Sequence record: OR258281.1
Length of the DNA: 64,000 nt
Direction: 5' to 3' (one strand)
Positions 1 to 64,000 of this stretch are shown one piece after another. The translations under genes were made by a program, and so were the position numbers. Every line of letters begins with the position of its first letter. Position 1 is the first letter of the stretch. The notes beneath the pieces were generated by a model. That model did no database searches and was not told where the DNA came from. It worked only from the letters and a program-made list of their open reading frames with translations.

Positions 1-18
1 TATTATTAAGGGTCAGTA

Positions 19-639
19 ATGACGAAGCGTAACTGTATTATTTTTGATTGTGATGATATTCTTCTGGATTACATGGAAGGTCTCAAAAAGTTTGTAGAGA
101 AACATTACGATATATATCCAGCAGGTTATAGCACTGATTATGTACTGAATGAATGGCTAGGAGTTGATGAATATACATGTCAGGAAATTATCAATCACTT
201 CAATCATAATTCATACGAATTTGGATTGTTAAAACAACTGGAAGATGGATTAAGTACTGAACTTCTTATTTTATACAATCATGCAAAAAAACATGACACT
301 GATCTTGTTGTACTTACTAAAAGTGGCAAGAAGGGTCATGGTGAAGTACTACGTAAAGTGAACTTAATGAATACATTCGGGGATATATTCTCCGAAATTA
401 TCATTATTGAAACAAATGAAACTAAACGTGCGTCATTACTAAAGCTTAAGTCTAAGTATAATGTATTATGCTTCGTTGATGATTACGTAGGTAATATTGA
501 TGATGGAATCAAGTGCGGGATTAACTCAGTACTGATAGAACGTCATCATAACGTAAAACACAAAGGTAAAGAGCAATACGTATTTTTCAAAGATTGGGAA
601 CTACTTATTGATTACCTGTACGAGTTAATTAAACAATAA
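19..639 (+). CDS. HAD-superfamily hydrolase, 5'(3')-deoxyribonucleotidase-like
   Basis: HAD motif I IIFDCDDILLD and motif IV FVDDYVGN. Confidence 0.75.
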   Translation: MTKRNCIIFDCDDILLDYMEGLKKFVEKHYDIYPAGYSTDYVLNEWLGVDEYTCQEIINHFNHNSYEFGLLKQLEDGLSTELLILYNHAKKHDTDLVVLTKSGKKGHGEVLRKVNLMNTFGDIFSEIIIIETNETKRASLLKLKSKYNVLCFVDDYVGNIDDGIKCGINSVLIERHHNVKHKGKEQYVFFKDWELLIDYLYELIKQ

Positions 640-649
640 GGATTATTGT

Positions 650-1336
650 ATGTGCGAAGTACGAATGGATTCGTTAAAATCAGATATTGAACGTGTACTA
701 TCAAAAGTACCAGAAATTACTGAAAAGCATAGTAAGTTAAACAGCTTATCTTCTTATATTGAATCGAAGATGGCTACCATTGTACCATCTAAAAGTGTGG
801 TTTTTATCGGGCAAACTAAAAAAGATATTCTGGCGAATTCAAAAGAATATCTTAATTTTGCACAGAAAGAACTACTGACCAACTTGAAACCTTTAGATAA
901 ATCAAAGCACCTTGCACTTAATGATCAATTTAACGAAGTTGAGATTGGTTGGGGTTATTCATATTATATTCCAGGAGATAGTGCATTTTACAAGAAGTTT
1001 CTAATGGGTGTTGGTATGATGGATGACTTTGCAAAAATGGCATATGTAGTTGACCACAATACAAAATACAACTCGATGAGTGCAAGAAAGTTAATTGAAG
1101 AAGTATGTATCGGAAGATTTGACTTAAATCTGGCATTGAAACTGAAAGAACGTATTAAGTTCAGTTCATACTATGTTGATGAAAATTTCAAAATTACCAA
1201 TGTGTATGCCCTGAACTTGTACAATTCGCATATCAACGATTTTGAAAGTTTTTATAGTACTACATTTAAACATCATTCAATAGAAGACATTAAAAAAAGT
1301 ATTGAAACATACATCGATTCTCAATTAAGTAAATAA
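650..1336 (+). CDS. hypothetical protein
   Basis: 228-aa ORF chained to the upstream gene; no family recognised. Confidence 0.7.
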   Translation: MCEVRMDSLKSDIERVLSKVPEITEKHSKLNSLSSYIESKMATIVPSKSVVFIGQTKKDILANSKEYLNFAQKELLTNLKPLDKSKHLALNDQFNEVEIGWGYSYYIPGDSAFYKKFLMGVGMMDDFAKMAYVVDHNTKYNSMSARKLIEEVCIGRFDLNLALKLKERIKFSSYYVDENFKITNVYALNLYNSHINDFESFYSTTFKHHSIEDIKKSIETYIDSQLSK

Positions 1337-1372
1337 GTTATAAATGTTAATTACTTTTTGAGGATTAATAAC

Positions 1373-1939
1373 ATGCAAAGTGATAATAGTTCTGGAACCA
1401 TCCAACGTCTGTATGATCAAGACGGTCTTCTAGATATACTACTAGGAGTAGAACAGTACTTTGATGGTATGGATTTGTATGCGTACAAAAACTGGATTGA
1501 TGGGGAAATTGTTGAAGGCCCAATCGTTTCCAAATATTGGGTTGAAGTGACAATTAAGTACAATCATGAAACTTTCCCCGATCCACGTGCACTACTTATT
1601 TTTGAACGTCAAGGTACTAAAGTATTAGTAAAACAGGAGTACGAAGTACATCCTATTGAACATCCACGCAGTTCAGATGATATGCAGAGTGTTCTTGGTA
1701 GTTATACATCAGTACAGAAACCGAAGGAAGTTCGTGAACCTATTCTGTTGGTTAAGTTCCAGATCCCACGCAGATTAGTGAATCCTGAAAGTTTCGATGA
1801 GTACAAACTAATGAATGCTGATTTTAATAATAATGCATTACTGAATGATGATGCTGAACAAGATGCACCACCAGCACCTGAACAACAGGATAATGGTGAT
1901 GATATTCAGTTTGATGAAATGGGAGGAATGGGTGAGTAA
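1373..1939 (+). CDS. conserved large-phage hypothetical protein with acidic C-terminal tail
   Basis: ATG at 1373 with GAGG SD; LYAYKNWIDGEIVEGP..KYWVEVT pattern recalled from large myoviruses. Confidence 0.7.
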   Translation: MQSDNSSGTIQRLYDQDGLLDILLGVEQYFDGMDLYAYKNWIDGEIVEGPIVSKYWVEVTIKYNHETFPDPRALLIFERQGTKVLVKQEYEVHPIEHPRSSDDMQSVLGSYTSVQKPKEVREPILLVKFQIPRRLVNPESFDEYKLMNADFNNNALLNDDAEQDAPPAPEQQDNGDDIQFDEMGGMGE

Positions 1940-2615
1940 TATTCTAAATGAGAAATCACTTAAACCTGAAGTACTAAAGGATCTTATTAATCCAATTGTC
2001 AGTATTGATGAGTACACACCAAAGCTTGATTCAAGCAACATTGTTATCATGTTTCAGGTACTTGACAATTTTGATGCGGCATACGATCTTAGTTCCTTCA
2101 TTGAAAAGTCTCCCGAGGATGTAGTTGATACTGAAGCAGTTGAAACACCTAACGTAGATGGACAATATCAGGTTTTTGTGGAGATGGAGCGTAATGCCGA
2201 ATTTCCTGAGAAATTTGTACGTTTAGTACATGATATTGCTAATATTTCTCCGGGTATAGATTGGAAGTTACAACTATATAAAGTTAACGATCCGATTGAT
2301 CTTGATGTTAAGAAACTTAATAAGAATCTGAGACTAAGTACTGAAGATACTTTGCGTGAATTTTTTGATTACGCACCAGTTCAGGTACAGATGTTAGAAG
2401 AAGGTTTCAAACTTAAGAGTGTATACGGTTCTGAACTTACGTACTCTAAAAACTCCGGTGCAGTATCAGAAGAAACAATGAAGTTCATGCTGAATTGTGA
2501 TACTAAACTGGACGAATCAAAACTAAGTTCAGTACTTGGTTCTGAATATGATGTAGTAAGAAGTGGTTCTGAACTCATTGTAGGCCGTGCCGGAAAATAC
2601 ATTATATTGAGGTAA
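1932..2615 (+). CDS. hypothetical protein
   Basis: GTG at 1932 with GGAGG SD at 1922, overlapping the upstream stop. Confidence 0.7.
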   Translation: MSNILNEKSLKPEVLKDLINPIVSIDEYTPKLDSSNIVIMFQVLDNFDAAYDLSSFIEKSPEDVVDTEAVETPNVDGQYQVFVEMERNAEFPEKFVRLVHDIANISPGIDWKLQLYKVNDPIDLDVKKLNKNLRLSTEDTLREFFDYAPVQVQMLEEGFKLKSVYGSELTYSKNSGAVSEETMKFMLNCDTKLDESKLSSVLGSEYDVVRSGSELIVGRAGKYIILR

Positions 2616-2616
2616 C

Positions 2617-3411
2617 ATGAGAGTACTTAATCTTATTAAGGAACTCCATGAGAATACGCGTTCAGAGCTACAATCACATTCTAATATTGGCTTAACGAAG
2701 CGTATGTACTGTAGAGCATATGAGATTAACCGTATAGGGAAATCATATGATAACAGTGCACGACAAGATATAAGTACTGAATTTATTTTAACATCATACT
2801 TAGCACGTACTGTGTTCATTAATGAAAAGTACTTACGCTCAAGATATTTTTATGATGAAGAGTATCAAAATGAATTAAAGTTCACTAAAGGGTTATGGAA
2901 GATTTTCAGTACTGAAGTATTCAATGAAATCCTTCCTGAACTTCCAGTACCCAAAACCTATAATGAACTTGAAAGTATTTTCATGAGTAGAAGCAGAAAC
3001 ATGAAATTCAACCTGTACAATACAGTAAAAAGTGCAGTCATTCATAGTACTATTACAGATTCTAAACACTGTAGTACCATGAAAGATTTCGACCTTTTCT
3101 GTTGTCTTCCTGGCATACCGGGATGGACTTCAGTACAGCACGGAGCATCACTTTCAGATGGTCGCAGAGAAGCCCCGCAGAGGCTTCTACAATGCAGCAT
3201 GGGTATGTTTAGATACGACCACCTTAATGCTAATGAACCTTACAAAAACTTTTGGAAGGAGCAGGCTAATTTAGCATTGACAAAGGCGATCACTATATGG
3301 GAAGATTCATACATAACGAAGTTTAGGAACGCGTCGATGTATGATTTGACCCCATTACCAGAAAGATTTACTCCAGTTGGGGAATTCAAATGGAACATCA
3401 AAAGGACTTAA
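2617..3411 (+). CDS. hypothetical protein
   Basis: 264-aa ORF followed by a terminator hairpin. Confidence 0.7.
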   Translation: MRVLNLIKELHENTRSELQSHSNIGLTKRMYCRAYEINRIGKSYDNSARQDISTEFILTSYLARTVFINEKYLRSRYFYDEEYQNELKFTKGLWKIFSTEVFNEILPELPVPKTYNELESIFMSRSRNMKFNLYNTVKSAVIHSTITDSKHCSTMKDFDLFCCLPGIPGWTSVQHGASLSDGRREAPQRLLQCSMGMFRYDHLNANEPYKNFWKEQANLALTKAITIWEDSYITKFRNASMYDLTPLPERFTPVGEFKWNIKRT

Positions 3412-3435
3412 CTTTTAGTTGAGTCCTTTCTTTTT
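3404..3435 (+). terminator. intrinsic terminator
   Basis: GGACTTAAC/GTTGAGTCC stem then a T-rich tract. Confidence 0.6.
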
Positions 3436-3454
3436 GAATTAAGGAAACCCACCT

Positions 3455-4261
3455 ATGTTTAGCTTTGCTTTTGGAAACAACTCAGTTTGTAACATAGAAC
3501 CTAAAGTTAAATGGTCAAACATACGTCAGTCTGCGTTACGCCGTAACAAACATATGCGTTTATCAGTAAACCATGTCACTAAGTTACTGGATAAGGATGT
3601 TAATAAAGGAGTATGTGATTACACTGGAGTTGAGTTTAGTACTGATACTAATTCTCCTTTATATCCTACTTTTGACCGGATTAATTCTGCACTTGGATAT
3701 GTACCGGGTAACATTGTAATCTGTACTACACAAGCAAACTTACTAAAAGAAAAAGTATTTGAAAATGGAATTTCTTGGACAAGATCTAAAGAAAATGATT
3801 TTATTGTTAATAGTATCTTCAAAACTTTAAGTACTAATATTGTAGTTAAAGCTAAGAAGTACCTAGTTAAAGGTGAAAGAGTAAATCTTACTCTGAATCT
3901 TAACACTCTTTTAGAGAACCACAAAAAAGCAGTACTTTCTTTAGACTACTGTGATTCTGAAGTACTACTAAGTGTTCAGAATCCTTATGCTAAAGCTGGT
4001 TTAATTAAAATTAACCGCAGTAGTACTAAGTCTGACAAGTGTACCATAAAGGACTATAACGAATTTTGTCGTTTGAACTTTAAAGTACAACTAACGTATC
4101 TGGAATTCCATACTCTGATGAACACTGAATTGTGTCAGCACAGTGGAAAATATATCGAAAATCCTTTGCTAATTGTGCTTGACAAAACTAAGCCAGTGCG
4201 TAAAAATAGCGTTATAGTGATTGACCGGAAATATCAGGAAGCGTATCGTGAGCAAATGTAA
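3455..4261 (+). CDS. His-Me finger (HNH-like) endonuclease
   Basis: CDYTGVEF..PTFDRINSALGYVPGNIVICT..AN matches the DRID..GY..GN motif of phage HNH-like nucleases. Confidence 0.6.
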   Translation: MFSFAFGNNSVCNIEPKVKWSNIRQSALRRNKHMRLSVNHVTKLLDKDVNKGVCDYTGVEFSTDTNSPLYPTFDRINSALGYVPGNIVICTTQANLLKEKVFENGISWTRSKENDFIVNSIFKTLSTNIVVKAKKYLVKGERVNLTLNLNTLLENHKKAVLSLDYCDSEVLLSVQNPYAKAGLIKINRSSTKSDKCTIKDYNEFCRLNFKVQLTYLEFHTLMNTELCQHSGKYIENPLLIVLDKTKPVRKNSVIVIDRKYQEAYREQM

Positions 4262-5249
4262 TGAAATCAAAATTCCTACGGGAAGAGAAGGATATGTGTT
4301 TAGGAGTGATATGCATTTTGGTCATTCAAAAATGGGAAAAACCATGAAGAAAGTTGACATTAAACTGAAAGAAGTACATCCGAATGATATGACGGGAATT
4401 CCTTTACCTGTTACAAGTATTAATGATGTTGAATTGCCAAAATTTAATGATTTTTCATTGGACTTTAGCCTTTATATTCATCACTTGGACCTTACATTGT
4501 CCGATTCATTAAAAAAGAAAATCAACTTCAAACAATTACGTTTTAGTACTTCTTTAAGTGATTTATATCGGCAGCTATTTATTAATGTTCCAGAAGTACA
4601 TTTTTATCTGAATTTTAATAATTACAGTTATCATAATTTTAGTAACTGTTTGAATATTATAGAAAATTTGTTGAAACATGAATTTACCCAACGTGGTTCT
4701 TGTAAAATGAAAAACTTACTGAACCCAGCATACGATTATCAAATTAACCCAGCAATACATGGAAAAAACGAAATGTCTTATACTCTGAAATTCTTTTATA
4801 CTGAAGGCCATACTTTTACTGCTTCTAACGTTGATAACCACACAGTAGGTCAAGGTTGTATCAATTACTACACCAGCAAGCAAACTGATACCGTTCACAG
4901 TTCAGCACAACATCGTGTATTTGTTGATGATGTACTGTATGTAGAAGTACACAAACCTAACGGTTTCTTTGAAGTAATTCCAGGTCTGATCAAATCATTC
5001 AGTGCAGTACCAAATGCACAGGAAATGAATAAAGTTAACAACGTGGTTGCTAACGAAAATCAGCATAAAGAAGCTGCTGCAAAACGACATGACAAAAATG
5101 TTAAGGCAATTGCCGCTAAGCGTAAGGCACAACGTGCTCGTGAACTTGGTGTTACTATTGCAGATCTGGAAAAAATTGGTACTATGCAAAAAGCAGAACG
5201 TACCCGTATTAAAGAAGAAAAGAAAGCTAAGAAAAATACTTCTGCATAA
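4221..5249 (+). CDS. hypothetical protein with Lys/Arg/Ala-rich C-terminus
   Basis: 342-aa ORF; possible internal start at 4707. Confidence 0.6.
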   Translation: MTGNIRKRIVSKCNEIKIPTGREGYVFRSDMHFGHSKMGKTMKKVDIKLKEVHPNDMTGIPLPVTSINDVELPKFNDFSLDFSLYIHHLDLTLSDSLKKKINFKQLRFSTSLSDLYRQLFINVPEVHFYLNFNNYSYHNFSNCLNIIENLLKHEFTQRGSCKMKNLLNPAYDYQINPAIHGKNEMSYTLKFFYTEGHTFTASNVDNHTVGQGCINYYTSKQTDTVHSSAQHRVFVDDVLYVEVHKPNGFFEVIPGLIKSFSAVPNAQEMNKVNNVVANENQHKEAAAKRHDKNVKAIAAKRKAQRARELGVTIADLEKIGTMQKAERTRIKEEKKAKKNTSA

Positions 5250-5267
5250 TAATAAGATATTTTAACA

Positions 5268-5297
5268 ATAGGGAGCTAATGAAAGTTAGCTCCCTAT
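5268..5297. terminator. perfect 12-bp hairpin (terminator or processing site)
   Basis: ATAGGGAGCTAA-tgaaag-TTAGCTCCCTAT. Confidence 0.55.
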
Positions 5298-5314
5298 ATT
5301 GTTTAGGAAGTACA

Positions 5315-5542
5315 ATGAGTAAGTTTAGCAATGTCTTTTATAGTATTGCATGTATAGTACTTTGCGGTACTCTTTTATTTTTAGTTCTACACGATACACC
5401 CACCGATAGCAGCATACAATCATTTGACGATATTATCACTAATCCAAAGGACCGTGAGGTACTTAGGAAGTTAGGTATTCGTCAATTTGTCTGTACTAAA
5501 GACCACAAAACTGACGTAATTATATGTAAAAATGAGAGGTAA
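5315..5542 (+). CDS. small membrane-anchored protein
   Basis: ATG at 5315 with AGGAAG SD; N-terminal hydrophobic helix. Confidence 0.65.
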   Translation: MSKFSNVFYSIACIVLCGTLLFLVLHDTPTDSSIQSFDDIITNPKDREVLRKLGIRQFVCTKDHKTDVIICKNER

Positions 5543-5548
5543 TAATAT

Positions 5549-5758
5549 ATGAACACTGGTAACTATATCATTCTTGGTAGTAATCATGACGGCACAAACG
5601 TTACTGTACGTGCTAAGCCATACGAACACACCTCACTGTGTTCAGCACAGAAAGAAGCAGAGCGTCTTGCCGTGCAATTTCCTGAGCGGTCTTTCATCGT
5701 TGTTGAAGTGAAGGGAACCGTAAAACAGGTTGTTGTAAATCCGATTCAATGGAAATAA
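5549..5758 (+). CDS. hypothetical protein
   Basis: GAGG SD; 69 aa. Confidence 0.65.
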   Translation: MNTGNYIILGSNHDGTNVTVRAKPYEHTSLCSAQKEAERLAVQFPERSFIVVEVKGTVKQVVVNPIQWK

Positions 5759-5786
5759 TTATTTTAAAGAAAAATGATATTTCTGC

Positions 5787-5815
5787 TTGACGGTCCTAAT
5801 GGTATTTGGCATAAT
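5787..5815 (+). promoter_or_regulatory. sigma70-type promoter of the ter cluster
   Basis: TTGACG-N17-CATAAT. Confidence 0.6.
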
Positions 5816-5846
5816 GACCTCACTGAAAACGAACAGGAAAAAAGAA

Positions 5847-6563
5847 ATGGCTCTCTCACTTGATAAAGAAGTAGAAAAAGTTAAATTAACTCTGGACAAA
5901 GTAACTACTGGTGATGTTCCTCCAGTGCAGGTTGAACTGCTGGCAGACGTCTCTGGTTCAATGGGTTCTGCGTATACTCAGCGTGGCTGGATGTACCCAA
6001 TCCTTCAGCGTACTATCGCACTGGCAAGCGTTATTGACCCGGACAAAGTAGTACAACTGACGATCTTCGATACTTCTGCAACTTCGTTGGGCGACTTCGG
6101 TGTTGATAAGTTCGAAAGCATTTATAAAGCATTCGACGGTAAAGTAGGCGGCGGTACTGACTACGAAAGTGCATTTAACCAGGTATTGTCAAACCGTAAT
6201 TCACCGGTACAGAAAGCAAAAGGTTTCTTTGGCTCTCTGTTCGGTAAAAAAGACAATTCAGCAGCAAAAAGTACTTCCAAAGAGCCGTCACTTATTGTAT
6301 TCTTTACTGACGGCGAAGATGGTGGCAGTACTTCAAGTTTCCTGAAAGCAGTAGATAAAGTTCTGGATGGTAATACTTATCTTCTGTGTATTGGTGCTGG
6401 CGGTTCTGAGTACTCTTATCGTACACTGAAACAACTTGCCGATCAGCGTAGTGATGTTGGTTATGTGTACTTCGACAAACCACACAATCTTACCGATGAC
6501 CAGTTCTATAATACAGTACTGAGCGGTGAATTTGGTGAATGGCTGAAGCAGTTCTCTGCTTAA
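5847..6563 (+). CDS. vWA-domain protein (ter-cluster type)
   Basis: MIDAS motif DVSGS, GGTDY, FFTDGE; adjacent to terC/terD. Confidence 0.85.
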   Translation: MALSLDKEVEKVKLTLDKVTTGDVPPVQVELLADVSGSMGSAYTQRGWMYPILQRTIALASVIDPDKVVQLTIFDTSATSLGDFGVDKFESIYKAFDGKVGGGTDYESAFNQVLSNRNSPVQKAKGFFGSLFGKKDNSAAKSTSKEPSLIVFFTDGEDGGSTSSFLKAVDKVLDGNTYLLCIGAGGSEYSYRTLKQLADQRSDVGYVYFDKPHNLTDDQFYNTVLSGEFGEWLKQFSA

Positions 6564-6644
6564 GTTAAAAACAATTAGTACTTAAATGATGCACCAATAT
6601 ATTGTTGGTGCATATAAATCAAAACCTTTTAGGGTAATAAAGTA

Positions 6645-7706
6645 ATGAAAAGCACTTTGAGCTATTTCCGTGGAGCACTGACGTTTCTGGTAATCGGTAT
6701 TGGGTTCGCAGCATATGATGGTTATATGTATGGGGGTATGGCTGGAGCATGGCCTGCTGTACTGACAATGCTGATGCTTGCTGGTCTTGAAATTAGTATG
6801 TCGATGGATAACGCAGTAGTCAATGCTGGTATTCTGAAACACATGTCACCGTTCTGGCGTAAGATGTTCCTGACAGTGGGTATGTTCATTGCAGTATTCG
6901 GTATGCGAGCATTTTTCCCATTAGTGATTATTTCCATTACAGGCGGAACTTCACTACTTGAAGCTGGGAAAATTGCACTATTCGATCATGAAAAATTCCA
7001 GAGTATTATGCTTGGTGCACACATGAGTATCATGGGATTCGGTGCAGCATTCCTACTCATGGTTGGCTTGAATTACTTTGTACAAAAAGAACATGAAACT
7101 ATCTGGATTCCAGTAGAGAAATGGTTCGAAAAATTACCTGAAGGTGTGATTGCCCGTTTAGTACTAGGTGTTCTGATTACTACTCCAGTACTGGCAGGTG
7201 TATATATTACTCACCCATCAGAGTTCCAAGGTTTCGCAATCTCTATTGCTGTAGGCTTTGCTACTTATGTACTGTTAGATGTTATTAAAGCAATTGTTGG
7301 TGGTGGAGATATTGCAGCACTTGCAGCTAAACATGGGGTACTTGCTTTCCTGTGGTTAGAAGTAATCGATGCAAGCTTTAGTCTCGATGGTGTCGTTGGT
7401 GCATTCAGTATCACAAATGATCCAGTACTGATTGCAATTGGTTGTGGTTTAGTTGGTGCAATGACAGTACGTGATGCTACTGTATATCTGGTAGAAACTG
7501 GTAAGTTAGATACTTATGAGTATCTTGAACCAGGTGCAATGTGGGCGATTTTAGCACTCGTTACCATCATGTTTGTAAGTGCATTTGGAGTACACGTACC
7601 GGAAGTAGTAGCTGGTGGCGTTAGTATTATGATTATCATTGCAGCAGTAATTTGTAGTATTAAGAAGAATGGTCTTCATGATACAATGGAACTTGAAAAC
7701 GAATAA
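6645..7706 (+). CDS. terC: TerC-family (DUF475-type) integral membrane protein
   Basis: LEISMSMDNAVVNA and EVIDASFSLDGVVGAF motifs; many transmembrane helices. Confidence 0.88.
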   Translation: MKSTLSYFRGALTFLVIGIGFAAYDGYMYGGMAGAWPAVLTMLMLAGLEISMSMDNAVVNAGILKHMSPFWRKMFLTVGMFIAVFGMRAFFPLVIISITGGTSLLEAGKIALFDHEKFQSIMLGAHMSIMGFGAAFLLMVGLNYFVQKEHETIWIPVEKWFEKLPEGVIARLVLGVLITTPVLAGVYITHPSEFQGFAISIAVGFATYVLLDVIKAIVGGGDIAALAAKHGVLAFLWLEVIDASFSLDGVVGAFSITNDPVLIAIGCGLVGAMTVRDATVYLVETGKLDTYEYLEPGAMWAILALVTIMFVSAFGVHVPEVVAGGVSIMIIIAAVICSIKKNGLHDTMELENE

Positions 7707-7721
7707 GTTCTGACAAATCTA

Positions 7722-7752
7722 AATACTCCCATAATATTATGGGAGTATTTTT
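7722..7752 (+). terminator. intrinsic terminator
   Basis: AATACTCCCATA/TATGGGAGTATT stem plus T tract. Confidence 0.7.
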
Positions 7753-7946
7753 ATGCCAATTAAGTTAACGACAGAACAATGAAGACGCGATTAAAAATGA
7801 TTTTTTCATAAAAAAATGAGATAAATTTATTGCGGATTTCATACAAAGATGATATAGTTAGTGAAATTGATTCACACATGAATGACCTTAAGAAATGTGA
7901 AGTACTTATAAAAATTCATGGCGAAATAAAGTTTAAAAAGCATTGA
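7753..7946 (+). pseudogene. internally deleted, frameshifted homing-endonuclease remnant
   Basis: MPIKLTTEQ* start; then across two frames EDAIKNDFFIK / NEINLLRISYKDDI, like the C-terminus of Vsr-type phage endonucleases. Confidence 0.5.
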
Positions 7947-7971
7947 CAGATAGTACCAAACGTTTTAAAAT
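7943..7971 (+). promoter_or_regulatory. sigma70-type promoter upstream of terD
   Basis: TTGACA-N17-TAAAAT. Confidence 0.7.
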
Positions 7972-8017
7972 ATATCCCGTAACGTAAACTTAATTCATAC
8001 ACAAGAAGGAAAATTAC

Positions 8018-8599
8018 ATGGCTCTCACTCTCGAAAAAGGTTCATCACTGCCACTGACTAAAGAAGACGGCAAAACACCACTGAACCGTATTCGTGTTGA
8101 ACTGTCCTGGAATCCAAACGAAGGTGCATCTCAGTTCCAGTTCGACCTGGATGTATTAGGTGCAGTATGTAAAGATGAAACTCTGCAAGCAGTAGCAGCA
8201 TCTGAAGTAGCATATTGGGGCCAGAAAGTTACCAAAGCTATCAAGGTTTCTCCTGATAACACTACTGGTAAAGGCGATGGCGTTGATGAATATATGGATG
8301 TTACTATCGATCAGGTAGCTCCTGAAGGTACTCGCATTCCGATTCTGGTTTACATCTATAACGCACGTCAGAAACAGCAGAGCTTTGCACAAGTTGATGG
8401 TGCAACAGTAGTACTGCGTGATCTTGATACTGGTAATGTAGTTGGTTCTTGTAACATTACTGAAAAAGGCACTTCAAGCGATGAATCACTGCTGGTCGGT
8501 GTGTTCGAAAAACAGGCTGATGGTACTTTCGTTTACAATCAGTTGAACGAATTCTACGATAAGAGCTTCCAGGAATGGGTTCAAGTCTTCACCAGCTAA
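8018..8599 (+). CDS. terD: TerD-family stress protein
   Basis: VELSWNP..FDLDV..SPDNTTGKGDGVDE motifs. Confidence 0.85.
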   Translation: MALTLEKGSSLPLTKEDGKTPLNRIRVELSWNPNEGASQFQFDLDVLGAVCKDETLQAVAASEVAYWGQKVTKAIKVSPDNTTGKGDGVDEYMDVTIDQVAPEGTRIPILVYIYNARQKQQSFAQVDGATVVLRDLDTGNVVGSCNITEKGTSSDESLLVGVFEKQADGTFVYNQLNEFYDKSFQEWVQVFTS

Positions 8600-8619
8600 T
8601 CTGAAGTTCTTCTACATTA

Positions 8620-8643
8620 TTGGGTACTCAATTGAGTACCCAA
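8620..8643. repeat. perfect 24-bp palindrome
   Basis: TTGGGTACTCAATTGAGTACCCAA. Confidence 0.75.
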
Positions 8644-8690
8644 TTCTTTTTAAACAGTACTTAAACAAAAGCTAAACAGAGGAAAAGTAT

Positions 8691-9281
8691 ATGTCTTTTA
8701 CACTTGATAAAGGTTCTAAACTAAATCTTGATAAGTTTGAAGCCTCCGGCTTGAACGTTCTTCGTGTTGAAATGAATTGGGATGCACCAGAAAAAACAAG
8801 TTCTCATTTTAAAACGTATGATTACGATCTGGATGCAGTTGCATTTATCATTGACAAAAATGAAAAAGCAATTGATAACTACAAACATTTTTGTTTCTTC
8901 AAACAGCCAAATACTCCAGCAATTCTGAGTTCAGGGGATGACCTGAATGGTAAAGATGGTGGTGAATCCCTTCTGATTACCCTGGCTAATGTACCAACAG
9001 AAGGTACACAGATTCCAATTATCGTTGATCTGCACAAAGCAGCAGAACGTAAGCAGAACCTGTCTCAGATGAAATCTGGTACTGTTCAGATCCTGAACCA
9101 TGAAACTGATGAAGTACTTTGTACTATCAACATGAGTTCGTTCTCAAGCAGTGATACTTCAATCCTGTGTGCTATGGTTAACCGCACATCGTCTGGTTTT
9201 GACGTAGAAAACATCAGCTTAGGTTTTGATAAAGGCTTGGGTGATTGGGTTAAATTGTACGGGATTGATTTGACCAAATAA
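8691..9281 (+). CDS. terD: TerD/TerZ-family stress protein (second copy)
   Basis: MNWD..YDLDAVAF..SGDDLNGKDGGE motifs. Confidence 0.82.
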   Translation: MSFTLDKGSKLNLDKFEASGLNVLRVEMNWDAPEKTSSHFKTYDYDLDAVAFIIDKNEKAIDNYKHFCFFKQPNTPAILSSGDDLNGKDGGESLLITLANVPTEGTQIPIIVDLHKAAERKQNLSQMKSGTVQILNHETDEVLCTINMSSFSSSDTSILCAMVNRTSSGFDVENISLGFDKGLGDWVKLYGIDLTK

Positions 9282-9302
9282 GTAAAAGCTGTTAGAATTA
9301 AT

Positions 9303-9326
9303 GGGTGCTGAAGAAGCACCCTTTTT
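9303..9326 (+). terminator. intrinsic terminator
   Basis: GGGTGCT/AGCACCC plus T5. Confidence 0.7.
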
Positions 9327-9343
9327 CGCATAGGGATGAATAA

Positions 9344-10348
9344 ATGAGTACAGATTATAAAAACCTTTTTAACAAGAATAAAAAGAAAGATTATTCTAAT
9401 CTGTTTTCTAATATAGAAAAAGAAGTACCAAGTACTACAACCTCTAATCAGGAATCAAGAATGGCGTATAAAAACTTATTCAACGATGCTGATAAAAAGG
9501 AAGAACCAAGTACACCAGAACCTAAAAAGGCATACAATAATTTGTTTGGTTCTAGTACTAATACTCCTTCAGAACCAGCAAAGAGTAAAATTCCAGTGTT
9601 TCCACAAGAAGCACCTAAACGAACTTCAATACCGCAACGTATCGTAGATCCAAGAGTTCCGGTTATTCAACAAATTGATGCAAAGATTAGTACTCATGCA
9701 GTAATAGAATGGATTGATAACTTTGATCTAAAGTTCAAAGAACTGAGTAAAGTTAACCAGGATTTATCACAGCGTGAATTAGATCTTGCAATGGACTTTA
9801 CTGGTGGTCGTACTTCGGTACAGAAGCTGTTTACGGACATTAAAATTACTGTTGGTAAACTGAAAGGGCCGGAAAAGAAACAAGGTTTTATTTCCCGGTT
9901 ACTTAGTACTCCAGAAGAATTTAAACTTACTCAGGATGTAATTACCGATGTTATCCAGAGTATACGAGTACTTCTTGAAGTTTTCGCAAGAAAGTCAAAG
10001 TACAATACAAGTATGTTTGTACGTTCTGAAATGCGGAAGATTGAAACTGATATTTCTGAATTAAAAAGTGAACTTCAATGTGCATTGGTTGCAAGTCAGT
10101 ACCTTAAAAGTACCGACGACTTTAAAGCACCAGCACTGTTGGAGAAAGTACAGAAATTAAGTACTTTAGTTGATCTGTCTGAAATTCAGTTAAAGAATTC
10201 ATATCAGCTTCTTGAAAAAGATATTGATTCATATGAGAACCTTAAGAACACTACAGTTCCGTTCTTGTATATTAAGATTCAAAGTCTCATGAACAGTACT
10301 TTAGATACTGAAGTACTCAACGTAATTAACGATATTGATAAACTCTAA
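9344..10348 (+). CDS. hypothetical coiled-coil protein with repeated YxNLF motifs in a disordered N-terminus
   Basis: 334 aa; sits between terD and the telA-like gene. Confidence 0.7.
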   Translation: MSTDYKNLFNKNKKKDYSNLFSNIEKEVPSTTTSNQESRMAYKNLFNDADKKEEPSTPEPKKAYNNLFGSSTNTPSEPAKSKIPVFPQEAPKRTSIPQRIVDPRVPVIQQIDAKISTHAVIEWIDNFDLKFKELSKVNQDLSQRELDLAMDFTGGRTSVQKLFTDIKITVGKLKGPEKKQGFISRLLSTPEEFKLTQDVITDVIQSIRVLLEVFARKSKYNTSMFVRSEMRKIETDISELKSELQCALVASQYLKSTDDFKAPALLEKVQKLSTLVDLSEIQLKNSYQLLEKDIDSYENLKNTTVPFLYIKIQSLMNSTLDTEVLNVINDIDKL

Positions 10349-10357
10349 GGGTATACT

Positions 10358-11464
10358 ATGTCATACGGTAATCTGTTTAAAGATAAAAACACATCTGCTA
10401 AAGAAACTACTGTCATTGATGCAGAGAAAAATACAAGTACTGGTACTTTTGAGCAAAGTGTTAAATCACTTCCAGTACTGAAAGATTCTAAGGGTAATAT
10501 TTTCAACATGACCCTTACTGATATTCCAAAATTTGGTGTTGTAAAAGATTCCAAAATGCAGGAAATCAACAACCAGATCCTTAATAAAACAATGGTTGCT
10601 GACAGTGGTGTTATGGCCCAAGGTTTTACCCAAATCATGGCACTTACTGATAAAGTAGACTTTGGCCTACTTCAAGAAACTAATGGTAAAGTAGGCTTTA
10701 TTGCGAGTATTCGTAATAAGTTCATTGATAAAAAAGCCCAAGTTACCGCACAATTTACAACAGTACGTACTCAGATCACTGCGATTGCTGCATCTCTTCA
10801 GGAAAAAGTTAAAGAGATGGAACAGGAAGGTATCTGGCTTGAACAAGCATACCGCATGAACATTGAAGAAATCAAAGAATGGGAACAGAACAAAGTACTT
10901 GTTGAAAATGCACTTGCACAGGCTGAAAAGTATCTCGGTTATCTTGGTGAACTTGACGATTCAAGTACTGAAGAGATCGAAGAAACGCGTATTAAGGTTA
11001 ATGCATTAAGTTCTCAAGCTGATACTGTTCGTAAGATGCATATGCTGAGTACTTTGGCTGCACCAGAAATTCGCATGATGCAGGTTACTAACTACAACAA
11101 CCTGACTAAATTCAATAACATTATTGGGTTAAGTATTCCGTTTTGGGAAAAGAAAATGTCCCTGGCACTTACCTCAGAAAAACAACGTCAGTCTATTGCA
11201 CAAGGTGCTGCAATGGATGACTTCACTAATAAACTTATTGAAGAAACTGCTAAGCAAGTTGGTAAGAATATGGTTGATTCAGCTAACGCAGCACAACGTG
11301 GTATTGCTGATGTAGATATTATGGTTGAAGCTACCAATGTTATCGTGAATGCAATGAAAGAAGCAGTACAGATCGATAAAAACGGTAACGAAACTCGTCG
11401 TCAGAATGCCGTGAAGATTGAAGATTCAATGAATAAAATGAAAGAAGCACTGCGTACCATTTAA
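10358..11464 (+). CDS. telA: TelA/KlaA-like toxic anion resistance protein
   Basis: Helical protein with APEIRMMQVTN..KFNNII..IPFWEKKM pattern; ter-cluster context. Confidence 0.7.
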   Translation: MSYGNLFKDKNTSAKETTVIDAEKNTSTGTFEQSVKSLPVLKDSKGNIFNMTLTDIPKFGVVKDSKMQEINNQILNKTMVADSGVMAQGFTQIMALTDKVDFGLLQETNGKVGFIASIRNKFIDKKAQVTAQFTTVRTQITAIAASLQEKVKEMEQEGIWLEQAYRMNIEEIKEWEQNKVLVENALAQAEKYLGYLGELDDSSTEEIEETRIKVNALSSQADTVRKMHMLSTLAAPEIRMMQVTNYNNLTKFNNIIGLSIPFWEKKMSLALTSEKQRQSIAQGAAMDDFTNKLIEETAKQVGKNMVDSANAAQRGIADVDIMVEATNVIVNAMKEAVQIDKNGNETRRQNAVKIEDSMNKMKEALRTI

Positions 11465-11488
11465 TAGTGATACACAGTACTGAATACT

Positions 11489-11511
11489 AACCCCGCTATG
11501 CGGGGTTTTTT
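11489..11511 (+). terminator. intrinsic terminator ending the ter cluster
   Basis: AACCCCGC-TAT-GCGGGGTT plus T tract. Confidence 0.8.
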
Positions 11512-11525
11512 AGTAGGTAAAAAAC

Positions 11526-11819
11526 ATGATCGGCACTTTTAATGTATGTACTAAAGTACTCAAACTCATCAAAACATATGTATTCGGATGGGATGTAACT
11601 GATCTCAGAAATGAAAGAAATGTTGTAATCAGGTTCTTGAGGAAAAGGTACGATGAATTTGTAGTACTAATGATACTTGCAGGTATCAGTGCAGTCTTTA
11701 ATCTTATATTAGGTTTGTTCTGTGGTCAAATAGGACAAATTATATCTTTCATTGATTTACTAATGAGTATCTTCAGTGCATATCTATTAGTGTCAGAAAA
11801 TAGAGGGCTATTACCGTGA
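11526..11819 (+). CDS. membrane protein
   Basis: Two hydrophobic segments. Confidence 0.6.
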   Translation: MIGTFNVCTKVLKLIKTYVFGWDVTDLRNERNVVIRFLRKRYDEFVVLMILAGISAVFNLILGLFCGQIGQIISFIDLLMSIFSAYLLVSENRGLLP

Positions 11820-12181
11820 TCTGGTTTATTTTATTTCAAGTTTTAGGTTTAGTTGCAGTACTTGGTATTTGGTACTTGATTCACAAAGTACGTAGGAATA
11901 AACATCCAGAAGATATGTTTACTGATCTACTTCTGGATAATATTAAGAAAGTACTAATCAGTGCAGGTTTTGTATTTGTACTTCTTACCTTATGCATGGT
12001 TAAGCCAATCTACTACAGTGCTAAGTGTTCTATTCATGGTACTAGTATGAATGCTAAAACTAAGTACTCATGGGTAATGGGTGAGTGTTTAATGGAAACC
12101 AAAAATGGTTCATGGATTCCGGTAAAGATTACTCGTGGCGTACCTGATGGAGCAGATGATCACGATTCTTATAGTGAATAA
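11816..12181 (+). CDS. membrane protein
   Basis: Two hydrophobic segments; coupled start. Confidence 0.65.
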   Translation: MIWFILFQVLGLVAVLGIWYLIHKVRRNKHPEDMFTDLLLDNIKKVLISAGFVFVLLTLCMVKPIYYSAKCSIHGTSMNAKTKYSWVMGECLMETKNGSWIPVKITRGVPDGADDHDSYSE

Positions 12182-12182
12182 T

Positions 12183-12644
12183 ATGACAATCCAAGAACAA
12201 CTTGATTACATCAGAAAGAATTTAACTTCGTGTGAATATGATAAGGACTTTCAAACAGCAGTACAATTTTATAACTATTGTGGCTCTTATATTGAAATAA
12301 GAACCGTATTCTTTAGTGATGAGGTTAATGACAAATCACTATGGATAAAGTATAAAGAAAATGACCAGTATTTTATTGCTTATGAAGAACGGGGTTTTGT
12401 TGTTAATAGAATTGCAGTTATTAAAAATCAAGTAAACTTATATAATGGTTGTTATTTCAGTAATAGTAGTAATATAGATGTTGAACCTAGATTATGTAAT
12501 ACTGAAGACTTAGATACTTCACTTCTTTTTAATTTGATTATTGATGGTTTTGGTGATTTTAAACCATGTGTAGATGCATATAAACTTATGGTTGAAATGA
12601 AAGATACTATACAAAGTACTTTTCGGGAGGCAGGATGGAGTTAA
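12183..12644 (+). CDS. hypothetical protein (possible weak member of the DEFFN family)
   Basis: ATG 12183 follows the upstream stop; C-terminal SLLFNLII. Confidence 0.6.
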   Translation: MTIQEQLDYIRKNLTSCEYDKDFQTAVQFYNYCGSYIEIRTVFFSDEVNDKSLWIKYKENDQYFIAYEERGFVVNRIAVIKNQVNLYNGCYFSNSSNIDVEPRLCNTEDLDTSLLFNLIIDGFGDFKPCVDAYKLMVEMKDTIQSTFREAGWS

Positions 12645-12755
12645 TTTTAAGTATTCTAACTTTGTGTGCATTTGGAGTACTAGGTGTTGCTTTATTCATG
12701 TTAGTACTAATAGTAATTTGTGCTATTGAAGAAATTTTATCTAAGAGATTTTAAT

Positions 12756-12914
12756 ATGGAAACACTACTTTTTACTTTAACAATTCTAATGCTAATAATG
12801 TGTGTTGTAGCTGTTATTAGTATTTTTGGATTTGTTGTTTATATGATGTACTCTATGATATGCGATGATATTCAAGATCGTAAAAAACGTAAGGATTATG
12901 ACGAATGGAACTAA
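12756..12914 (+). CDS. small membrane protein
   Basis: Single hydrophobic helix with a charged tail. Confidence 0.5.
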   Translation: METLLFTLTILMLIMCVVAVISIFGFVVYMMYSMICDDIQDRKKRKDYDEWN

Positions 12915-13034
12915 TTTTAACCATACTGGCATGGTGGTTTGGTATTACGGTGTTAGGTCTAGCATTAGTTGGATTCTTCGCTATAATGTTATTTTGTGAT
13001 GTAGTAGATGAATTAAACAGACGATAGGAGAAAT

Positions 13035-13514
13035 ATGATTGTATTCGAAGATGATGATTCTGACCTATATGATCCTTTAAATGATGGAATCACTCATATC
13101 AATACATATAGTCGTGGTAAAACATTATTGGGTAGAATGCTCTCTAATTTTTATCACGCACCTTTTGAACATCCAGAATTTGGTAAGTTCGACTCAGTTG
13201 AAGGATTCTGGTACTGGTATAAAACTGGTGCTAAATATGACACACTGAGAAACCTTAGCGGGTATAAAGCTAAGGAAGAAGGAAAGAAGTACCCAACCGT
13301 TGAGGTTGATGATTTTTCTGAAAGAGTACTAGAATGTTTAGTACTTAAAATTACTTCCAATACTGAAATCTACAATGAATTAAAGGATAGTACTCTACCT
13401 TTTGTTCACTACTATTACTATGGGGAAGAAAACCCTAAAGTACATAAAGTACCTAGTGGTGATTGGTTAATGGAAGCACTGGAAGATATTCGTAAATTAA
13501 TTAAGGAAGATTAA
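13035..13514 (+). CDS. NADAR-like phage protein
   Basis: HINTYSRGKTLLGRMLSNFY..F..SVEGFWYWYK resembles the NADAR LSNF..SVE motif; GGAG SD. Confidence 0.5.
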   Translation: MIVFEDDDSDLYDPLNDGITHINTYSRGKTLLGRMLSNFYHAPFEHPEFGKFDSVEGFWYWYKTGAKYDTLRNLSGYKAKEEGKKYPTVEVDDFSERVLECLVLKITSNTEIYNELKDSTLPFVHYYYYGEENPKVHKVPSGDWLMEALEDIRKLIKED

Positions 13515-13515
13515 C

Positions 13516-14661
13516 ATGGAAAAGATTTATAATACTGCTCATACTCGTATTTGTACCTATGATGATGCACTAAAACTACTTGAAAGTCTATCTTTACAGA
13601 CTGAGTTATCTATACTTGCTATGAGCCATAATGAATCTGGTAAAGTAAGTATTACTTATTCATTCAACAAGGATGTTAAAGAACAACTAAGCCTAGAAGT
13701 AATAGCGTCTTATATTGTTAAAGCCAAATCTGACATTTACTCTTATATTATGGAAGACAAGAAACGAAATCTTGATGAATCTGAAAAAGTAAAAGAGTTT
13801 GTAGCAGAACCAGTACTACCTAAAGTAGCTTCATTCTTTGAAAACCTTCTTACAAAGTTTGAAGAAGTAGCACAAGAAGATAATCCTGAAGTACTAAATC
13901 AGATTACTGCTAAACTGCAAGAAGCGGCAGACGATGTTTCTAAAATGGATCTGTTTGACTATGAACGACCAGCAGCCCTAATGAAACAGGTACTGAATGG
14001 ATATAAAAATGCGTTGAATATTCCAGTAAATGAGGTACTATTTCATAAAGATAAAACTGGCAACTTGAAACTTAATGAAGGTAAAGAACCGCAACCAACG
14101 GAACAAAATTTAGTAGAACCGAGTATTACAGTGATTGATGATACTGAACAGCGTAAAAATGCCAAAATTATGCGTGATATTCTTCATGCGGTTGAAGAAG
14201 CAGATAACGGCACTTATCACAAGAAAATTGCCGACGAAATTGATTCTAAAGTACTTGCATATAATGCTACAATTGATAGTGTACTACCATTACAGAAAGA
14301 GATTTATGATCTCGTCCAAAAGCTTCCTAATAAAGAAAGCTATGATGTATTCATCAATGAAAGCGGTAAGTTTGAAGTGGTTAAAGTACCAGGTGTTTCA
14401 GTACTGAAGAACGTTAAGTTCGGTTCACAACGTAGTACTTCTGAATATGATGTACTTTATGTTGACATGTATCATAATGGAGTATTCAGTAGTGAAAATG
14501 CAATTCCAGTTGGGGCAAATGCAAAACACATTATGTACAGTACTACTAAAGTACCTTTTGAGCGTTTTACTATTACACGTTCTGGTAATAACTTTATTGC
14601 GGTTGAAGTAGTAGAAGATCTGGTAGATGAAATTACTCGTCTAGCTGGTGTTAAAAAATAA
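13516..14661 (+). CDS. hypothetical protein
   Basis: 381-aa acidic ORF. Confidence 0.7.
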   Translation: MEKIYNTAHTRICTYDDALKLLESLSLQTELSILAMSHNESGKVSITYSFNKDVKEQLSLEVIASYIVKAKSDIYSYIMEDKKRNLDESEKVKEFVAEPVLPKVASFFENLLTKFEEVAQEDNPEVLNQITAKLQEAADDVSKMDLFDYERPAALMKQVLNGYKNALNIPVNEVLFHKDKTGNLKLNEGKEPQPTEQNLVEPSITVIDDTEQRKNAKIMRDILHAVEEADNGTYHKKIADEIDSKVLAYNATIDSVLPLQKEIYDLVQKLPNKESYDVFINESGKFEVVKVPGVSVLKNVKFGSQRSTSEYDVLYVDMYHNGVFSSENAIPVGANAKHIMYSTTKVPFERFTITRSGNNFIAVEVVEDLVDEITRLAGVKK

Positions 14662-14670
14662 GAGGTAATT

Positions 14671-14886
14671 ATGTTACGTTCACAACTTGAAGTAGATTTT
14701 CCTAAGTTCAAAGATCGCCTGTTCTATACGAAACAGGAGGCACTGGATTCAGGCTTAAGCGGCACGGTGTACATTGGCTCGCCTGCGGTGCACAGCGTGT
14801 GTGAGATTAACACACGTGAGGTCAGAGGTAGTACTGAAGTGGTGAAGGTTATCAATTACACTTGGACTCGGACTTATTGGGACTGA
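14671..14886 (+). CDS. hypothetical protein
   Basis: GAGG SD; followed by a terminator. Confidence 0.6.
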   Translation: MLRSQLEVDFPKFKDRLFYTKQEALDSGLSGTVYIGSPAVHSVCEINTREVRGSTEVVKVINYTWTRTYWD

Positions 14887-14901
14887 GTAAAATTAGATTA
14901 G

Positions 14902-14925
14902 GGAGGCTTCGGCCTCCTTTTTTTT
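14902..14925 (+). terminator. intrinsic terminator
   Basis: GGAGGC-TTCG-GCCTCC-T8. Confidence 0.85.
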
Positions 14926-15000
14926 GGCTCAAAAATAGGTTGATTAACACGGATGATATGATATAATTTTCAGAATTGTTTAGTTCTTGAGTTTTGGGAA

Positions 15001-16593
15001 ATGCCTAAAAAGTTTACAAAAGAAGATTTTATTTCAAAAGCTATTAATATTCATAAAAACAAATATGATTACTCTAAAGTTGAATACATTAATAGTAGAA
15101 CCAAGATTAAGATAATTTGTAAAATACATGGTGAATTTGAACAACTGCCATATGTACATTTTACAAGTGATGGTTGTTATACATGTGGACGAGAAACAAC
15201 TCGCGATAAAAATAAAAAAGGTAAAGAACAATTCATAAAAGATTCAGTTTCAATTTATGGTACTAAATTCAATTATGATAAGGTTGATTACTTAAATGCT
15301 GTTACAAAAGTAATCATCACCTGTCCAATCCATGGTGATATACTAATTAGACCAAAAGACCATATATTTAAAAAGAGAAGTTGTAAACACTGCAATTTAA
15401 TATCTAAGAATGGTAATAGAAGAAGAGGTATAACAAAAAATACAGAGGATTTTGTAAGTAAATCAATAGAAAAACATGGAATGAAATATACTTATGAAAA
15501 AACACAATATATCAATTCCAAAGATAAAGTAATAATAACATGTACTGAACATGGAGATTTTGAGCAAACACCTAGCAATCATTTAACTGGTTTTGGTTGT
15601 TCAAAATGTTCAGGTACATTTAGATACGACACTGAATCTTACATTGAGAAGGCATGTCAGGTACATAACAACAAATATAAGTATGATAAAACCATTTATA
15701 AAATGGGAAGATCTAAAATAATAATAACATGTCCTATTCATGGAGATTTTGAACAGGTTGCAAGTGGTCACCTATCAGGAAATGGTTGCTCAAAATGTGG
15801 AGGAACCGAAAAATTAACAACCGAAATTTTTATTCAGAGAGCAAACAAAGCACATAAGGGATTATATACATATGAAAAAGTAAAGTACGTAAATCTTACT
15901 ACCAAAGTAAAAATTACTTGTCCTACTCATGGAGTATTTGAACAGAGTCCTGATAAACATATAGAAGGAAATGGTTGTAAAAAATGCTCAGGAATGGAAC
16001 AATCCAATACAAATGACTTTATAAAAAAATCTAGCATAATACATAATAACATATATAATTATGATAAAGTAAATTATGTTACAGCACACAAAATCGTTAC
16101 AATAACTTGTCCAGAACATGGTGATTTTGAAATTACACCCAATCGACACTTAAATGGGTCAGGATGTATTTTATGCTCAACTGGTGGTGGATATAGAAGA
16201 ACTAAAATAGGTTATTTTTATATCCACAACATACATGACGAAAATGGATGTGTTAAATATTACAAATTTGGAATTACTAATAATCAGAGGAAAAGATTTC
16301 AAATACTATCTAGAAATAATAATGTAACTATAACTCAGTTTAAATGCTTTAAATCTGATAATGGCGAAGAGATTATAAATTTAGAATCATTCATCAAATC
16401 ATCTGATATAAAAACTAAAGTACTTGAACAAACTAGTATGTCAGACGGGTATACTGAAACTATAAATGTAGAAGATTTACCTAAACTTATGAAAATAGTT
16501 CATAAATTTATGAACAAAGAGGGTTCATCTATTGTAGAAACGAGTTTAGTTACTGATTTAAAAGTATATAAAAAGAAAAATTCTACTAAGTGA
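15001..16593 (+). mobile_element. free-standing homing endonuclease with six zinc-ribbon repeats and a C-terminal GIY-YIG-like domain
   Basis: Six CPxHG.F....HL.G.GC..C repeats; GYFYIH..YYKFGITN; very AT-rich; only one AGTACT site. Confidence 0.75.
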
Positions 16594-16610
16594 TATAATG
16601 AGGTTAAAAT

Positions 16611-16784
16611 ATGAAACGTAAAACAGATACACGTACTGATTTAGAAGAATGTAAAGCAAAGATTGAAGCATTACTTAAAGAGTACAATTGTACTGTTTGG
16701 GGTGTACATGATTGGTGTAATGTAGTACTTGAAGATAAAGATACCAAAGAAACGGTAGGATTAGGTAATGAGAAAACATACTGA
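16611..16784 (+). CDS. small hypothetical protein (paralogue of the next gene)
   Basis: Translated by hand: MKRKTDTRTDLEECKAKIEALLKEYNC..; GAGG SD. Confidence 0.65.
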   Translation: MKRKTDTRTDLEECKAKIEALLKEYNCTVWGVHDWCNVVLEDKDTKETVGLGNEKTY

Positions 16785-16920
16785 AGACCTACAAGAGTGT
16801 ATGGATAAAATTCAAGAAATTCTTGAAGAGTATAATTGTGAAATTGATAGTTCATATGATTACAGTCATGCATTCCTCCGTGACAAAGATACTGATGAAA
16901 CGATTAGTTTTGGGAGGTAG
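16768..16920 (+). CDS. small hypothetical protein (paralogue of the previous gene)
   Basis: Translated by hand: MRKHTEDLQECMDKIQEILEEYNC.. Confidence 0.65.
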   Translation: MRKHTEDLQECMDKIQEILEEYNCEIDSSYDYSHAFLRDKDTDETISFGR

Positions 16921-16922
16921 TA

Positions 16923-17294
16923 ATGTACAATCTTAAAGTAATCAAGCAAGTACTGGAAATGATTCAGAATCCTTTGACCCGTAGAGAATATCACGGTATA
17001 TGGTTTAATCTGAAATTCTACTACGAAGACTTTGCCGATGTGTCTCGTGAACAAAGTAACAAAGATGTTTCACACTTCATGAAAGATTGCCTTACTTCAT
17101 TGTATGGTGAATACATTCCATATCCACTAGAAGCTAATTCTAATAACCCTAGAAGGGAGCATTATCGGATTGAAAAGAAATGGAGTAAGGATTGTAAAAC
17201 AGGCAAAGAACGTGTTGAACTACTCAAGAAGATGATTCAGTACTGCAATTCTGTTCTCGAAATGAGAATCCAAACTCAGAAAACTATTTCTTAA
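16923..17294 (+). CDS. hypothetical protein
   Basis: GGAGG SD; 123 aa. Confidence 0.65.
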   Translation: MYNLKVIKQVLEMIQNPLTRREYHGIWFNLKFYYEDFADVSREQSNKDVSHFMKDCLTSLYGEYIPYPLEANSNNPRREHYRIEKKWSKDCKTGKERVELLKKMIQYCNSVLEMRIQTQKTIS

Positions 17295-17357
17295 TCATCG
17301 TTGATTTCACAAGCCCATTTGCGGTATAATGGGCTTTTAAGGAATCTGGAGAAACAA

Positions 17358-17531
17358 ATGAATCAGGAAACTAAGCTTTTTCAATTCAAAATTCGTCGTG
17401 TATATGCTGATAAAGTCAGGGATAGTAACTATCAGATCCCGGCTACAAGCCGCGATGAGGCACTCATCAAATTAGGTCAGACATTCAGTAATTCAAAAGA
17501 TGAATATGAATTGACATTAATTGATGGTTAG
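17358..17531 (+). CDS. small hypothetical protein
   Basis: GGAG SD before ATG 17358. Confidence 0.55.
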   Translation: MNQETKLFQFKIRRVYADKVRDSNYQIPATSRDEALIKLGQTFSNSKDEYELTLIDG

Positions 17532-17542
17532 CATTACGAATT

Positions 17543-17923
17543 TTGTTTGTATTACTGAAAGAACACCTTCATATTGAATACATACTAGGGGCAATTGTGG
17601 ATATAATTGATTTTCTACAAAATGCAACGGAAGTAAAAAATTTACCAAACCGGTATAATTTTTATTATAACGAAATAAGATATAAAATTGACTGCACTAA
17701 ACTATCAATTACTATACTAAGGGAAATTACATTAAGTGATATTATGGGAGCGATAAATGGAAAAGCTCCAGAAAATCATATACATACGTTTTTTGTACCT
17801 GAATCAGAAGACCATGCATTTAATTTATCACTAATGTGTATAGATCATATTCCATATGAGCATTTAGGTACATATAAAAGCTTTATTTCTAAAATTGACG
17901 TAAGGTGTTTAAGTGAACATTAA
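17543..17923 (+). CDS. DEFFN-motif family protein
   Basis: EDHAFNLSL near the C-terminus. Confidence 0.6.
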   Translation: MFVLLKEHLHIEYILGAIVDIIDFLQNATEVKNLPNRYNFYYNEIRYKIDCTKLSITILREITLSDIMGAINGKAPENHIHTFFVPESEDHAFNLSLMCIDHIPYEHLGTYKSFISKIDVRCLSEH

Positions 17924-18218
17924 AGAATTTTTAGAAACAGCAGTACTTTCAAGTCTATTGACCTATCAATACAAAGGAAGGGCATATACAGTTAAGTGTA
18001 CTGATACCTACATTCGTATTGCATTAAAACTACGACCTTTGATCTTAACATCAACTACAGGTTCAACAATCGATTCAAAAAGAGATATTTTCATTTTTGT
18101 AATACCTGAAGCAGTTGATGACGCTTTTAATTTGAGTACTACGAATGAACACGTACTTCCCTTTGAACTTCTTGATTTGTACTTAAAATTCAAAAAGAAT
18201 CATGAAACAAAGAACTAA
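17913..18218 (+). CDS. DEFFN-motif family protein
   Basis: DDAFNLST; paralogue of the previous ORF. Confidence 0.6.
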   Translation: MNIKEFLETAVLSSLLTYQYKGRAYTVKCTDTYIRIALKLRPLILTSTTGSTIDSKRDIFIFVIPEAVDDAFNLSTTNEHVLPFELLDLYLKFKKNHETKN

Positions 18219-18231
18219 TGTGTTCTATACT
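18203..18231 (+). promoter_or_regulatory. phage-type promoter TGAAAC-N17-TATACT (copy 1)
   Basis: One of five copies with identical spacing. Confidence 0.7.
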
Positions 18232-18235
18232 ACTA

Positions 18236-18940
18236 GGGAGACTTGAAAAAGCCTCCCTTTTTTACAATCCTGATTGGTGCACCCGTTTAGTAGTGGTGAG
18301 TACTTAAGAGTTAGTACTTGCTTGGTGTAATGATATATTCCTGATCCTATCGAAAACGTAGATGGCAGATGAGTTGTCCAAACAGAACGATGAGCAAATG
18401 AGACCCGTGAAGATTTTACAGTGCACGGCAATGCGGCTCAATAAAAGTACCGGATAATACCCCGTAGGTACTCTTGATAGACATATATGGCTAAGACCCA
18501 TACCAAATGGTATAAGGGAATCTAAGTACTATACCAGATTCTGCTTCTGATTTCTATAATATAAATCCGTCCAGAATTCCTGAGTACTTCAGATAGATAT
18601 TAGTATTGATCGTATTGTACTAATATTGAGTGTAGTGATGAGCTACGACCGTTGCATATGAACAGTGATAGGAAGAAACCGGGCAACCCGCTTCCGTGTA
18701 TACAATACAATTCACAATACGATTGAATGATGACTACCAGCGTCAAAATTAGTTTATTCATCCCTCTTGTGGGGGATGGAAATGAATTCAGTCAAACCGC
18801 GTCAAGTAGTAATTGCTGTTAAAGCTATCTATAATTGTAGTAGTTTTAAAATTAATTATAACTGATTTGATATGAGAAATGAATGAACGTAGTGAATTCA
18901 TTACGAATGAAAATCTTGACTTACGAAGTAAGGCAAACAA
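18236..18940 (+). ncRNA. candidate large structured non-coding RNA (or replication origin region)
   Basis: About 700 bp with no credible ORF, directly behind a promoter, with many hairpins. Confidence 0.4.
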
Positions 18941-19318
18941 ATGTCTGATACCAATAATAGTCCATATGATGATGATTTTAAGTCATTTCTAAAAGGACTA
19001 GATTCTTCATGTATTAGTGGCAAAATCATGATTGAACCTGGTGTATCTATTACTGCGATGATTTATTTCAGTAATGGTAATACTATTTTTGTTTCTCAAA
19101 TGATTACCAGAGTAGTAAGTTACAGGAATGCAAGTAGAGATCTTATTCTGTACACAGAAGAAGGCTTGGACGAGGATGATTTTTTTAATAAAAACATGCA
19201 AAGAGAAATCTCATGTATCATCAAGTCCAGTAGTATCAAAATGATACGTGATAAGATGAAACAGTACTTACAGTCTGAAATAAAAAACCTACAAGACTTA
19301 ATAGACCTACTATCATGA
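18941..19318 (+). CDS. DEFFN-motif family protein
   Basis: EDDFFNKNM. Confidence 0.65.
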   Translation: MSDTNNSPYDDDFKSFLKGLDSSCISGKIMIEPGVSITAMIYFSNGNTIFVSQMITRVVSYRNASRDLILYTEEGLDEDDFFNKNMQREISCIIKSSSIKMIRDKMKQYLQSEIKNLQDLIDLLS

Positions 19319-19698
19319 AAACTACGCAATGTATATTAGATAAACTATCTAGTGACGATTTTTCGCTTGAATTGAAAACTAAACCTAAACCTGGAGAAAC
19401 TGGAGTATATATCTGGTTTTTGATACACTATAAACAATATAGTTACCAATCATTTCTTAATTTAGGGAATTCTTTTTGGTTCAAAACGTTAAATGAAGGA
19501 ACTTTACTTGCTAAAAATGATAATAGTCCATTTCTTGAGACGGATGAGTACTTTAATCTCAATATCCTAAATCCAATTCCAGACTTCTTACTTAAAGATA
19601 ATTACTGTAAGATTTATTATCAAATAAAAGATAGATTAAAAAGCATATATAGGCATAGTTATAGATACGAAATTTTCATGAGAATTAACGGTGAATAG
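19315..19698 (+). CDS. DEFFN-motif family protein
   Basis: TDEYFNLNILNPIPDFLLK. Confidence 0.65.
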   Translation: MKTTQCILDKLSSDDFSLELKTKPKPGETGVYIWFLIHYKQYSYQSFLNLGNSFWFKTLNEGTLLAKNDNSPFLETDEYFNLNILNPIPDFLLKDNYCKIYYQIKDRLKSIYRHSYRYEIFMRINGE

Positions 19699-20038
19699 TA
19701 CTGATATAGTGATACAAAAAATAATAGATGGAGATTATACTATTACCAGAACTTATTCTGGATGTGAAGTAATATATGTTAAATATAATTCAAAAAATAG
19801 AGTTGAACTATGGCTAGAACATTCTCTTTCTATTACCACATTTAGTTCAAGCTATGCACAGTATCTTAGAACTAAAAAACTACCAGTTGATGGATTAAGT
19901 GCTGATGAGTACTTTAATATGTCGTTAGAGTTGGATGTACCGGATATTGTATTAAAAGATAATATTAAAAAAATTATCAATTCATTTAAAAATAATATTA
20001 ACCAATCTGCATATAGCATAGAGATAAAATTATGTTAA
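19691..20038 (+). CDS. DEFFN-motif family protein
   Basis: ADEYFNMSLELDVPDIVLK. Confidence 0.65.
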   Translation: MNSTDIVIQKIIDGDYTITRTYSGCEVIYVKYNSKNRVELWLEHSLSITTFSSSYAQYLRTKKLPVDGLSADEYFNMSLELDVPDIVLKDNIKKIINSFKNNINQSAYSIEIKLC

Positions 20039-20496
20039 GTACAGAAAACCTTTTAGATGTACTTCAAAAAAAGACTTACAACAAAATGATTTGTACTAAT
20101 TTTATTAGTACTATCAAAAAGTATTTTCGTAACAGAAAAGACTTTAAAAGAAAGAAATTCAGTATTTCTTATTCCTATAAAGTTGATAATGAAGATATAC
20201 GCATTTTCATTTCAGAAACAGGCGTTAAGTATTCTGTCTTCAATACCAACATTTCTAAATATCAGTCATTCAGTGGCTGTGTACCAAAATACTCATCTCA
20301 AGATTTTATGAATCCTGATGAGTATTTTAACAAAACAATTACTGAAGAATTTCCAGATATTGTTCTGAAGAAAAACCACGATAAAATTGTGGAGTTTTTC
20401 AAAACAAGTAAAATACGACATTTCTCCTGCATTGAAGATGTAGTAGATGAGTCATTCGATATGTTCAACAAATATTTGTACCCTAACTATCTCTAG
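20032..20496 (+). CDS. DEFFN-motif family protein
   Basis: PDEYFNKTITEEFPDIVLK. Confidence 0.65.
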   Translation: MLSTENLLDVLQKKTYNKMICTNFISTIKKYFRNRKDFKRKKFSISYSYKVDNEDIRIFISETGVKYSVFNTNISKYQSFSGCVPKYSSQDFMNPDEYFNKTITEEFPDIVLKKNHDKIVEFFKTSKIRHFSCIEDVVDESFDMFNKYLYPNYL

Positions 20497-20504
20497 GAGA
20501 TTAT

Positions 20505-20750
20505 ATGAAAGTTAAACTACTAAAATTTAAAGATGCAGTACAACGTGTATGGCGTGAAGAAAAGGCTGAGTTCAGTGTGCAGTACTTTGTACATCACCTT
20601 GTACGTGGTGTATTCGCTATGATCCTTATCTCGCTGCTGTTCTGGCTGGTTAATGCAGTACTTGGAACTGGTTTTGTTGCTATCTTAGTACAGATCCCAA
20701 TCCTTGCAGTGATCATGATTATTGTTGACCGTATCAAGTTCGAACTATGA
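20505..20750 (+). CDS. small membrane protein
   Basis: GGAG SD; two hydrophobic helices. Confidence 0.65.
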   Translation: MKVKLLKFKDAVQRVWREEKAEFSVQYFVHHLVRGVFAMILISLLFWLVNAVLGTGFVAILVQIPILAVIMIIVDRIKFEL

Positions 20751-20959
20751 GTAAATTTGTAAAGTACAAAGATTGCTGTGTAGTTAATATGGATCAAGTA
20801 TCATATTTCAATATTTTTACGAGATGTATTAGATTTTTCCATACTGACAGTGAAGATAATTTTACTGAATGGCGTGTATATTCAAAAGAAGAAGCAGAAT
20901 ACGTATATGAACTGCTACTGAATTTGACTAACACTGTAGTACTTAAAGATTTTAAATAA
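20747..20959 (+). CDS. hypothetical protein
   Basis: Overlapping start/stop coupling. Confidence 0.6.
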   Translation: MSKFVKYKDCCVVNMDQVSYFNIFTRCIRFFHTDSEDNFTEWRVYSKEEAEYVYELLLNLTNTVVLKDFK

Positions 20960-20976
20960 AAAGCAGTAAATTTTTT

Positions 20977-21005
20977 TGAAACGATTTTGAAAGATGTACT
21001 ATACT
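20977..21005 (+). promoter_or_regulatory. phage-type promoter TGAAAC-N17-TATACT (copy 2)
   Basis: Ends 10 nt before tRNA-Ser. Confidence 0.75.
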
Positions 21006-21015
21006 ATTAGTACTT

Positions 21016-21103
21016 GGAGAGTTGGGTGAGCGGCTTAAACCAACAGTCTACTAAATTGTCGCAGAGAAATCTGCCGTGGGTTCGAATCCCACACTCTCCG
21101 CCA
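21016..21103 (+). tRNA. trnS: tRNA-Ser, anticodon ACT
   Basis: GGAGAGT/ACTCTCC acceptor, anticodon arm ACAGT-CT-ACT-AA-ATTGT, long variable arm, TTCGAAT T-loop, GCCA end. Confidence 0.9.
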
Positions 21104-21170
21104 CATTTACTTGTCGTCTAATTTTATAATATAGTAGTAACAACAAAAAGCAGTTACGAGATATTATATA

Positions 21171-21226
21171 GGATACTACGTTCGAAATGCGTGGGGATGT
21201 AGGTGAGATTCCTACCGAGTATGCCA
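21171..21226 (+). pseudogene. tRNA-like remnant (T-arm, acceptor 3' strand and CCA)
   Basis: GTAGG-TGAGATT-CCTAC then CGAGTATGCCA; no D-arm. Confidence 0.3.
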
Positions 21227-21232
21227 AATTAA

Positions 21233-21302
21233 AGCCCATATAGGTAATGTGTTCGGCCTCTAAAACCAAAACACAAGAGTTCAAGTCTCTTATGGGTTAC
21301 CA
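21233..21302 (+). tRNA. degenerate tRNA, most likely CTA (amber) anticodon
   Basis: AGCCCAT/ATGGGTT acceptor, AAGAG-TTCAAGT-CTCTT T-arm, ACCA end, loop CT-CTA-AA; weak anticodon stem, no D-stem. Confidence 0.45.
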
Positions 21303-21349
21303 ATTCTAATGGAGAATAAATTATGAAATAGACCAAACCATCTTTAAAA

Positions 21350-21679
21350 ATGTTTCGCTGGGGTAACGATAAGTACTCACATTTAGGTTATAGAATTTTC
21401 ACACTTGCTTATTGTAAGAGATTCGACTTATATCTCTTTAAGTACAATGAAGGTTCGTTTATTCCTAAGCATAAAGATCCCTCTTTTGGGATGCGACACT
21501 ACCGACTTAATTTAGTACTAAAGAAGCCGGATAAAGGTGGAGAGTTTATTTGTAATAATAAAATCTTCTCTATATTCAATGATAGAATCATGCTCTTTAG
21601 AGCAGATACTGAGTACCATAAGATTACAAAAGTTGAAAAGGGTACTAGATGGCTACTGAGCCTCGGTATCAGACTATGA
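21350..21679 (+). CDS. 2OG-Fe(II) oxygenase
   Basis: HKD..GGEF..H...RW facial-triad pattern. Confidence 0.7.
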   Translation: MFRWGNDKYSHLGYRIFTLAYCKRFDLYLFKYNEGSFIPKHKDPSFGMRHYRLNLVLKKPDKGGEFICNNKIFSIFNDRIMLFRADTEYHKITKVEKGTRWLLSLGIRL

Positions 21680-21686
21680 GGTACTT

Positions 21687-21911
21687 ATGGCAAAGACTTA
21701 TAAACCTGAAGTTCACTCCGAATATGAAACGTATTGGGGTGAAGAAAGTGTTTACCATTCAGCACGAATGGTCTACGATAAGCACGGAAAATATGTGACT
21801 TTAGACTCACATTTGAGTACTGTTAATACTCTAATCAGAGTACAGAATAAAAACAGAAAATTCAAAGAAGAAATTGAACGTCTTAAAGAAGAAATTAAGA
21901 AACTAAAATGA
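21687..21911 (+). CDS. hypothetical protein
   Basis: GAGG SD; coiled-coil tail. Confidence 0.6.
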   Translation: MAKTYKPEVHSEYETYWGEESVYHSARMVYDKHGKYVTLDSHLSTVNTLIRVQNKNRKFKEEIERLKEEIKKLK

Positions 21912-22372
21912 AAAACTCAGTGACTGAATATTTGAAGTTAATAATGCGTTATCTTAAAGTTGATACGTTTGAAGATATTACTGATTATAATTACCGTCAT
22001 CAAACTGAATTTAAATTTGAATCAAAAAGAAAGTTTTTACTACAGAAATATATTTCTTCTAGATATAAAAAAGATGAACCAATTGTACCACTGATTTATA
22101 GTTTGTATTATAATGGTTTCTTTATTACCTATAGAACGGTCACAAAGAACTTAGAATTCAGAATGCATCAATTTCAAAAAGGTTCTATCACAGTAGATAT
22201 ACCACTTGATATCGATTCTAAAGATGAATTCTTCAATTTTGCACTTGAAAATAACATTGGTTATTTAAAGCTTGAAGACTTAGATATACTCCGTGAAATT
22301 GTAGAAATTATTAAAATAACTACTAAAAGTGGTGGATATTCGGATAAACTTTATGCAAATCAAAACAATTGA
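21908..22372 (+). CDS. DEFFN-motif family protein
   Basis: KDEFFNFALEN. Confidence 0.65.
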   Translation: MKNSVTEYLKLIMRYLKVDTFEDITDYNYRHQTEFKFESKRKFLLQKYISSRYKKDEPIVPLIYSLYYNGFFITYRTVTKNLEFRMHQFQKGSITVDIPLDIDSKDEFFNFALENNIGYLKLEDLDILREIVEIIKITTKSGGYSDKLYANQNN

Positions 22373-22796
22373 AACGCATCTCAGGTTAATGAAGTACTAT
22401 CTGAAAAATGATAATATGTGTAAACATTCAGATGATTCTGACATTACTGATTATCCCACACTTGAGTTTAAATCTGAGAGGATAAGTCTTAGCACTCAAG
22501 TATGTAATAGAATTGATAATACATACAGTACTTTAATTGAAGTACGTTATGGTACTGTAATGATAATGTTCGGTACTGAGTACTATAACACGGGTTATAT
22601 GTATGTACATAATAAACCTTTTTCGAAGGAAAACAGTTTATTAACTGTACCACGTGGTATTGAAACTATTGATGACTTCTTCAATTACATATTAGTACAC
22701 GATACGCCTTATTTTGAATATGATATAATTCCAGTACTGAATGAAATTGTTGTTTTGGTAACTGAATTTTTGAAATTGAAGTGTAAGTATTTTTAG
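22353..22796 (+). CDS. DEFFN-motif family protein
   Basis: IDDFFNYILVH; N-terminus resembles neighbours (LRLMKYYL / LKLIMRYL / LKLMLHFL). Confidence 0.65.
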   Translation: MQIKTIETHLRLMKYYLKNDNMCKHSDDSDITDYPTLEFKSERISLSTQVCNRIDNTYSTLIEVRYGTVMIMFGTEYYNTGYMYVHNKPFSKENSLLTVPRGIETIDDFFNYILVHDTPYFEYDIIPVLNEIVVLVTEFLKLKCKYF

Positions 22797-22802
22797 GTAC
22801 TT

Positions 22803-23225
22803 ATGAAAAAATCTATTGGGTCTTGTCTCAAATTAATGTTACATTTTTTGCAAAAAGATGAACTTATTACAGACAATGATAAAAAACATAGTATAAGTTC
22901 ATACATAGCAGAATTAAAGTCTGAAAGGCTTGATGTATTAATATCAGGCCACACCGGTACTATAAGTACAAGTACATTATTGTATGTGCATTACAATGAT
23001 ACAAAAATATATATCAAGAACAGTAAAGTTTATATTGCTACGAAAAAGTTTGGTGACGAAGCCAGAAGTTTTTCTGCACCAATCGAAATTGCGGATAAAG
23101 GTGAATTTTTTAATTATGTATTAGAAAATGATGTTGATTGTCTAAAATTTGAAGACCTTGATACTGTTAGATCTATCCTTGATGTTTTAAGTGAAAAACG
23201 TTCAAATTTGTTTAAAAAAACGTGA
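22803..23225 (+). CDS. DEFFN-motif family protein
   Basis: KGEFFNYVLEN. Confidence 0.65.
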   Translation: MKKSIGSCLKLMLHFLQKDELITDNDKKHSISSYIAELKSERLDVLISGHTGTISTSTLLYVHYNDTKIYIKNSKVYIATKKFGDEARSFSAPIEIADKGEFFNYVLENDVDCLKFEDLDTVRSILDVLSEKRSNLFKKT

Positions 23226-23251
23226 AACGTTTTCGAAATATGTTCTATACT
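23223..23251 (+). promoter_or_regulatory. phage-type promoter TGAAAC-N17-TATACT (copy 3)
   Basis: Precedes a structured RNA and tRNA cluster. Confidence 0.75.
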
Positions 23252-23287
23252 ATAGATACAAAGATTGATTAGCAATTAAAACTTTTT

Positions 23288-23506
23288 AAGTACTCAACCT
23301 GCTCTCATTTATAGTTGAGTACTTCTTTTAAAGTTAACTTTAAGATGAATACTCATTTATCACCTTACTCTCGTTGATAATAAAAGTAAGCAGGATAACC
23401 CCTCAGTTAAAGCTGTCCTGCTACTTTCATCTTAAAGTTAATTTGATAACTAAAGAAAAGAAAGTACGTGAGTAACCAAAGTAGGTTAACTACGCTCTTG
23501 TACTTT
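23288..23506 (+). ncRNA. candidate structured RNA in the tRNA-operon leader
   Basis: 11-bp and 16-bp perfect stems with nested hairpins. Confidence 0.5.
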
Positions 23507-23513
23507 TGTATTT

Positions 23514-23589
23514 GCTTCCTTAGCACAGCAGGTAGTGCAACGCACTTGTAATGCGTAGGTCGGCGGTTCGATTCCGTCAGGGAGCACCA
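23514..23589 (+). tRNA. trnT: tRNA-Thr(TGT)
   Basis: ACGCA-CT-TGT-AA-TGCGT arm; full cloverleaf; CCA. Confidence 0.95.
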
Positions 23590-23596
23590 AGATAAA

Positions 23597-23672
23597 TGCT
23601 CGTTAGCTCAGTAGGTAGAGCAGTTGACTGTTAATCAATTGGTCACAGGTTCAAGTCCTGTACGAGCAGCCA
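23597..23672 (+). tRNA. trnN: tRNA-Asn(GTT)
   Basis: GTTGA-CT-GTT-AA-TCAAT arm; full cloverleaf; CCA. Confidence 0.95.
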
Positions 23673-23677
23673 TATAT

Positions 23678-23768
23678 TATAACTAGACTCTGGTTGAATG
23701 TAAGTAGGGTTGAGTAGGCGTACTCAATGTGGATTCCGATACTGGAGTAACGCATATTTCTAGTTATA
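23678..23768 (+). ncRNA. candidate small structured RNA between tRNAs
   Basis: TATAACTAGA/TCTAGTTATA closing stem with inner CTCTGGT/ACTGGAG and TTGAGTA/TACTCAA stems. Confidence 0.45.
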
Positions 23769-23769
23769 T

Positions 23770-23846
23770 GGGGTTGTAGCTCAGTTGGTTAGAGCACTTG
23801 ATTGAAAATCAGGGTGTCAGTGGTTCAAATCCACTCTTCCCCACCA
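23770..23846 (+). tRNA. trnF: tRNA-Phe(GAA)
   Basis: CTTGA-TT-GAA-AA-TCAGG arm; CCA; two T-T mismatches in the acceptor. Confidence 0.88.
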
Positions 23847-23864
23847 CATTAAAAGTACTGAAAT

Positions 23865-24095
23865 ATGAATAATTCAGAGATACGTCAATATCGAATTACT
23901 ATGGTTATGTACTTTACCCAACAAGAACGGTTCTATGATTTATATATCAATGATCGTCTGAAGTTATGTACTGAAGCAATGTTTTTTATAGAATTGCTTT
24001 ATTCTAACGAAATTGATAATACTGATTTCAAACTATACAATGATGGAATCAATATTTGTAATAACATTTATCAAAATCTGAAATCAAGTCTATGA
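23865..24095 (+). CDS. hypothetical protein
   Basis: 76-aa ORF chained to the next gene. Confidence 0.55.
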   Translation: MNNSEIRQYRITMVMYFTQQERFYDLYINDRLKLCTEAMFFIELLYSNEIDNTDFKLYNDGINICNNIYQNLKSSL

Positions 24096-24487
24096 TTAAC
24101 ATAGAGTTACTAGATAAAATCGATAGCTTTTTGAGTACTACAACTCGTAAAGATTTCAACGCCAGTCATGATTATATTGGTGCATTAAAGTACTCTCGTG
24201 ATATAGAGAATGCATCTGTCGAGTTGTGGTTAACTATACAAGGCCATATATATACTTTTATGATTGTTAGTAGTGATCAGTATACTTATCTATCACAACT
24301 AACTAGTGAAATCATAGTATGTAATTATAATAAAGCCATTAGCTTTAATATGGATAATATAGAGTCTGATGATGACATATTCAATATGTCCTTATTAGAA
24401 GATGTTCAAGGTATTACAGTTGAAGTACTAAACAAAATAAAACAATTGCAAGATAAAACAATCAAAATTATTGAGGATTATACATGA
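24092..24487 (+). CDS. DEFFN-motif family protein
   Basis: DDDIFNMSLL. Confidence 0.65.
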   Translation: MINIELLDKIDSFLSTTTRKDFNASHDYIGALKYSRDIENASVELWLTIQGHIYTFMIVSSDQYTYLSQLTSEIIVCNYNKAISFNMDNIESDDDIFNMSLLEDVQGITVEVLNKIKQLQDKTIKIIEDYT

Positions 24488-25113
24488 CTACAATTACTCT
24501 TACTCACGCATTAGTAGAAATCAAGAAACTAGATCAACAGATTCAACGTGCTTCAATGCAAGCATTTGTTGGCTTCACTACTGGTGAGGGCGTGTGGGAG
24601 AAACCTTCTGATCGCAAGTACACTGACAAGAACCAAGCAGCGTCAGCGTATAAATCGGCACTGGATTCTGTACAGGATCTGATTACCCGCCGTACTGCAA
24701 TCAAAGGTGCAATCGTCAAAGCAAACGCTGTTACCTTAGTAAAAGTAGCTGACGTTGAAATGACAATTGCAGAAGCAATTGAGCGTAAGAATAGCATTTC
24801 GTTTAAGCAGTTCCTGCTTGACAGTCTTCGTCGTCAGCAGGCAGAAGCAGTTAATTCTGTTACTCGCCTGGAAGCACAGATGCAGACTGAAATTACCAAA
24901 AGCCGCAACGAACTTGCAGCCGCTGGTAAGTCTGATGAAGCTAAACTTGAACAAAGTTCAGCAGATATTAAAAAGAAAGCACTACCAGTACTGAATGATC
25001 CAAACGGCATTCAGGCTGTAATTGAAGCACTGGAAAAAGAGATCGAAGATTTCGTTTCCAATGTGGATGTAGTACTTTCAGTAGCTAACGCTACAACTAC
25101 TATTGAAGTTTAA
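24484..25113 (+). CDS. coiled-coil protein, possibly DIP1984-like
   Basis: HALVEIKKLDQQI N-terminus and VDVVLSVANATTTIEV C-terminus; GAGG SD. Confidence 0.65.
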   Translation: MTTITLTHALVEIKKLDQQIQRASMQAFVGFTTGEGVWEKPSDRKYTDKNQAASAYKSALDSVQDLITRRTAIKGAIVKANAVTLVKVADVEMTIAEAIERKNSISFKQFLLDSLRRQQAEAVNSVTRLEAQMQTEITKSRNELAAAGKSDEAKLEQSSADIKKKALPVLNDPNGIQAVIEALEKEIEDFVSNVDVVLSVANATTTIEV

Positions 25114-25148
25114 TAGTAAATAGTTCGGCACAATGTGCCGAATTAATT

Positions 25149-25485
25149 AAGTACTCTATCGTCTTTACTGATAAGCCAAACAATTGCAGTTCTGTCTTTC
25201 CAGCGGAACTAAAACTTCTGGAGAACTAATCGGATGATTAATTACACTTTTATGTAAATCAAAACATGTGCGACTTTGGCGGTATTAGTCCTGACCATTA
25301 AACCGCCATAACGATCAACATTGAAGCGATTAACTCTGAAAAGTTTAACGATTGATACATTAAAAGCTAAACGCTAGATAAGCTCAATGCACTTAATGAT
25401 ATTCAAAATCCTTGATTAACGGGAACGATGTTTGCAATTTTGATCTAGGCTTACGACAAGGCTGGTAAACGGGGTTAGAGTACTT
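25149..25485 (+). ncRNA. candidate structured RNA of about 337 nt
   Basis: Perfect long-range stem AAGTACTCTA/TAGAGTACTT; internal hairpins; no ORF; terminator follows. Confidence 0.55.
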
Positions 25486-25503
25486 TACTAATTCGGTCCA
25501 AAT

Positions 25504-25530
25504 AAAGCACCTTCAACGGGTGCTTTTTTA
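25504..25530 (+). terminator. intrinsic terminator
   Basis: AAAGCACC/GGTGCTTT plus T tract. Confidence 0.75.
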
Positions 25531-25557
25531 TTGTCTTCTTTATTTTTAGATGGTACT

Positions 25558-25770
25558 ATGTACAGTGAACAACAAATCTATCGAGTTCAATCTCACTTTA
25601 ACACCTATGGCTTTGAAGCAACCATTCTCGTTGCGATATATCATGGCGTTACAGATCCAGTTGAACTTACAAGAATCCTTTTAGATGCAGCAGTCTTTGA
25701 CTCTTCAATCAAAGACAATATCAGTATTGAAAAAGTAACTGATAGCATCAAAAAGTACACTAAATCATAG
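25558..25770 (+). CDS. hypothetical protein
   Basis: ATG 25558 after the terminator. Confidence 0.55.
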   Translation: MYSEQQIYRVQSHFNTYGFEATILVAIYHGVTDPVELTRILLDAAVFDSSIKDNISIEKVTDSIKKYTKS

Positions 25771-25780
25771 GGTAATTAAA

Positions 25781-26191
25781 ATGGATAAACCACAGTACTC
25801 TTGTTACATAGTACTCCGAAAAGACTTAGATATGCCTGTTGGTAAGTTCTCTGCACAAGTAGGACACGCAGTAGGTAAAATCTTTGAGTACTACATGACA
25901 CAAAAAGAACATCACCGAAATACCGATGATGAAGAACTTCTTTCACGTGTCAGTACTTTTGAGAACTGGAACAAAGAAGGTGGCGGTCACGGTGGTAAGA
26001 AAGTAATTCTTAAAGCCGATACTGAACTTAAACTTGAAAATCTTCGTAAGAAACTTAACGAAGACAATGTTAAGTACTTCGATATTTTCGATTACGGATA
26101 TAACTTCTTTGACGGTTTAACTTGTACTGGATTAGTACTTTATCCACGTCAGGAAGAACTAAAATACATTAAACGCTTACAGTGTTGGTGA
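25781..26191 (+). CDS. pth2: peptidyl-tRNA hydrolase, Pth2 family
   Basis: IVLRKDLDMPVGKFSAQVGHAV..KKVILK..D.G..T signature. Confidence 0.85.
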   Translation: MDKPQYSCYIVLRKDLDMPVGKFSAQVGHAVGKIFEYYMTQKEHHRNTDDEELLSRVSTFENWNKEGGGHGGKKVILKADTELKLENLRKKLNEDNVKYFDIFDYGYNFFDGLTCTGLVLYPRQEELKYIKRLQCW

Positions 26192-26194
26192 TAT

Positions 26195-26482
26195 ATGAGT
26201 AAAAGTAAATTAGATACTACCCCAACGATTGTATTACATCGTTATCGTGAAAGCTTACGTGCTAAAGTTAAATCAGTACGTGAAGATATTAAAATCTGGA
26301 AAGATACATCAAATCCTTATATTACAGAAGTACTGGAATTCAGAAAACAGATTGCCAGCACTGAAGTACTAATCACTATTTGTGATGAACTACTTAAGAA
26401 TATGGGTTGTATCGATCCTAAACGTGATGAACTTATTAATAAGTTCCTGATTGGTACTGGATATTATGTTGAAGAAAATTGA
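26195..26482 (+). CDS. hypothetical protein
   Basis: 95 aa; chained. Confidence 0.6.
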   Translation: MSKSKLDTTPTIVLHRYRESLRAKVKSVREDIKIWKDTSNPYITEVLEFRKQIASTEVLITICDELLKNMGCIDPKRDELINKFLIGTGYYVEEN

Positions 26483-26696
26483 TGATGCTGTTGTACAGGT
26501 AAAATGTAAAGGTAATTATAAGTTCCTGGACTTGTATGTGTTTGATAAAGAAGTTTATGCTAAACTTGGAAGTTCCTATATCAAGATCATGAGTTCTAAT
26601 CTTACGAGTAATTCATCTTATCGTTGGGTGAAACTCTACAACATCAATGAAAGCTATAGCAAATGTGTGCTTATCTACGATGAACCATCAAGGTGA
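26466..26696 (+). CDS. hypothetical protein
   Basis: Chained ORF. Confidence 0.55.
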   Translation: MLKKIDDAVVQVKCKGNYKFLDLYVFDKEVYAKLGSSYIKIMSSNLTSNSSYRWVKLYNINESYSKCVLIYDEPSR

Positions 26697-26700
26697 CTGT

Positions 26701-27042
26701 ATGACTCCTAAGCAGGCTTTAGAGAACGCAATTGATGCAGTGCATGGTTCGGACATTGAGAGCGTATATGTTCGCAACACGCTCCAGACGCTGCTTAAAT
26801 CGCTGTCCGTAGAGTACTCGTACTATATGTACCGTTTTACGACAAGCTCAGGTCAGAGTTCCTGGCAGTACATCAAGTACTCAAAACAGGCTAAACCTTT
26901 GTCAGATCCAGATACCCATGAAGAAATAAAGGAATGGATCTTAGAACAGTCGGAAAACGCTTGGTTTGAGTATGCCGCAAGCGGTAGTATAGAAATTAAT
27001 GAATGTACAAAAGAATTTTTTCAACTCCAGAACCAATTTTAA
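26701..27042 (+). CDS. hypothetical protein
   Basis: AAGGTG SD before ATG 26701. Confidence 0.6.
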   Translation: MTPKQALENAIDAVHGSDIESVYVRNTLQTLLKSLSVEYSYYMYRFTTSSGQSSWQYIKYSKQAKPLSDPDTHEEIKEWILEQSENAWFEYAASGSIEINECTKEFFQLQNQF

Positions 27043-27233
27043 TACCTTTTAACGTTTTATTAACACCTAAGTACCTGATTTAGATACTAATTTTGTAGGC
27101 TTATGATTCTAATGAGGTACTTTGTAAATGTTTTAGGTTCGATTGTTTCATGAAGTGATTATAACCGATAAACCTGTTAAAAAACATAGACTTAAAACTT
27201 TAAAAAAGTTTTTGAAAATCTTTCCAAATCGCA

Positions 27234-27262
27234 TTGACAGATAAATCCGATTTATACATAAT
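27234..27262 (+). promoter_or_regulatory. sigma70-type promoter
   Basis: TTGACA-N17-CATAAT after an A/T-rich UP-like tract. Confidence 0.7.
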
Positions 27263-27274
27263 GGCACTCACAGG

Positions 27275-27742
27275 ATGACGAGGCGGCAAGAAAAAATCGG
27301 ATTTCCTAAGAGAGCAAGGCTTGAGGGATGGGGAGTACTGGTTACTAAAAGTACCGATACGAACTTCAGTTTTACTGGCAAGCCAAGCGAAAAATATAAG
27401 CCCATATTACACGGTGAACCAATGTCTAAAATTCTTCGTTCAGGTATCATGAATCAGATCAACGAACTCAAAACCCTCTCCTTAGACGCGGTTTTGATGC
27501 AATTAGTTCCAGCGATGTTGGTTAAATCCATTCAAGTTTCTCTTGAATGTGCAGAAGAAATTGTCGAGCATTTTCCAGAAGTTTCATTAGTCCGTGTTGA
27601 AAAGATTCATGCATCTATGAGTACTCTGATCAATTGTGTAAAAGAGTACCGTAATACCCTCGGAAGTACTTATACTAAGTTGAATACCAAGAAGGAAATC
27701 AACTGGCAGTCATTTATTGTATTTCCAGTGGTGGTACATTAA
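27275..27742 (+). CDS. hypothetical protein (start uncertain, possibly 27422)
   Basis: ORF track. Confidence 0.5.
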   Translation: MTRRQEKIGFPKRARLEGWGVLVTKSTDTNFSFTGKPSEKYKPILHGEPMSKILRSGIMNQINELKTLSLDAVLMQLVPAMLVKSIQVSLECAEEIVEHFPEVSLVRVEKIHASMSTLINCVKEYRNTLGSTYTKLNTKKEINWQSFIVFPVVVH

Positions 27743-27930
27743 TGATAGTTGAAGTGGACGTATTTGAAGTACAATTAGTAGATCGCATAACAAAAAAAGT
27801 AATAAAAACATATGATGCTGGGATGGATTACGACAAGGCTTTGCAAATACAAGACCAATGGAATTTGGCATATGTTAACGGTACGAACTATACAAAAATA
27901 GAAACGTACTATGATGAAATCGAAGAATAA
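27742..27930 (+). CDS. hypothetical protein
   Basis: Coupled start; terminator follows. Confidence 0.55.
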   Translation: MIVEVDVFEVQLVDRITKKVIKTYDAGMDYDKALQIQDQWNLAYVNGTNYTKIETYYDEIEE

Positions 27931-27935
27931 ACACT

Positions 27936-27957
27936 AACCCGCTCCGGCGGGTTTTTT
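27936..27957 (+). terminator. intrinsic terminator
   Basis: AACCCGC-TCCG-GCGGGTT plus T tract. Confidence 0.8.
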
Positions 27958-27967
27958 AATGCTTTAA

Positions 27968-28209
27968 GATTATATTAGGATGTGGGCTTAGAGGCAGCCA
28001 TCATTTAAAGAGTTTCGAGAACTACGGTACTACCAGAAAAACCTTATAGTACGGTTAGACTTATAAGTTCAGGGATTAATAATTAAAAGTTTGTTTTGCA
28101 TAGGATTCGATCCTGGCAGAATTAAGTACACGAACTGAGAGGGAAAGGGAGTGTATAATGCTTTTAGTTGCCCTTAGAGAATTTGGCGTGACAGCACACT
28201 ATTATAATC
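27968..28209 (+). ncRNA. 23S rRNA L11-binding domain (helices 43/44) mimic with a 172-nt insert
   Basis: AGGATGTGGGCTTAGAGGCAGCCATCATTTAAAGAGT..GCGTGACAGCACACT matches the 23S nt 1054-1105 sequence as I recall it; closed by a GATTATA/TATAATC stem. Confidence 0.8.
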
Positions 28210-28239
28210 TTCTTAATTTGAACAATAAAAGGAAATGTA

Positions 28240-28743
28240 ATGTATGAACTAAAACAAAGACTAGATAAGCTGGAATATCTTAAGTTCTACTATGCACAAA
28301 CCAGAGAACCTATTTTTGATACACTTGAGTTCTTTGGTGAACTGGATTTATTAGGTATCGAGTATGAAGTACTTAAGGACTTGTTCAGTACTGAACAGGA
28401 ACTTTATAAGTTATCGGAATCCCTCTATTTTGAAGGTTCTAACTTAATAGACTTACTCAAAGGTACAGGTACTGTATATCATAACGGTCTTGATGTTACA
28501 TTCTCAAGAACTGAAGACCTGTTTTATATGTATCGTGATAGTTCATCTGACGTACTTTACTACTACGAAGCACAATCAGTTATGGAAGAAGTTTTAGATT
28601 ATAGTACCTGTGATTTTAACGAAATCATTTATTTTTACAAAATAGTCAAACCTCTTTCTGAATTTAATCAAAGTACCGATAAAACTGAAGTAACACGTTC
28701 CTTTATTTCTTTTCTGTTAAAGAATAATACAAGGACATATTAA
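28240..28743 (+). CDS. hypothetical protein
   Basis: AAGGA SD; 167 aa. Confidence 0.65.
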   Translation: MYELKQRLDKLEYLKFYYAQTREPIFDTLEFFGELDLLGIEYEVLKDLFSTEQELYKLSESLYFEGSNLIDLLKGTGTVYHNGLDVTFSRTEDLFYMYRDSSSDVLYYYEAQSVMEEVLDYSTCDFNEIIYFYKIVKPLSEFNQSTDKTEVTRSFISFLLKNNTRTY

Positions 28744-28761
28744 TTAAAAAAGGAGCAGTAA

Positions 28762-29034
28762 ATGATCTATGTAATTGCATGGTTAGTAATTGGTTTTACC
28801 TGTAGTATGTTAGTACAGAGTTATATGACTAACGAATATCTTCAGTTCACACTTGATGAATTACTTGAAGAAAATCGTATTTCCAAACAGACCTATGATG
28901 CAGTAGAACTAAGTAAACTAAAAGTTGCTTTCAGTATCGTAGTAATTCTGTATGGTGTCTTTGGTGTTCTGGAATACTATAATACCAAACGCCGCTTTAA
29001 CAAAATGCTTGACGCAAAGCAGAAAAAAGTCTAA
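28762..29034 (+). CDS. membrane protein
   Basis: GGAG SD; two hydrophobic helices. Confidence 0.65.
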   Translation: MIYVIAWLVIGFTCSMLVQSYMTNEYLQFTLDELLEENRISKQTYDAVELSKLKVAFSIVVILYGVFGVLEYYNTKRRFNKMLDAKQKKV

Positions 29035-29037
29035 GAT
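29009..29037 (+). promoter_or_regulatory. sigma70-type promoter
   Basis: TTGACG-N17-TAAGAT. Confidence 0.5.
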
Positions 29038-29086
29038 TTAAGTCCTTGTGCACCATCCTTAATTGTGAAATCAAAAGGAATACTTA

Positions 29087-29647
29087 ATGAAAGCTCTGGT
29101 ACTTGCTAGTTACGCAGAAGATGAAGAATCACGTTCATCATATGAAGAATGTACTATTATCGGTTATGACCGTGATAAGTACTGTGATTACAAAACACCA
29201 GACTTTGATAGTATTCAAAGTACTAAAGCTGGACATTTCCGTAACCTGGATATGTCCTTCATCAATCCCCGCCAATTTGCTTCATTACCGATTACCCGTA
29301 CTGATTCAGCAGGTCTTACGTACTATATTCGCCGCACTAAGCGTGATGTACAGAAAGAAATCAAAGAGAAGTATAAAAGTAAGACACAGTATCTTGTGTA
29401 TATTGGTGACGGTACTAACAATCCATATTCTAATATGTCATACGACTATAGGTTAACAGTACCAACGTTTGACAAAGCTGTAAAGTACTTTCATAGATAT
29501 ACTCATGTTGATATCATGCAGACTGTTGAAGATAAACGTGGTTACAGTAATAACCAAGTACTTCACAAAGATCCTAAAGATGAATATTACTGCGTTGATT
29601 CTTCTGGTAAGAGTGTAATTTCAAGTAAACGGTTGAATAAGGTATGA
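29087..29647 (+). CDS. hypothetical protein
   Basis: AAGGA SD; 186 aa. Confidence 0.65.
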   Translation: MKALVLASYAEDEESRSSYEECTIIGYDRDKYCDYKTPDFDSIQSTKAGHFRNLDMSFINPRQFASLPITRTDSAGLTYYIRRTKRDVQKEIKEKYKSKTQYLVYIGDGTNNPYSNMSYDYRLTVPTFDKAVKYFHRYTHVDIMQTVEDKRGYSNNQVLHKDPKDEYYCVDSSGKSVISSKRLNKV

Positions 29648-30186
29648 TTAGTACTAAAGAACTGATCAAAATGTTAAATACAGGCTCTGATAAAATCTCA
29701 GTCTATACGCATTATCAAAATAATACCAAAAAATCAGCAAGACTTGTTGAAAAGATAATTAATATACATGAAAACAAAGGTATTGCACCCTATACGTCAC
29801 TCACAAAATTAATAGATTTCTTGAGAAAGGAATATCATAAATCATTAAAGTATCTACCGTACTTCACTGATTCCAGAGAGTACGAACTCTCACTGAGTAT
29901 TCAGAGAGGCCATGCTAAGTATCGTATTACCAATAAAGTAGTACAGGTTTATACTATAGATTGTGATGGTGATGAGGAATATATCTTTAACAGTACTGAT
30001 GGTATGAGTAATGAAGATTTTTTTAATCTCAGTCTAAGTACTCATGTATGTGATGTGGTACTTGATGAAAACGTTAAACAGATTCGTAAAGTACTGAAAA
30101 GTAAAAAGCGTAAAGCAGCATATGTTTATAGTTATCATAACCACAATATTAACTACCAATATAGACTTAAGAGAAAGAAAGCATGA
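29644..30186 (+). CDS. DEFFN-motif family protein
   Basis: NEDFFNLSLSTHVCDVVL. Confidence 0.65.
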   Translation: MISTKELIKMLNTGSDKISVYTHYQNNTKKSARLVEKIINIHENKGIAPYTSLTKLIDFLRKEYHKSLKYLPYFTDSREYELSLSIQRGHAKYRITNKVVQVYTIDCDGDEEYIFNSTDGMSNEDFFNLSLSTHVCDVVLDENVKQIRKVLKSKKRKAAYVYSYHNHNINYQYRLKRKKA

Positions 30187-30683
30187 ATGCTCAAGATGTA
30201 CTTCATCTTTTGAAGAATCATAAAAAACATTTTTATTATGCTTACACCAAAAAAACACAAACTACTAAGTCCAACAAATATCTCAAAAAAGCCAAAGCTA
30301 AGAACTTTGGATCAGTAAGAGCAAAGTACTTCAAAAAAGCAAGAGAAGCAATCCGTGTTATGCCTTATCATAGTCGTTCTGATGAATTTACTGTTTCAAT
30401 TCAGTTAATGATAGATATGTACAACTATCTTCAAATAAGTATCAGTAATTCAGAAGTTCATTTATACGTGTTTAATGTGCGTATGCCTGAACCGATTGAT
30501 TTATATTACGGGAAGACGGGTTTAGAACGAGACGATTTTTTCAGTATTAGTTTGACTTACAATATTCCTCAATTGGTACTAAGTACCGAAATTGCTAAAC
30601 TTCGCCGGGACTTTCCAAAAAAGCTGCGTCAGAAATATTTTCAGATGAATAATGGAACCGTGAAAAAATTTGAAACGTTTTAA
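30183..30683 (+). CDS. DEFFN-motif family protein
   Basis: RDDFFSISLTYNIPQLVL. Confidence 0.65.
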   Translation: MNAQDVLHLLKNHKKHFYYAYTKKTQTTKSNKYLKKAKAKNFGSVRAKYFKKAREAIRVMPYHSRSDEFTVSIQLMIDMYNYLQISISNSEVHLYVFNVRMPEPIDLYYGKTGLERDDFFSISLTYNIPQLVLSTEIAKLRRDFPKKLRQKYFQMNNGTVKKFETF

Positions 30684-30699
30684 AAATGTGTCCTATACT
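30671..30699 (+). promoter_or_regulatory. phage-type promoter TGAAAC-N17-TATACT (copy 4)
   Basis: Identical spacing to the other copies. Confidence 0.75.
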
Positions 30700-30710
30700 A
30701 TAGGTGTATA

Positions 30711-31268
30711 ATGATTGATGCTAATAAGGTTTTCAGATCTCTCTATAAAATTAGATTCACCGATATGATAAATCGGTATAGAGCCGGATGTGTAAAAGAA
30801 GTTGATAAATTAAGAAAACACAGGATCTTGAATAGTAAGATTAATAATCGTTTGCTTTCAGGAATCAAGTTCTATTACAAGTTCTTTAATAAGTTATCTA
30901 ACAAGAGTCTAGCACCTGTAGTAGTGGATGATAGAAAATTTTGTATTGACATTTACCAGAATTATTCTCCAAATTCTTATAATAAAAATTTAACCTTAAT
31001 CAGTATTACTGAATCCAGGGTTTACCTTGAAGTCCTTCATGAAGTAATAGTTTCATGTGCTGATGGACTTGATGATGATGAAATGTTTAATGCAAAATTA
31101 AGATGTGATGTACCTGATATTGTCAGTAAAGCTGAAGTACTTAAGCTTCGTAAATTGATTAAAGACAATAAAAAATATCAGTGCAAAAAGTACTTGCTTT
31201 ATTTTGATAATGACGATAATCAAGTAATTCCGTACTTTACGCGGATGAGCCGTTTGTCTAAGATTTAA
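30711..31268 (+). CDS. DEFFN-motif family protein
   Basis: DDEMFNAKLRCDVPDIVSK. Confidence 0.65.
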   Translation: MIDANKVFRSLYKIRFTDMINRYRAGCVKEVDKLRKHRILNSKINNRLLSGIKFYYKFFNKLSNKSLAPVVVDDRKFCIDIYQNYSPNSYNKNLTLISITESRVYLEVLHEVIVSCADGLDDDEMFNAKLRCDVPDIVSKAEVLKLRKLIKDNKKYQCKKYLLYFDNDDNQVIPYFTRMSRLSKI

Positions 31269-31283
31269 AAAGATTTTGTAGCA

Positions 31284-31312
31284 TTGACTTTTAGGATAAA
31301 AGCTACTAAACT
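31284..31312 (+). promoter_or_regulatory. sigma70-type promoter
   Basis: TTGACT-N17-TAAACT. Confidence 0.55.
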
Positions 31313-31360
31313 TAACATTGAAATTGTAGTGTTTTCAACGAACTTTGAGAGGATGATTCG

Positions 31361-31555
31361 ATGAAAAACGAACCTAAATGGCGTAAAATTTTAAGTTACG
31401 ATTCAAGAACTAACTCTTTGGATATTGAAAAAGAAATCCAACTCGCAATTGAAGAAGGAAGAGTGTTCTTTATTGAGGCTGAACTCACTGAAGATCATGT
31501 ACTTGAAATGGTGGAAGAAGCTGCCATGATACATCAGAATATAACATTACATTAA
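31361..31555 (+). CDS. hypothetical protein
   Basis: GAGGA SD. Confidence 0.6.
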   Translation: MKNEPKWRKILSYDSRTNSLDIEKEIQLAIEEGRVFFIEAELTEDHVLEMVEEAAMIHQNITLH

Positions 31556-31561
31556 TTTAAA

Positions 31562-31690
31562 CGGGATTAATAATTCAGGGTTTTACCTGTTAGGTAAAAT
31601 TGTCTAAGGAGTGTGCATAGACACTCTCTGAAGAATAGACTATGTATCCCGATATATACTGAGTACTTTGATATTATATTGAAGTACTCA
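31562..31690 (+). ncRNA. candidate structured RNA upstream of tRNA(CAT)
   Basis: CGGGAT/ATCCCG closing stem, TTTTACCT/AGGTAAAA and GTCTA/TAGAC arms, TGAGTACTT/AAGTACTCA hairpin. Confidence 0.4.
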
Positions 31691-31705
31691 ACCAAAGTAA
31701 TTTGG

Positions 31706-31797
31706 GGGCCAGTTGGCTAGTGGCCGAAGCCGCTCGACTCATAATCGATTACAGTTAACCAGACACATCACAGGTTCGAATCCTGTCTGGCCCACCA
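31706..31797 (+). tRNA. tRNA with CAT anticodon (Met or Ile2) and a 20-nt extra arm
   Basis: GGGCCAG/CTGGCCC acceptor, CT-CAT-AA loop, TTCGAAT T-loop, ACCA end. Confidence 0.85.
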
Positions 31798-31884
31798 AAT
31801 TACTTTTTATTTGTCAATAATTCATTTTCTTAGACCGTATTCTAGATAAGGAACTATTTACAAGAAAATAATATAGGTACTCCA

Positions 31885-32136
31885 ATGAACTACAATGAAA
31901 TTAAAAAGTGGTGGGATGAATCAAAGTTGTTAAATGCCAATGTAGTACTTAGGATTGGTGATCGTGTAATTAACGATAAAGGTAATTGTGGTGTTGTTGT
32001 TAAGATTTGTAAACCGGAAAGTACAGATGATCATGGTACTATCTACGTATGGCAAGAAGATTTAACCGATTACGGTTCAGACAATTGTGAACACTACTGC
32101 TATACAAATTGGCAATCTTTCCTTCGTTTAATATAA
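31885..32136 (+). CDS. hypothetical protein
   Basis: 83 aa. Confidence 0.6.
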   Translation: MNYNEIKKWWDESKLLNANVVLRIGDRVINDKGNCGVVVKICKPESTDDHGTIYVWQEDLTDYGSDNCEHYCYTNWQSFLRLI

Positions 32137-32152
32137 TAATAAAGAGAATCAA

Positions 32153-32293
32153 ATGAAGACACGCTATATTGTTTATTATATCCTTTTAGGTATTGCTGGA
32201 GTACTATTTGTAACTTCTGCTTTCGTGCTAACGCCATTTAACTACTTCTTGTTAATAGTAGGTTTTGTGGCTGCCTTAGTATGGTATGTATAA
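32153..32293 (+). CDS. small membrane protein
   Basis: Translated by hand: MKTRYIVYYILLGIAGVLFV.. Confidence 0.55.
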   Translation: MKTRYIVYYILLGIAGVLFVTSAFVLTPFNYFLLIVGFVAALVWYV

Positions 32294-32334
32294 AAGTACA
32301 ACATGAGAAGTTTATTTAAATCACAAGGAACTAA

Positions 32335-32511
32335 ATGAATATCATCAAATATATTTTAATGAGTATAGCAGGTGTATTGTTTGTAGGTTCTTTATTTTTT
32401 AGTTTCCCTGTTAGCAACTATATATTACTTGGTGGTTGGATTTCGTACATGGTCTCGTTGGTAATACATTACTACAAACAAAAGCCATTTCGTAAATTGA
32501 ATGATTTTTAA
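32335..32511 (+). CDS. small membrane protein (paralogue of the previous gene)
   Basis: Translated by hand: MNIIKYILMSIAGVLFV..; AAGGA SD. Confidence 0.55.
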   Translation: MNIIKYILMSIAGVLFVGSLFFSFPVSNYILLGGWISYMVSLVIHYYKQKPFRKLNDF

Positions 32512-32522
32512 GGTACTCCATA

Positions 32523-32828
32523 ATGATCAAATATGAAACTCTCCCTGTTAAAGTAGATGCACCATTCTTTTATAGCAGGAAGTTCATGAACAAAATGAAA
32601 TACGCGGTAGTTAAATTGTTTGAGAGTGTTGAGTTCGAACACGTTCCAAATAAAAAGCAAGGACCAGAATTAAAGAACTATCAGCGTGGTTTCTTTATTA
32701 AACGTTATAATGTTCATAAAATTTTCTTGGATTCAAGAACTACTTTTACTGAACGTAAAAAAGGTAAATGTTTTAATTTAGAAGACCATCCAAAAAGTGT
32801 AGTACTACGTTTTAAGGATAAGAGATAA
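32523..32828 (+). CDS. hypothetical basic protein
   Basis: 101 aa. Confidence 0.6.
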   Translation: MIKYETLPVKVDAPFFYSRKFMNKMKYAVVKLFESVEFEHVPNKKQGPELKNYQRGFFIKRYNVHKIFLDSRTTFTERKKGKCFNLEDHPKSVVLRFKDKR

Positions 32829-33052
32829 TGGTATTATTAGAAGAAAAAGCAATTGCTAAAATGAATTTCAAACGACTGAAAGAGTACCGTACATCAGTCA
32901 TTGCACATATCAGTAAATACTACGAAAGTACTGGTACTGATTGTCTGGACCTTAAACCGGTAGACCATGACAGTCAGGAATATAAGGATGCTAAGGCATT
33001 ACTTAAAACAGTTAATAAGTACTATGATGTACTTAAACTGAAAGATATGTAA
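32828..33052 (+). CDS. hypothetical protein
   Basis: Coupled start. Confidence 0.6.
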   Translation: MVLLEEKAIAKMNFKRLKEYRTSVIAHISKYYESTGTDCLDLKPVDHDSQEYKDAKALLKTVNKYYDVLKLKDM

Positions 33053-33071
33053 CATCTGAAAGCGTGACTGC

Positions 33072-33237
33072 AAGTAAGTGGATTGGTAAGGTTCCCGCTT
33101 CCGATGTGCTGGGGAATAGTTCAGTAGGATAACAACGGCTACTCCAATCGACTAGGGTCTGATCTACATTGGTAGGCTTCCTAACCGGACGTAGGGATTA
33201 GTCATCCCAGGGGCATTCGTCACTGCCCTACTTATTT
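33072..33237 (+). ncRNA. candidate multi-branched RNA abutting tRNA-Leu
   Basis: AAGTAAGTG/TACTTATTT closing stem enclosing four GC-rich arms. Confidence 0.5.
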
Positions 33238-33322
33238 GCGGGTATGGTGAAATTGGTAAACACAGGGGATTTAAAATCCCCCGCCGTATGGCTTGTCGGT
33301 TCAAGTCCGACTACCCGCACCA
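33238..33322 (+). tRNA. trnL: tRNA-Leu(TAA)
   Basis: GGGGA-TT-TAA-AA-TCCCC arm; long variable arm; CCA. Confidence 0.95.
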
Positions 33323-33336
33323 TTAATTAAAACAAC

Positions 33337-33412
33337 GCAGACGTAGTGTTAGCGGTTAGCACGGTTGGCTTCCACCCAATAAGCGAGAGTTCAAATCTCT
33401 CTGTCTGCTCCA
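33337..33412 (+). tRNA. trnG: tRNA-Gly(TCC)
   Basis: GTTGG-CT-TCC-AC-CCAAT arm; TCCA end. Confidence 0.95.
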
Positions 33413-33436
33413 TATTATTAACTAAGAGTACTAAAA

Positions 33437-33610
33437 ATGAAAACAGAAAAGATTCATATGATTTTATCATGGGTTACTATTGTACTGGTACTATTAAGTT
33501 TCTTTATCCCAGGTATTTTTACCATCGCGTTATGTTTAGGTTCTGTTCAATTCGGTATGTCCTTGTGTAAAGACGATACCATTCGTAATCTATTACATAT
33601 TAAAGACTAA
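33437..33610 (+). CDS. small membrane protein
   Basis: Translated by hand: MKTEKIHMILSWVTIVLVLLSFF.. Confidence 0.5.
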   Translation: MKTEKIHMILSWVTIVLVLLSFFIPGIFTIALCLGSVQFGMSLCKDDTIRNLLHIKD

Positions 33611-33611
33611 A

Positions 33612-33839
33612 ATGAAAATTTTATTTGAAGTACTAAAGCACTTAATTGTGCTTTTTTTGTGGGCTGGATTATGGTTGGGTTTAGTACATTATATTCCTGA
33701 TGAATTCGCTAAGATGCACCCAACGTGGAGTTTACTGATTGTGATGAGTACATTTCCCAATCTGTATATTGTGTACAGTGTACTTAAACCTTACAATAAA
33801 CTACTGGTTAAACATGAAAGTACTAAAAATTGTTTATAA
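33612..33839 (+). CDS. small membrane protein
   Basis: Two hydrophobic helices. Confidence 0.6.
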   Translation: MKILFEVLKHLIVLFLWAGLWLGLVHYIPDEFAKMHPTWSLLIVMSTFPNLYIVYSVLKPYNKLLVKHESTKNCL

Positions 33840-34029
33840 ATGGGTGACAATTGGTTTCCTGTACGCAACCATTTTAGCACTTGCACTGCAATTATTGCCT
33901 GATGATTTCTATGATAAACATGGTACTTTGTTCTTTATCATGTGCATGGTTACAATACAGGTAAGTATATACATTGTCGGAAGGTTCTTTGTAAAAAATG
34001 AAAAAACCAAGAAAGTTACGAATCAGTAA
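33814..34029 (+). CDS. small membrane protein (paralogue of the previous gene)
   Basis: IPDEFAKMH versus LPDDFYDKH similarity. Confidence 0.6.
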   Translation: MKVLKIVYKWVTIGFLYATILALALQLLPDDFYDKHGTLFFIMCMVTIQVSIYIVGRFFVKNEKTKKVTNQ

Positions 34030-34312
34030 TGCACTAAAGAGCAGGCTTCATACTTCAGTACTACAGGGTCGTCGTAGTACTGTGTATAAGATGATCGCAA
34101 AGAAATTGGACGGACAGGTACTATGTTATGTATGTGGTCGTTATGTGAAAGAACAACACGCGTCACTTGAACATATCATGCCGCTGTCACATGGTGGTAC
34201 TGATTCGATGGATAATCTGTGGATTTCTCATAATGCATGTAATTCCAGACGCGGAAATGATTTAGATTTTCCTTGTTCTGGTATTCCTGACGGTATAACT
34301 AAATTACAATAA
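33998..34312 (+). CDS. HNH endonuclease
   Basis: CYVC..LEHIMPLSHGG..NLWISHNACNSRRGN. Confidence 0.85.
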   Translation: MKKPRKLRISNALKSRLHTSVLQGRRSTVYKMIAKKLDGQVLCYVCGRYVKEQHASLEHIMPLSHGGTDSMDNLWISHNACNSRRGNDLDFPCSGIPDGITKLQ

Positions 34313-34322
34313 GGTACTCAAT

Positions 34323-34694
34323 ATGTTAGAATGGGTGTTATTAGGACTATTCATTTTTATAATTTTATTATTTTGCTATGCATCAGTTCAAGCCGGTAAT
34401 CTTGAAAGTTGGTATAAAGATCGTGAATATATCATCAAGAATGAACTAAAAGAATTAGGTATAAGTATTGAAGCTTATGTTAATTCTGATAAGAAAATAA
34501 CTTCAAAATTTGTACTGAAATACTTTGGCAAACTTAATGGTTCATATGGTAATCATTATACAAAACCAATGTATGTACATGAATTAGCATCATTATTACA
34601 AGATATGGAGAAAGCTAACTACTTGGATGTATTAATTCCAAATTTAGTTACAAAAGATCCAGTACCCGAAATTACTTTTAAGGTGAAGAAATGA
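34323..34694 (+). CDS. membrane-anchored protein
   Basis: N-terminal transmembrane helix. Confidence 0.65.
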   Translation: MLEWVLLGLFIFIILLFCYASVQAGNLESWYKDREYIIKNELKELGISIEAYVNSDKKITSKFVLKYFGKLNGSYGNHYTKPMYVHELASLLQDMEKANYLDVLIPNLVTKDPVPEITFKVKK

Positions 34695-35071
34695 GTTCAC
34701 TAGCTATTGTCGGAATTGTCATTACTGTAATTGCAGTATTAGTAATTCTATATTATGCAATTAAAAAACATTACCATTATTATACAACATATTATAGAGA
34801 GCGTAGTGGTATCATTGATAGTGAACTACGTAGTGTTGGAGTAAGACTACACTCTGATTACCACAATGGTTTGAAATTTGTAATAACTGGTACTGTTCCA
34901 GTTAACTGTAGTAAAGAGACCAAAACATTTAGTGCATACTTCGCGGGAAGAATTTTGTATCGTATGCAGAAAGATTACTACATGGCAGTACTTAAGCCTT
35001 ATTTCGAAGAAGAACTAATAAGGTTCAATAAAGAACAAATCAAAAATTCCTATAAGATTCATAAAGGTTGA
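34691..35071 (+). CDS. membrane-anchored protein
   Basis: N-terminal transmembrane helix; weakly similar to the previous ORF. Confidence 0.65.
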   Translation: MSSLAIVGIVITVIAVLVILYYAIKKHYHYYTTYYRERSGIIDSELRSVGVRLHSDYHNGLKFVITGTVPVNCSKETKTFSAYFAGRILYRMQKDYYMAVLKPYFEEELIRFNKEQIKNSYKIHKG

Positions 35072-35074
35072 TAT

Positions 35075-35347
35075 ATGTTTAGTGGTGCTAAGCTTTTTCA
35101 TATGAAAACTACACACGGTGTTCCACTGGATGTAACTTTACAGGTACTTAAAAGTAAAGGTATAACTGTAACATGGGATAAGTTTATCGATGAAGCCCGT
35201 ATCAACAAATGGTGGGATTTTCAGATTGTACAGTACTGTACTGATTCATTAGGTGATGCAGGTTATAGTACTGATGATATTTCTGAAATCATCCAGCGAA
35301 TGAAACTCTACATTCTTCAGAATGAACACCCAATGATGAAGAAATGA
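35075..35347 (+). CDS. stand-alone protein resembling a helical segment of alanyl-tRNA synthetase
   Basis: SGAKLFHMKTTHGVPLDVT..KGITVTWDKF resembles AlaRS G..AF.LYDTYGFPLDLT..G..VD..F. Confidence 0.5.
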   Translation: MFSGAKLFHMKTTHGVPLDVTLQVLKSKGITVTWDKFIDEARINKWWDFQIVQYCTDSLGDAGYSTDDISEIIQRMKLYILQNEHPMMKK

Positions 35348-35353
35348 TTTGCC

Positions 35354-35400
35354 AGCCCTCTTCTTAGATGTTAAGATGCATTTAAAGAGAGGGCTTTTTT
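35354..35400 (+). terminator. intrinsic terminator
   Basis: AGCCCTCT/AGAGGGCT plus T tract. Confidence 0.55.
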
Positions 35401-35784
35401 ATGCACACAAAAAAATATTATCACATCACTGATAGCAACAACGTGCAAAGCATTTTAAGCACAGGCATTCAGTGTAATAACAAAACTGCACATTCACCAT
35501 TTATGTCAAGTTCTGTTGCATTTGATAAGCATCAGGATTACACCGACCGAACTGGCGTACCGGATGTAGTATTCATCTGTGAAGATCCAGTACTGGCATT
35601 GGCTAAGATGGGTTCTTATACTCCAGTTTATCGTCTTTCTGTAATTGTAGTAGAACTACCAGAAGATGTAGTACTTAAACCTTCTTGGTGTTATGAATTT
35701 GAGTTATTACATTCAGGTACTATTGACCCGAAGTACATTGTCGATAGTCTTTATTATACCGATTTCGAAAGGGTAACAGCATAA
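35401..35784 (+). CDS. ADP-ribosyltransferase-fold / Tpt1-like protein
   Basis: YYHITDSNNVQSILSTGI motif, VVFIC strand and a late Glu. Confidence 0.45.
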   Translation: MHTKKYYHITDSNNVQSILSTGIQCNNKTAHSPFMSSSVAFDKHQDYTDRTGVPDVVFICEDPVLALAKMGSYTPVYRLSVIVVELPEDVVLKPSWCYEFELLHSGTIDPKYIVDSLYYTDFERVTA

Positions 35785-36032
35785 TGGGCTACAGTAATGG
35801 TGGTAATGAATTCACACCGGATAACGATGAAACTACTTTGTACATCGAATGCCGGAGCCGTGACATTCCATTTAATGAAGTACTTGAACAAATCAAATCA
35901 CATTTCGGTGCTGATGTTGATTTAGAGACAGTCAGTATCAGTTCTGAAAACATCCATACTCGTTGTCGATACTATGATCTTCATGATTCTTCCGATTGGG
36001 ATCAGTACTTAGTTATTTCTCGGAGCGTTTAA
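35784..36032 (+). CDS. hypothetical protein
   Basis: Coupled start. Confidence 0.6.
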   Translation: MGYSNGGNEFTPDNDETTLYIECRSRDIPFNEVLEQIKSHFGADVDLETVSISSENIHTRCRYYDLHDSSDWDQYLVISRSV

Positions 36033-36033
36033 A

Positions 36034-36645
36034 ATGTGGGATATTGATAAATTAACAGAACTTCTTAAACGCAAACAGGAAGAGTTTGACAACATGACTC
36101 CTGAAGAACGTCAGATGGATCTGTATGGTTATACTGAAAAACAGTTGGAAGATTATAAAACCAATTCATTCAGTACTGATATGGAAACCCTTACTAAGTA
36201 CATTGAAGAACATGGTACTTATAATACCGAATCAGTAGCATATAAAACAATGCCTGAAGCTAAGTTCATCAACGAAAAGTTCTTGTTTATTTGCTTTAAT
36301 GATGAGTCTGTTGAAATCTCAAGTGATGACTATCATTCTACAACAGTACTGAACGATATTGTTCGTAATGATAGTTATGGTATGGGTTCAACTACTAATT
36401 TCAACAAGTACGAACCTAAACCTGATGACATTCAGTACACTAAAGATGATGTTCGCAGTACAGTTAAAATTGGTACTGGTATTGACGAAATATCAGTTGG
36501 GGCAACCCATAATGACCCTGATGTTATTTTTTTGCGTATAGCAAATGTTGATCATGTTCATTTAATATCCGATATGCGTAAACTCCAAAAGTTGTTAAAC
36601 GTGTACTTGGGTGAGGAAACTAATGATGACAACTATAACGAATGA
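36034..36645 (+). CDS. hypothetical protein
   Basis: GGAG SD; 203 aa. Confidence 0.65.
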   Translation: MWDIDKLTELLKRKQEEFDNMTPEERQMDLYGYTEKQLEDYKTNSFSTDMETLTKYIEEHGTYNTESVAYKTMPEAKFINEKFLFICFNDESVEISSDDYHSTTVLNDIVRNDSYGMGSTTNFNKYEPKPDDIQYTKDDVRSTVKIGTGIDEISVGATHNDPDVIFLRIANVDHVHLISDMRKLQKLLNVYLGEETNDDNYNE

Positions 36646-36841
36646 AAAATTCAGGAAGTCTCTGATTAAGTTCCATGATGGTTCGCCGTTAAGTGATAAA
36701 GATCTTGAAGTACTTCATGATCATTTTCATTCACTGGAAGAACTGGTGAAAGCTAATCCAGATCTTGAAGCGATTAAGCTGTATGCTTATACTCACCTTA
36801 ACCGCATTAACGATTACATTCGTGCAAGAGCAAAAAAATGA
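36611..36841 (+). CDS. hypothetical protein
   Basis: Chained ORF. Confidence 0.55.
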   Translation: MRKLMMTTITNEKFRKSLIKFHDGSPLSDKDLEVLHDHFHSLEELVKANPDLEAIKLYAYTHLNRINDYIRARAKK

Positions 36842-37893
36842 CTCCAGAACAAATTAGTGATTTAACGTCTTTCTTGTCTAAACAACCAAGTATTAACATT
36901 ATACGGTTGAACGACTACTTCTTGAAAGAATATAAATTCGTTTACCTGTTACCTACTATCATTGATAATGATAATGTGAATTTGCAGTTCGGTATCGTTT
37001 TCAGTAATGAAAATTTAGAAACCGAAGGTTTAGAATTTGACAATCTTAATCGTCGTCAGCTTTACGTGTACTGCCATGCTACAGTGAAAGCTGATGGTAA
37101 GTTCAAAGATGAAACTTACAAAGCCCGTACTGCTGATATTGGTGAATTAGTAGTACCAGAAGACCGGGATTCTTATGTACGTAAACAAGCATTACGGTTA
37201 GCTGATTTGCCTAAACTGAAAGACCAGTTCTCTGTTATAAAACCCGATTCTTGTCATTTAATGTCGGGTATTGCAGACGCATACGGTTCCTATGATGGTT
37301 ATGGTTACGTCCATAATCTTTATGGTTCAGAATTCGTTAATATTCAGGGTTTACGTGGGTTTGATGTTTATAACGTAAACTATGACAGTGATGAAGTATA
37401 TCTCATGGAGTACTATGAGTACATGAACACTCCATTATGCGTATGTACCAAATATGCGGATAAGAGTGATTATGAAATTAAGGTTTATGATAAAGAGCAC
37501 TTTAACTCTTTCATGAAAGTACTTGAAACAATGGTTTATAATAATTCAGATGAATACGATGTACATGACTACATCACTGATGACACCATTGAAGATCAAA
37601 GTAATGGATATGGTAATGCGTTTGTTCATAATGGGGATTTGTATTATACCATCGATTCGCCATTCTGGAGTTTCGGTTATACTAATCGTAATAACCAGGC
37701 ATACTATGGTATTATCAAATCATTTAATGATGTTACCATGCAAAAGGTAAACATAGTTAGTATTCATTCCGTCGATCAAAGTAGATACTCCAGTAGTGAA
37801 AACACATTAGTAAGAATAGTACTTGATGGTGCTGAAATTGAGGTAAAACCAAGTACGATATTCTTTAAGGTTCGGGATGCAAAGATTCTTTAA
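36838..37893 (+). CDS. hypothetical protein
   Basis: 351-aa ORF. Confidence 0.7.
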   Translation: MTPEQISDLTSFLSKQPSINIIRLNDYFLKEYKFVYLLPTIIDNDNVNLQFGIVFSNENLETEGLEFDNLNRRQLYVYCHATVKADGKFKDETYKARTADIGELVVPEDRDSYVRKQALRLADLPKLKDQFSVIKPDSCHLMSGIADAYGSYDGYGYVHNLYGSEFVNIQGLRGFDVYNVNYDSDEVYLMEYYEYMNTPLCVCTKYADKSDYEIKVYDKEHFNSFMKVLETMVYNNSDEYDVHDYITDDTIEDQSNGYGNAFVHNGDLYYTIDSPFWSFGYTNRNNQAYYGIIKSFNDVTMQKVNIVSIHSVDQSRYSSSENTLVRIVLDGAEIEVKPSTIFFKVRDAKIL

Positions 37894-38116
37894 AACAAAT
37901 GATGCATTAGGACATAACGAATATGCTTATGTCCTAAAGCTTACTGAGACTGAATATCTTTGCTGCTATTACCCTTCTTTCTCATATTCGTATGAGGAAG
38001 GAGTGGTGGCAGATTATTCAGATTATAATTTAGAACCAGTATCACGTGATGAATTTAAGAAATTTTCTAATATTTCATCGTCACTGATTGATTACCTGTT
38101 GAGAGAGAAACCATGA
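37877..38116 (+). CDS. hypothetical protein
   Basis: Chained ORF. Confidence 0.55.
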   Translation: MQRFFKTNDALGHNEYAYVLKLTETEYLCCYYPSFSYSYEEGVVADYSDYNLEPVSRDEFKKFSNISSSLIDYLLREKP

Positions 38117-38376
38117 TTAAAGTACATGAAGTACAACACAATTTTAATACCTATATCAATCTGTCAGAAATTACAGATGAACATCGTGAAATTAAAGATA
38201 AAATTCATCAGTCTATTAACTATCTGATTGGTGAAGGTAAGTATATTCAATTCCGTGGATCATTTGGTGTAGTATATTCATTTGATGATAGTGTTGAATG
38301 GATGGAAGAATTTCGTTCTCTGCTTCCTAAAAGTACTCTTGCTCGTGAAAGTAATATTGCTATTTTACTGGATTAA
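38113..38376 (+). CDS. hypothetical protein
   Basis: Chained ORF. Confidence 0.6.
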   Translation: MIKVHEVQHNFNTYINLSEITDEHREIKDKIHQSINYLIGEGKYIQFRGSFGVVYSFDDSVEWMEEFRSLLPKSTLARESNIAILLD

Positions 38377-38545
38377 TAAATGAAACATTTTATTGCAGCA
38401 GTACTAATTATATTACTACTGACATTCGTAACTTCATTAGAAGCTATCGTAACTGGTCAGTACTTGATGGTACTAATGGTTGCCGGATTTTGGGTAGTTG
38501 TTTTTACTCTTATTGTCGTAATCGCAAAACTTTTGGTGGATTAAA

Positions 38546-38803
38546 ATGAGTATTGAAATTAAAGAATATGAAACCCGTATTAATAACTTTATTCATGGTT
38601 CGGAACTTTTAAAGAAGAACCCGACCCTATATGAGTCCATCCGGGAAGATGCGGTAGAATACGATGAATGGCAGGTTGATTATCAAGATGGTGATTTCTA
38701 CTTTGCATTTACCGATGAAGATGAATTTTCATGGATGCCGGAACTTCTTGAACTATTAGGTATTAAAGAGTTCGGCAAGTTCGCCGTTTATTTCTGTCAT
38801 TAA
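38546..38803 (+). CDS. hypothetical acidic protein
   Basis: 85 aa. Confidence 0.6.
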   Translation: MSIEIKEYETRINNFIHGSELLKKNPTLYESIREDAVEYDEWQVDYQDGDFYFAFTDEDEFSWMPELLELLGIKEFGKFAVYFCH

Positions 38804-38818
38804 CTAAGGTCGTATATT

Positions 38819-39004
38819 ATGAAATTTGTACTCCTATCATGCATTGCTTCAGTTATTGTAGCAATCGTATGCGTAATAGTGTTTTCATTTGTTGGTGTTA
38901 ATGTACCAGTGCTTATTGCGGCTGGTTGTGTAACTTATATGGTAGCTATGGCAGTATGTGGTATTGCTGGTCTTCTGTATGCATTATCTAGTACTCAAAA
39001 ATGA
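38819..39004 (+). CDS. small membrane protein
   Basis: Entirely hydrophobic. Confidence 0.55.
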   Translation: MKFVLLSCIASVIVAIVCVIVFSFVGVNVPVLIAAGCVTYMVAMAVCGIAGLLYALSSTQK

Positions 39005-39693
39005 AGAAGTTATTTCTAATTCTTCTGCTTTTAGTACCGGGAATTTCATTCGCAGAAGAGTACACATGTCCTAATGTGTACTTGAATAATGAACTACCAA
39101 CTGTTAAGTACGATAAGGTACTTTGTTTCAAAGACTATTCAGTTCTGTATAGTACTAAGTACAAAATACCTTTAGTATCATCTGAGCACCTTACCAGTAC
39201 TGAGTTACACGGTGCGGAGGATATTAACCGAAAGAATAGCTTCCATCGTGAGTTACAACTTCCGGTGGAAGATGCAAGCAACCCCAAAGACTACGCCAAA
39301 AGTGGGTATGATATGGGGCATATGTCACCTGCTGGTGATATGCCTGATATGTCGTCACAGTACGAGAGCTTCAGCTTAAGTAATATGACACCACAAACAC
39401 CACAACTGAATCGTATTGTGTGGCGTAAGATTGAAGGTACAGTGCGTGCAATGGCTAAGCAGTACGGAGAAGTATATGTTGTCACTGGTGCTATTGTATC
39501 AGATACCTCTGTAGAAATACATGATGGTATTAAAGTACCTGACTTGTTGTATAAATCTGTCTATGTACCAAGTAACGGAGCATCACAAGTTTTTGTTGCT
39601 CCTAATGATACTACTAAAACTTTCAAGATTATGACTCTTGGTAGTTTTGCAGAAGAGTATGGCATTACTCCGTTCCCTGCACTGAAAAACTGA
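39001..39693 (+). CDS. DNA/RNA non-specific endonuclease (NucA/EndA type) with signal peptide
   Basis: YDMGHMSPAGD active site, NMTPQ..LN..W; MKKLFLILLLLVPGISFA signal. Confidence 0.88.
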   Translation: MKKLFLILLLLVPGISFAEEYTCPNVYLNNELPTVKYDKVLCFKDYSVLYSTKYKIPLVSSEHLTSTELHGAEDINRKNSFHRELQLPVEDASNPKDYAKSGYDMGHMSPAGDMPDMSSQYESFSLSNMTPQTPQLNRIVWRKIEGTVRAMAKQYGEVYVVTGAIVSDTSVEIHDGIKVPDLLYKSVYVPSNGASQVFVAPNDTTKTFKIMTLGSFAEEYGITPFPALKN

Positions 39694-39853
39694 TTGCGTT
39701 TTACAACCCTCTTTGATATAATTTTTAAAAATCCAGAGAGGGTGATAAAATGTCATTTAAAGATTGTATAAAAGGTATTCTGGTAACCACCGCCATCTCA
39801 TTAGCTGGTGGTGTTGTTGTTGGTATCTTTCAATATTTTTCTAAGGTTAAATA

Positions 39854-40105
39854 ATGGTATTGAATAAAACAGGTGCATCACAGGAAGAGATCGAGAGTCT
39901 TGAACCATTCCGTGAACTGCGTATTAAACTAATCGAAGGTGAATCAATTCTGTTTATCTCTGAAGTACAAAAAGATTTAGTACAATACTTTGGTAAGTAC
40001 TATCAATACTTTATGTTGTACTTTAAAAAGGGAAGACTTGAGTACAAAACTTACTCTGAACTTACGGAAGAAGATTTCACTCGACAAATGATCGAGATTG
40101 TATAA
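39854..40105 (+). CDS. hypothetical protein
   Basis: 83 aa. Confidence 0.55.
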   Translation: MVLNKTGASQEEIESLEPFRELRIKLIEGESILFISEVQKDLVQYFGKYYQYFMLYFKKGRLEYKTYSELTEEDFTRQMIEIV

Positions 40106-40555
40106 ATGAAATTTATACCCAATGAAGATATTACTGTGTATTACAGCTTAATTAAAAAAGCACACTCAGTAATTAACGATATATATTATGCTAAAACAAA
40201 AGAAGGCTGGGATTCATTTTACGTCAAGAATAGTACTTTAAAAATTGATGTATCATATTATGATGGTTACTACTTCTTTACTTTTGAAGATGCAGATTTA
40301 AGTATTGTTTTGAATGATGAAGGTTTTGTTTTCATGCCAATTTATGATTTAAGGTACAAAAACGATACCTGTCTTCGTGACCACTTTGATTACAAACTTG
40401 AAGATGCAGAAGTAAATGATCCAGGTTCTTACTTCCAACACCATTTGATTAATGATGAATGTGGTGTTTCATATCAATACTATCCTCTACTAAGAGACTT
40501 ACAGCGTAAGTTTCATAGTACTTATGACTTCACAAAAAACTTTTTAATGGAGTAA
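40106..40555 (+). CDS. DEFFN-motif family protein (divergent)
   Basis: PGSYFQHHLIND. Confidence 0.6.
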   Translation: MKFIPNEDITVYYSLIKKAHSVINDIYYAKTKEGWDSFYVKNSTLKIDVSYYDGYYFFTFEDADLSIVLNDEGFVFMPIYDLRYKNDTCLRDHFDYKLEDAEVNDPGSYFQHHLINDECGVSYQYYPLLRDLQRKFHSTYDFTKNFLME

Positions 40556-40558
40556 TAT

Positions 40559-40693
40559 ATGCATCCTAATGCACGCCGTTATCGTACCCAATCACGCCCA
40601 CTTAAGTTAAGTGATTTGGTTCCTCAGTACCGGAAGAAAGAAATTCCTGATAATGTGATCCGTGTTGACTTCCAAGCTAAAAAGAAAATCTAA
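40559..40693 (+). CDS. small basic protein
   Basis: Translated by hand: MHPNARRYRTQSRPLKLSDLVPQYRKKEIPDNVIRVDFQAKKKI; GGAG SD. Confidence 0.6.
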   Translation: MHPNARRYRTQSRPLKLSDLVPQYRKKEIPDNVIRVDFQAKKKI

Positions 40694-40702
40694 AGGTGAA
40701 CT

Positions 40703-40921
40703 ATGAGTACTAAAGTTACATTACACGTATCTGATGAAGATATGGAATATGCTCATTCCCCTTGGACTTCTGCTGAATCTGCATTACAGGCAGTCAATAA
40801 AGTACTTAAAGAACGTGGCATCGATATTGAGTTCGAAGTGCTCAATTATGGCTGTGCTGAAGATGTACCAGATGAATTCTTCGGTGAGGATGATGAATGG
40901 ATCGAGGTGAAAGAAGAATAA
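40703..40921 (+). CDS. hypothetical acidic protein
   Basis: AGGTG SD. Confidence 0.6.
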   Translation: MSTKVTLHVSDEDMEYAHSPWTSAESALQAVNKVLKERGIDIEFEVLNYGCAEDVPDEFFGEDDEWIEVKEE

Positions 40922-41086
40922 TGAAACTATTTTTCAAACAGTTCTTTTGTCACCATGATTATGAGTATTACAAATCCGTTAGTGTATCTTTCCTCTTAAA
41001 GTATTCACATTCGTACTATGAGTATAAATGTAAGAAGTGCGATAAGATTAAAAATACTAACGAAAAATTATAATAAAACTAATAAT

Positions 41087-41162
41087 GCTCCTATAGTTAA
41101 ACTGGACATAACCTGAACCTTCTAAGTTCATGTTCCCCGTTCGAGTCGGGGTGGGAGTGCCA
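41087..41162 (+). tRNA. trnR: tRNA-Arg(TCT)
   Basis: TGAAC-CT-TCT-AA-GTTCA arm; GCCA end. Confidence 0.93.
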
Positions 41163-41179
41163 TATTTTTAGGGTTCACA

Positions 41180-41395
41180 ATGAAAGTAAAAATTAAAGAC
41201 TTATCAGGTTTTTGTAGTTCAGTATTTGGCGGCGATGATTTTATTCGTCATTTCCCTGAACTGCAAAGTACCGGAATTGAAGTTAAACAGCATGACGGTA
41301 ATTACTATGTAATGATCGACAACAAGATTGCACACGATAGTTGTTTCTTCAGTCCTAGCGAAATGAAGTACTTGGAAGAGGTGAAAAATGCGTAA
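41180..41395 (+). CDS. hypothetical protein
   Basis: 71 aa. Confidence 0.6.
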   Translation: MKVKIKDLSGFCSSVFGGDDFIRHFPELQSTGIEVKQHDGNYYVMIDNKIAHDSCFFSPSEMKYLEEVKNA

Positions 41396-41654
41396 CAAAA
41401 CTATTCCAGACTATAAAGCACTATATCAGGAAGCAGCACAAAAGCTGAACTGTACTGAAATTGATCTACGTATGTACTCGTGGTATGAATCTTTTCCAAC
41501 TACTGCTGGCCCACACAAAGACCGTATTGCAGGGCAGGCATTTACCGATTTCCAGGTACTGGCATTCAGTACTGTTAACTGTAGCGATGCTGTGATGTAC
41601 TGTGACGGTATTTGGTCTAAGTGGGACGGTCGTACTATGGGTGGCTGGAAATGA
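41388..41654 (+). CDS. hypothetical protein
   Basis: GAGGTG SD. Confidence 0.6.
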   Translation: MRNKTIPDYKALYQEAAQKLNCTEIDLRMYSWYESFPTTAGPHKDRIAGQAFTDFQVLAFSTVNCSDAVMYCDGIWSKWDGRTMGGWK

Positions 41655-42046
41655 AACTTGCTGAACTTATCGATGTAGTGAAACAAAATCCAGGCCGGGA
41701 TCTCATCTTTAAAGTACAGCCAAAACAAAGTCTTGAAGTCGGTCCTGGTTATACCAACTTTAAGATCAATTATAGTCATTGTATTTTAGTACTATCCAGA
41801 ATTCAACATGGTGAATCATACTCAAAGAATCATGTTGAAATTAATTCTCCGGTTATTGTTGGTTTGTTTAGTCTTCCACTTGAACAAAACAAACATATCA
41901 GTAATAAAGACATGGATAACCTTAAAAGTAATTTTCTTGAAAAAGATGGTACATTCAGTACTGTAATGTTTATTACCAATGATGAATTCTGTTCTGGTAT
42001 TGAATTATTACATGTTTGTGAACCTGATACCTGCGGGATCGAATAA
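41651..42046 (+). CDS. hypothetical protein
   Basis: Coupled ATG at 41651. Confidence 0.6.
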   Translation: MKLAELIDVVKQNPGRDLIFKVQPKQSLEVGPGYTNFKINYSHCILVLSRIQHGESYSKNHVEINSPVIVGLFSLPLEQNKHISNKDMDNLKSNFLEKDGTFSTVMFITNDEFCSGIELLHVCEPDTCGIE

Positions 42047-42112
42047 AGAGGTTGACAGAATTACATAAACTGTGTTATGGTCGTAAGGTACATAATACAC
42101 GGGGATAGAAAA

Positions 42113-42346
42113 ATGTTATTCACACTACTCTTTATCATAACTACCAGTACTGGTGGTATAACTTCCAATTCAGTACAAAATTTAACAGAACAAGACTGCA
42201 ACGATATTAAGAAGACAATAAACTACCGCTTTAGTGGGTACGTTAAAATGAATGATTGTTTCGTACAGGGAACTCCTAATTTCATTATTACTGATCAGTC
42301 CAAAGAACAGAAAGAGTTGGATGCACTGATTAAAAAGGTGAAGTAA
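42113..42346 (+). CDS. small exported or membrane protein
   Basis: Hydrophobic N-terminus; two Cys. Confidence 0.55.
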   Translation: MLFTLLFIITTSTGGITSNSVQNLTEQDCNDIKKTINYRFSGYVKMNDCFVQGTPNFIITDQSKEQKELDALIKKVK

Positions 42347-42672
42347 TGGACATTGTACCCTTTTCTTTCATATTAGATAGCGTAGGCGAGTACTGGATCA
42401 TAGAACGTGTAGAGCGTTGTATTGTCGGTAGGGATTATCTTACACCTGATAGTATCGGAATAGGGTACAAGTTACCTCACAATAAAGTATTCCTTGAAGG
42501 GTCAAGCCGCAAGGAATATATTAACATGCGTACATGTACCTTTCAGCAGTTGCGGAATTTTTTGAATCACAGTGTTAGTACTGAAAAATCATGGATTTAC
42601 GTTTTAGACATTAAAGGTGTTATAAAACGTAAACCCTTTTTGTTTGAGATACCTGGAGTGCCGGAAATATGA
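42346..42672 (+). CDS. hypothetical protein
   Basis: Coupled start. Confidence 0.6.
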   Translation: MDIVPFSFILDSVGEYWIIERVERCIVGRDYLTPDSIGIGYKLPHNKVFLEGSSRKEYINMRTCTFQQLRNFLNHSVSTEKSWIYVLDIKGVIKRKPFLFEIPGVPEI

Positions 42673-43028
42673 TAAGTGTTGTGGTAAGCATTGATACTAT
42701 ATACAATTACAGAGAAACATTTGATTTTAATCATGGGATCAAAATACGTTCACCTAAAACCGATTTTTATATTGGAAATATGAGTATAGAAGACCATCCA
42801 TGTTTTTTCATTGCTAATCCATACAAAACATCACTTAATTTTGATATAAAATCCGGTTATATATCTATAAATGATGAAAAGTGGATTCCATATATTTTCG
42901 AAGATAAAAATGAATTCTTCCAGCATCAAACAATGAATAATTACTATGACTTAAAGTTTGAGCATTTAGTTAAGTTAAAAGAACTCTTTGAATTTTTATG
43001 TAAGAAACTAAATTATGAACTTGAATGA
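42669..43028 (+). CDS. DEFFN-motif family protein
   Basis: KNEFFQHQTMNNYYDL. Confidence 0.62.
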   Translation: MISVVVSIDTIYNYRETFDFNHGIKIRSPKTDFYIGNMSIEDHPCFFIANPYKTSLNFDIKSGYISINDEKWIPYIFEDKNEFFQHQTMNNYYDLKFEHLVKLKELFEFLCKKLNYELE

Positions 43029-43410
43029 AGTAGTGAATAATATTGTAACCAATCTACATACTTTTGAGGTTGAGAGTTACCGGACAAGTAGTGATGGTAC
43101 TTATTATGGAAGGGTATTTAAAAGTACTGAGCATGAAAACCCAATCGTTGTTATTGATAATTTTGGTAGATTTTTAGTTCAAGTAAGAAATAAAACTAAT
43201 ATTTTATTTTTATCAGAGTTGGATTGTACCATAAGAAATGATTATGGAATGTACATACCCGATTGTAGTATCTGGTACGAAGAGTGTACTACAAAATCTG
43301 ACTTCTTCAATATATCAGTACTTCATGATTTATTGGGATTAACTTTTGAGTCCTTTTTGGACACCAAAAAAATATTCCACGCGTTCACCAAAACCGATAA
43401 AAAATCGTGA
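43015..43410 (+). CDS. DEFFN-motif family protein
   Basis: KSDFFNISVLHDLLGL. Confidence 0.65.
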   Translation: MNLNEVVNNIVTNLHTFEVESYRTSSDGTYYGRVFKSTEHENPIVVIDNFGRFLVQVRNKTNILFLSELDCTIRNDYGMYIPDCSIWYEECTTKSDFFNISVLHDLLGLTFESFLDTKKIFHAFTKTDKKS

Positions 43411-43436
43411 AACGCTTTATGAATGTGTCCTATACT
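43408..43436 (+). promoter_or_regulatory. phage-type promoter TGAAAC-N17-TATACT (copy 5)
   Basis: Upstream of a small ORF and the RNA array. Confidence 0.75.
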
Positions 43437-43468
43437 ATAGATGTAGGGAACAGCAGCGAAGAGACACT

Positions 43469-43600
43469 ATGACGGCTGAACAGTTACACGAACTACTTGA
43501 TGCGTTAGCACAAGGTAAAGGAGACGAGTTTCTAAGTGAACTTGGCTTCGAATGTACAAAGAATGATTCAAAGTCTATTGAATGGACTCTGAAGAAATAA
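43469..43600 (+). CDS. small hypothetical protein
   Basis: MTAEQLHELLDALAQGKG..; GAGA SD. Confidence 0.5.
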   Translation: MTAEQLHELLDALAQGKGDEFLSELGFECTKNDSKSIEWTLKK

Positions 43601-43610
43601 AAAGTATTTT

Positions 43611-43661
43611 AGGATTCTTACAGCAACCATAATCTTATGCTTAAAGAAAAAAGAGAATCCT
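43611..43661 (+). ncRNA. ACAGCAA hairpin unit 1
   Basis: AGGATTCT-TACAGCAA..AGAATCCT followed by GTATTAATTTAG. Confidence 0.65.
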
Positions 43662-43671
43662 GTATTAATTT

Positions 43672-43753
43672 AGCAAGATAACATAAAGTCATCACAATGT
43701 ACCAGCCAAACTTAGGGTTGGGTATGTAGCCTGACGCACTACTCTTGCAACCA
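43672..43753 (+). ncRNA. cloverleaf-shaped RNA ending in ACCA with non-canonical loops
   Basis: GCAAGA/TCTTGC, ACAT/ATGT, CCAGCC/GGTTGG and GTAG/CTAC stems in tRNA order. Confidence 0.45.
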
Positions 43754-43759
43754 GTATTG

Positions 43760-43818
43760 AAGAATCTTACAGCAAACATAACCCAATCAAACTTTTAATT
43801 TGAAAATTAAAGATTCTT
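43760..43818 (+). ncRNA. ACAGCAA hairpin unit 2 with a tRNA-Lys(UUU)-like anticodon arm
   Basis: AAGAATCT/AGATTCTT stem; TCAAA-CT-TTT-AA-TTTGA. Confidence 0.7.
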
Positions 43819-43839
43819 GTTTTAATTTAGACCAGATTT

Positions 43840-43898
43840 TGGATTCTTCCAGCAACCATAAAACAATCAAACTTTTAATTTGAAAATTAAAGAATCCA
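43840..43898 (+). ncRNA. ACAGCAA hairpin unit 3 with a tRNA-Lys(UUU)-like anticodon arm
   Basis: TGGATTCT/AGAATCCA stem; identical anticodon arm to unit 2. Confidence 0.7.
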
Positions 43899-43922
43899 GT
43901 ATTAATTAGTACTACAAGTTTT

Positions 43923-44040
43923 TGGAATCAAACAGCAAACAATTCTAATGGGAACTTTTTGTCGCGGGTTCGAATCCCTCCCTCACGTCCCGCGTGAGGT
44001 AGCTCAGCGGTAGAGCGAAAGTAGAAAAAAATTGATTCCA
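43923..44040 (+). ncRNA. ACAGCAA hairpin unit 4 containing a circularly permuted tRNA (YrlA Y-RNA-like)
   Basis: Order is T-arm, loop-closed 7-bp acceptor, TA, D-arm; ACTTT/AAAGT anticodon stem opens into the TGGAATCA/TGATTCCA outer stem. Confidence 0.8.
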
Positions 44041-44070
44041 GTTTTAATTTAAACAACATGTGAATACATC

Positions 44071-44787
44071 ATGAGCAAACTAGATAAAAGTACTTCTGAA
44101 GATAAACCAAAAAAAGTTAAGAAAGTAAAAGAGCAGAAGGTTGAAGTACCAACTGTTAAATTTGCATCTTTAACTATCATGGATAATCCTAAAGTAGCAA
44201 CTCATACAATGACTGGTACTATTAATGATAGTACTCATAAAGAGTTCCGCGAGTTCCTGAATAAAGTATTTGAACACAATCGCAAGATTGATGATGATGC
44301 ACGTGAAAATGCAGAGAAAGTTGAATTTAATAAGATTCACGATCCTGAAGCTAAAAATACCTTTGTCTTTAAGAAAGACAAAATTGAGCGTATCAATCTG
44401 GTTATTGATAGTTATGGCGGTGCATGTCGTAGTATGATGAACATTACTGCACTCATGGAAGCATCCCCTATCCCGATTGATACCTACTGCTTCGGCGTAG
44501 CTATGAGTGCTGGGTTTATGATCTTCGTGCATGGCAAACGCCGCTACGTAGGTACTGCTTCAGATTTGATGACTCACAGCTTAAGTACTATGGTATGGGA
44601 TAATGCACCTAATATCTTGACTCAGGCTGAACAAATCAACAAGCTGAATCAGATCTTCCAGAAGATCATTTCTTCTAAAACTGGTCTTACAATGGACTGG
44701 ATGAAGGAAAATGAAAAGATTGATGTTCATTTCTTTGCAGACGAAGCGGTTAAGCTTAAAATTGCTGACTTCATTGTAGAGTACTGA
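44071..44787 (+). CDS. clpP: ClpP-family protease
   Basis: LVIDSYGG, GVAMSAG (catalytic Ser), LMTHS (His), DVHFFADEAVKL. Confidence 0.85.
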   Translation: MSKLDKSTSEDKPKKVKKVKEQKVEVPTVKFASLTIMDNPKVATHTMTGTINDSTHKEFREFLNKVFEHNRKIDDDARENAEKVEFNKIHDPEAKNTFVFKKDKIERINLVIDSYGGACRSMMNITALMEASPIPIDTYCFGVAMSAGFMIFVHGKRRYVGTASDLMTHSLSTMVWDNAPNILTQAEQINKLNQIFQKIISSKTGLTMDWMKENEKIDVHFFADEAVKLKIADFIVEY

Positions 44788-44797
44788 TAAAATATTT

Positions 44798-44852
44798 TGG
44801 ATTCTTACAGCAACCATAACCTTTACTGATGATAAAAGAAACCTAGAATCCA
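44798..44852 (+). ncRNA. ACAGCAA hairpin unit 5
   Basis: TGGATTCT-TACAGCAA..AGAATCCA-GTTTTAATTTAG; inner TTTA-CT-GAT-GA-TAAA. Confidence 0.65.
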
Positions 44853-44873
44853 GTTTTAATTTAGATATAGCTT

Positions 44874-45200
44874 ATGAATGAACTAGAGACATTAATACAT
44901 GAAGTGCATGATCACTTAGTAAACAATGCTATTTTAGACCCGACTATAAGAATTATAGCTCGTGCAAAAAATTTCAATATTAAGTACTTTAAGTTCAATA
45001 TATACCTGTGTTCCAGTAAAGTACTATATGGTGATGGCTGCGATGCACATGAAGTACCTTACTACTTTGAGAAAGACCATTATTTTAATGCAAGTTTAGA
45101 AAATGATATTAAAATCGATTTCAACACTATGGTAAAAATTGCATCTATACTTGAGTACTATAATATTCCCTATAGGTCATTTAATGATAGAGCCTACTAA
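44874..45200 (+). CDS. DEFFN-motif family protein
   Basis: KDHYFNASLEND. Confidence 0.62.
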   Translation: MNELETLIHEVHDHLVNNAILDPTIRIIARAKNFNIKYFKFNIYLCSSKVLYGDGCDAHEVPYYFEKDHYFNASLENDIKIDFNTMVKIASILEYYNIPYRSFNDRAY

Positions 45201-45564
45201 AATAATAAAAAAGTTGCATGAATGTATTGGGAATATCCACTTTGAATTTAAACGTAAGGGCGAAAGTGAAATATGGAAATGCCGTATAGAATATGGTATT
45301 CAAATTACATGTATTGCTGGTGTTTCACCTTGCCTTTATATAATACACAATGACAAACAAGTTCTTTTTATTACTGATCGAACGGTAGCACAAAATAAAA
45401 TCAAAATAGAAAACTATCATGTTTTGCAAAATAAAGATGAATTCTTTAATTTTATAATGCTAAATGACAGTGCAGGTTTTAATCGTATTGATTTTGTGCG
45501 TTTGCCAGAAATATATGAGTACTACATACATTTGTTTCAAAACCGAAAAATAAAAGTGCCGTAA
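45184..45564 (+). CDS. DEFFN-motif family protein
   Basis: KDEFFNFIMLND. Confidence 0.62.
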   Translation: MIEPTKIIKKLHECIGNIHFEFKRKGESEIWKCRIEYGIQITCIAGVSPCLYIIHNDKQVLFITDRTVAQNKIKIENYHVLQNKDEFFNFIMLNDSAGFNRIDFVRLPEIYEYYIHLFQNRKIKVP

Positions 45565-45717
45565 GTGTCGGCGGTTTCTATAAGCGTTGCCTCACTAGCC
45601 AGAGGAATGATGGAACCGGTTAACTAACTTTACGTGTTCGGGGCATAATACATGGCAAGTATTGTGTGCAAAGGTCGCACCTGAACTTTCATATAGTATC
45701 CGACTAGTACTATATGA
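45565..45717 (+). ncRNA. candidate structured RNA with a possible pseudoknot
   Basis: CGGTTTC/GGAACCG, GTTCGGG/CCTGAAC and TCATATAGTA/TACTATATGA stems; loop CCGAC complementary to 5' GTCGG. Confidence 0.5.
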
Positions 45718-45737
45718 GCCATTAATTAAGACTCTAT

Positions 45738-45881
45738 GGGGATATTCTACCACTTGCAAATCAACAAGAATTTGATCAACTCAGCGTTGGTTGAACGGTG
45801 GCTGGTGAGATTGAAACAGTACCATGGTGTGCACAAACTGGTACTGATTCAGAGTTGGTTCGATTCCGCTCTATCCCTTCA
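45738..45881 (+). ncRNA. tRNA-like RNA with acceptor and T-arm but an expanded body
   Basis: GGGGATA/TATCCCT acceptor, TTCGATT T-loop, CAGTACCA/TGGTACTG arm; no encoded CCA. Confidence 0.6.
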
Positions 45882-45887
45882 AATTTC

Positions 45888-45912
45888 AAGACTCGCATTG
45901 CGAGTCTTTTTT
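45888..45912 (+). terminator. intrinsic terminator after the ncRNA pair
   Basis: AAGACTCGC-ATT-GCGAGTCTT plus T tract. Confidence 0.8.
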
Positions 45913-45927
45913 GTTGGTTCAAAAAAA

Positions 45928-46323
45928 ATGAAACTTGATGAAATAGTACCAATGGTACTCAACGGAAACTATACTTGCCGTGCTTACGATTCAGTTAATA
46001 CTAGGTTAGTCGTCAGATTAACTATTGATGACCCGTATAAAACTGAGGCATTGATGGTATCAGGAAATTATGGCGTCAGGATTAATTTCAATACAGATAA
46101 TGTATGCATTAGACTTGGTACGGATAATGAAATAGGTTATTGTCTTGATTATATTAAATCCACGAATAAATCATTTAGTAAGATACCAACTGAACCGGAT
46201 GATATTTTCAATTTTAAAATAGTTAATGATTTTAATTTAGACGAAGACTTTAAAATGGCAATTTATAAACTGGCTGAAAGTTTTAACGTAATATATAAAA
46301 AACGGTACAATTTAAATGAATGA
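45928..46323 (+). CDS. DEFFN-motif family protein
   Basis: PDDIFNFKIVND; start taken as MKLDEIV after the terminator. Confidence 0.62.
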   Translation: MKLDEIVPMVLNGNYTCRAYDSVNTRLVVRLTIDDPYKTEALMVSGNYGVRINFNTDNVCIRLGTDNEIGYCLDYIKSTNKSFSKIPTEPDDIFNFKIVNDFNLDEDFKMAIYKLAESFNVIYKKRYNLNE

Positions 46324-46702
46324 AATTATAAACAAAGTACTTGATAAACAATTCTCAGTGCTACATCATTCTTCCGAAAACGGATTGTTTTTACTCTTTG
46401 TAAAAATCGGAAATATCACTGAATTAATGATAAATGTCTCTAGAAGTGGAATATTTGTCATTGGATTTTTTCAGATAGATTTTGAATTTGTGGTGCAGGA
46501 TGTATCAAAATTCGATATTTTTTATAAAGTATCAGATAATCCTAACTATGAAGTACTTCCAAAAACGACAGATGATATTTTCAATTTTAATTTAGTACAT
46601 TCAATTGATATATCTAATCCAAAAATTGGAGAATTCGTTCATGCATGTCATGAATTATATCATGATGAATTGTATAAAAACATACAGAATGTGTTACCAT
46701 GA
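46316..46702 (+). CDS. DEFFN-motif family protein
   Basis: TDDIFNFNLVH. Confidence 0.62.
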   Translation: MNEIINKVLDKQFSVLHHSSENGLFLLFVKIGNITELMINVSRSGIFVIGFFQIDFEFVVQDVSKFDIFYKVSDNPNYEVLPKTTDDIFNFNLVHSIDISNPKIGEFVHACHELYHDELYKNIQNVLP

Positions 46703-46893
46703 TAACAATCGACTGTTATATTTGCCATGAACCAAATCAGGTACTTAAACCACATAAAGTTCGTTATGGTGGATTTCTTAATTTAACATCACCGCGTACA
46801 GAATGTACTAATTGTGGTTCTTTTCTGTACTGTATTAAAGTAGAAAACGCGAACATTAAATTCACGAAATATGTTATGAAAGGAATGAAATAA
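46699..46893 (+). CDS. small zinc-ribbon protein
   Basis: CYIC..CTNC. Confidence 0.6.
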   Translation: MITIDCYICHEPNQVLKPHKVRYGGFLNLTSPRTECTNCGSFLYCIKVENANIKFTKYVMKGMK

Positions 46894-47105
46894 TGAGTCT
46901 TACCCTTACCCTCAATAAGAAACAGATCAAAGAACTTGCTGCACTTGTCGGCTTCCATGTACAAGATGTGACATTCGCTGATGAAAGTACTCAAGTAGTA
47001 ATTACACATGGCAATATTGAAGCTGATGATAATAATCCAGAATTCAATGGTATGCTGGTGTATAAAGTACCTGCCTCAGATAATGGCACACATCCTTTAG
47101 GCTAA
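46893..47105 (+). CDS. hypothetical protein
   Basis: Coupled start. Confidence 0.6.
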   Translation: MSLTLTLNKKQIKELAALVGFHVQDVTFADESTQVVITHGNIEADDNNPEFNGMLVYKVPASDNGTHPLG

Positions 47106-47111
47106 TTGCCT

Positions 47112-47486
47112 ATGAAAAGAAGTAGTGTAATATATTTCTGTAAAGAACTGGACAAAGATAAAGTACAGCTTAATAAACTATCAAGTACATATAATGCTGT
47201 CTTCTATGATGTTAAGTTAGGAAGAAGTACTTTCTATGTAACTTATAATAAAAACAAGAAATCAGTCATGCTTAATGCTGACGACTATCTGGTTAAGATG
47301 TGTAATGATAAAAACGTATCAGTTACCGTCAATCAAGTTAATACATATAATTCGGTACTTCTTCCTGCTGCATTAGCTACTAAAGATGAGTGGTTTAATT
47401 TTAATCTAATCTGTGATCTCCAGAAAAATGAAGTACTGATCATAAGAAAAGGAATGTACAAGTTACATTACATGGTTAATAAATGA
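47112..47486 (+). CDS. DEFFN-motif family protein
   Basis: KDEWFNFNLICD. Confidence 0.62.
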   Translation: MKRSSVIYFCKELDKDKVQLNKLSSTYNAVFYDVKLGRSTFYVTYNKNKKSVMLNADDYLVKMCNDKNVSVTVNQVNTYNSVLLPAALATKDEWFNFNLICDLQKNEVLIIRKGMYKLHYMVNK

Positions 47487-47866
47487 ATTATAATGAATTT
47501 ATTGAAAAAATTTTAGAGACAAAGCCTGAGTTTATTAGAAATATTAACACTCTACATTTTAATATTGAAGATATGTACTTAGAGGTTAACTTTGACAGTG
47601 GGTATTTTTTAGTTGAGCGACGATTTATAGATGACGAAGGATATCAAGTCGTAGCTTGCTGGAACGTCTATGAGTTAGATTATGTTAATGTTATATTAGC
47701 TAAAAACCATCAAGAATACCTTGATGAAATGGATGTAATACCAGATAACCTTAGCAAAGATGATTTTTTCAATTACACAGTTAACCATGAAGTCTTAATT
47801 TCATACGAAGAGTACCTTAATTTACATAACGTGTATAAAAGACTGGAAGAATTTTATGGAATTTAG
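47483..47866 (+). CDS. DEFFN-motif family protein
   Basis: KDDFFNYTVNH. Confidence 0.65.
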   Translation: MNYNEFIEKILETKPEFIRNINTLHFNIEDMYLEVNFDSGYFLVERRFIDDEGYQVVACWNVYELDYVNVILAKNHQEYLDEMDVIPDNLSKDDFFNYTVNHEVLISYEEYLNLHNVYKRLEEFYGI

Positions 47867-48287
47867 TATATCAGATTGTTATAATGCATTTAATAATGAT
47901 TATGTTTCAGTACTAAATCGTTATCGTTCACGTATAGTATTTGAATGGGGTCAATACATCTTAAAATTTAATATAGTAGAGACCATATATAAAGGATACT
48001 ATACTATTAAATTAAAAAATGATGCAAGTGTAGTATATGATGAATATGGTACATATACTAACCAATGCAGATTTGTAGTGGATTTTAATACTATTATTCC
48101 AGTTACTGATTTACACATCAAGTTCGACAGTGAATCTAATTTAGAAGTACTTAGACTTAATTGTACAAAAGATGAGTATTTTAACTATTGTTTATACTAC
48201 GATACTCCTTTCAAATTTGAAGAACTCCATTTTTTTGAAAAACTGTACCATCTAGTACAAAGGAAATATTTTGATGAAAAATCATAA
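47856..48287 (+). CDS. DEFFN-motif family protein
   Basis: KDEYFNYCLYYD. Confidence 0.65.
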   Translation: MEFSISDCYNAFNNDYVSVLNRYRSRIVFEWGQYILKFNIVETIYKGYYTIKLKNDASVVYDEYGTYTNQCRFVVDFNTIIPVTDLHIKFDSESNLEVLRLNCTKDEYFNYCLYYDTPFKFEELHFFEKLYHLVQRKYFDEKS

Positions 48288-48666
48288 TAAAATAATCGAA
48301 GAATTTTGGAAGTACTTTGAAGAAGCAATTGAGTCTGATAAGAAATTTCATTCCTTCTATCATATTTTCACAATGGATATTGACAAATACAATATAGTTT
48401 TGGGATCTGATTATTTCATTATCAGAATTCAAAATGACCCAATTGTAGCGTTCAATGATACTAAAGATCTTAATAACTATATTATTACGCATGACTTTCC
48501 ACTTAAAAATCATACTCCTTATTTTAAATCTCATGATGAATATTTCAACTACAGTTTAGAAAATGAATGTGTACTTACATGGGATAGTATATTGGTAATT
48601 GATAAAATTATTGATAAGATCCATTCAATGCAAATTCCATTTAAAGTACAAAGCAGGCAGATATAA
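48271..48666 (+). CDS. DEFFN-motif family protein
   Basis: HDEYFNYSLEN. Confidence 0.65.
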   Translation: MMKNHNKIIEEFWKYFEEAIESDKKFHSFYHIFTMDIDKYNIVLGSDYFIIRIQNDPIVAFNDTKDLNNYIITHDFPLKNHTPYFKSHDEYFNYSLENECVLTWDSILVIDKIIDKIHSMQIPFKVQSRQI

Positions 48667-48669
48667 TTT

Positions 48670-49131
48670 ATGGCTATTGATAGTAGTTCATATTATTACA
48701 GAAGTACTACTGATATTATGATAGGAAACATGACATTGCTGGAAAAATTGAATATGATCTATGATATTCTGCCTTATGCATGTTTAAGTACTTCAGATGT
48801 GATATATGTACTAACTGGTATGGGAATAGATGATTTAAATAGATTTCGAACTCCTGAAACTGAGACTCAAACAGTTAGAACTTATTTCTTCTCCAATGAC
48901 AAGCTCGGAATTGAGTTGGAAATCTGTGACGATACGACTGTTTTCAGAACAAATACCAAAATAGTAATATTAAGATTATCTCAAAATAATTTTTCTTTTA
49001 ACGGATATTATACTGTTAACTATATTGAAACTAAAGAAGACCATTTCAATGAAACCATGATGAATCCAGACATAACAGATTGGGAAATTTATGAAATGGT
49101 ACAGAAGATTAAGAATGCCCTTCCTACATAA
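48670..49131 (+). CDS. DEFFN-motif family protein (divergent)
   Basis: KEDHFNETMMN. Confidence 0.6.
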   Translation: MAIDSSSYYYRSTTDIMIGNMTLLEKLNMIYDILPYACLSTSDVIYVLTGMGIDDLNRFRTPETETQTVRTYFFSNDKLGIELEICDDTTVFRTNTKIVILRLSQNNFSFNGYYTVNYIETKEDHFNETMMNPDITDWEIYEMVQKIKNALPT

Positions 49132-49174
49132 ATAATTTCGTACAATTCAGTACTGAAAATTAAAGGAAGCAAGG

Positions 49175-49540
49175 ATGTTTCACACAAAATTACAAGTTGA
49201 GCTACAAGACGATGGAAGTACCTGGAAAACTCTTCAGGATTTAGTTTATGAAGATGAGATGGAAGGGTTCATAGGCGTCCCTGAAGCGTATTTGACGGAC
49301 TTTGCAAGCGTACCCCGAATCCCGGTTGTCTTTGACCTCGTAGGCGATTATGGACACGCTGCCGCCACTGTACATGACTATCTGTATGACCACGGAAAGA
49401 TCACACGTAAAGAAATCGATAAAGTGTTTCATAGAGCACTACTTGATACCGGAGTTGGAAAGTTCAGATCATACATCATGTATAAAGGTGTGAGACTTTT
49501 TGGTTTTATAGCGTTCAGAAACGCACGCAAAGGAAAATAA
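49175..49540 (+). CDS. DUF1353-family protein
   Basis: VP...LTDFASVPR..AATVHDYLY motif. Confidence 0.8.
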   Translation: MFHTKLQVELQDDGSTWKTLQDLVYEDEMEGFIGVPEAYLTDFASVPRIPVVFDLVGDYGHAAATVHDYLYDHGKITRKEIDKVFHRALLDTGVGKFRSYIMYKGVRLFGFIAFRNARKGK

Positions 49541-49953
49541 TGAACATTGATTATTTCAAGAAACAAGATATTAAAAACATGCAATCTGCTCTCAGATATG
49601 TTATCGATAATTTTGACAGGATCAAAACGGTACTTAACGAAGACCTCATAGCAAAAACCTCTCCGGTATCTATTAAGTACCCAAGAAATTATTGTCATAA
49701 CGTCAATGTAGAAGTACTTAAGTCCAAGATTGTTATTATAAACACCCATAGATATGCTTTTATTTTTGATGATCATACAATAATTAAGAGATGTGGAGTT
49801 GTTACCTATAACTTTCAACATGATTTAAGCAAAGATGAATTTTTTAATATGAGTATTAATTATGATACTTATGGGTTAACCTTTGAGGATCTTGAAATAA
49901 TCAGTACTATCAAAACTGTATTAGGAGGTATTATTAGTGGGCAACAATGTTGA
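49540..49953 (+). CDS. DEFFN-motif family protein
   Basis: KDEFFNMSINYD. Confidence 0.65.
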   Translation: MNIDYFKKQDIKNMQSALRYVIDNFDRIKTVLNEDLIAKTSPVSIKYPRNYCHNVNVEVLKSKIVIINTHRYAFIFDDHTIIKRCGVVTYNFQHDLSKDEFFNMSINYDTYGLTFEDLEIISTIKTVLGGIISGQQC

Positions 49954-50407
49954 TATAAAGTTTGAAGGTTTAAAGACTGCACTGAAGATGGTATATAGTT
50001 CTGAGAGTGCTATTCTTAATTTAATCAATAACAAACAAATCAATCTCAAGAAAAATAAACATAAAGATTTAACTAACTATAATTCAATATTAGCAACATA
50101 TGGTGGATATGTATCTGAAGAAAAGTTCCCTTGTATACTGGAATCAGATACATTGGGTGATGTTAACATTCACATATATAAAACCTATATCTTGTTGAAC
50201 TACAAAAAAAACAATTACAGATTAGATAAAGGTTCATTAATGGTTAATGAATATGAAGTTGATATCAGTGATGTAGACACTAAACAGGATATGTTTAGTT
50301 TTAGTACTTTACGTGATTTTTATGATCTTGATTACGATGATATTGAACGCACAAAACATATCTATAAAGTTCTCATTGAAGCCGCTGATAAAGCAAGAAA
50401 TGCTTGA
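49937..50407 (+). CDS. DEFFN-motif family protein
   Basis: KQDMFSFSTLRD. Confidence 0.6.
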   Translation: MGNNVDIKFEGLKTALKMVYSSESAILNLINNKQINLKKNKHKDLTNYNSILATYGGYVSEEKFPCILESDTLGDVNIHIYKTYILLNYKKNNYRLDKGSLMVNEYEVDISDVDTKQDMFSFSTLRDFYDLDYDDIERTKHIYKVLIEAADKARNA

Positions 50408-50467
50408 TTTATTTTAAAAACCCTGATAGGATCACTTCATCGGGGTTTTCTTTTTACAGGAAAGACC

Positions 50468-50986
50468 TTGAAAAGTACTAATAAGATTACCGAAATTTAT
50501 CGCAGTGTTGGCGTCCAAGAGTACTATAAAACTGTAGGCTCTGAATACGTTAATCCTCACAAGGATTTTGTTTATCAGTGTCTTGATGAACTTAATTGTA
50601 CTGCTGGCGGTACTGTACTTGATCTCGCTTGTGGTACAGGTGATGTGAGTATGTACTTTAAAGCTGCAAGTTGTGTAGGTTCCGATAAGTTCCTGTACAA
50701 CGAGTACCAGGATATTACTGGTAACAACTGCTATCAGTATTCGTTTGAAGATATAGCAGATTTTAATTTCGACATTAAAGAAACCATTGATTTGATTGTA
50801 TGTAGTTATGCTATAGATTTAGTACCTAGTACTTATCTTAACAAGCTACTGTACTCACTGAGTACTATAAGTTCAAGAATGATTTTGATTAGACCGAACT
50901 CGCATATAGTGCCTGAAAAGTACTGGAGGGTAGTTCAAAAGGTGAAGCACGGGAAAAGTAGAGGGGTACTATATGAAACGTATTGA
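50468..50986 (+). CDS. class I SAM-dependent methyltransferase-like protein
   Basis: VLDLACGTGDV motif I; IDLIVCSYA. Confidence 0.75.
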   Translation: MKSTNKITEIYRSVGVQEYYKTVGSEYVNPHKDFVYQCLDELNCTAGGTVLDLACGTGDVSMYFKAASCVGSDKFLYNEYQDITGNNCYQYSFEDIADFNFDIKETIDLIVCSYAIDLVPSTYLNKLLYSLSTISSRMILIRPNSHIVPEKYWRVVQKVKHGKSRGVLYETY

Positions 50987-51458
50987 TTTTGTTGATGAAG
51001 TACTGAACAACATTTCTGGTCTAGTAAGTCACAAAGTACCACATAAACATGTTCATACTTCTGATATGGATGTGAAGATTTATACAGTTTATTTCCATAA
51101 TCACCTTTACTATCTGTATTACAATTTTAAAAATAATACATTCAGTATCAGTGATTATAATTCAAGAAAGAAAACAATGGTTCAGTCCATTAGTATTACT
51201 TTCTATGAAAATACATTCGCTGTGTATTGGGAAAATAAAGCACATTTTCTTCCAAGTTTAAGTACTAAAGCATTCCATATCAATCGTGATATTACCCGTG
51301 CTGAACTTGACAAGATACCTTTATCTAAAAGGCACGTAACTCACCATCAGTTTGTAAAGCTGGACTATATTGAGAAAGAATTCAAGCGTAAGAAGCGTCA
51401 CCGTAATAATTTACTGTACCGTATTGGATTCCATATTCGTAGTATAATTCGTATGTAG
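50973..51458 (+). CDS. hypothetical protein
   Basis: GAGGGG SD. Confidence 0.62.
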   Translation: MKRIDFVDEVLNNISGLVSHKVPHKHVHTSDMDVKIYTVYFHNHLYYLYYNFKNNTFSISDYNSRKKTMVQSISITFYENTFAVYWENKAHFLPSLSTKAFHINRDITRAELDKIPLSKRHVTHHQFVKLDYIEKEFKRKKRHRNNLLYRIGFHIRSIIRM

Positions 51459-51463
51459 AATGC

Positions 51464-51487
51464 AAAAAAGGAGCCATATGGCTCCTT
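51464..51487. terminator. terminator between convergent genes
   Basis: A-run plus AAGGAGCC/GGCTCCTT. Confidence 0.75.
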
Positions 51488-51489
51488 CA

Positions 51490-52641
51490 TTATTTCCCAC
51501 TGATAACAATACGTGCATCAAATGGATCATCTACTGTCAGTACAACATCGTTATTCTCTTTAATTACGCGTTGTTCCTGAATAATATGATAATCAGTTCC
51601 TGAAATAAGTTCAGATAACTGAACAACAATATTATCAGACTGATTATGTATGCTTTGAGGTATAGTATAAGTATAAACAGAACCACTTTTTTCCCAATCA
51701 GAACTTAAAATGTTGTCTGCATAAACTGAGTGCTGAGTACTGTCGCCAATCATGACAAGGTTAAGTGACTGTGCAGTATTCTGGTTAACAACAATATCAC
51801 CAGTACTGATACTGTAATTTATAGATGGAACATATAAAGTACCGGTAGTACTCTGTGCCTGTACAATAAAGTTAACACCACGATTATGAGTACTGCCTAA
51901 TAGTGTTGCAGCATAAGTACCATCACTCTGTTGTACAAAGGAGGAACTAGGTATTGCATAAGATGTTACATAATCACTATCAACATCATCACCTACTACT
52001 GGAACTGTTACATCAGCAGTCTTATAGTACGGAGATATAACATTTATACTTACAACTCCAGTACTTGTAAGTTCAGGAACAGTAACACTGAACCGCATAT
52101 TAGTTACAGTACCTGTATATGAATTAGAGCCAATTGTTACTGTTACATTCATTCCGTCTTCAACCAGATCACCAACAGCAGGCATGATAGTACCAGTAAT
52201 TATTGTATCGCCAACCCGTACAGTATCAACATATACTGCACCGAGCATTTGCTTTGGTAGTCCACAAGTAGGTGGAACCAAATCATAAAGATGAATACCG
52301 GTACTCAGTATAACTTTGTGGTCAAAGAACTTGATAGCGAAACCATAGTCATTATTGATGTTCATGGAACGAACATAAAAATGACCGTTCCTTATCTGAT
52401 TTATTAGTTCATCATCACTCTTTGAATAATCAAGTTGTTTACCTTGTTTATCTAATCCGGTGATCCTGAGTGAACGGTGTAGTACTCCATTTTCGTCTTT
52501 AATATCGAAGTCATATGAGTTACGCTGTTTGTGTATTCGTGCATTCGTGAGTGTTGTACCATCTTTCAGTACTGCACCTTGTATTAAAAAGCCGCAAATA
52601 CCATATGGGTATCTGCCAGCCGCTGCAATAGTTTTAGCCAT
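51490..52641 (-). CDS. probable virion structural protein with beta-rich (Ig-like) repeats
   Basis: Ser/Thr/Val-rich with a duplicated domain; lone - strand gene; GGAG SD before MAKT; TATAAATA upstream. Confidence 0.6.
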   Translation of the reverse strand: MAKTIAAAGRYPYGICGFLIQGAVLKDGTTLTNARIHKQRNSYDFDIKDENGVLHRSLRITGLDKQGKQLDYSKSDDELINQIRNGHFYVRSMNINNDYGFAIKFFDHKVILSTGIHLYDLVPPTCGLPKQMLGAVYVDTVRVGDTIITGTIMPAVGDLVEDGMNVTVTIGSNSYTGTVTNMRFSVTVPELTSTGVVSINVISPYYKTADVTVPVVGDDVDSDYVTSYAIPSSSFVQQSDGTYAATLLGSTHNRGVNFIVQAQSTTGTLYVPSINYSISTGDIVVNQNTAQSLNLVMIGDSTQHSVYADNILSSDWEKSGSVYTYTIPQSIHNQSDNIVVQLSELISGTDYHIIQEQRVIKENNDVVLTVDDPFDARIVISGK

Positions 52642-52697
52642 TTTTGTCTCCATAGAGGTACTAAACATTTATGATGTATTTACCTCGAAAAATGCAA

Positions 52698-52705
52698 TAT
52701 TTATA
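52698..52705 (-). promoter_or_regulatory. T4-type late promoter
   Basis: TATAAATA on the - strand about 55 nt upstream of the structural gene. Confidence 0.5.
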
Positions 52706-52714
52706 GGTATTATA

Positions 52715-53281
52715 ATGAGTCGTTATAGAATTTTTAATGAAGATATTAAGGTAAAAATCTTCAACTCTGAGTACGAATTGTTCTGTGAACAGGCAGAAGT
52801 TAAAGCAAAAAAGTACCAGAACATTGCAAGAAGTAAAAGTCCATATGGTTTTAATACCGCACACTCGCACATTGTTGGGTTAGTAACTGAATACGCTGCA
52901 CTACTTATGTTTAAAGGTATTGAGGAAACCAATGGTATTGAACTTAATATTGATCCTGTATTTCAGGACAATACAAGAGACTCACAATGTGATATTGTAG
53001 TTAATAATCTGAGAATTGAAGTCAAAGGGATTAAGTACAAATCATGGGTTGAATACGGCCCATGCATCAGTAATATTCAATACGATAGACTACTAAAGAA
53101 AGCAGATGTAGTTCTGTGGGCATTATATAATGAACGTCAGCAGGAAGTTACCTTTAAGGGTTTCAACCGTGTATCTGATATTTCAACATTAAGGCCAGTA
53201 CTTACTGGTCCTGAAGGAAAACAAATCCTGAACTATAAAGTACTAGATTTAGTTAAACCACTAAAAGAACTTAATATATGA
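52715..53281 (+). CDS. PD-(D/E)xK nuclease-like protein
   Basis: CDIVVNNLRIEVKG motif; ATG 52715. Confidence 0.6.
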   Translation: MSRYRIFNEDIKVKIFNSEYELFCEQAEVKAKKYQNIARSKSPYGFNTAHSHIVGLVTEYAALLMFKGIEETNGIELNIDPVFQDNTRDSQCDIVVNNLRIEVKGIKYKSWVEYGPCISNIQYDRLLKKADVVLWALYNERQQEVTFKGFNRVSDISTLRPVLTGPEGKQILNYKVLDLVKPLKELNI

Positions 53282-53658
53282 TCTATATTATGGTCGGTGT
53301 AGTACTTCTGGTTATAGCAGCATATGCAATAGCTTTGTACAATCAGCCTATATGTGCCACTGATAAATTCCTTAACAGTAATGGTATATTTCTGGTGAAC
53401 AATATAATTATGTACAACGGCGATGAGTTCTGGACTGACAACAATGATTTAATAATTAAAGCTGGTAAAGTACATTACAGAATAAGGAAAAAACATGGTA
53501 CTTATGATGTATTACTTGCAGATCATGATTGTATTATTGCTGAGAAAATCCGTTTATATCAACGGCAGAAAGTTGAAATAAAAAAGTTAAAAAGACTCTT
53601 TGCAACGAAGCCTTATTATGATAATCTTGTCTCCAGTGAAAAAACGGGATGTGCATGA
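53278..53658 (+). CDS. membrane-anchored protein
   Basis: N-terminal transmembrane helix. Confidence 0.6.
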   Translation: MIYIMVGVVLLVIAAYAIALYNQPICATDKFLNSNGIFLVNNIIMYNGDEFWTDNNDLIIKAGKVHYRIRKKHGTYDVLLADHDCIIAEKIRLYQRQKVEIKKLKRLFATKPYYDNLVSSEKTGCA

Positions 53659-53761
53659 AACTGAATACGATTCGTGAAAATTTTGGAGTGACCTTCAAAA
53701 ATTAATCCAGTACTCAAAAGTGCATGAAAACTGAACCAATCATTAGAGTGCAGAGGTTGAA

Positions 53762-54316
53762 ATGACAGTATTAGTAACAATGATGAAGAACAGCATGACA
53801 CGTAGTGCTGGTTATATTACACTTAATGAACTGGAATTCATTGATTCGTACACGTTCAGTAAATGTATTAAAGTAAAGAACGTAAAGAAACCACAAGACA
53901 TTGACAAACTGGTTATCTTCTATGAAGATACTAATATTGTTGCAATGTTCGATGTGATGTGTTCTAACATCATTACTGGTGAACTGCGTGTAACCATGTA
54001 TAACAAGAAAGTACTGTTCGATGGTTCATTGGGTGAATACAAGTGTCCAGCAAACAAAAGTCATTACTTTACTGAGTTCTACAATGATACTCTGATGGCA
54101 CCAACTGAAATTGCTGAGTACTTCAGAAAGAACCTTATTTCGTCAGTTAACAGTACAGCAGAAAAATTCAGTACAGGTTCTGCGACAATTATGCCAGCAC
54201 CAAAAAGTACCAAAAAAGAGAAACGTTCAAGTACTTCACTGAATGAAATGACACCAGAAAGACTGCTTGAACTTAAGAAGAAGATCTTTGGTGATGGGTA
54301 TACTGAAGACAAATAG
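53762..54316 (+). CDS. hypothetical protein
   Basis: GAGG SD. Confidence 0.65.
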   Translation: MTVLVTMMKNSMTRSAGYITLNELEFIDSYTFSKCIKVKNVKKPQDIDKLVIFYEDTNIVAMFDVMCSNIITGELRVTMYNKKVLFDGSLGEYKCPANKSHYFTEFYNDTLMAPTEIAEYFRKNLISSVNSTAEKFSTGSATIMPAPKSTKKEKRSSTSLNEMTPERLLELKKKIFGDGYTEDK

Positions 54317-54347
54317 TCTATCACACTTGAACCTCTGAAGTCAATGA

Positions 54348-54371
54348 AAAACCTGCTCTGTGCGGGTTTTT
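54348..54371 (+). terminator. intrinsic terminator
   Basis: AAAACCTGC/GCGGGTTTT. Confidence 0.7.
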
Positions 54372-54394
54372 CTGTTTTATATAATAGGTAAACT

Positions 54395-54769
54395 ATGACT
54401 GAACTATTAGAATTCTTCTTGAATGATAGTAACTATTTTATAGAGGAAGAATTTCGCCAACATAAGAATTACACTTACAAAGATAAGAGTACTTCAGAAG
54501 TACAGTTGTATATTAGGGAAACTTGTTTAGTAAAAATAATATGGTTTAAAAAATTATCAATACATATTAATAGAAAACAAATACTCGTAGTACTAGACAG
54601 TTCATCTTTTACTTTAGAGTATTTGTTAGAAGAATATAAAGATAATAGTCTTTTTAATATAAGCCTGAATTACGATACTTCAGTCTTTATGAATTTATTT
54701 TCTTGTGCTGATTTTGAACGCTTCATCGAAATAGCAAAAAAACTCCATAAAGATTTAAAAACTGCTTAA
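54395..54769 (+). CDS. DEFFN-motif family protein (divergent)
   Basis: DNSLFNISLNYD. Confidence 0.6.
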   Translation: MTELLEFFLNDSNYFIEEEFRQHKNYTYKDKSTSEVQLYIRETCLVKIIWFKKLSIHINRKQILVVLDSSSFTLEYLLEEYKDNSLFNISLNYDTSVFMNLFSCADFERFIEIAKKLHKDLKTA

Positions 54770-54776
54770 AAATCTA

Positions 54777-54805
54777 TTGACGGGCCGGGTGGATTTGCAT
54801 AAACT
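54777..54805 (+). promoter_or_regulatory. sigma70-type promoter
   Basis: TTGACG-N17-TAAACT. Confidence 0.55.
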
Positions 54806-54992
54806 GAAAGTCCTTTAAGAGAAAAGCATTTTATGATTTCAACCAGCAATGAGGATTGAACGCAGATGTAACGGACAAATATAAGCCTAATACCTTGACA
54901 AAATAGAGATTATATTAAGAGTACATATTAAGTTTTGTATTATTGGAGTACCAGTAATAGTGCTGGTACTCTAACCCTAAAGAGAAAGTAAA

Positions 54993-55274
54993 ATGGTTGA
55001 AGCATATTATGCCGGTGCTTTAGTAAGTATCATAACATTCTTGATGTTTTACTTTATGGTCTTTACTGATGATAAACACCGTTTCTGTGGTTCATTATTT
55101 GGTGCATTATTGTACGGTGGTTTGGTTTTCTGGTCTCGGTACGATACCATAACAGATAACGAAGAAGCCTGTGCAAGCAGTACTGAACAAAAGATTCTGG
55201 TTGATAACGTATGTTATATTAAAGCACCGGAAGGAACGTATATCAAGTACGATAGCGAAATTTTTAAGAAATAG
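54993..55274 (+). CDS. membrane protein
   Basis: Two hydrophobic helices. Confidence 0.6.
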   Translation: MVEAYYAGALVSIITFLMFYFMVFTDDKHRFCGSLFGALLYGGLVFWSRYDTITDNEEACASSTEQKILVDNVCYIKAPEGTYIKYDSEIFKK

Positions 55275-55346
55275 CTGTACTAAATCTCAAAGTACTAGTA
55301 ATATATTAGTACTTTCAAATTCAGTACATAACAGAGAGGGTGTACA

Positions 55347-55613
55347 ATGGAACTTCATGATGTTAATAACAGCATTCAAGAGAAGTTAAATGAAATCGAA
55401 TCCCTTCAGGGTTTAATTGCAAAAACCCATGAAGAAGGTGAACCAATCCGGGCTGAAATGAGTAAGTCTAAAGACCAGGGCCGTATTAATAAACTGGAAA
55501 ACAAACTGAATATGCTGTTCAGTCGCCGCTTGAATCTTATCTATCAGGTACAGGCTTGCAAAGAGCAGATTGTTAAGTACCGCAACGATTATATGAGTGC
55601 TGTTCTACTTTAG
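55347..55613 (+). CDS. small coiled-coil protein
   Basis: GAGGG SD. Confidence 0.62.
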   Translation: MELHDVNNSIQEKLNEIESLQGLIAKTHEEGEPIRAEMSKSKDQGRINKLENKLNMLFSRRLNLIYQVQACKEQIVKYRNDYMSAVLL

Positions 55614-55679
55614 TCCTTGCAAAATTGATAAGAAGTGGTGTATAATTGACGGTAAGAAAGGTACATAAAGGGGTCGGAA

Positions 55680-55898
55680 ATGAGAATTCTTCTCACTATT
55701 ATACGTTCCCTGTACAGTCGAGCGAAGACTGATCTGAATTACATTGCACAGTCAGTATTCGTAGGCAATATTACCGTACAGGAAGCAGTACAAATCTACG
55801 GGCTTAATTTGAGAGAACTTGAATATGTTCGGAACAATATTGCTGAGTACCGTGCTGCTGACAAATACATCACAGATCGCTTATCACAAGGAATATAG
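55680..55898 (+). CDS. hypothetical protein
   Basis: 72 aa. Confidence 0.55.
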   Translation: MRILLTIIRSLYSRAKTDLNYIAQSVFVGNITVQEAVQIYGLNLRELEYVRNNIAEYRAADKYITDRLSQGI

Positions 55899-55899
55899 T

Positions 55900-56055
55900 A
55901 TGAATCAATATCTCGTGCAGTACATTACTTCTGGTGTTTCGCGTCCATCTGAAGAACAGGTTGGTGCATATAATGAATCCGATGCTATTCGCCGTATCAG
56001 AGAACGGTATGGATTCAATAATGTAACCATCAAAGGTGTTCGCAAAGCGAACTAG
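55900..56055 (+). CDS. small hypothetical protein
   Basis: AAGGA SD before ATG 55900. Confidence 0.5.
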   Translation: MNQYLVQYITSGVSRPSEEQVGAYNESDAIRRIRERYGFNNVTIKGVRKAN

Positions 56056-56085
56056 TACCATTAGCAGTACCTCACATTAATAAAA

Positions 56086-56113
56086 GAGCCACCTCAAGAA
56101 GTGTGGCTTTTTT
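56086..56113 (+). terminator. intrinsic terminator
   Basis: GAGCCAC/GTGGCTT plus T tract. Confidence 0.65.
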
Positions 56114-56207
56114 ATTGCCCGAATTTATACGCCATTCTGTCAGTACTAAATAAGTACCACAATGAAGTATAAGATTAATTTGAACCTGTTGTAAGAGAGA
56201 TATACGA

Positions 56208-57212
56208 ATGGCTAATAATAAATCGCATGACCACTTTGAAAACGATATTCTTAACCTCGATAAACATATCGAAGATGAAGTACTTCAGGAAGTATTCAGT
56301 AACGAAAACAGTACCTATCAGAATATGTCACAGATGGATTACGAAACATCTGAAGATACATACGAAGCTCCTGTTATCAGTATCAAAAACAGCCAGAACG
56401 AAATCAAAATCGTCCATACTAATGAAGAGTTAATTGCTTTTATTAAATCTGGCGTTGATGTAGAAAAGAACCGTAATCAGTTAGTACTACAAAACCAGGG
56501 TATTGTACATAAAGAAGCAAAATCATGTACTTCACGTATTCCCTACGACGATAAAGTACAGTACGGTTTCGAAGCACTGCTTATGTGTATTAATACCTAT
56601 AACCCCGATATTGGTATTAAATTCATTACCTATGCAGGAACCAGTATTCGCCGTCACATGTATAGCTGGGGTAATACAGAATCCAGGGCAGTAGAGATCC
56701 CTAAGTACTTAAGTAATGATAACATTAAGATCCAGAAGTTTATTGCTGAATACCAGACTGCTAATGGTAAAGAACCATCAGAAGAAGAAGTACAGGCTGG
56801 TACAGAACTAAACATCAAACGTGTAAAATCAGCAATGCGTTTTGTTAATAATGCATTCTCACTTGATACACCGTTTGGTTCAGGTGATAGTACTCTTACA
56901 CTTGAGGAAGTTATTTCAGGTGAAGGTTCTGATTATGTACTTGATGAACGAATCAATAGTACTAAAATCGAAGAGGTAATGGATATTGTAAACCCATTAC
57001 TTAAACCACTTGAATCTGAACTGATCTCTTTAGTACACGGACTGAATGGTAATAAACAACATTCATTCAATGATATTCTGGATTTGGGTATTATCGACCA
57101 CAACGGTAATTTCATTAACTCTAAACCTACACTGTCTCGCCGCTATAACGAGGCACTTGATAAAGTTAAAAGAATTATCAAAGATAAGAAAATCTTTTTA
57201 AGCGATTTGTAA
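56208..57212 (+). CDS. RNA polymerase sigma factor, sigma-70 family
   Basis: Region 2 RNQLVLQNQGIVHKEA..DDKVQYG..TYNPDIGIKFITYA; region 3 VEIP..GKEPSEEEV..FSLDTP; region-4-like C-terminus. Confidence 0.85.
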   Translation: MANNKSHDHFENDILNLDKHIEDEVLQEVFSNENSTYQNMSQMDYETSEDTYEAPVISIKNSQNEIKIVHTNEELIAFIKSGVDVEKNRNQLVLQNQGIVHKEAKSCTSRIPYDDKVQYGFEALLMCINTYNPDIGIKFITYAGTSIRRHMYSWGNTESRAVEIPKYLSNDNIKIQKFIAEYQTANGKEPSEEEVQAGTELNIKRVKSAMRFVNNAFSLDTPFGSGDSTLTLEEVISGEGSDYVLDERINSTKIEEVMDIVNPLLKPLESELISLVHGLNGNKQHSFNDILDLGIIDHNGNFINSKPTLSRRYNEALDKVKRIIKDKKIFLSDL

Positions 57213-57400
57213 TTATAGTACCTTCTTATCAAAGACTATATCAGTAGGTTCCTTGTAATAAAAGCTAACCTACTGATAACACTGAAAAACCATAGCCTAA
57301 CTGTTTATTTCGCATCGAAAAATAAATCTTTAGTACTTGCAATATCGATGCAAGGTATGTTAATCTGTACAGGTAATATGGTGGTCAGGAGGTGTCAACA

Positions 57401-57559
57401 ATGACAAAGAAGAAGAAAGAGCAGCACGGGAAAAAAGGTTCTGAGATTGATCCCGACCGGTACTTACAGGCTGTCGAGAAGACCGACAGAGATGAAGAAG
57501 CTGGTAGTATTGATTACGTAAAACTCTTTAAAAATCGTGACTTAAAGAAGCCTCATTAA
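57401..57559 (+). CDS. small charged protein
   Basis: AGGAGGT SD; translated by hand MTKKKKEQHGKKGSEIDPDRYLQAVEK.. Confidence 0.65.
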   Translation: MTKKKKEQHGKKGSEIDPDRYLQAVEKTDRDEEAGSIDYVKLFKNRDLKKPH

Positions 57560-57584
57560 GAGGCTTCACCACAGGAGACAGTAA

Positions 57585-57839
57585 ATGAACTTACCAGATG
57601 AATTAGTACTACTGCGTACCCGAATCCTTGAAAATCAGGGAAAAGTTGATTCTCTTGACTCTGAAATTAAAGAACTCTTCACTAAAAAAATTCTTGTTAT
57701 TGATAAGAACAATAACGTTATTACTAAAGAAGTACAAGAAATCTCAAACAAGATTGAATATAACTTTAAAATTAAAAGTGATTACGAAAACCGCGTAAAA
57801 CGCGACAAAGAATTAGTACTTAGTACCGTACTCGCTTAA
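57585..57839 (+). CDS. small coiled-coil protein
   Basis: AGGAG SD. Confidence 0.62.
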   Translation: MNLPDELVLLRTRILENQGKVDSLDSEIKELFTKKILVIDKNNNVITKEVQEISNKIEYNFKIKSDYENRVKRDKELVLSTVLA

Positions 57840-57846
57840 ATCTTCT

Positions 57847-57870
57847 AATCCCCTACTTGGGGATTTTTTT
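57847..57870 (+). terminator. intrinsic terminator
   Basis: AATCCC/GGGATT plus T tract. Confidence 0.65.
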
Positions 57871-57883
57871 ATGGTAAAATATA

Positions 57884-58348
57884 ATGTTCAGAAAAATTCT
57901 GGAAGAAAATAATATTCAGGATGTGCTTCACAATATCAGATCAGAATTTAAAAATTCCGTAAGTGCAATTCGTGTTTTTGGAAAAGCTGAAAGTACTAAT
58001 TATACTAAAGCTACATATGGCGGTGCAAACTTGCTGGATAAAAAGTGCAGATACGTTACTATTAATAACGATAAAGTACGTATATTAATACGATACAACA
58101 ATGAAGTACTAGAAGCACTAAGTATTGATGTCAAATCTAATCACGATCAAATAATTTATCATCTTGAACGTAATACTTTTGAATATTTCTTCGGTACTGA
58201 GGGAGTTTATAGGATCGAAATGCCAGATATGGAAGATAAAGAATATATCTTTAATATGTGCATTCAATATCCAGAACTTGATATTATTGGAATTAAAAAC
58301 GATATGCAGTGGCTTATCGAAAAGTACGGAATAGTGAAATACTTATGA
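57884..58348 (+). CDS. DEFFN-motif family protein
   Basis: DKEYIFNMCIQYP. Confidence 0.62.
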   Translation: MFRKILEENNIQDVLHNIRSEFKNSVSAIRVFGKAESTNYTKATYGGANLLDKKCRYVTINNDKVRILIRYNNEVLEALSIDVKSNHDQIIYHLERNTFEYFFGTEGVYRIEMPDMEDKEYIFNMCIQYPELDIIGIKNDMQWLIEKYGIVKYL

Positions 58349-58803
58349 TTGGTCTTAAGGAAGCAGTACTTAAACACCGTGTTTCTGAATTAATCAGTGA
58401 TGTTAGTGAAAGAAACATTGACTACAAAAACGATAATTTTTTCAATTTTAAAGAATGTTATATTATTGGTACTAACGTCCATTACAAACAGGGAAGTTTA
58501 GCCGGGTTATGTAAATTGCATTACGTAAAGGGTAATAAACTTTTTCGTATATTTTTTAACGATAGAGTACTCGGCACGATTTCTATAATGAGGAATCGTA
58601 TGGTAATGACTAAAGACCACACCAGTATTACTGTAGAACTGGATTTTGCTTCTTTACTTGATAAAGAATATATTTTTAATGAGACCATCAGGCTATCTGG
58701 TACACCTCTTATATCAGAAATGGATATACCTGAATTATTCAGTGATATAAACTGGATATATGAAAACTTTGGAGTACTTAATGTACCAGGAAGTGGCGAA
58801 TGA
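58345..58803 (+). CDS. DEFFN-motif family protein
   Basis: DKEYIFNETIRL. Confidence 0.62.
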   Translation: MIGLKEAVLKHRVSELISDVSERNIDYKNDNFFNFKECYIIGTNVHYKQGSLAGLCKLHYVKGNKLFRIFFNDRVLGTISIMRNRMVMTKDHTSITVELDFASLLDKEYIFNETIRLSGTPLISEMDIPELFSDINWIYENFGVLNVPGSGE

Positions 58804-59195
58804 TAAATTTACTACTTGACGGGAAAGTTATTAATGAGTTATTAAATCCAAAACAACTTTCAGTTGGTGCACTGTACTATGATGAAAACGAGATTCATTT
58901 CTACCGGACTAATATTTCGGATAAAGTTACTTATCTTAATCTTTATATAAAATATGGTTCAGTGAATTGTTCACTTAAGTATGTGTGTAACAAATTCAGT
59001 ACAATTGAGTATGATAATGATAGGTACTATTGCGATAGGCAGGACTTTATATTAAATTCAGTACCCTATTCTGAACAGGACTTTAATGATCCGGGATTTG
59101 AATTTAATTTAAGTATACTGGACGATATAGATTATAAGTTCTTCAGGCTCTTTAAAGAACTCAGAAGTACCAGATTTTTGTTGAGTTTTCCTTGA
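58800..59195 (+). CDS. DEFFN-motif family protein (divergent)
   Basis: PGFEFNLSILDD. Confidence 0.6.
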   Translation: MINLLLDGKVINELLNPKQLSVGALYYDENEIHFYRTNISDKVTYLNLYIKYGSVNCSLKYVCNKFSTIEYDNDRYYCDRQDFILNSVPYSEQDFNDPGFEFNLSILDDIDYKFFRLFKELRSTRFLLSFP

Positions 59196-59220
59196 CGGAC
59201 AGCCCCTGATATGAGATACT
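59192..59220 (+). promoter_or_regulatory. sigma70-type promoter
   Basis: TTGACG-N17-GATACT upstream of the ATPase. Confidence 0.5.
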
Positions 59221-59248
59221 TTCAGTACAGAGAGGGGAGATTTTCAAA

Positions 59249-60037
59249 ATGACTACTACCGTTCAAGTACTCACAGATGAGCAGATTCGTTCAAACATTC
59301 ATCAGCGTTTTGGTGCTATGATGACTACGCTTGAATGCATCATCGATCCTTTCAATACCATTCGTGCAATGATTGTTACAGGTGCACCCGGTGTAGGTAA
59401 ATCCTATAACCTTATCAAACGTCTGGAACAGGCACATGATAATCTGGAATGTGACTTTCATAAAATCAGTGGTAAAGTAACTCCACTCGGTTTATATCAG
59501 GCACTGAATAAAACCCGCCATTTCGGTTCAGTACTGTTACTTGATGACGTTGATGTATTCGAAGATGAAGGTACTCTTGATATTCTTAAAGCTGCACTGG
59601 ATAGCTCTAAGACCCGTACCGTTTCATATATCAGTAACAGTAACGTACTGCGTAAAGAAGGTATTCCGAATCAGATCGAATACAGCGGAAAGATTATCTT
59701 TGTAAGTAACAAGAATTTCATGCACATACTGAATAGTAACAGCAAGTTACAACCGCATGTTAAAGCTCTTGTAACGCGTGGTACTTTCATCGATTTACAA
59801 ATCCACGATACCCGCAGCATTCTTATCCAGATTGAAGATGTACTGACCCATACCGATATGCTTACCAAGCATGTATCAGTACAGCAACAGAAGGATATAC
59901 TGGACTTCATGAAGTCAAACGCAGATAGGTTACTTGAACCTTCATTGCGTACCCCGATTAACATCAGTGGTTTAGTACTCCACGATGCACAGAACTGGAA
60001 GAATACCGCTGAAGTATCTTTCCTGAAGAGTGCGTAA
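59249..60037 (+). CDS. AAA+ / P-loop ATPase
   Basis: Walker A GAPGVGKS, Walker B LLLDDVD, IIFVSN sensor-1. Confidence 0.85.
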   Translation: MTTTVQVLTDEQIRSNIHQRFGAMMTTLECIIDPFNTIRAMIVTGAPGVGKSYNLIKRLEQAHDNLECDFHKISGKVTPLGLYQALNKTRHFGSVLLLDDVDVFEDEGTLDILKAALDSSKTRTVSYISNSNVLRKEGIPNQIEYSGKIIFVSNKNFMHILNSNSKLQPHVKALVTRGTFIDLQIHDTRSILIQIEDVLTHTDMLTKHVSVQQQKDILDFMKSNADRLLEPSLRTPINISGLVLHDAQNWKNTAEVSFLKSA

Positions 60038-60038
60038 T

Positions 60039-60066
60039 AAAAAAAGCCAGCATTACGCTGGCTTTT
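60039..60066. terminator. bidirectional terminator
   Basis: AAAAGCCAGC-ATTAC-GCTGGCTTTT between convergent genes. Confidence 0.85.
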
Positions 60067-60069
60067 CTG

Positions 60070-61221
60070 TTATTCAGAATTATAGTTATATGGTGTTTTT
60101 AAAGGAATAAAAATATAAGAATCAGTACCAGTACTTGAGTTATAAGTTACATCACCCGCCCAATACACTTTATCATTCTGGACTACGTAGTTAGAGGTAT
60201 AGTACTGTGTGCAGACAAATTGTACAGGATCAGTACTTAATCCTACACATGGCATAAACCCATATACGTTCTGGTCTGTAGTATTGTTAATACCTAATTG
60301 TCCCTTCACATTATATCCAGAAGAACGTAAACCATCAGTACAGGTTAACGTCATGATATGAGTACTTGAACCACTGTTTTTAATATCCTGTACTAAACCA
60401 TCGTATGCTGTTAATGCAGTCATGTTTGATACGTTTTTAGACGTCAGGGTAAGATCGCCAGCGTAGTTATAACCCGCTCCGTAAATCCGCGTGGTGCCGT
60501 CTGTGGTACTCTTCATCAGAAGAAATGCCTCACCAACCGTAGGCTGTACCTGAAACGGCTCATAGCCGGTAGGATTCGCAAAGGCCGTCCAGGTCTGATA
60601 CGTTGTTAAACCATTATTACTTAACTGACCATTGGCGTTATTACCAACACGCCAGTACTGCCCGTTCTTTATTACCCAGGTATTGACAGAAAGTAGTTCT
60701 ACTTCAGAACATGATGTATTGGTTAATGTCCATGAGGTAACAGTACTGTTATGACCTAAACCAAGCTCGTAGTTAAGGTTAGTACCAATCCCATACAAAT
60801 CACCACTCTTAAGCAAAATAACAGTACTGTTATTTGAACCACCTCTTATTTTTCTTATCTGATCGTATGTACCAACTGAATTTATAATACTCGTACAATC
60901 AGTAAAAACTGTGTTATTCCCGCTTGTACCATATATACCAGTTTTTACTCCACAATGCCAGAAAGTATTATCCCTTTTAACTGCTAACGTCCATGTAGCA
61001 CTTACAAAAACATCCTTAACATCAGTAAGTACTTTACTCCAGTTCAGGTAATCAGTACTTGTTGTGCCTGTACCCGTTTTGTATGATGTACCCGCACCTG
61101 CTGTATAAAGTTCACCATTCTCATATAATAACGCACGATGAGTCTGTGATGCTACCATTTTCTGTATCTTCATCTTTGGTGCTTTATTGCCGTACTGCGA
61201 TATGACAGGAATAGGAAACAT
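60070..61221 (-). CDS. RCC1/BLIP-II-like beta-propeller repeat protein
   Basis: Repeated G.N..G.LG motifs; MFPIP start. Confidence 0.75.
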   Translation of the reverse strand: MFPIPVISQYGNKAPKMKIQKMVASQTHRALLYENGELYTAGAGTSYKTGTGTTSTDYLNWSKVLTDVKDVFVSATWTLAVKRDNTFWHCGVKTGIYGTSGNNTVFTDCTSIINSVGTYDQIRKIRGGSNNSTVILLKSGDLYGIGTNLNYELGLGHNSTVTSWTLTNTSCSEVELLSVNTWVIKNGQYWRVGNNANGQLSNNGLTTYQTWTAFANPTGYEPFQVQPTVGEAFLLMKSTTDGTTRIYGAGYNYAGDLTLTSKNVSNMTALTAYDGLVQDIKNSGSSTHIMTLTCTDGLRSSGYNVKGQLGINNTTDQNVYGFMPCVGLSTDPVQFVCTQYYTSNYVVQNDKVYWAGDVTYNSSTGTDSYIFIPLKTPYNYNSE

Positions 61222-61312
61222 TTTATCTCCTTTTAAATGTATTAAATTTATATTTAGGTACTAAAGCATTACAAAACAAAGACTTCCGCCAGAAGTACCT
61301 AATATAATCATT

Positions 61313-62437
61313 TTATTTAATTGTACGATCCAGTAACTGTAAACCAACAACATTCGCGGTAAAGTACGGTAACAGGTTCTGTACTGAACCAGCATTATAA
61401 TTACCACTTCCATATAAGTTATTATTAACTAATGCATATAACTTCATATAACCAAGCTGCAATGAATCATCACTCGGATTTAAATTAGCAATATATGATG
61501 CTGGAATTAAAGTAAAATTACTTCCGCCAGAACTGGCTGAACCTGTCATGTTCTGCCCGGAAAAATAATAAGAAGTGCCAATCTTAACAATTATCTGATA
61601 CCTGTTCCCCCACATTTTGGAGGGTACACCAAAGGAAATACTCTGCTGTGCAAAACTTCTGTTAGTGTTTGCTGACACACCATTACCTAACTGACCACTA
61701 AACTGTGTACCACATGTATATAATCCTGAAGTACTTAATACGTACATACACAAATAACCCATCTGTACATCAGTAACCGTACCACTTATTCCAGTAACCT
61801 GCTGGAACCGGTTAGCAGTTGTTACTGTACTGTAACCTAACTGTAAATTACTGTTAGAACCACATGTATATACAGTACCGTCTTTGTGTAGTACTGCAAC
61901 TGAAATAGAGTCCATCGTGAATGATATCTTGTTAACTGACGTTCTTAATTGTGTAAAAGATGTAACCGCCGTTGTATTTCCAGTACCTAACTGACCACTA
62001 CTGTTACGACCCATACCAAGTAAATTATCATTATTATCTATAATATAAACATTCTCTGTATTATAATATAATGCACGGTAGTTATTATTGTATTGAACAA
62101 AATATGAGGTACAATCCGTATAAGTATTATATGTAACAGATGAACCAGTAAATCGGTTTAAACCGGCTGTCTGCCACGTACCATCATTCTTTCGTACTAA
62201 AGTACCACTCTGATCGCTCGCCCATACGTCATTTACATTACTGTTGATCTTCCTCCACGTAGTAATAGCAGTAGTATCTCCAGTACCAAACATACCGTTA
62301 CTGTTCTGACCTATAGCATATAAATCACCCGAAGTACTTAATACCATCAAGCCATTAAACATCGCTACGTACTTCTTTATTCCGGTAATAACCGGAATGT
62401 TATTACCGTACTTGCTTATAATTGGAATAGGAAACAT
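61313..62437 (-). CDS. RCC1/BLIP-II-like beta-propeller repeat protein
   Basis: GQNSNGMFG, GRNSSGQLG, GSNSNLQLG repeats; MFPIP start. Confidence 0.78.
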   Translation of the reverse strand: MFPIPIISKYGNNIPVITGIKKYVAMFNGLMVLSTSGDLYAIGQNSNGMFGTGDTTAITTWRKINSNVNDVWASDQSGTLVRKNDGTWQTAGLNRFTGSSVTYNTYTDCTSYFVQYNNNYRALYYNTENVYIIDNNDNLLGMGRNSSGQLGTGNTTAVTSFTQLRTSVNKISFTMDSISVAVLHKDGTVYTCGSNSNLQLGYSTVTTANRFQQVTGISGTVTDVQMGYLCMYVLSTSGLYTCGTQFSGQLGNGVSANTNRSFAQQSISFGVPSKMWGNRYQIIVKIGTSYYFSGQNMTGSASSGGSNFTLIPASYIANLNPSDDSLQLGYMKLYALVNNNLYGSGNYNAGSVQNLLPYFTANVVGLQLLDRTIK

Positions 62438-62447
62438 ATTCTCCCCC

Positions 62448-63593
62448 TTATTTGTATGGTGTAGGCATTAATCTGTAAACAGGAGTATTTGTAGTACCAA
62501 GTGTCATAGCCGCACCACCCGCTGCATATACTAATCCCTGATATACATAATACGATGCGTTCACTATGTTACACATGTATGTTATCGAACTCAACGTCTG
62601 TGACTGTACTGTACCAGCACATGCAACAAAGTTAGTGGGCGAAGTAGAAGTACTTATAGCAAGACGACCGGAGTTGTTGTCCCCAGTACTCATCATCTGT
62701 GAAGCACCAATAACAAAAGTACTGTAGAAATTCATAGAACTTATACGGTTAATTGCACTCAACCCTGGATTGTAAAATGCTAACTGTCCAGTTGTAGTAC
62801 CATTACCTGTACCGTAACTTGCACCACATGTTCTTATTGTTCCGTCACTTAAAAGTAATGTACAGTTATACTGCCCCGCACCAACATCTAGTACCGTTAA
62901 TCCCGTACCCGGCGTGTACTGACCAAATGTAGTCTGAGTAGAAGTCTTTGAACCAAATCCTAATGTTGCTACACTGTTTGTACCACATCGCCACGCAGTA
63001 CCATCATTCTTTAATATCCATGTACCATATAACGTGCACTGGATCTTCTTAACGTTTGTACCACTCGTTAATGCTGTCCAGTTATATGTTCCAGTACCAC
63101 TACCAGCACCTAATGCATAGTACTGATTACTGCCTATTCCCCATATCTGACCTGAACCATCAACTACAAATAACCTAGCTGGCGTATCATTATATCCCTG
63201 TATAGCCTGTATAGCACTAATGTCAAAACGAGAAAATGCAGAAGTAATATCCTGATAGGTAGTACTGTTAGATATAGAATATCCTAACGCAGAAGTGAAT
63301 ATCGTGTTCAATGAACCTGAACCATATACCTTGTTATCCTTAGTAATCAATATACTGAAATTACCACAACATGCAAATAAACGTACATCATTACGTAATA
63401 ACGCCCAATTTCCTGTAATGTCTGTAGTTGTACCTGTACCGTACATCCCACTCGTGTTTGCACCCAATGCATAAGTCTCGCCTGAATTATATTGCAGTAC
63501 TACACTCTTTGCCTCCGGGCCAGTAGTTAAAGTCTTTATTCCCGGATTACTAGGCTGTACCCTAAGTGAACTTATAATCGGAATCGGAAACAT
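62448..63593 (-). CDS. RCC1/BLIP-II-like beta-propeller repeat protein
   Basis: GANTSGMYG, GSNQYYALG, GDNNSGRLA repeats; MFPIP start. Confidence 0.78.
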   Translation of the reverse strand: MFPIPIISSLRVQPSNPGIKTLTTGPEAKSVVLQYNSGETYALGANTSGMYGTGTTTDITGNWALLRNDVRLFACCGNFSILITKDNKVYGSGSLNTIFTSALGYSISNSTTYQDITSAFSRFDISAIQAIQGYNDTPARLFVVDGSGQIWGIGSNQYYALGAGSGTGTYNWTALTSGTNVKKIQCTLYGTWILKNDGTAWRCGTNSVATLGFGSKTSTQTTFGQYTPGTGLTVLDVGAGQYNCTLLLSDGTIRTCGASYGTGNGTTTGQLAFYNPGLSAINRISSMNFYSTFVIGASQMMSTGDNNSGRLAISTSTSPTNFVACAGTVQSQTLSSITYMCNIVNASYYVYQGLVYAAGGAAMTLGTTNTPVYRLMPTPYK

Positions 63594-63603
63594 ATCTCTC
63601 TCC

Positions 63604-63729
63604 TTAATATGGCATTGCTAACGCCGTGAAAATGGTAGCAGTCCCTAAACCATAATTAGTACCTGAACCACTATAATATAATTTATTACCTGCAAATAAA
63701 AATGCCGTATTACCACATATCCTGTAAGC
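63604..63729 (-). pseudogene. orphan C-terminal fragment of a fourth RCC1-like paralogue
   Basis: Translated by hand: AYRICGNTAFLFAGNKLYYSGSGTNYGLGTATIFTALAMPY*, preceded in frame by TAG with no start. Confidence 0.55.
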
Positions 63730-63732
63730 CTA

Positions 63733-63758
63733 TAGTACTCGTAGTACTCGTAGTACTT
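63733..63758. repeat. 9-bp tandem repeat TAGTACTCG (about 3 copies)
   Basis: tagtactcg tagtactcg tagtactt. Confidence 0.8.
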
Positions 63759-63938
63759 ACCATCTCACGATATGCCTGTACCCTCCGTATGTAGATATAG
63801 CATCTTATATTTACCACAAATAGGGATTGATATCCGTAGGATTTCAAACCCGGTAAAACGCAGTTATTGATAGAAGAATGAATATTAAAGTACTTAAAAA
63901 TATTCCAGAAAATGAAAGTAATTATTAACGTAAGTAAT

Positions 63939-63990
63939 CATTGAGTACTACAGATAAACCAATATAAACCGATATAAACATTGAGTACTA
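63939..63990. repeat. direct repeats CATTGAGTACTA x2 bracketing three ATAAAC-containing 10-mers
   Basis: Read directly from the sequence. Confidence 0.75.
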
Positions 63991-64000
63991 TATGCTGCTA

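What the first reader, a model, noticed from the sequence alone, without database searches (positions are those of the whole stretch)
43923..44040. Circularly permuted tRNA with the geometry of bacterial YrlA Y RNA
Seen: ACTTT (anticodon-stem 3' strand), 5-nt variable loop, GCGGG-TTCGAAT-CCCTC T-arm, CCTCACG-TCCCG-CGTGAGG acceptor closed by a loop, TA, GCTC-AGCGGTA-GAGC D-arm, G, AAAGT. The anticodon loop is replaced by the outer stem, so the RNA can neither be charged nor decode. Established: YrlA Y RNAs have this T-arm, closed-acceptor, D-arm domain on a Ro60-binding stem and are linked to RtcB RNA-repair operons. Inference: a phage Y-RNA-like tRNA-elbow mimic. The canonical bacterial Ro60-binding sequence is not evident and no Ro60 gene is in this window.
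Basis: partly seen in the sequence, partly recalled or inferred. Interest (0 to 1): 0.9.

Follow-up and report, generated by a model that had tools for sequence, protein, structure and literature searches.

The report
Phage tRNA-like Y RNA family
The flagged 120-base stretch is a real tRNA-shaped small RNA gene with no anticodon loop; it belongs to a large RNA family absent from Rfam 15 and the searched literature that sits next to a Ro60-like ring-protein gene in many phage and metagenome loci, so it probably defines a new class of viral "Y RNAs".

Summary
Window 43922-44041 (+) folds as an outer 10-bp stem enclosing a circularly permuted tRNA body: anticodon-stem helix, T-arm, closed 7-bp acceptor hairpin, D-arm. 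It is not a chance match. A covariance model built only from ten unrelated phage sequences finds it at 92.3 bits (E 1e-17).

It is unit 4 of five tandem small RNA genes (U1-U5, 43610-44853). All share a terminal stem, a (U)UACAGCAA motif right after the 5' strand, a variable insert and a U-rich tail.

The window is the end of Xanthomonas jumbo phage XaC1. Elsewhere this phage encodes XaC1_252, a DUF2828+DUF7788 protein whose predicted fold matches only Ro60 over its full length.

In 80 viral and 80 genome/MAG loci holding this gene, the same RNA scaffold lies beside it on the same strand: 111 versus 5 on the opposite strand, and 1-13 for control motifs. Phages with both gene and RNAs include Felix O1, GAP32 and a mycobacteriophage.

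It scores below the Rfam YrlA threshold (40.9 vs 69) and lacks the YrlA GNCGAA motif. I therefore call it a new variant of the Ro60/Y-RNA kind, not a YrlA member. Binding and function are inferred, not shown.

The parts
43610..43662 (+). U1: short scaffold RNA. Stem (U)AGGAUUCU / AGAAUCCU(G), motif UACAGCAA, 35-nt unstructured insert.
   Evidence: Sequence; repeat family D1-D3; R1 38.9 bits E 4e-6; Rfam Dicty_Class_I_RNA 30.4 bits E 0.0014, below GA 41.5.
43760..43818 (+). U2: short scaffold RNA. Stem AAGAAUCUU / AAGAUUCUU (compensatory relative to U1), motif ACAGCAA, small AU hairpin insert.
   Evidence: R1 28.7 bits; 84-86% identical copies in Serratia BF, Erwinia pEa_SNUABM and Yersinia fHe-Yen9 phages at the syntenic place.
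43839..43899 (+). U3: short scaffold RNA. Stem UUGGAUUCUU / AAGAAUCCAG, motif CCAGCAA, same AU hairpin insert as U2.
   Evidence: R1 35.9 bits.
43922..44041 (+). U4: the finding. A scaffold RNA carrying the permuted tRNA-like module.
   Evidence: R1 92.3 bits E 1.1e-17; Rfam YrlA 40.9 bits; fold.
43922..43931 (+). U4 outer stem, 5' strand UUGGAAUCAA. Pairs with 44032-44041.
   Evidence: Position 4 of the core stem is A:U here against U:A in U1, U3 and U5 (compensatory).
43932..43938 (+). Family motif ACAGCAA directly after the 5' strand of the outer stem; proposed protein-binding site.
   Evidence: CAGCAA was required by the regex scan, so its constancy there is by design. Independently, C-A-G-C-A-A are invariant columns in MAFFT alignments A3-A5.
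43954..43958 (+). 3' strand of the anticodon-stem-like helix (ACUUU). Pairs with 44018-44022.
   Evidence: helix 2.
43964..43980 (+). T-arm GCGGG-UUCGAAU-CCCUC (4 of 5 pairs; C.U at 43965/43979).
   Evidence: T-stem is 100% paired with 4 of 5 pairs covarying in relatives.
43981..43999 (+). Closed acceptor-like hairpin CCUCACG-UCCCG-CGUGAGG (7 bp). The loop reads discriminator U + CC + CG.
   Evidence: Helix 4 is 100% paired, with 7 of 7 pairs covarying.
44002..44016 (+). D-arm GCUC-AGCGGUA-GAGC.
44018..44022 (+). 5' strand of the anticodon-stem-like helix (AAAGU). No anticodon loop follows.
44032..44041 (+). U4 outer stem, 3' strand UUGAUUCCAG, followed by the conserved U-rich flank UUUUAAUUUAA.
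   Evidence: family D3/D4.
44797..44853 (+). U5: short scaffold RNA just downstream of the ClpP-like gene (44071-44787). Stem UUGGAUUCU / AGAAUCCAG, motif UACAGCAA.
   Evidence: R1 30.3 bits.

Best explanation
U4 (43922-44041, + strand) is a phage small RNA gene of the Y-RNA type.

Architecture:
- A terminal stem, plus a single-stranded (U)UACAGCAA immediately 3' of its 5' strand, forms a shared scaffold. The same scaffold is present in the four neighbouring paralogues U1-U3 and U5.
- The scaffold carries a variable 'cargo'. In U4 the cargo is a tRNA body in permuted order (T-arm, closed acceptor hairpin, D-arm, held by an anticodon-stem-like helix). It would present a tRNA elbow but has no anticodon loop.

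Proposed working:
1. The RNAs are cut out of a polycistronic + strand transcript. This is inferred from tandem units with short AU-rich linkers, often inside tRNA arrays in relatives.
2. The scaffold is bound by the phage's Ro60-fold ring protein XaC1_252 (DUF2828+DUF7788, phrog_850 'RNA-binding protein'). This would parallel Ro60 binding the 5' strand of the Y RNA stem.
3. The cargo then tethers other factors to the ring, or decoys them. For U4 these would be tRNA-recognising proteins: host PNPase as in the Ro60-Y RNA-PNPase complex, RNase P, the CCA-adding enzyme, the phage's own tRNA-repair enzymes, or host tRNA-targeting defence nucleases.

What is shown: the structure, family membership, covariation and the gene-RNA association.
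What is inferred: transcription, processing, protein binding and the tether/decoy role.
For: Structure
- The listed arms are in the sequence, and the MFE fold reproduces the outer stem and the T, acceptor and D hairpins.
- The re-permuted sequence is called a tRNA by ARAGORN; the native sequence is not.
- Nineteen relatives keep all four helices with different sequences.
- On alignment A5 (10 sequences, none from XaC1-group phages), 93.1% of cells pair against 67.1% in shuffles and about 40% when partners are slid. 23 of 29 pairs have changes on both sides.

Family membership
- Model R1, built from A5, hits U4 at 92.3 bits, E 1.1e-17. It also recovers U1, U2, U3 and U5 through the scaffold alone.

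Partner protein
- XaC1_252 matches PF11443 (1.9e-31) and PF25043 (3.7e-42).
- The AF2 model of a 94%-identical homologue has pLDDT 89.4 and pTM 0.87.
- Its only full-length Foldseek PDB hits are Ro60 proteins: 2nvo 2.4e-7, 9kop 5.3e-7, 9l5y 1e-5.
- Some phage records already name homologues 'Ro-like RNA binding protein'.

Gene-RNA association
- In 80 viral loci, 111 scaffold elements lie within 1 kb of the gene on its strand. The opposite strand has 5, and seven control motifs give 1-13. 56 of 80 loci are positive.
- In 80 genome/MAG loci (whole loci, up to 3 kb flank) the count is 132 versus 34, with controls at 7-23.
- All 51 R1 hits with E<=1e-3 in 1.19 Mb are on the gene's strand.
- In Klebsiella phage FBKp34, Felix O1 and mycobacteriophage Halena the array starts directly after the gene.

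Known parallels
- Rfam YrlA is the best Rfam hit for U4 and its relatives, at 34-45 bits.
- Bacterial Ro60 systems have one tRNA-like Y RNA plus simpler paralogues (PMC4201824).
- Bas63 gp130 (a Felixounavirus) is described as Ro60-like, lies upstream of the tRNA array and counters the Ppl defence (bioRxiv 10.1101/2024.10.10.617714).
- XaC1 also encodes Rnl1, an Rnl2-like ligase, PNKP, a Thg1-like enzyme, RlaP and a CCA-adding enzyme.
Against: - There are no expression, processing or binding data for any member.
- In XaC1 and its jumbo-phage relatives the protein gene is about 200 kb from the RNA array, so linkage there is only co-occurrence.
- 24 of 80 viral loci and 26 of 80 genome loci gave no element with my crude scan.
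- Similarity of DUF2828 proteins to Ro60 is seen only at the fold level (TM 0.37-0.55). A sequence profile against the PDB gives Ro60 at E 1.6 only, and Pfam TROVE is not matched.
- Bas63 gp130 expressed alone from a plasmid rescues T7 on a Ppl host. At least that activity therefore does not need the phage RNAs.
- No protein neighbour is conserved that would point to a pathway.
Confidence: 0.65

Rival explanations
1. It is an ordinary member of the known YrlA family. It would work with a canonical TROVE-domain Ro60 (Rsr), from the phage or the host, in an RtcB-type RNA-repair setting.
For: YrlA is the best Rfam hit (40.9 bits, E 1.7e-7). The module order is the same as in YrlA (PMC4201824).
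Against: - The score is far below the gathering score of 69, and relatives also reach only 34-45 bits.
- The GNCGAAN0-1G motif that defines the Ro-binding region of YrlA is absent from the 5' region. A different motif, ACAGCAA, is conserved instead.
- The second helix of the YrlA model is deleted in the alignment.
- The associated protein matches DUF2828/DUF7788, not Pfam TROVE.
- No RtcB or TROVE product is named in the parts of the XaC1 annotation I read (record 300-319 kb and 339-349 kb were not listed).
- Not every ORF was scanned, and the host genome was not examined.
Confidence: 0.08
2. It is a permuted gene for a two-piece tRNA-like acceptor. The acceptor loop would be opened by RNase P and 3' trimming, CCA completed, and the nicked molecule possibly aminoacylated, as in two-piece tmRNA or the RNase P-cleaved, CCA-tailed YrlA of M. 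smegmatis. The open CCA end, rather than the closed elbow, would be the active feature. This can coexist with the main explanation.
For: - 8 of 34 tRNA-like relatives encode N-CCA directly after the 3' acceptor strand (binomial p 4.5e-8).
- Three of these also have G3:U70, the alanine identity pair.
- XaC1 U4 has U-CC in that place (43988-43990), and the phage encodes a CCA-adding enzyme.
- M. smegmatis YrlA is cleaved by RNase P and gains CCA (PMC4201824).
Against: - At least 7 of the 34 relatives have closed tetraloops (UUCG, GUAA, UACG, CUUG and others) with no CCA, including the GAP32 orthologue of U4.
- ARAGORN, which also looks for tmRNA genes, finds none here.
- There is no tag reading frame and no anticodon loop.
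- U4 itself lacks G3:U70.
Confidence: 0.12
3. It is debris: the 3' half of one tRNA gene and the 5' half of the next, left by decay of a tandem tRNA pair. The repeated GGATTC/GAATCC hairpins would be intergenic terminators or protein-binding palindromes.
For: - The region lies in a tRNA-rich part of the genome (8 tRNAs in the window).
- Tandem tRNAs do give false hits to such models: R1 scores 36.7 bits at 23531-23636.
- In Serratia phage BF, the position of U5 holds a plain GGATTC-GAAA-GAATCC-T6 terminator.
- A tandem duplication is a plausible evolutionary origin.
Against: - The two acceptor strands are perfectly complementary and only 5 nt apart, and the two anticodon-stem strands also match.
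- The same permuted arrangement recurs with compensatory changes in unrelated phages from several bacterial phyla.
- It is always embedded in the same scaffold, always on the strand of the DUF2828 gene.
- Loops of 35-100 nt are not terminator-like, and the terminator scan finds nothing at the units.
Confidence: 0.04
4. The units are cis-acting elements of neighbouring mRNAs, such as stabilisers, processing sites or attenuators for the ClpP-like gene, and not trans-acting RNAs.
For: Four units precede and one follows the ClpP-like gene. All are co-oriented with the flanking genes.
Against: - In other phages the same elements sit next to a different gene (DUF2828), upstream or downstream of it, or inside tRNA arrays.
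- RaK2 keeps the ClpP-like gene without any such element.
Confidence: 0.04

Closest known systems
YrlA / bacterial Y RNAs bound by Ro60 (Rsr); Rfam RF02553; Chen et al. 2014 (PMC4201824)
   Same: - A terminal stem carries a T-arm, closed acceptor-like stem and D-arm module.
- A short single-stranded motif lies on the 5' side next to the stem.
- There are several paralogues per genome, only some of them tRNA-like (compare YrlB, Yrn2).
- In relatives the RNAs are encoded beside, and on the strand of, a ring-shaped HEAT+vWA protein.
   Different: - It scores below the gathering score (40.9 vs 69).
- The motif is (U)UACAGCAA, not GNCGAAN0-1G.
- It lacks the second helix of the YrlA stem.
- The partner candidate is DUF2828+DUF7788, which no TROVE sequence model detects.
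- No rtcBA context was seen.
- In XaC1 the RNA and protein genes are unlinked.
Ro60 of Thermus phage phiLo with Yrl1/Yrl2 (PMC12135203)
   Same: A phage-encoded Ro60-fold protein with two or more small stem-bulge RNAs encoded next to it. It is among the best structural matches of the XaC1_252 homologue model (9l5y).
   Different: The phiLo protein is a recognisable TROVE protein. Its RNAs carry the CGAA motif, and that paper's text contains no mention of a tRNA-like module (term search).
Bas63 gp130 (Felixounavirus), described as Ro60-like and as a counter of the Ppl defence (bioRxiv 10.1101/2024.10.10.617714)
   Same: It probably belongs to the same protein family. The Felix O1 homologue ORF42 is a 34%-identical hit lying directly upstream of the tRNA array. 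The authors guessed that some 'tRNAs' downstream are Y RNAs.
   Different: No RNA was identified there. Here four scaffold RNAs, one of them tRNA-like, are located in the Felix O1 array. I did not verify the identity of gp130 with the Felix O1 ORF42 orthologue by sequence.
Class I RNAs of dictyostelid amoebae (Rfam RF01414; PMC7919456)
   Same: - Size of 42-65 nt.
- A 6-bp terminal stem in which structure, not sequence, is conserved.
- An 11-nt motif CCUUACAGCAA directly after the 5' strand; U1, U2 and U5 have UCUUACAGCAA.
- A variable remainder.
- Conserved ends AAG...CUGU; the phage and MAG units have (A)AGG...CCU(U)GU.
- Many tandem or dispersed copies, followed by a run of U.
   Different: - They are eukaryotic, with a DUSE promoter.
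- The known direct binder is the RRM protein Rnp1A.
- The CM score is below the gathering score (30.4 vs 41.5).
- Units with AACAGCAA in other loci do not hit the model at all.
- Whether dictyostelids have a DUF2828 protein could not be tested here.
Circularly permuted tRNA genes (Cyanidioschyzon merolae) and permuted two-piece tmRNA genes; named from my own knowledge, not checked with tools
   Same: The 3' half (T-arm, 3' acceptor strand) is encoded upstream of the 5' half (5' acceptor strand, D-arm). In a subset of relatives N-CCA is encoded at the junction.
   Different: Those genes yield a complete tRNA with an anticodon loop, or a tmRNA with a tag ORF. Here the anticodon loop is replaced by a conserved scaffold that also occurs without any tRNA part.

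Membership tests
YrlA (Rfam RF02553) | Score at or above the curated gathering score (69 bits) | tested here: not met
   40.9 bits; relatives 34-44.7 bits; nothing at the gathering threshold.
YrlA (Rfam RF02553) | tRNA-like module: T-arm, closed acceptor-like stem, D-arm on a connecting helix | tested here: met
YrlA (Rfam RF02553) | GNCGAAN0-1G motif near the 5' end (putative Ro60 contact; PMC4201824) | tested here: not met
   The 5' region 43922-43953 reads UUGGAAUCAAACAGCAAACAAUUCUAAUGGGA. It contains no GNCGAA; ACAGCAA is conserved instead.
YrlA (Rfam RF02553) | Encoded within about 4 kb of, and on the strand of, a TROVE-domain Ro60 gene | tested here: not met
   No TROVE match in the proteins scanned. 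The Ro60-fold gene XaC1_252 is DUF2828-type and lies at record 128391-129977, about 200 kb away.
YrlA (Rfam RF02553) | Bound by Ro60/Rsr in vivo | not testable with these tools
   Needs immunoprecipitation.
   U1-U5.
   R1: 92.3 bits, E 1.1e-17.
   XaC1_252.
   Unlinked in XaC1 and in GAP32/BF-type jumbo phages. Met in 56 of 80 viral loci within 1 kb of the gene; 54 of 80 genome loci hold an element somewhere in the locus, up to 3 kb away.
Dictyostelid Class I RNA (Rfam RF01414) | Gathering score of 41.5 bits | tested here: not met
   U1 30.4, U2 19.6, U3 18.2 bits.
Dictyostelid Class I RNA (Rfam RF01414) | Short terminal stem plus 11-nt CCUUACAGCAA motif adjacent to the 5' strand | tested here: met
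   U1, U2 and U5 have UCUUACAGCAA, 10 of 11. U4 has UCAAACAGCAA.
Dictyostelid Class I RNA (Rfam RF01414) | DUSE promoter about 60 nt upstream; dictyostelid genome | tested here: not met
   The source is a bacteriophage genome, so the dictyostelid-genome criterion fails; the DUSE element itself was not searched for.
Circularly permuted tRNA gene giving a functional tRNA | A complete anticodon arm is restored in the product | tested here: not met
   The two anticodon-stem strands are joined to the conserved scaffold, and no 7-nt loop is encoded. The scaffold also exists without tRNA parts (U1-3, U5).
Ro60/TROVE protein family (for the partner XaC1_252) | HEAT-repeat ring plus vWA domain fold | tested here: met
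   Foldseek full-length hits to 2nvo, 9kop and 9l5y, E 2e-7 to 1e-5. The MIDAS-like D-x-S-x-S is invariant: D327, S329, S331.
Ro60/TROVE protein family (for the partner XaC1_252) | Match to the Pfam TROVE model, or sequence similarity to Ro60 | tested here: not met
   Only DUF2828/DUF7788 are matched. The profile against the PDB gives E 1.6 and phmmer gives nothing.

The most novel reading that the evidence does not exclude
Stem + (U)UACAGCAA RNAs may be the dedicated partner RNAs of the whole DUF2828 branch of Ro60-like proteins, from phages to eukaryotes. On that reading the dictyostelid Class I RNAs, whose function is unknown and which are thought unique to social amoebae, would be the 'Y RNAs' of a eukaryotic DUF2828 protein. 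The phage versions would use swappable cargoes as decoys or tethers against tRNA-targeting host defences: closed tRNA elbows, CCA-ended alanine-type acceptors, and a 160-nt structured module.
Probability: 0.2. Interest if true: 0.92.

Novelty: new variant of a known kind. Interest (0 to 1): 0.8.

Why it matters
- Ro60/Y-RNA particles are a conserved but poorly understood RNA-surveillance device. So far partner RNAs are known only for canonical TROVE proteins.
- The DUF2828/phrog_850 'RNA-binding protein' is present in at least 701 phage records. These include Felix O1-like, KVP40-like, Listeria, Staphylococcus, Campylobacter and mycobacterial phages.
- One likely family member (Bas63 gp130) is already reported to defeat a bacterial defence system.
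- Knowing its likely RNA partners, their binding motif and their modular cargo makes the system directly testable, for example by RIP, gel shifts and deletions in Bas63 or Felix O1.
- It gives annotators a model for RNA genes that lie unannotated in these phage records.
- It offers a concrete, checkable lead on the long-unexplained Class I RNAs of Dictyostelium.

Tried and rejected
- **Rfam at gathering thresholds.** On the window and 11 related loci, only tRNAs were found.
- **Promoter and terminator scan of 43.3-45.0 kb.** Nothing was found at the units.
- **Whole-genome search of XaC1 for further copies.** There are none outside 43.6-44.9 kb. The ACAGCAAMCA hits in L004 are a coding repeat.
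- **Sequence-level link of XaC1_252 to Ro60.** phmmer gave nothing and the profile gave E 1.6. Only the fold comparison shows the link.
- **NCBIfam.** No family matched.
- **Conserved protein neighbours of DUF2828 genes.** The best were Metallophos 6, HSP20 5, RNaseH_like 4, RNA ligase 2.
- **Literature.**
  - 'DUF2828' returned only five papers, none on function judging by their titles and abstracts.
  - Motif strings returned only primer noise.
  - The Avesson 2011 paper on Class I-binding proteins is not held.
  - TROVE + Dictyostelium gave nothing useful.
- **Does Dictyostelium encode a DUF2828 protein?** This could not be tested. The protein searches list only the nearest 120-150 hits, with no filter by organism.
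- **Rejected readings.** Permuted tmRNA was rejected: ARAGORN finds none and there is no tag ORF. Chance tandem-tRNA debris was rejected because of covariation across phyla.
- **Tool limit.** The 94%-identical P0001 was used instead.
Full report
**Source and context**

The window is the last 64 kb of Xanthomonas phage XaC1 (OR258281.1, 348,967 bp; window position = record position minus 284,967). XaC1 is a jumbo myovirus related to Cronobacter GAP32, Serratia BF, the Erwinia pEa_SNUABM phages and Yersinia fHe-Yen9. The finding lies in an unannotated 470-nt gap between XaC1_522 and a ClpP-like protease gene (44071-44787). All genes in this region are on the + strand.

The one blemish is a C.U mismatch in the T-stem. 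The minimum-free-energy fold reproduces the outer stem and the T, acceptor and D hairpins, with z = -2.5.

Neither ARAGORN nor the Rfam tRNA model calls a tRNA here. If the two halves are rejoined in normal order with an artificial 7-nt loop, ARAGORN does call a tRNA. 'Circularly permuted tRNA body without anticodon loop' is therefore an accurate description.

**It is one of five units**

Reading the flanks shows that the outer stem and the sequence after it recur four more times:
- U1, 43610-43662
- U2, 43760-43818
- U3, 43839-43899
- U4, 43922-44041 (the finding)
- U5, 44797-44853

Each unit has these features:
- a 7-10-bp terminal stem (GGAUUCU/AGAAUCC and variants), with compensatory U:A to A:U exchanges in U2 and U4;
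- (U)UACAGCAA immediately after the 5' strand;
- a variable insert, which is unstructured in U1 and U5, a small AU hairpin in U2 and U3, and the tRNA-like body in U4;
- a conserved G(U/A)UUUAAUUUAG tail.

No other copy exists in the 349-kb genome.

**Relatives**

Sensitive blastn finds the units at the syntenic place in the related jumbo phages. It also finds U4-like sequences in unrelated ~140-kb Klebsiella phages.
- GAP32 and BF carry arrays of the same scaffold interspersed with tRNA genes. Several of these have T-arm/closed-acceptor cargo.
- In Klebsiella phage FBKp34, three confirmed units and a possible fourth follow directly after a gene annotated 'contains DUF2828 domain'. The third carries the same UCUAAUGGGAACUUU junction and a permuted tRNA body.

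**The protein**

XaC1 encodes one such protein, XaC1_252 (record 128391-129977, 528 aa). It matches DUF2828 (1.9e-31) and DUF7788 (3.7e-42) and phrog_850 'RNA-binding protein'. It has more than 5,900 homologue clusters.

An AlphaFold2 model of a 94%-identical homologue is confident, with pLDDT 89.4 and pTM 0.87. Its only full-length matches in the PDB are Ro60 proteins:
- D. radiodurans Rsr, 2nvo, E 2.4e-7
- a 'Trove domain' entry, 9kop, E 5.3e-7
- the Ro60 of Thermus phage phiLo, 9l5y, E 1e-5

Isolated vWA domains follow these. At the sequence level the relationship is invisible. This explains why earlier Y RNA surveys, which started from TROVE-annotated genomes (PMC4201824), would not have covered these phages.

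Homologues occur in 701 phage records, including Felix O1-like, KVP40-like, Listeria, Campylobacter, Staphylococcus, Enterococcus and mycobacterial phages. Some are already labelled 'Ro-like RNA binding protein'.

In XaC1 the gene lies within a few kb of an Rnl2-like RNA ligase and the CCA-adding enzyme. The phage also has Rnl1, PNKP, RlaP and a Thg1-like enzyme.

**Gene-RNA association**

I fetched 80 viral contigs holding the gene and scanned them for 'stem of 7 bp or more, then CAGCAA within 0-3 nt'.
- Within 1 kb of the gene there are 111 elements on its strand and 5 on the other strand.
- Seven permuted control motifs give 1-13.
- 56 of 80 loci are positive, and 11 of the negatives are the jumbo phages whose array lies elsewhere.

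Eighty genome/MAG contigs, scanned over the whole locus (up to 3 kb of flank), give 132 versus 34, with controls at 7-23, and 54 of 80 loci positive.

Felix O1 has four units in the tRNA array just downstream of its homologue. Mycobacteriophage Halena, a GC-rich genome, has three directly after its 'Ro-like' gene, again with ACAGCAA or GCAGCAA.

No protein neighbour is comparably conserved.

As a weak negative control, RaK2 keeps the ClpP-like gene but has no such element within 8.6 kb. RaK2-type phages are also absent from the 50%-identity tier of protein homologues.

**Covariation and a leave-out test**

In 19 hand-parsed tRNA-like members the T-stem, the 7-bp acceptor hairpin, the D-stem and the connecting helix all pair while their sequences differ.

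On a MAFFT alignment of ten members, none from XaC1-group phages, the proposed structure gives:
- 93.1% paired cells, against 67.1% in column shuffles (0 of 500 shuffles reach the observed value) and about 40% when partners are slid;
- 23 of 29 pairs with changes on both sides.

The covariance model built from this alignment (R1) finds U4 as the top hit in the window at 92.3 bits, E 1.1e-17, full length. It also picks up U1, U3, U5 and U2 through the scaffold alone. Its only other notable hit is a tandem tRNA pair, which is a known artefact type.

Over 1.19 Mb of related loci, all 51 hits with E<=1e-3 are on the strand of the DUF2828 gene.

**Comparison with what is known**

*YrlA.* This is the nearest described family, with the same module order and the same idea of a tRNA-like Y RNA plus simpler paralogues (PMC4201824). 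Membership fails on three tested features:
- the score is 40.9 against a gathering score of 69, and relatives reach 34-45;
- the GNCGAAN0-1G motif is absent;
- the associated protein family differs.

*phiLo.* Canonical phage Ro60 with CGAA-motif RNAs has been characterised for phiLo (PMC12135203).

*Bas63.* A 2024 preprint noted that Bas63 gp130 looks like Ro60, sits upstream of the tRNA array and counters the Ppl defence. Its authors guessed that some downstream 'tRNAs' might be Y RNAs. I found no description of the RNAs themselves, of the ACAGCAA scaffold, or of the DUF2828 association, and no Rfam 15 family covers them. I therefore rate this as a new variant of a known kind.

**Mechanism**

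The committed model has three steps:
1. The scaffold RNAs are processed from a polycistronic transcript.
2. The stem plus ACAGCAA is the binding site of the Ro60-fold protein.
3. The cargo specifies what is tethered or decoyed. U4 presents a tRNA elbow.

Structure, family membership and association are shown. Binding and function are inferred.

Two points weigh against the model. The Bas63 protein alone rescues T7 on a Ppl host. In XaC1 the two genes are far apart.

**Side observations that may matter**

- *Class I RNAs.* U1-U3 hit the Rfam model of dictyostelid Class I RNAs (30.4 bits, E 0.0014 for U1). The shared features are a short terminal stem, CCUUACAGCAA against UCUUACAGCAA at the same place, AAG...CUGU against (A)AGG...CCU(U)GU ends, 42-65 nt length and multicopy organisation (PMC7919456). 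This is striking. However, arrays with AACAGCAA do not hit that model, and I could not test whether dictyostelids have a DUF2828 protein.
- *Thg1-like enzymes.* A Dictyostelium Thg1-like enzyme repairs the 5' G of Class I RNA (PMC5041481). XaC1 also encodes a Thg1-like enzyme.
- *CCA ends.* Eight of 34 tRNA-like members encode N-CCA right after the 3' acceptor strand (p 4.5e-8), and three of these also have G3:U70. This hints that some are opened and perhaps alanylated. XaC1 U4 has U-CC there.
- *Other cargoes.* These include a non-permuted tRNA body and a recurrent ~160-nt module with no Rfam match.

Noticed in passing
window 43608-43668, 43761-43819, 43841-43899: U1-U3 match the Rfam model of Dictyostelium Class I RNAs (30.4, 19.6 and 18.2 bits; GA 41.5). 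They share a terminal stem, a (C)CUUACAGCAA motif at the same place, similar conserved ends and similar size. Class I RNAs are reported as unique to dictyostelids.
   Followed up: partly
L075 7605-7730; L076 7509-7635; L082 2118-2258 (also L028, L032, L060, L025, L082 1525-1660): In 8 of 34 tRNA-like relatives the 3' acceptor strand is followed by N-CCA (p 4.5e-8). Three of these also carry a G3:U70 wobble pair, the alanine identity element, as in tmRNA. XaC1 U4 has U-CC-CG at 43988-43992.
   Followed up: partly
L082 2005-2102: The same scaffold carries a tRNA body in normal (non-permuted) order: D-arm, full anticodon arm, T-arm. The outer stem sits where the acceptor stem would be. Rfam tRNA scores 47.5 bits at 2023-2093.
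   Followed up: no
L031 7469-7633; L037 7482-7645; L046 7475-7637; L066 7484-7646; L065 9397-9553; L068 3991-4144; L087 2777-2936: A recurrent 150-165-nt cargo (..CUGGAGC..UUGAAGG..AAAGUAGACAAC) lies inside the same scaffold next to DUF2828 genes. For the three that were scanned (L033 5002-5166, L068, L087) there is no Rfam match at E<0.5; the others were not scanned.
   Followed up: no
L009 about 2935-2958 (Serratia phage BF): Where XaC1 has unit U5, after the ClpP-like gene, BF has a plain GGATTC-GAAA-GAATCC-TTTTTT terminator hairpin with the same stem sequence. This suggests the scaffold stem and U-tail may double as, or derive from, a terminator.
   Followed up: no
L173 (Klebsiella phage RaK2, 8.6 kb around its ClpP-like gene): There is no WCAGCAA and no R1 hit. 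RaK2-type phages are also missing from the ~50%-identity tier of DUF2828 homologues. This is consistent with joint absence of protein and RNAs, but the whole genome was not checked.
   Followed up: partly
XaC1 record 61886-64758, 105846-106580, 110212-111507, 124968-126230, 132571-133692 (outside the window): The phage carries a full tRNA-repair kit: T4 Rnl1-type ligase, PNKP, Thg1-like 3'-5' polymerase, RlaP, a second RNA ligase with an OB domain, and a CCA-adding enzyme. The Ro60-like gene lies among the last three.
   Followed up: partly
window 35075-35347 (XaC1_496): A 90-aa ORF is annotated 'alanine-tRNA ligase'. It is possibly an AlaRS fragment or editing-domain relative, of interest given the G3:U70 members elsewhere. 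It was not examined.
   Followed up: no
window 21016-21103 and 31706-31797: ARAGORN calls a tRNA-Ser with the unusual anticodon ACT and a 92-nt tRNA-Met. Both are atypical.
   Followed up: no
window 23531-23636: Model R1 scores 36.7 bits across the adjacent tRNA-Thr/tRNA-Asn pair (T-arm of one, D-arm of the next). This is the false-positive type that Chen et al. 2014 warned about for YrlA searches.
   Followed up: yes
L004 47381-47795 (XaC1_281 CDS): Seven copies of ACAGCAAMCA at 48-nt spacing lie inside a coding sequence. This is a protein tandem repeat, unrelated to the RNA family.
   Followed up: partly
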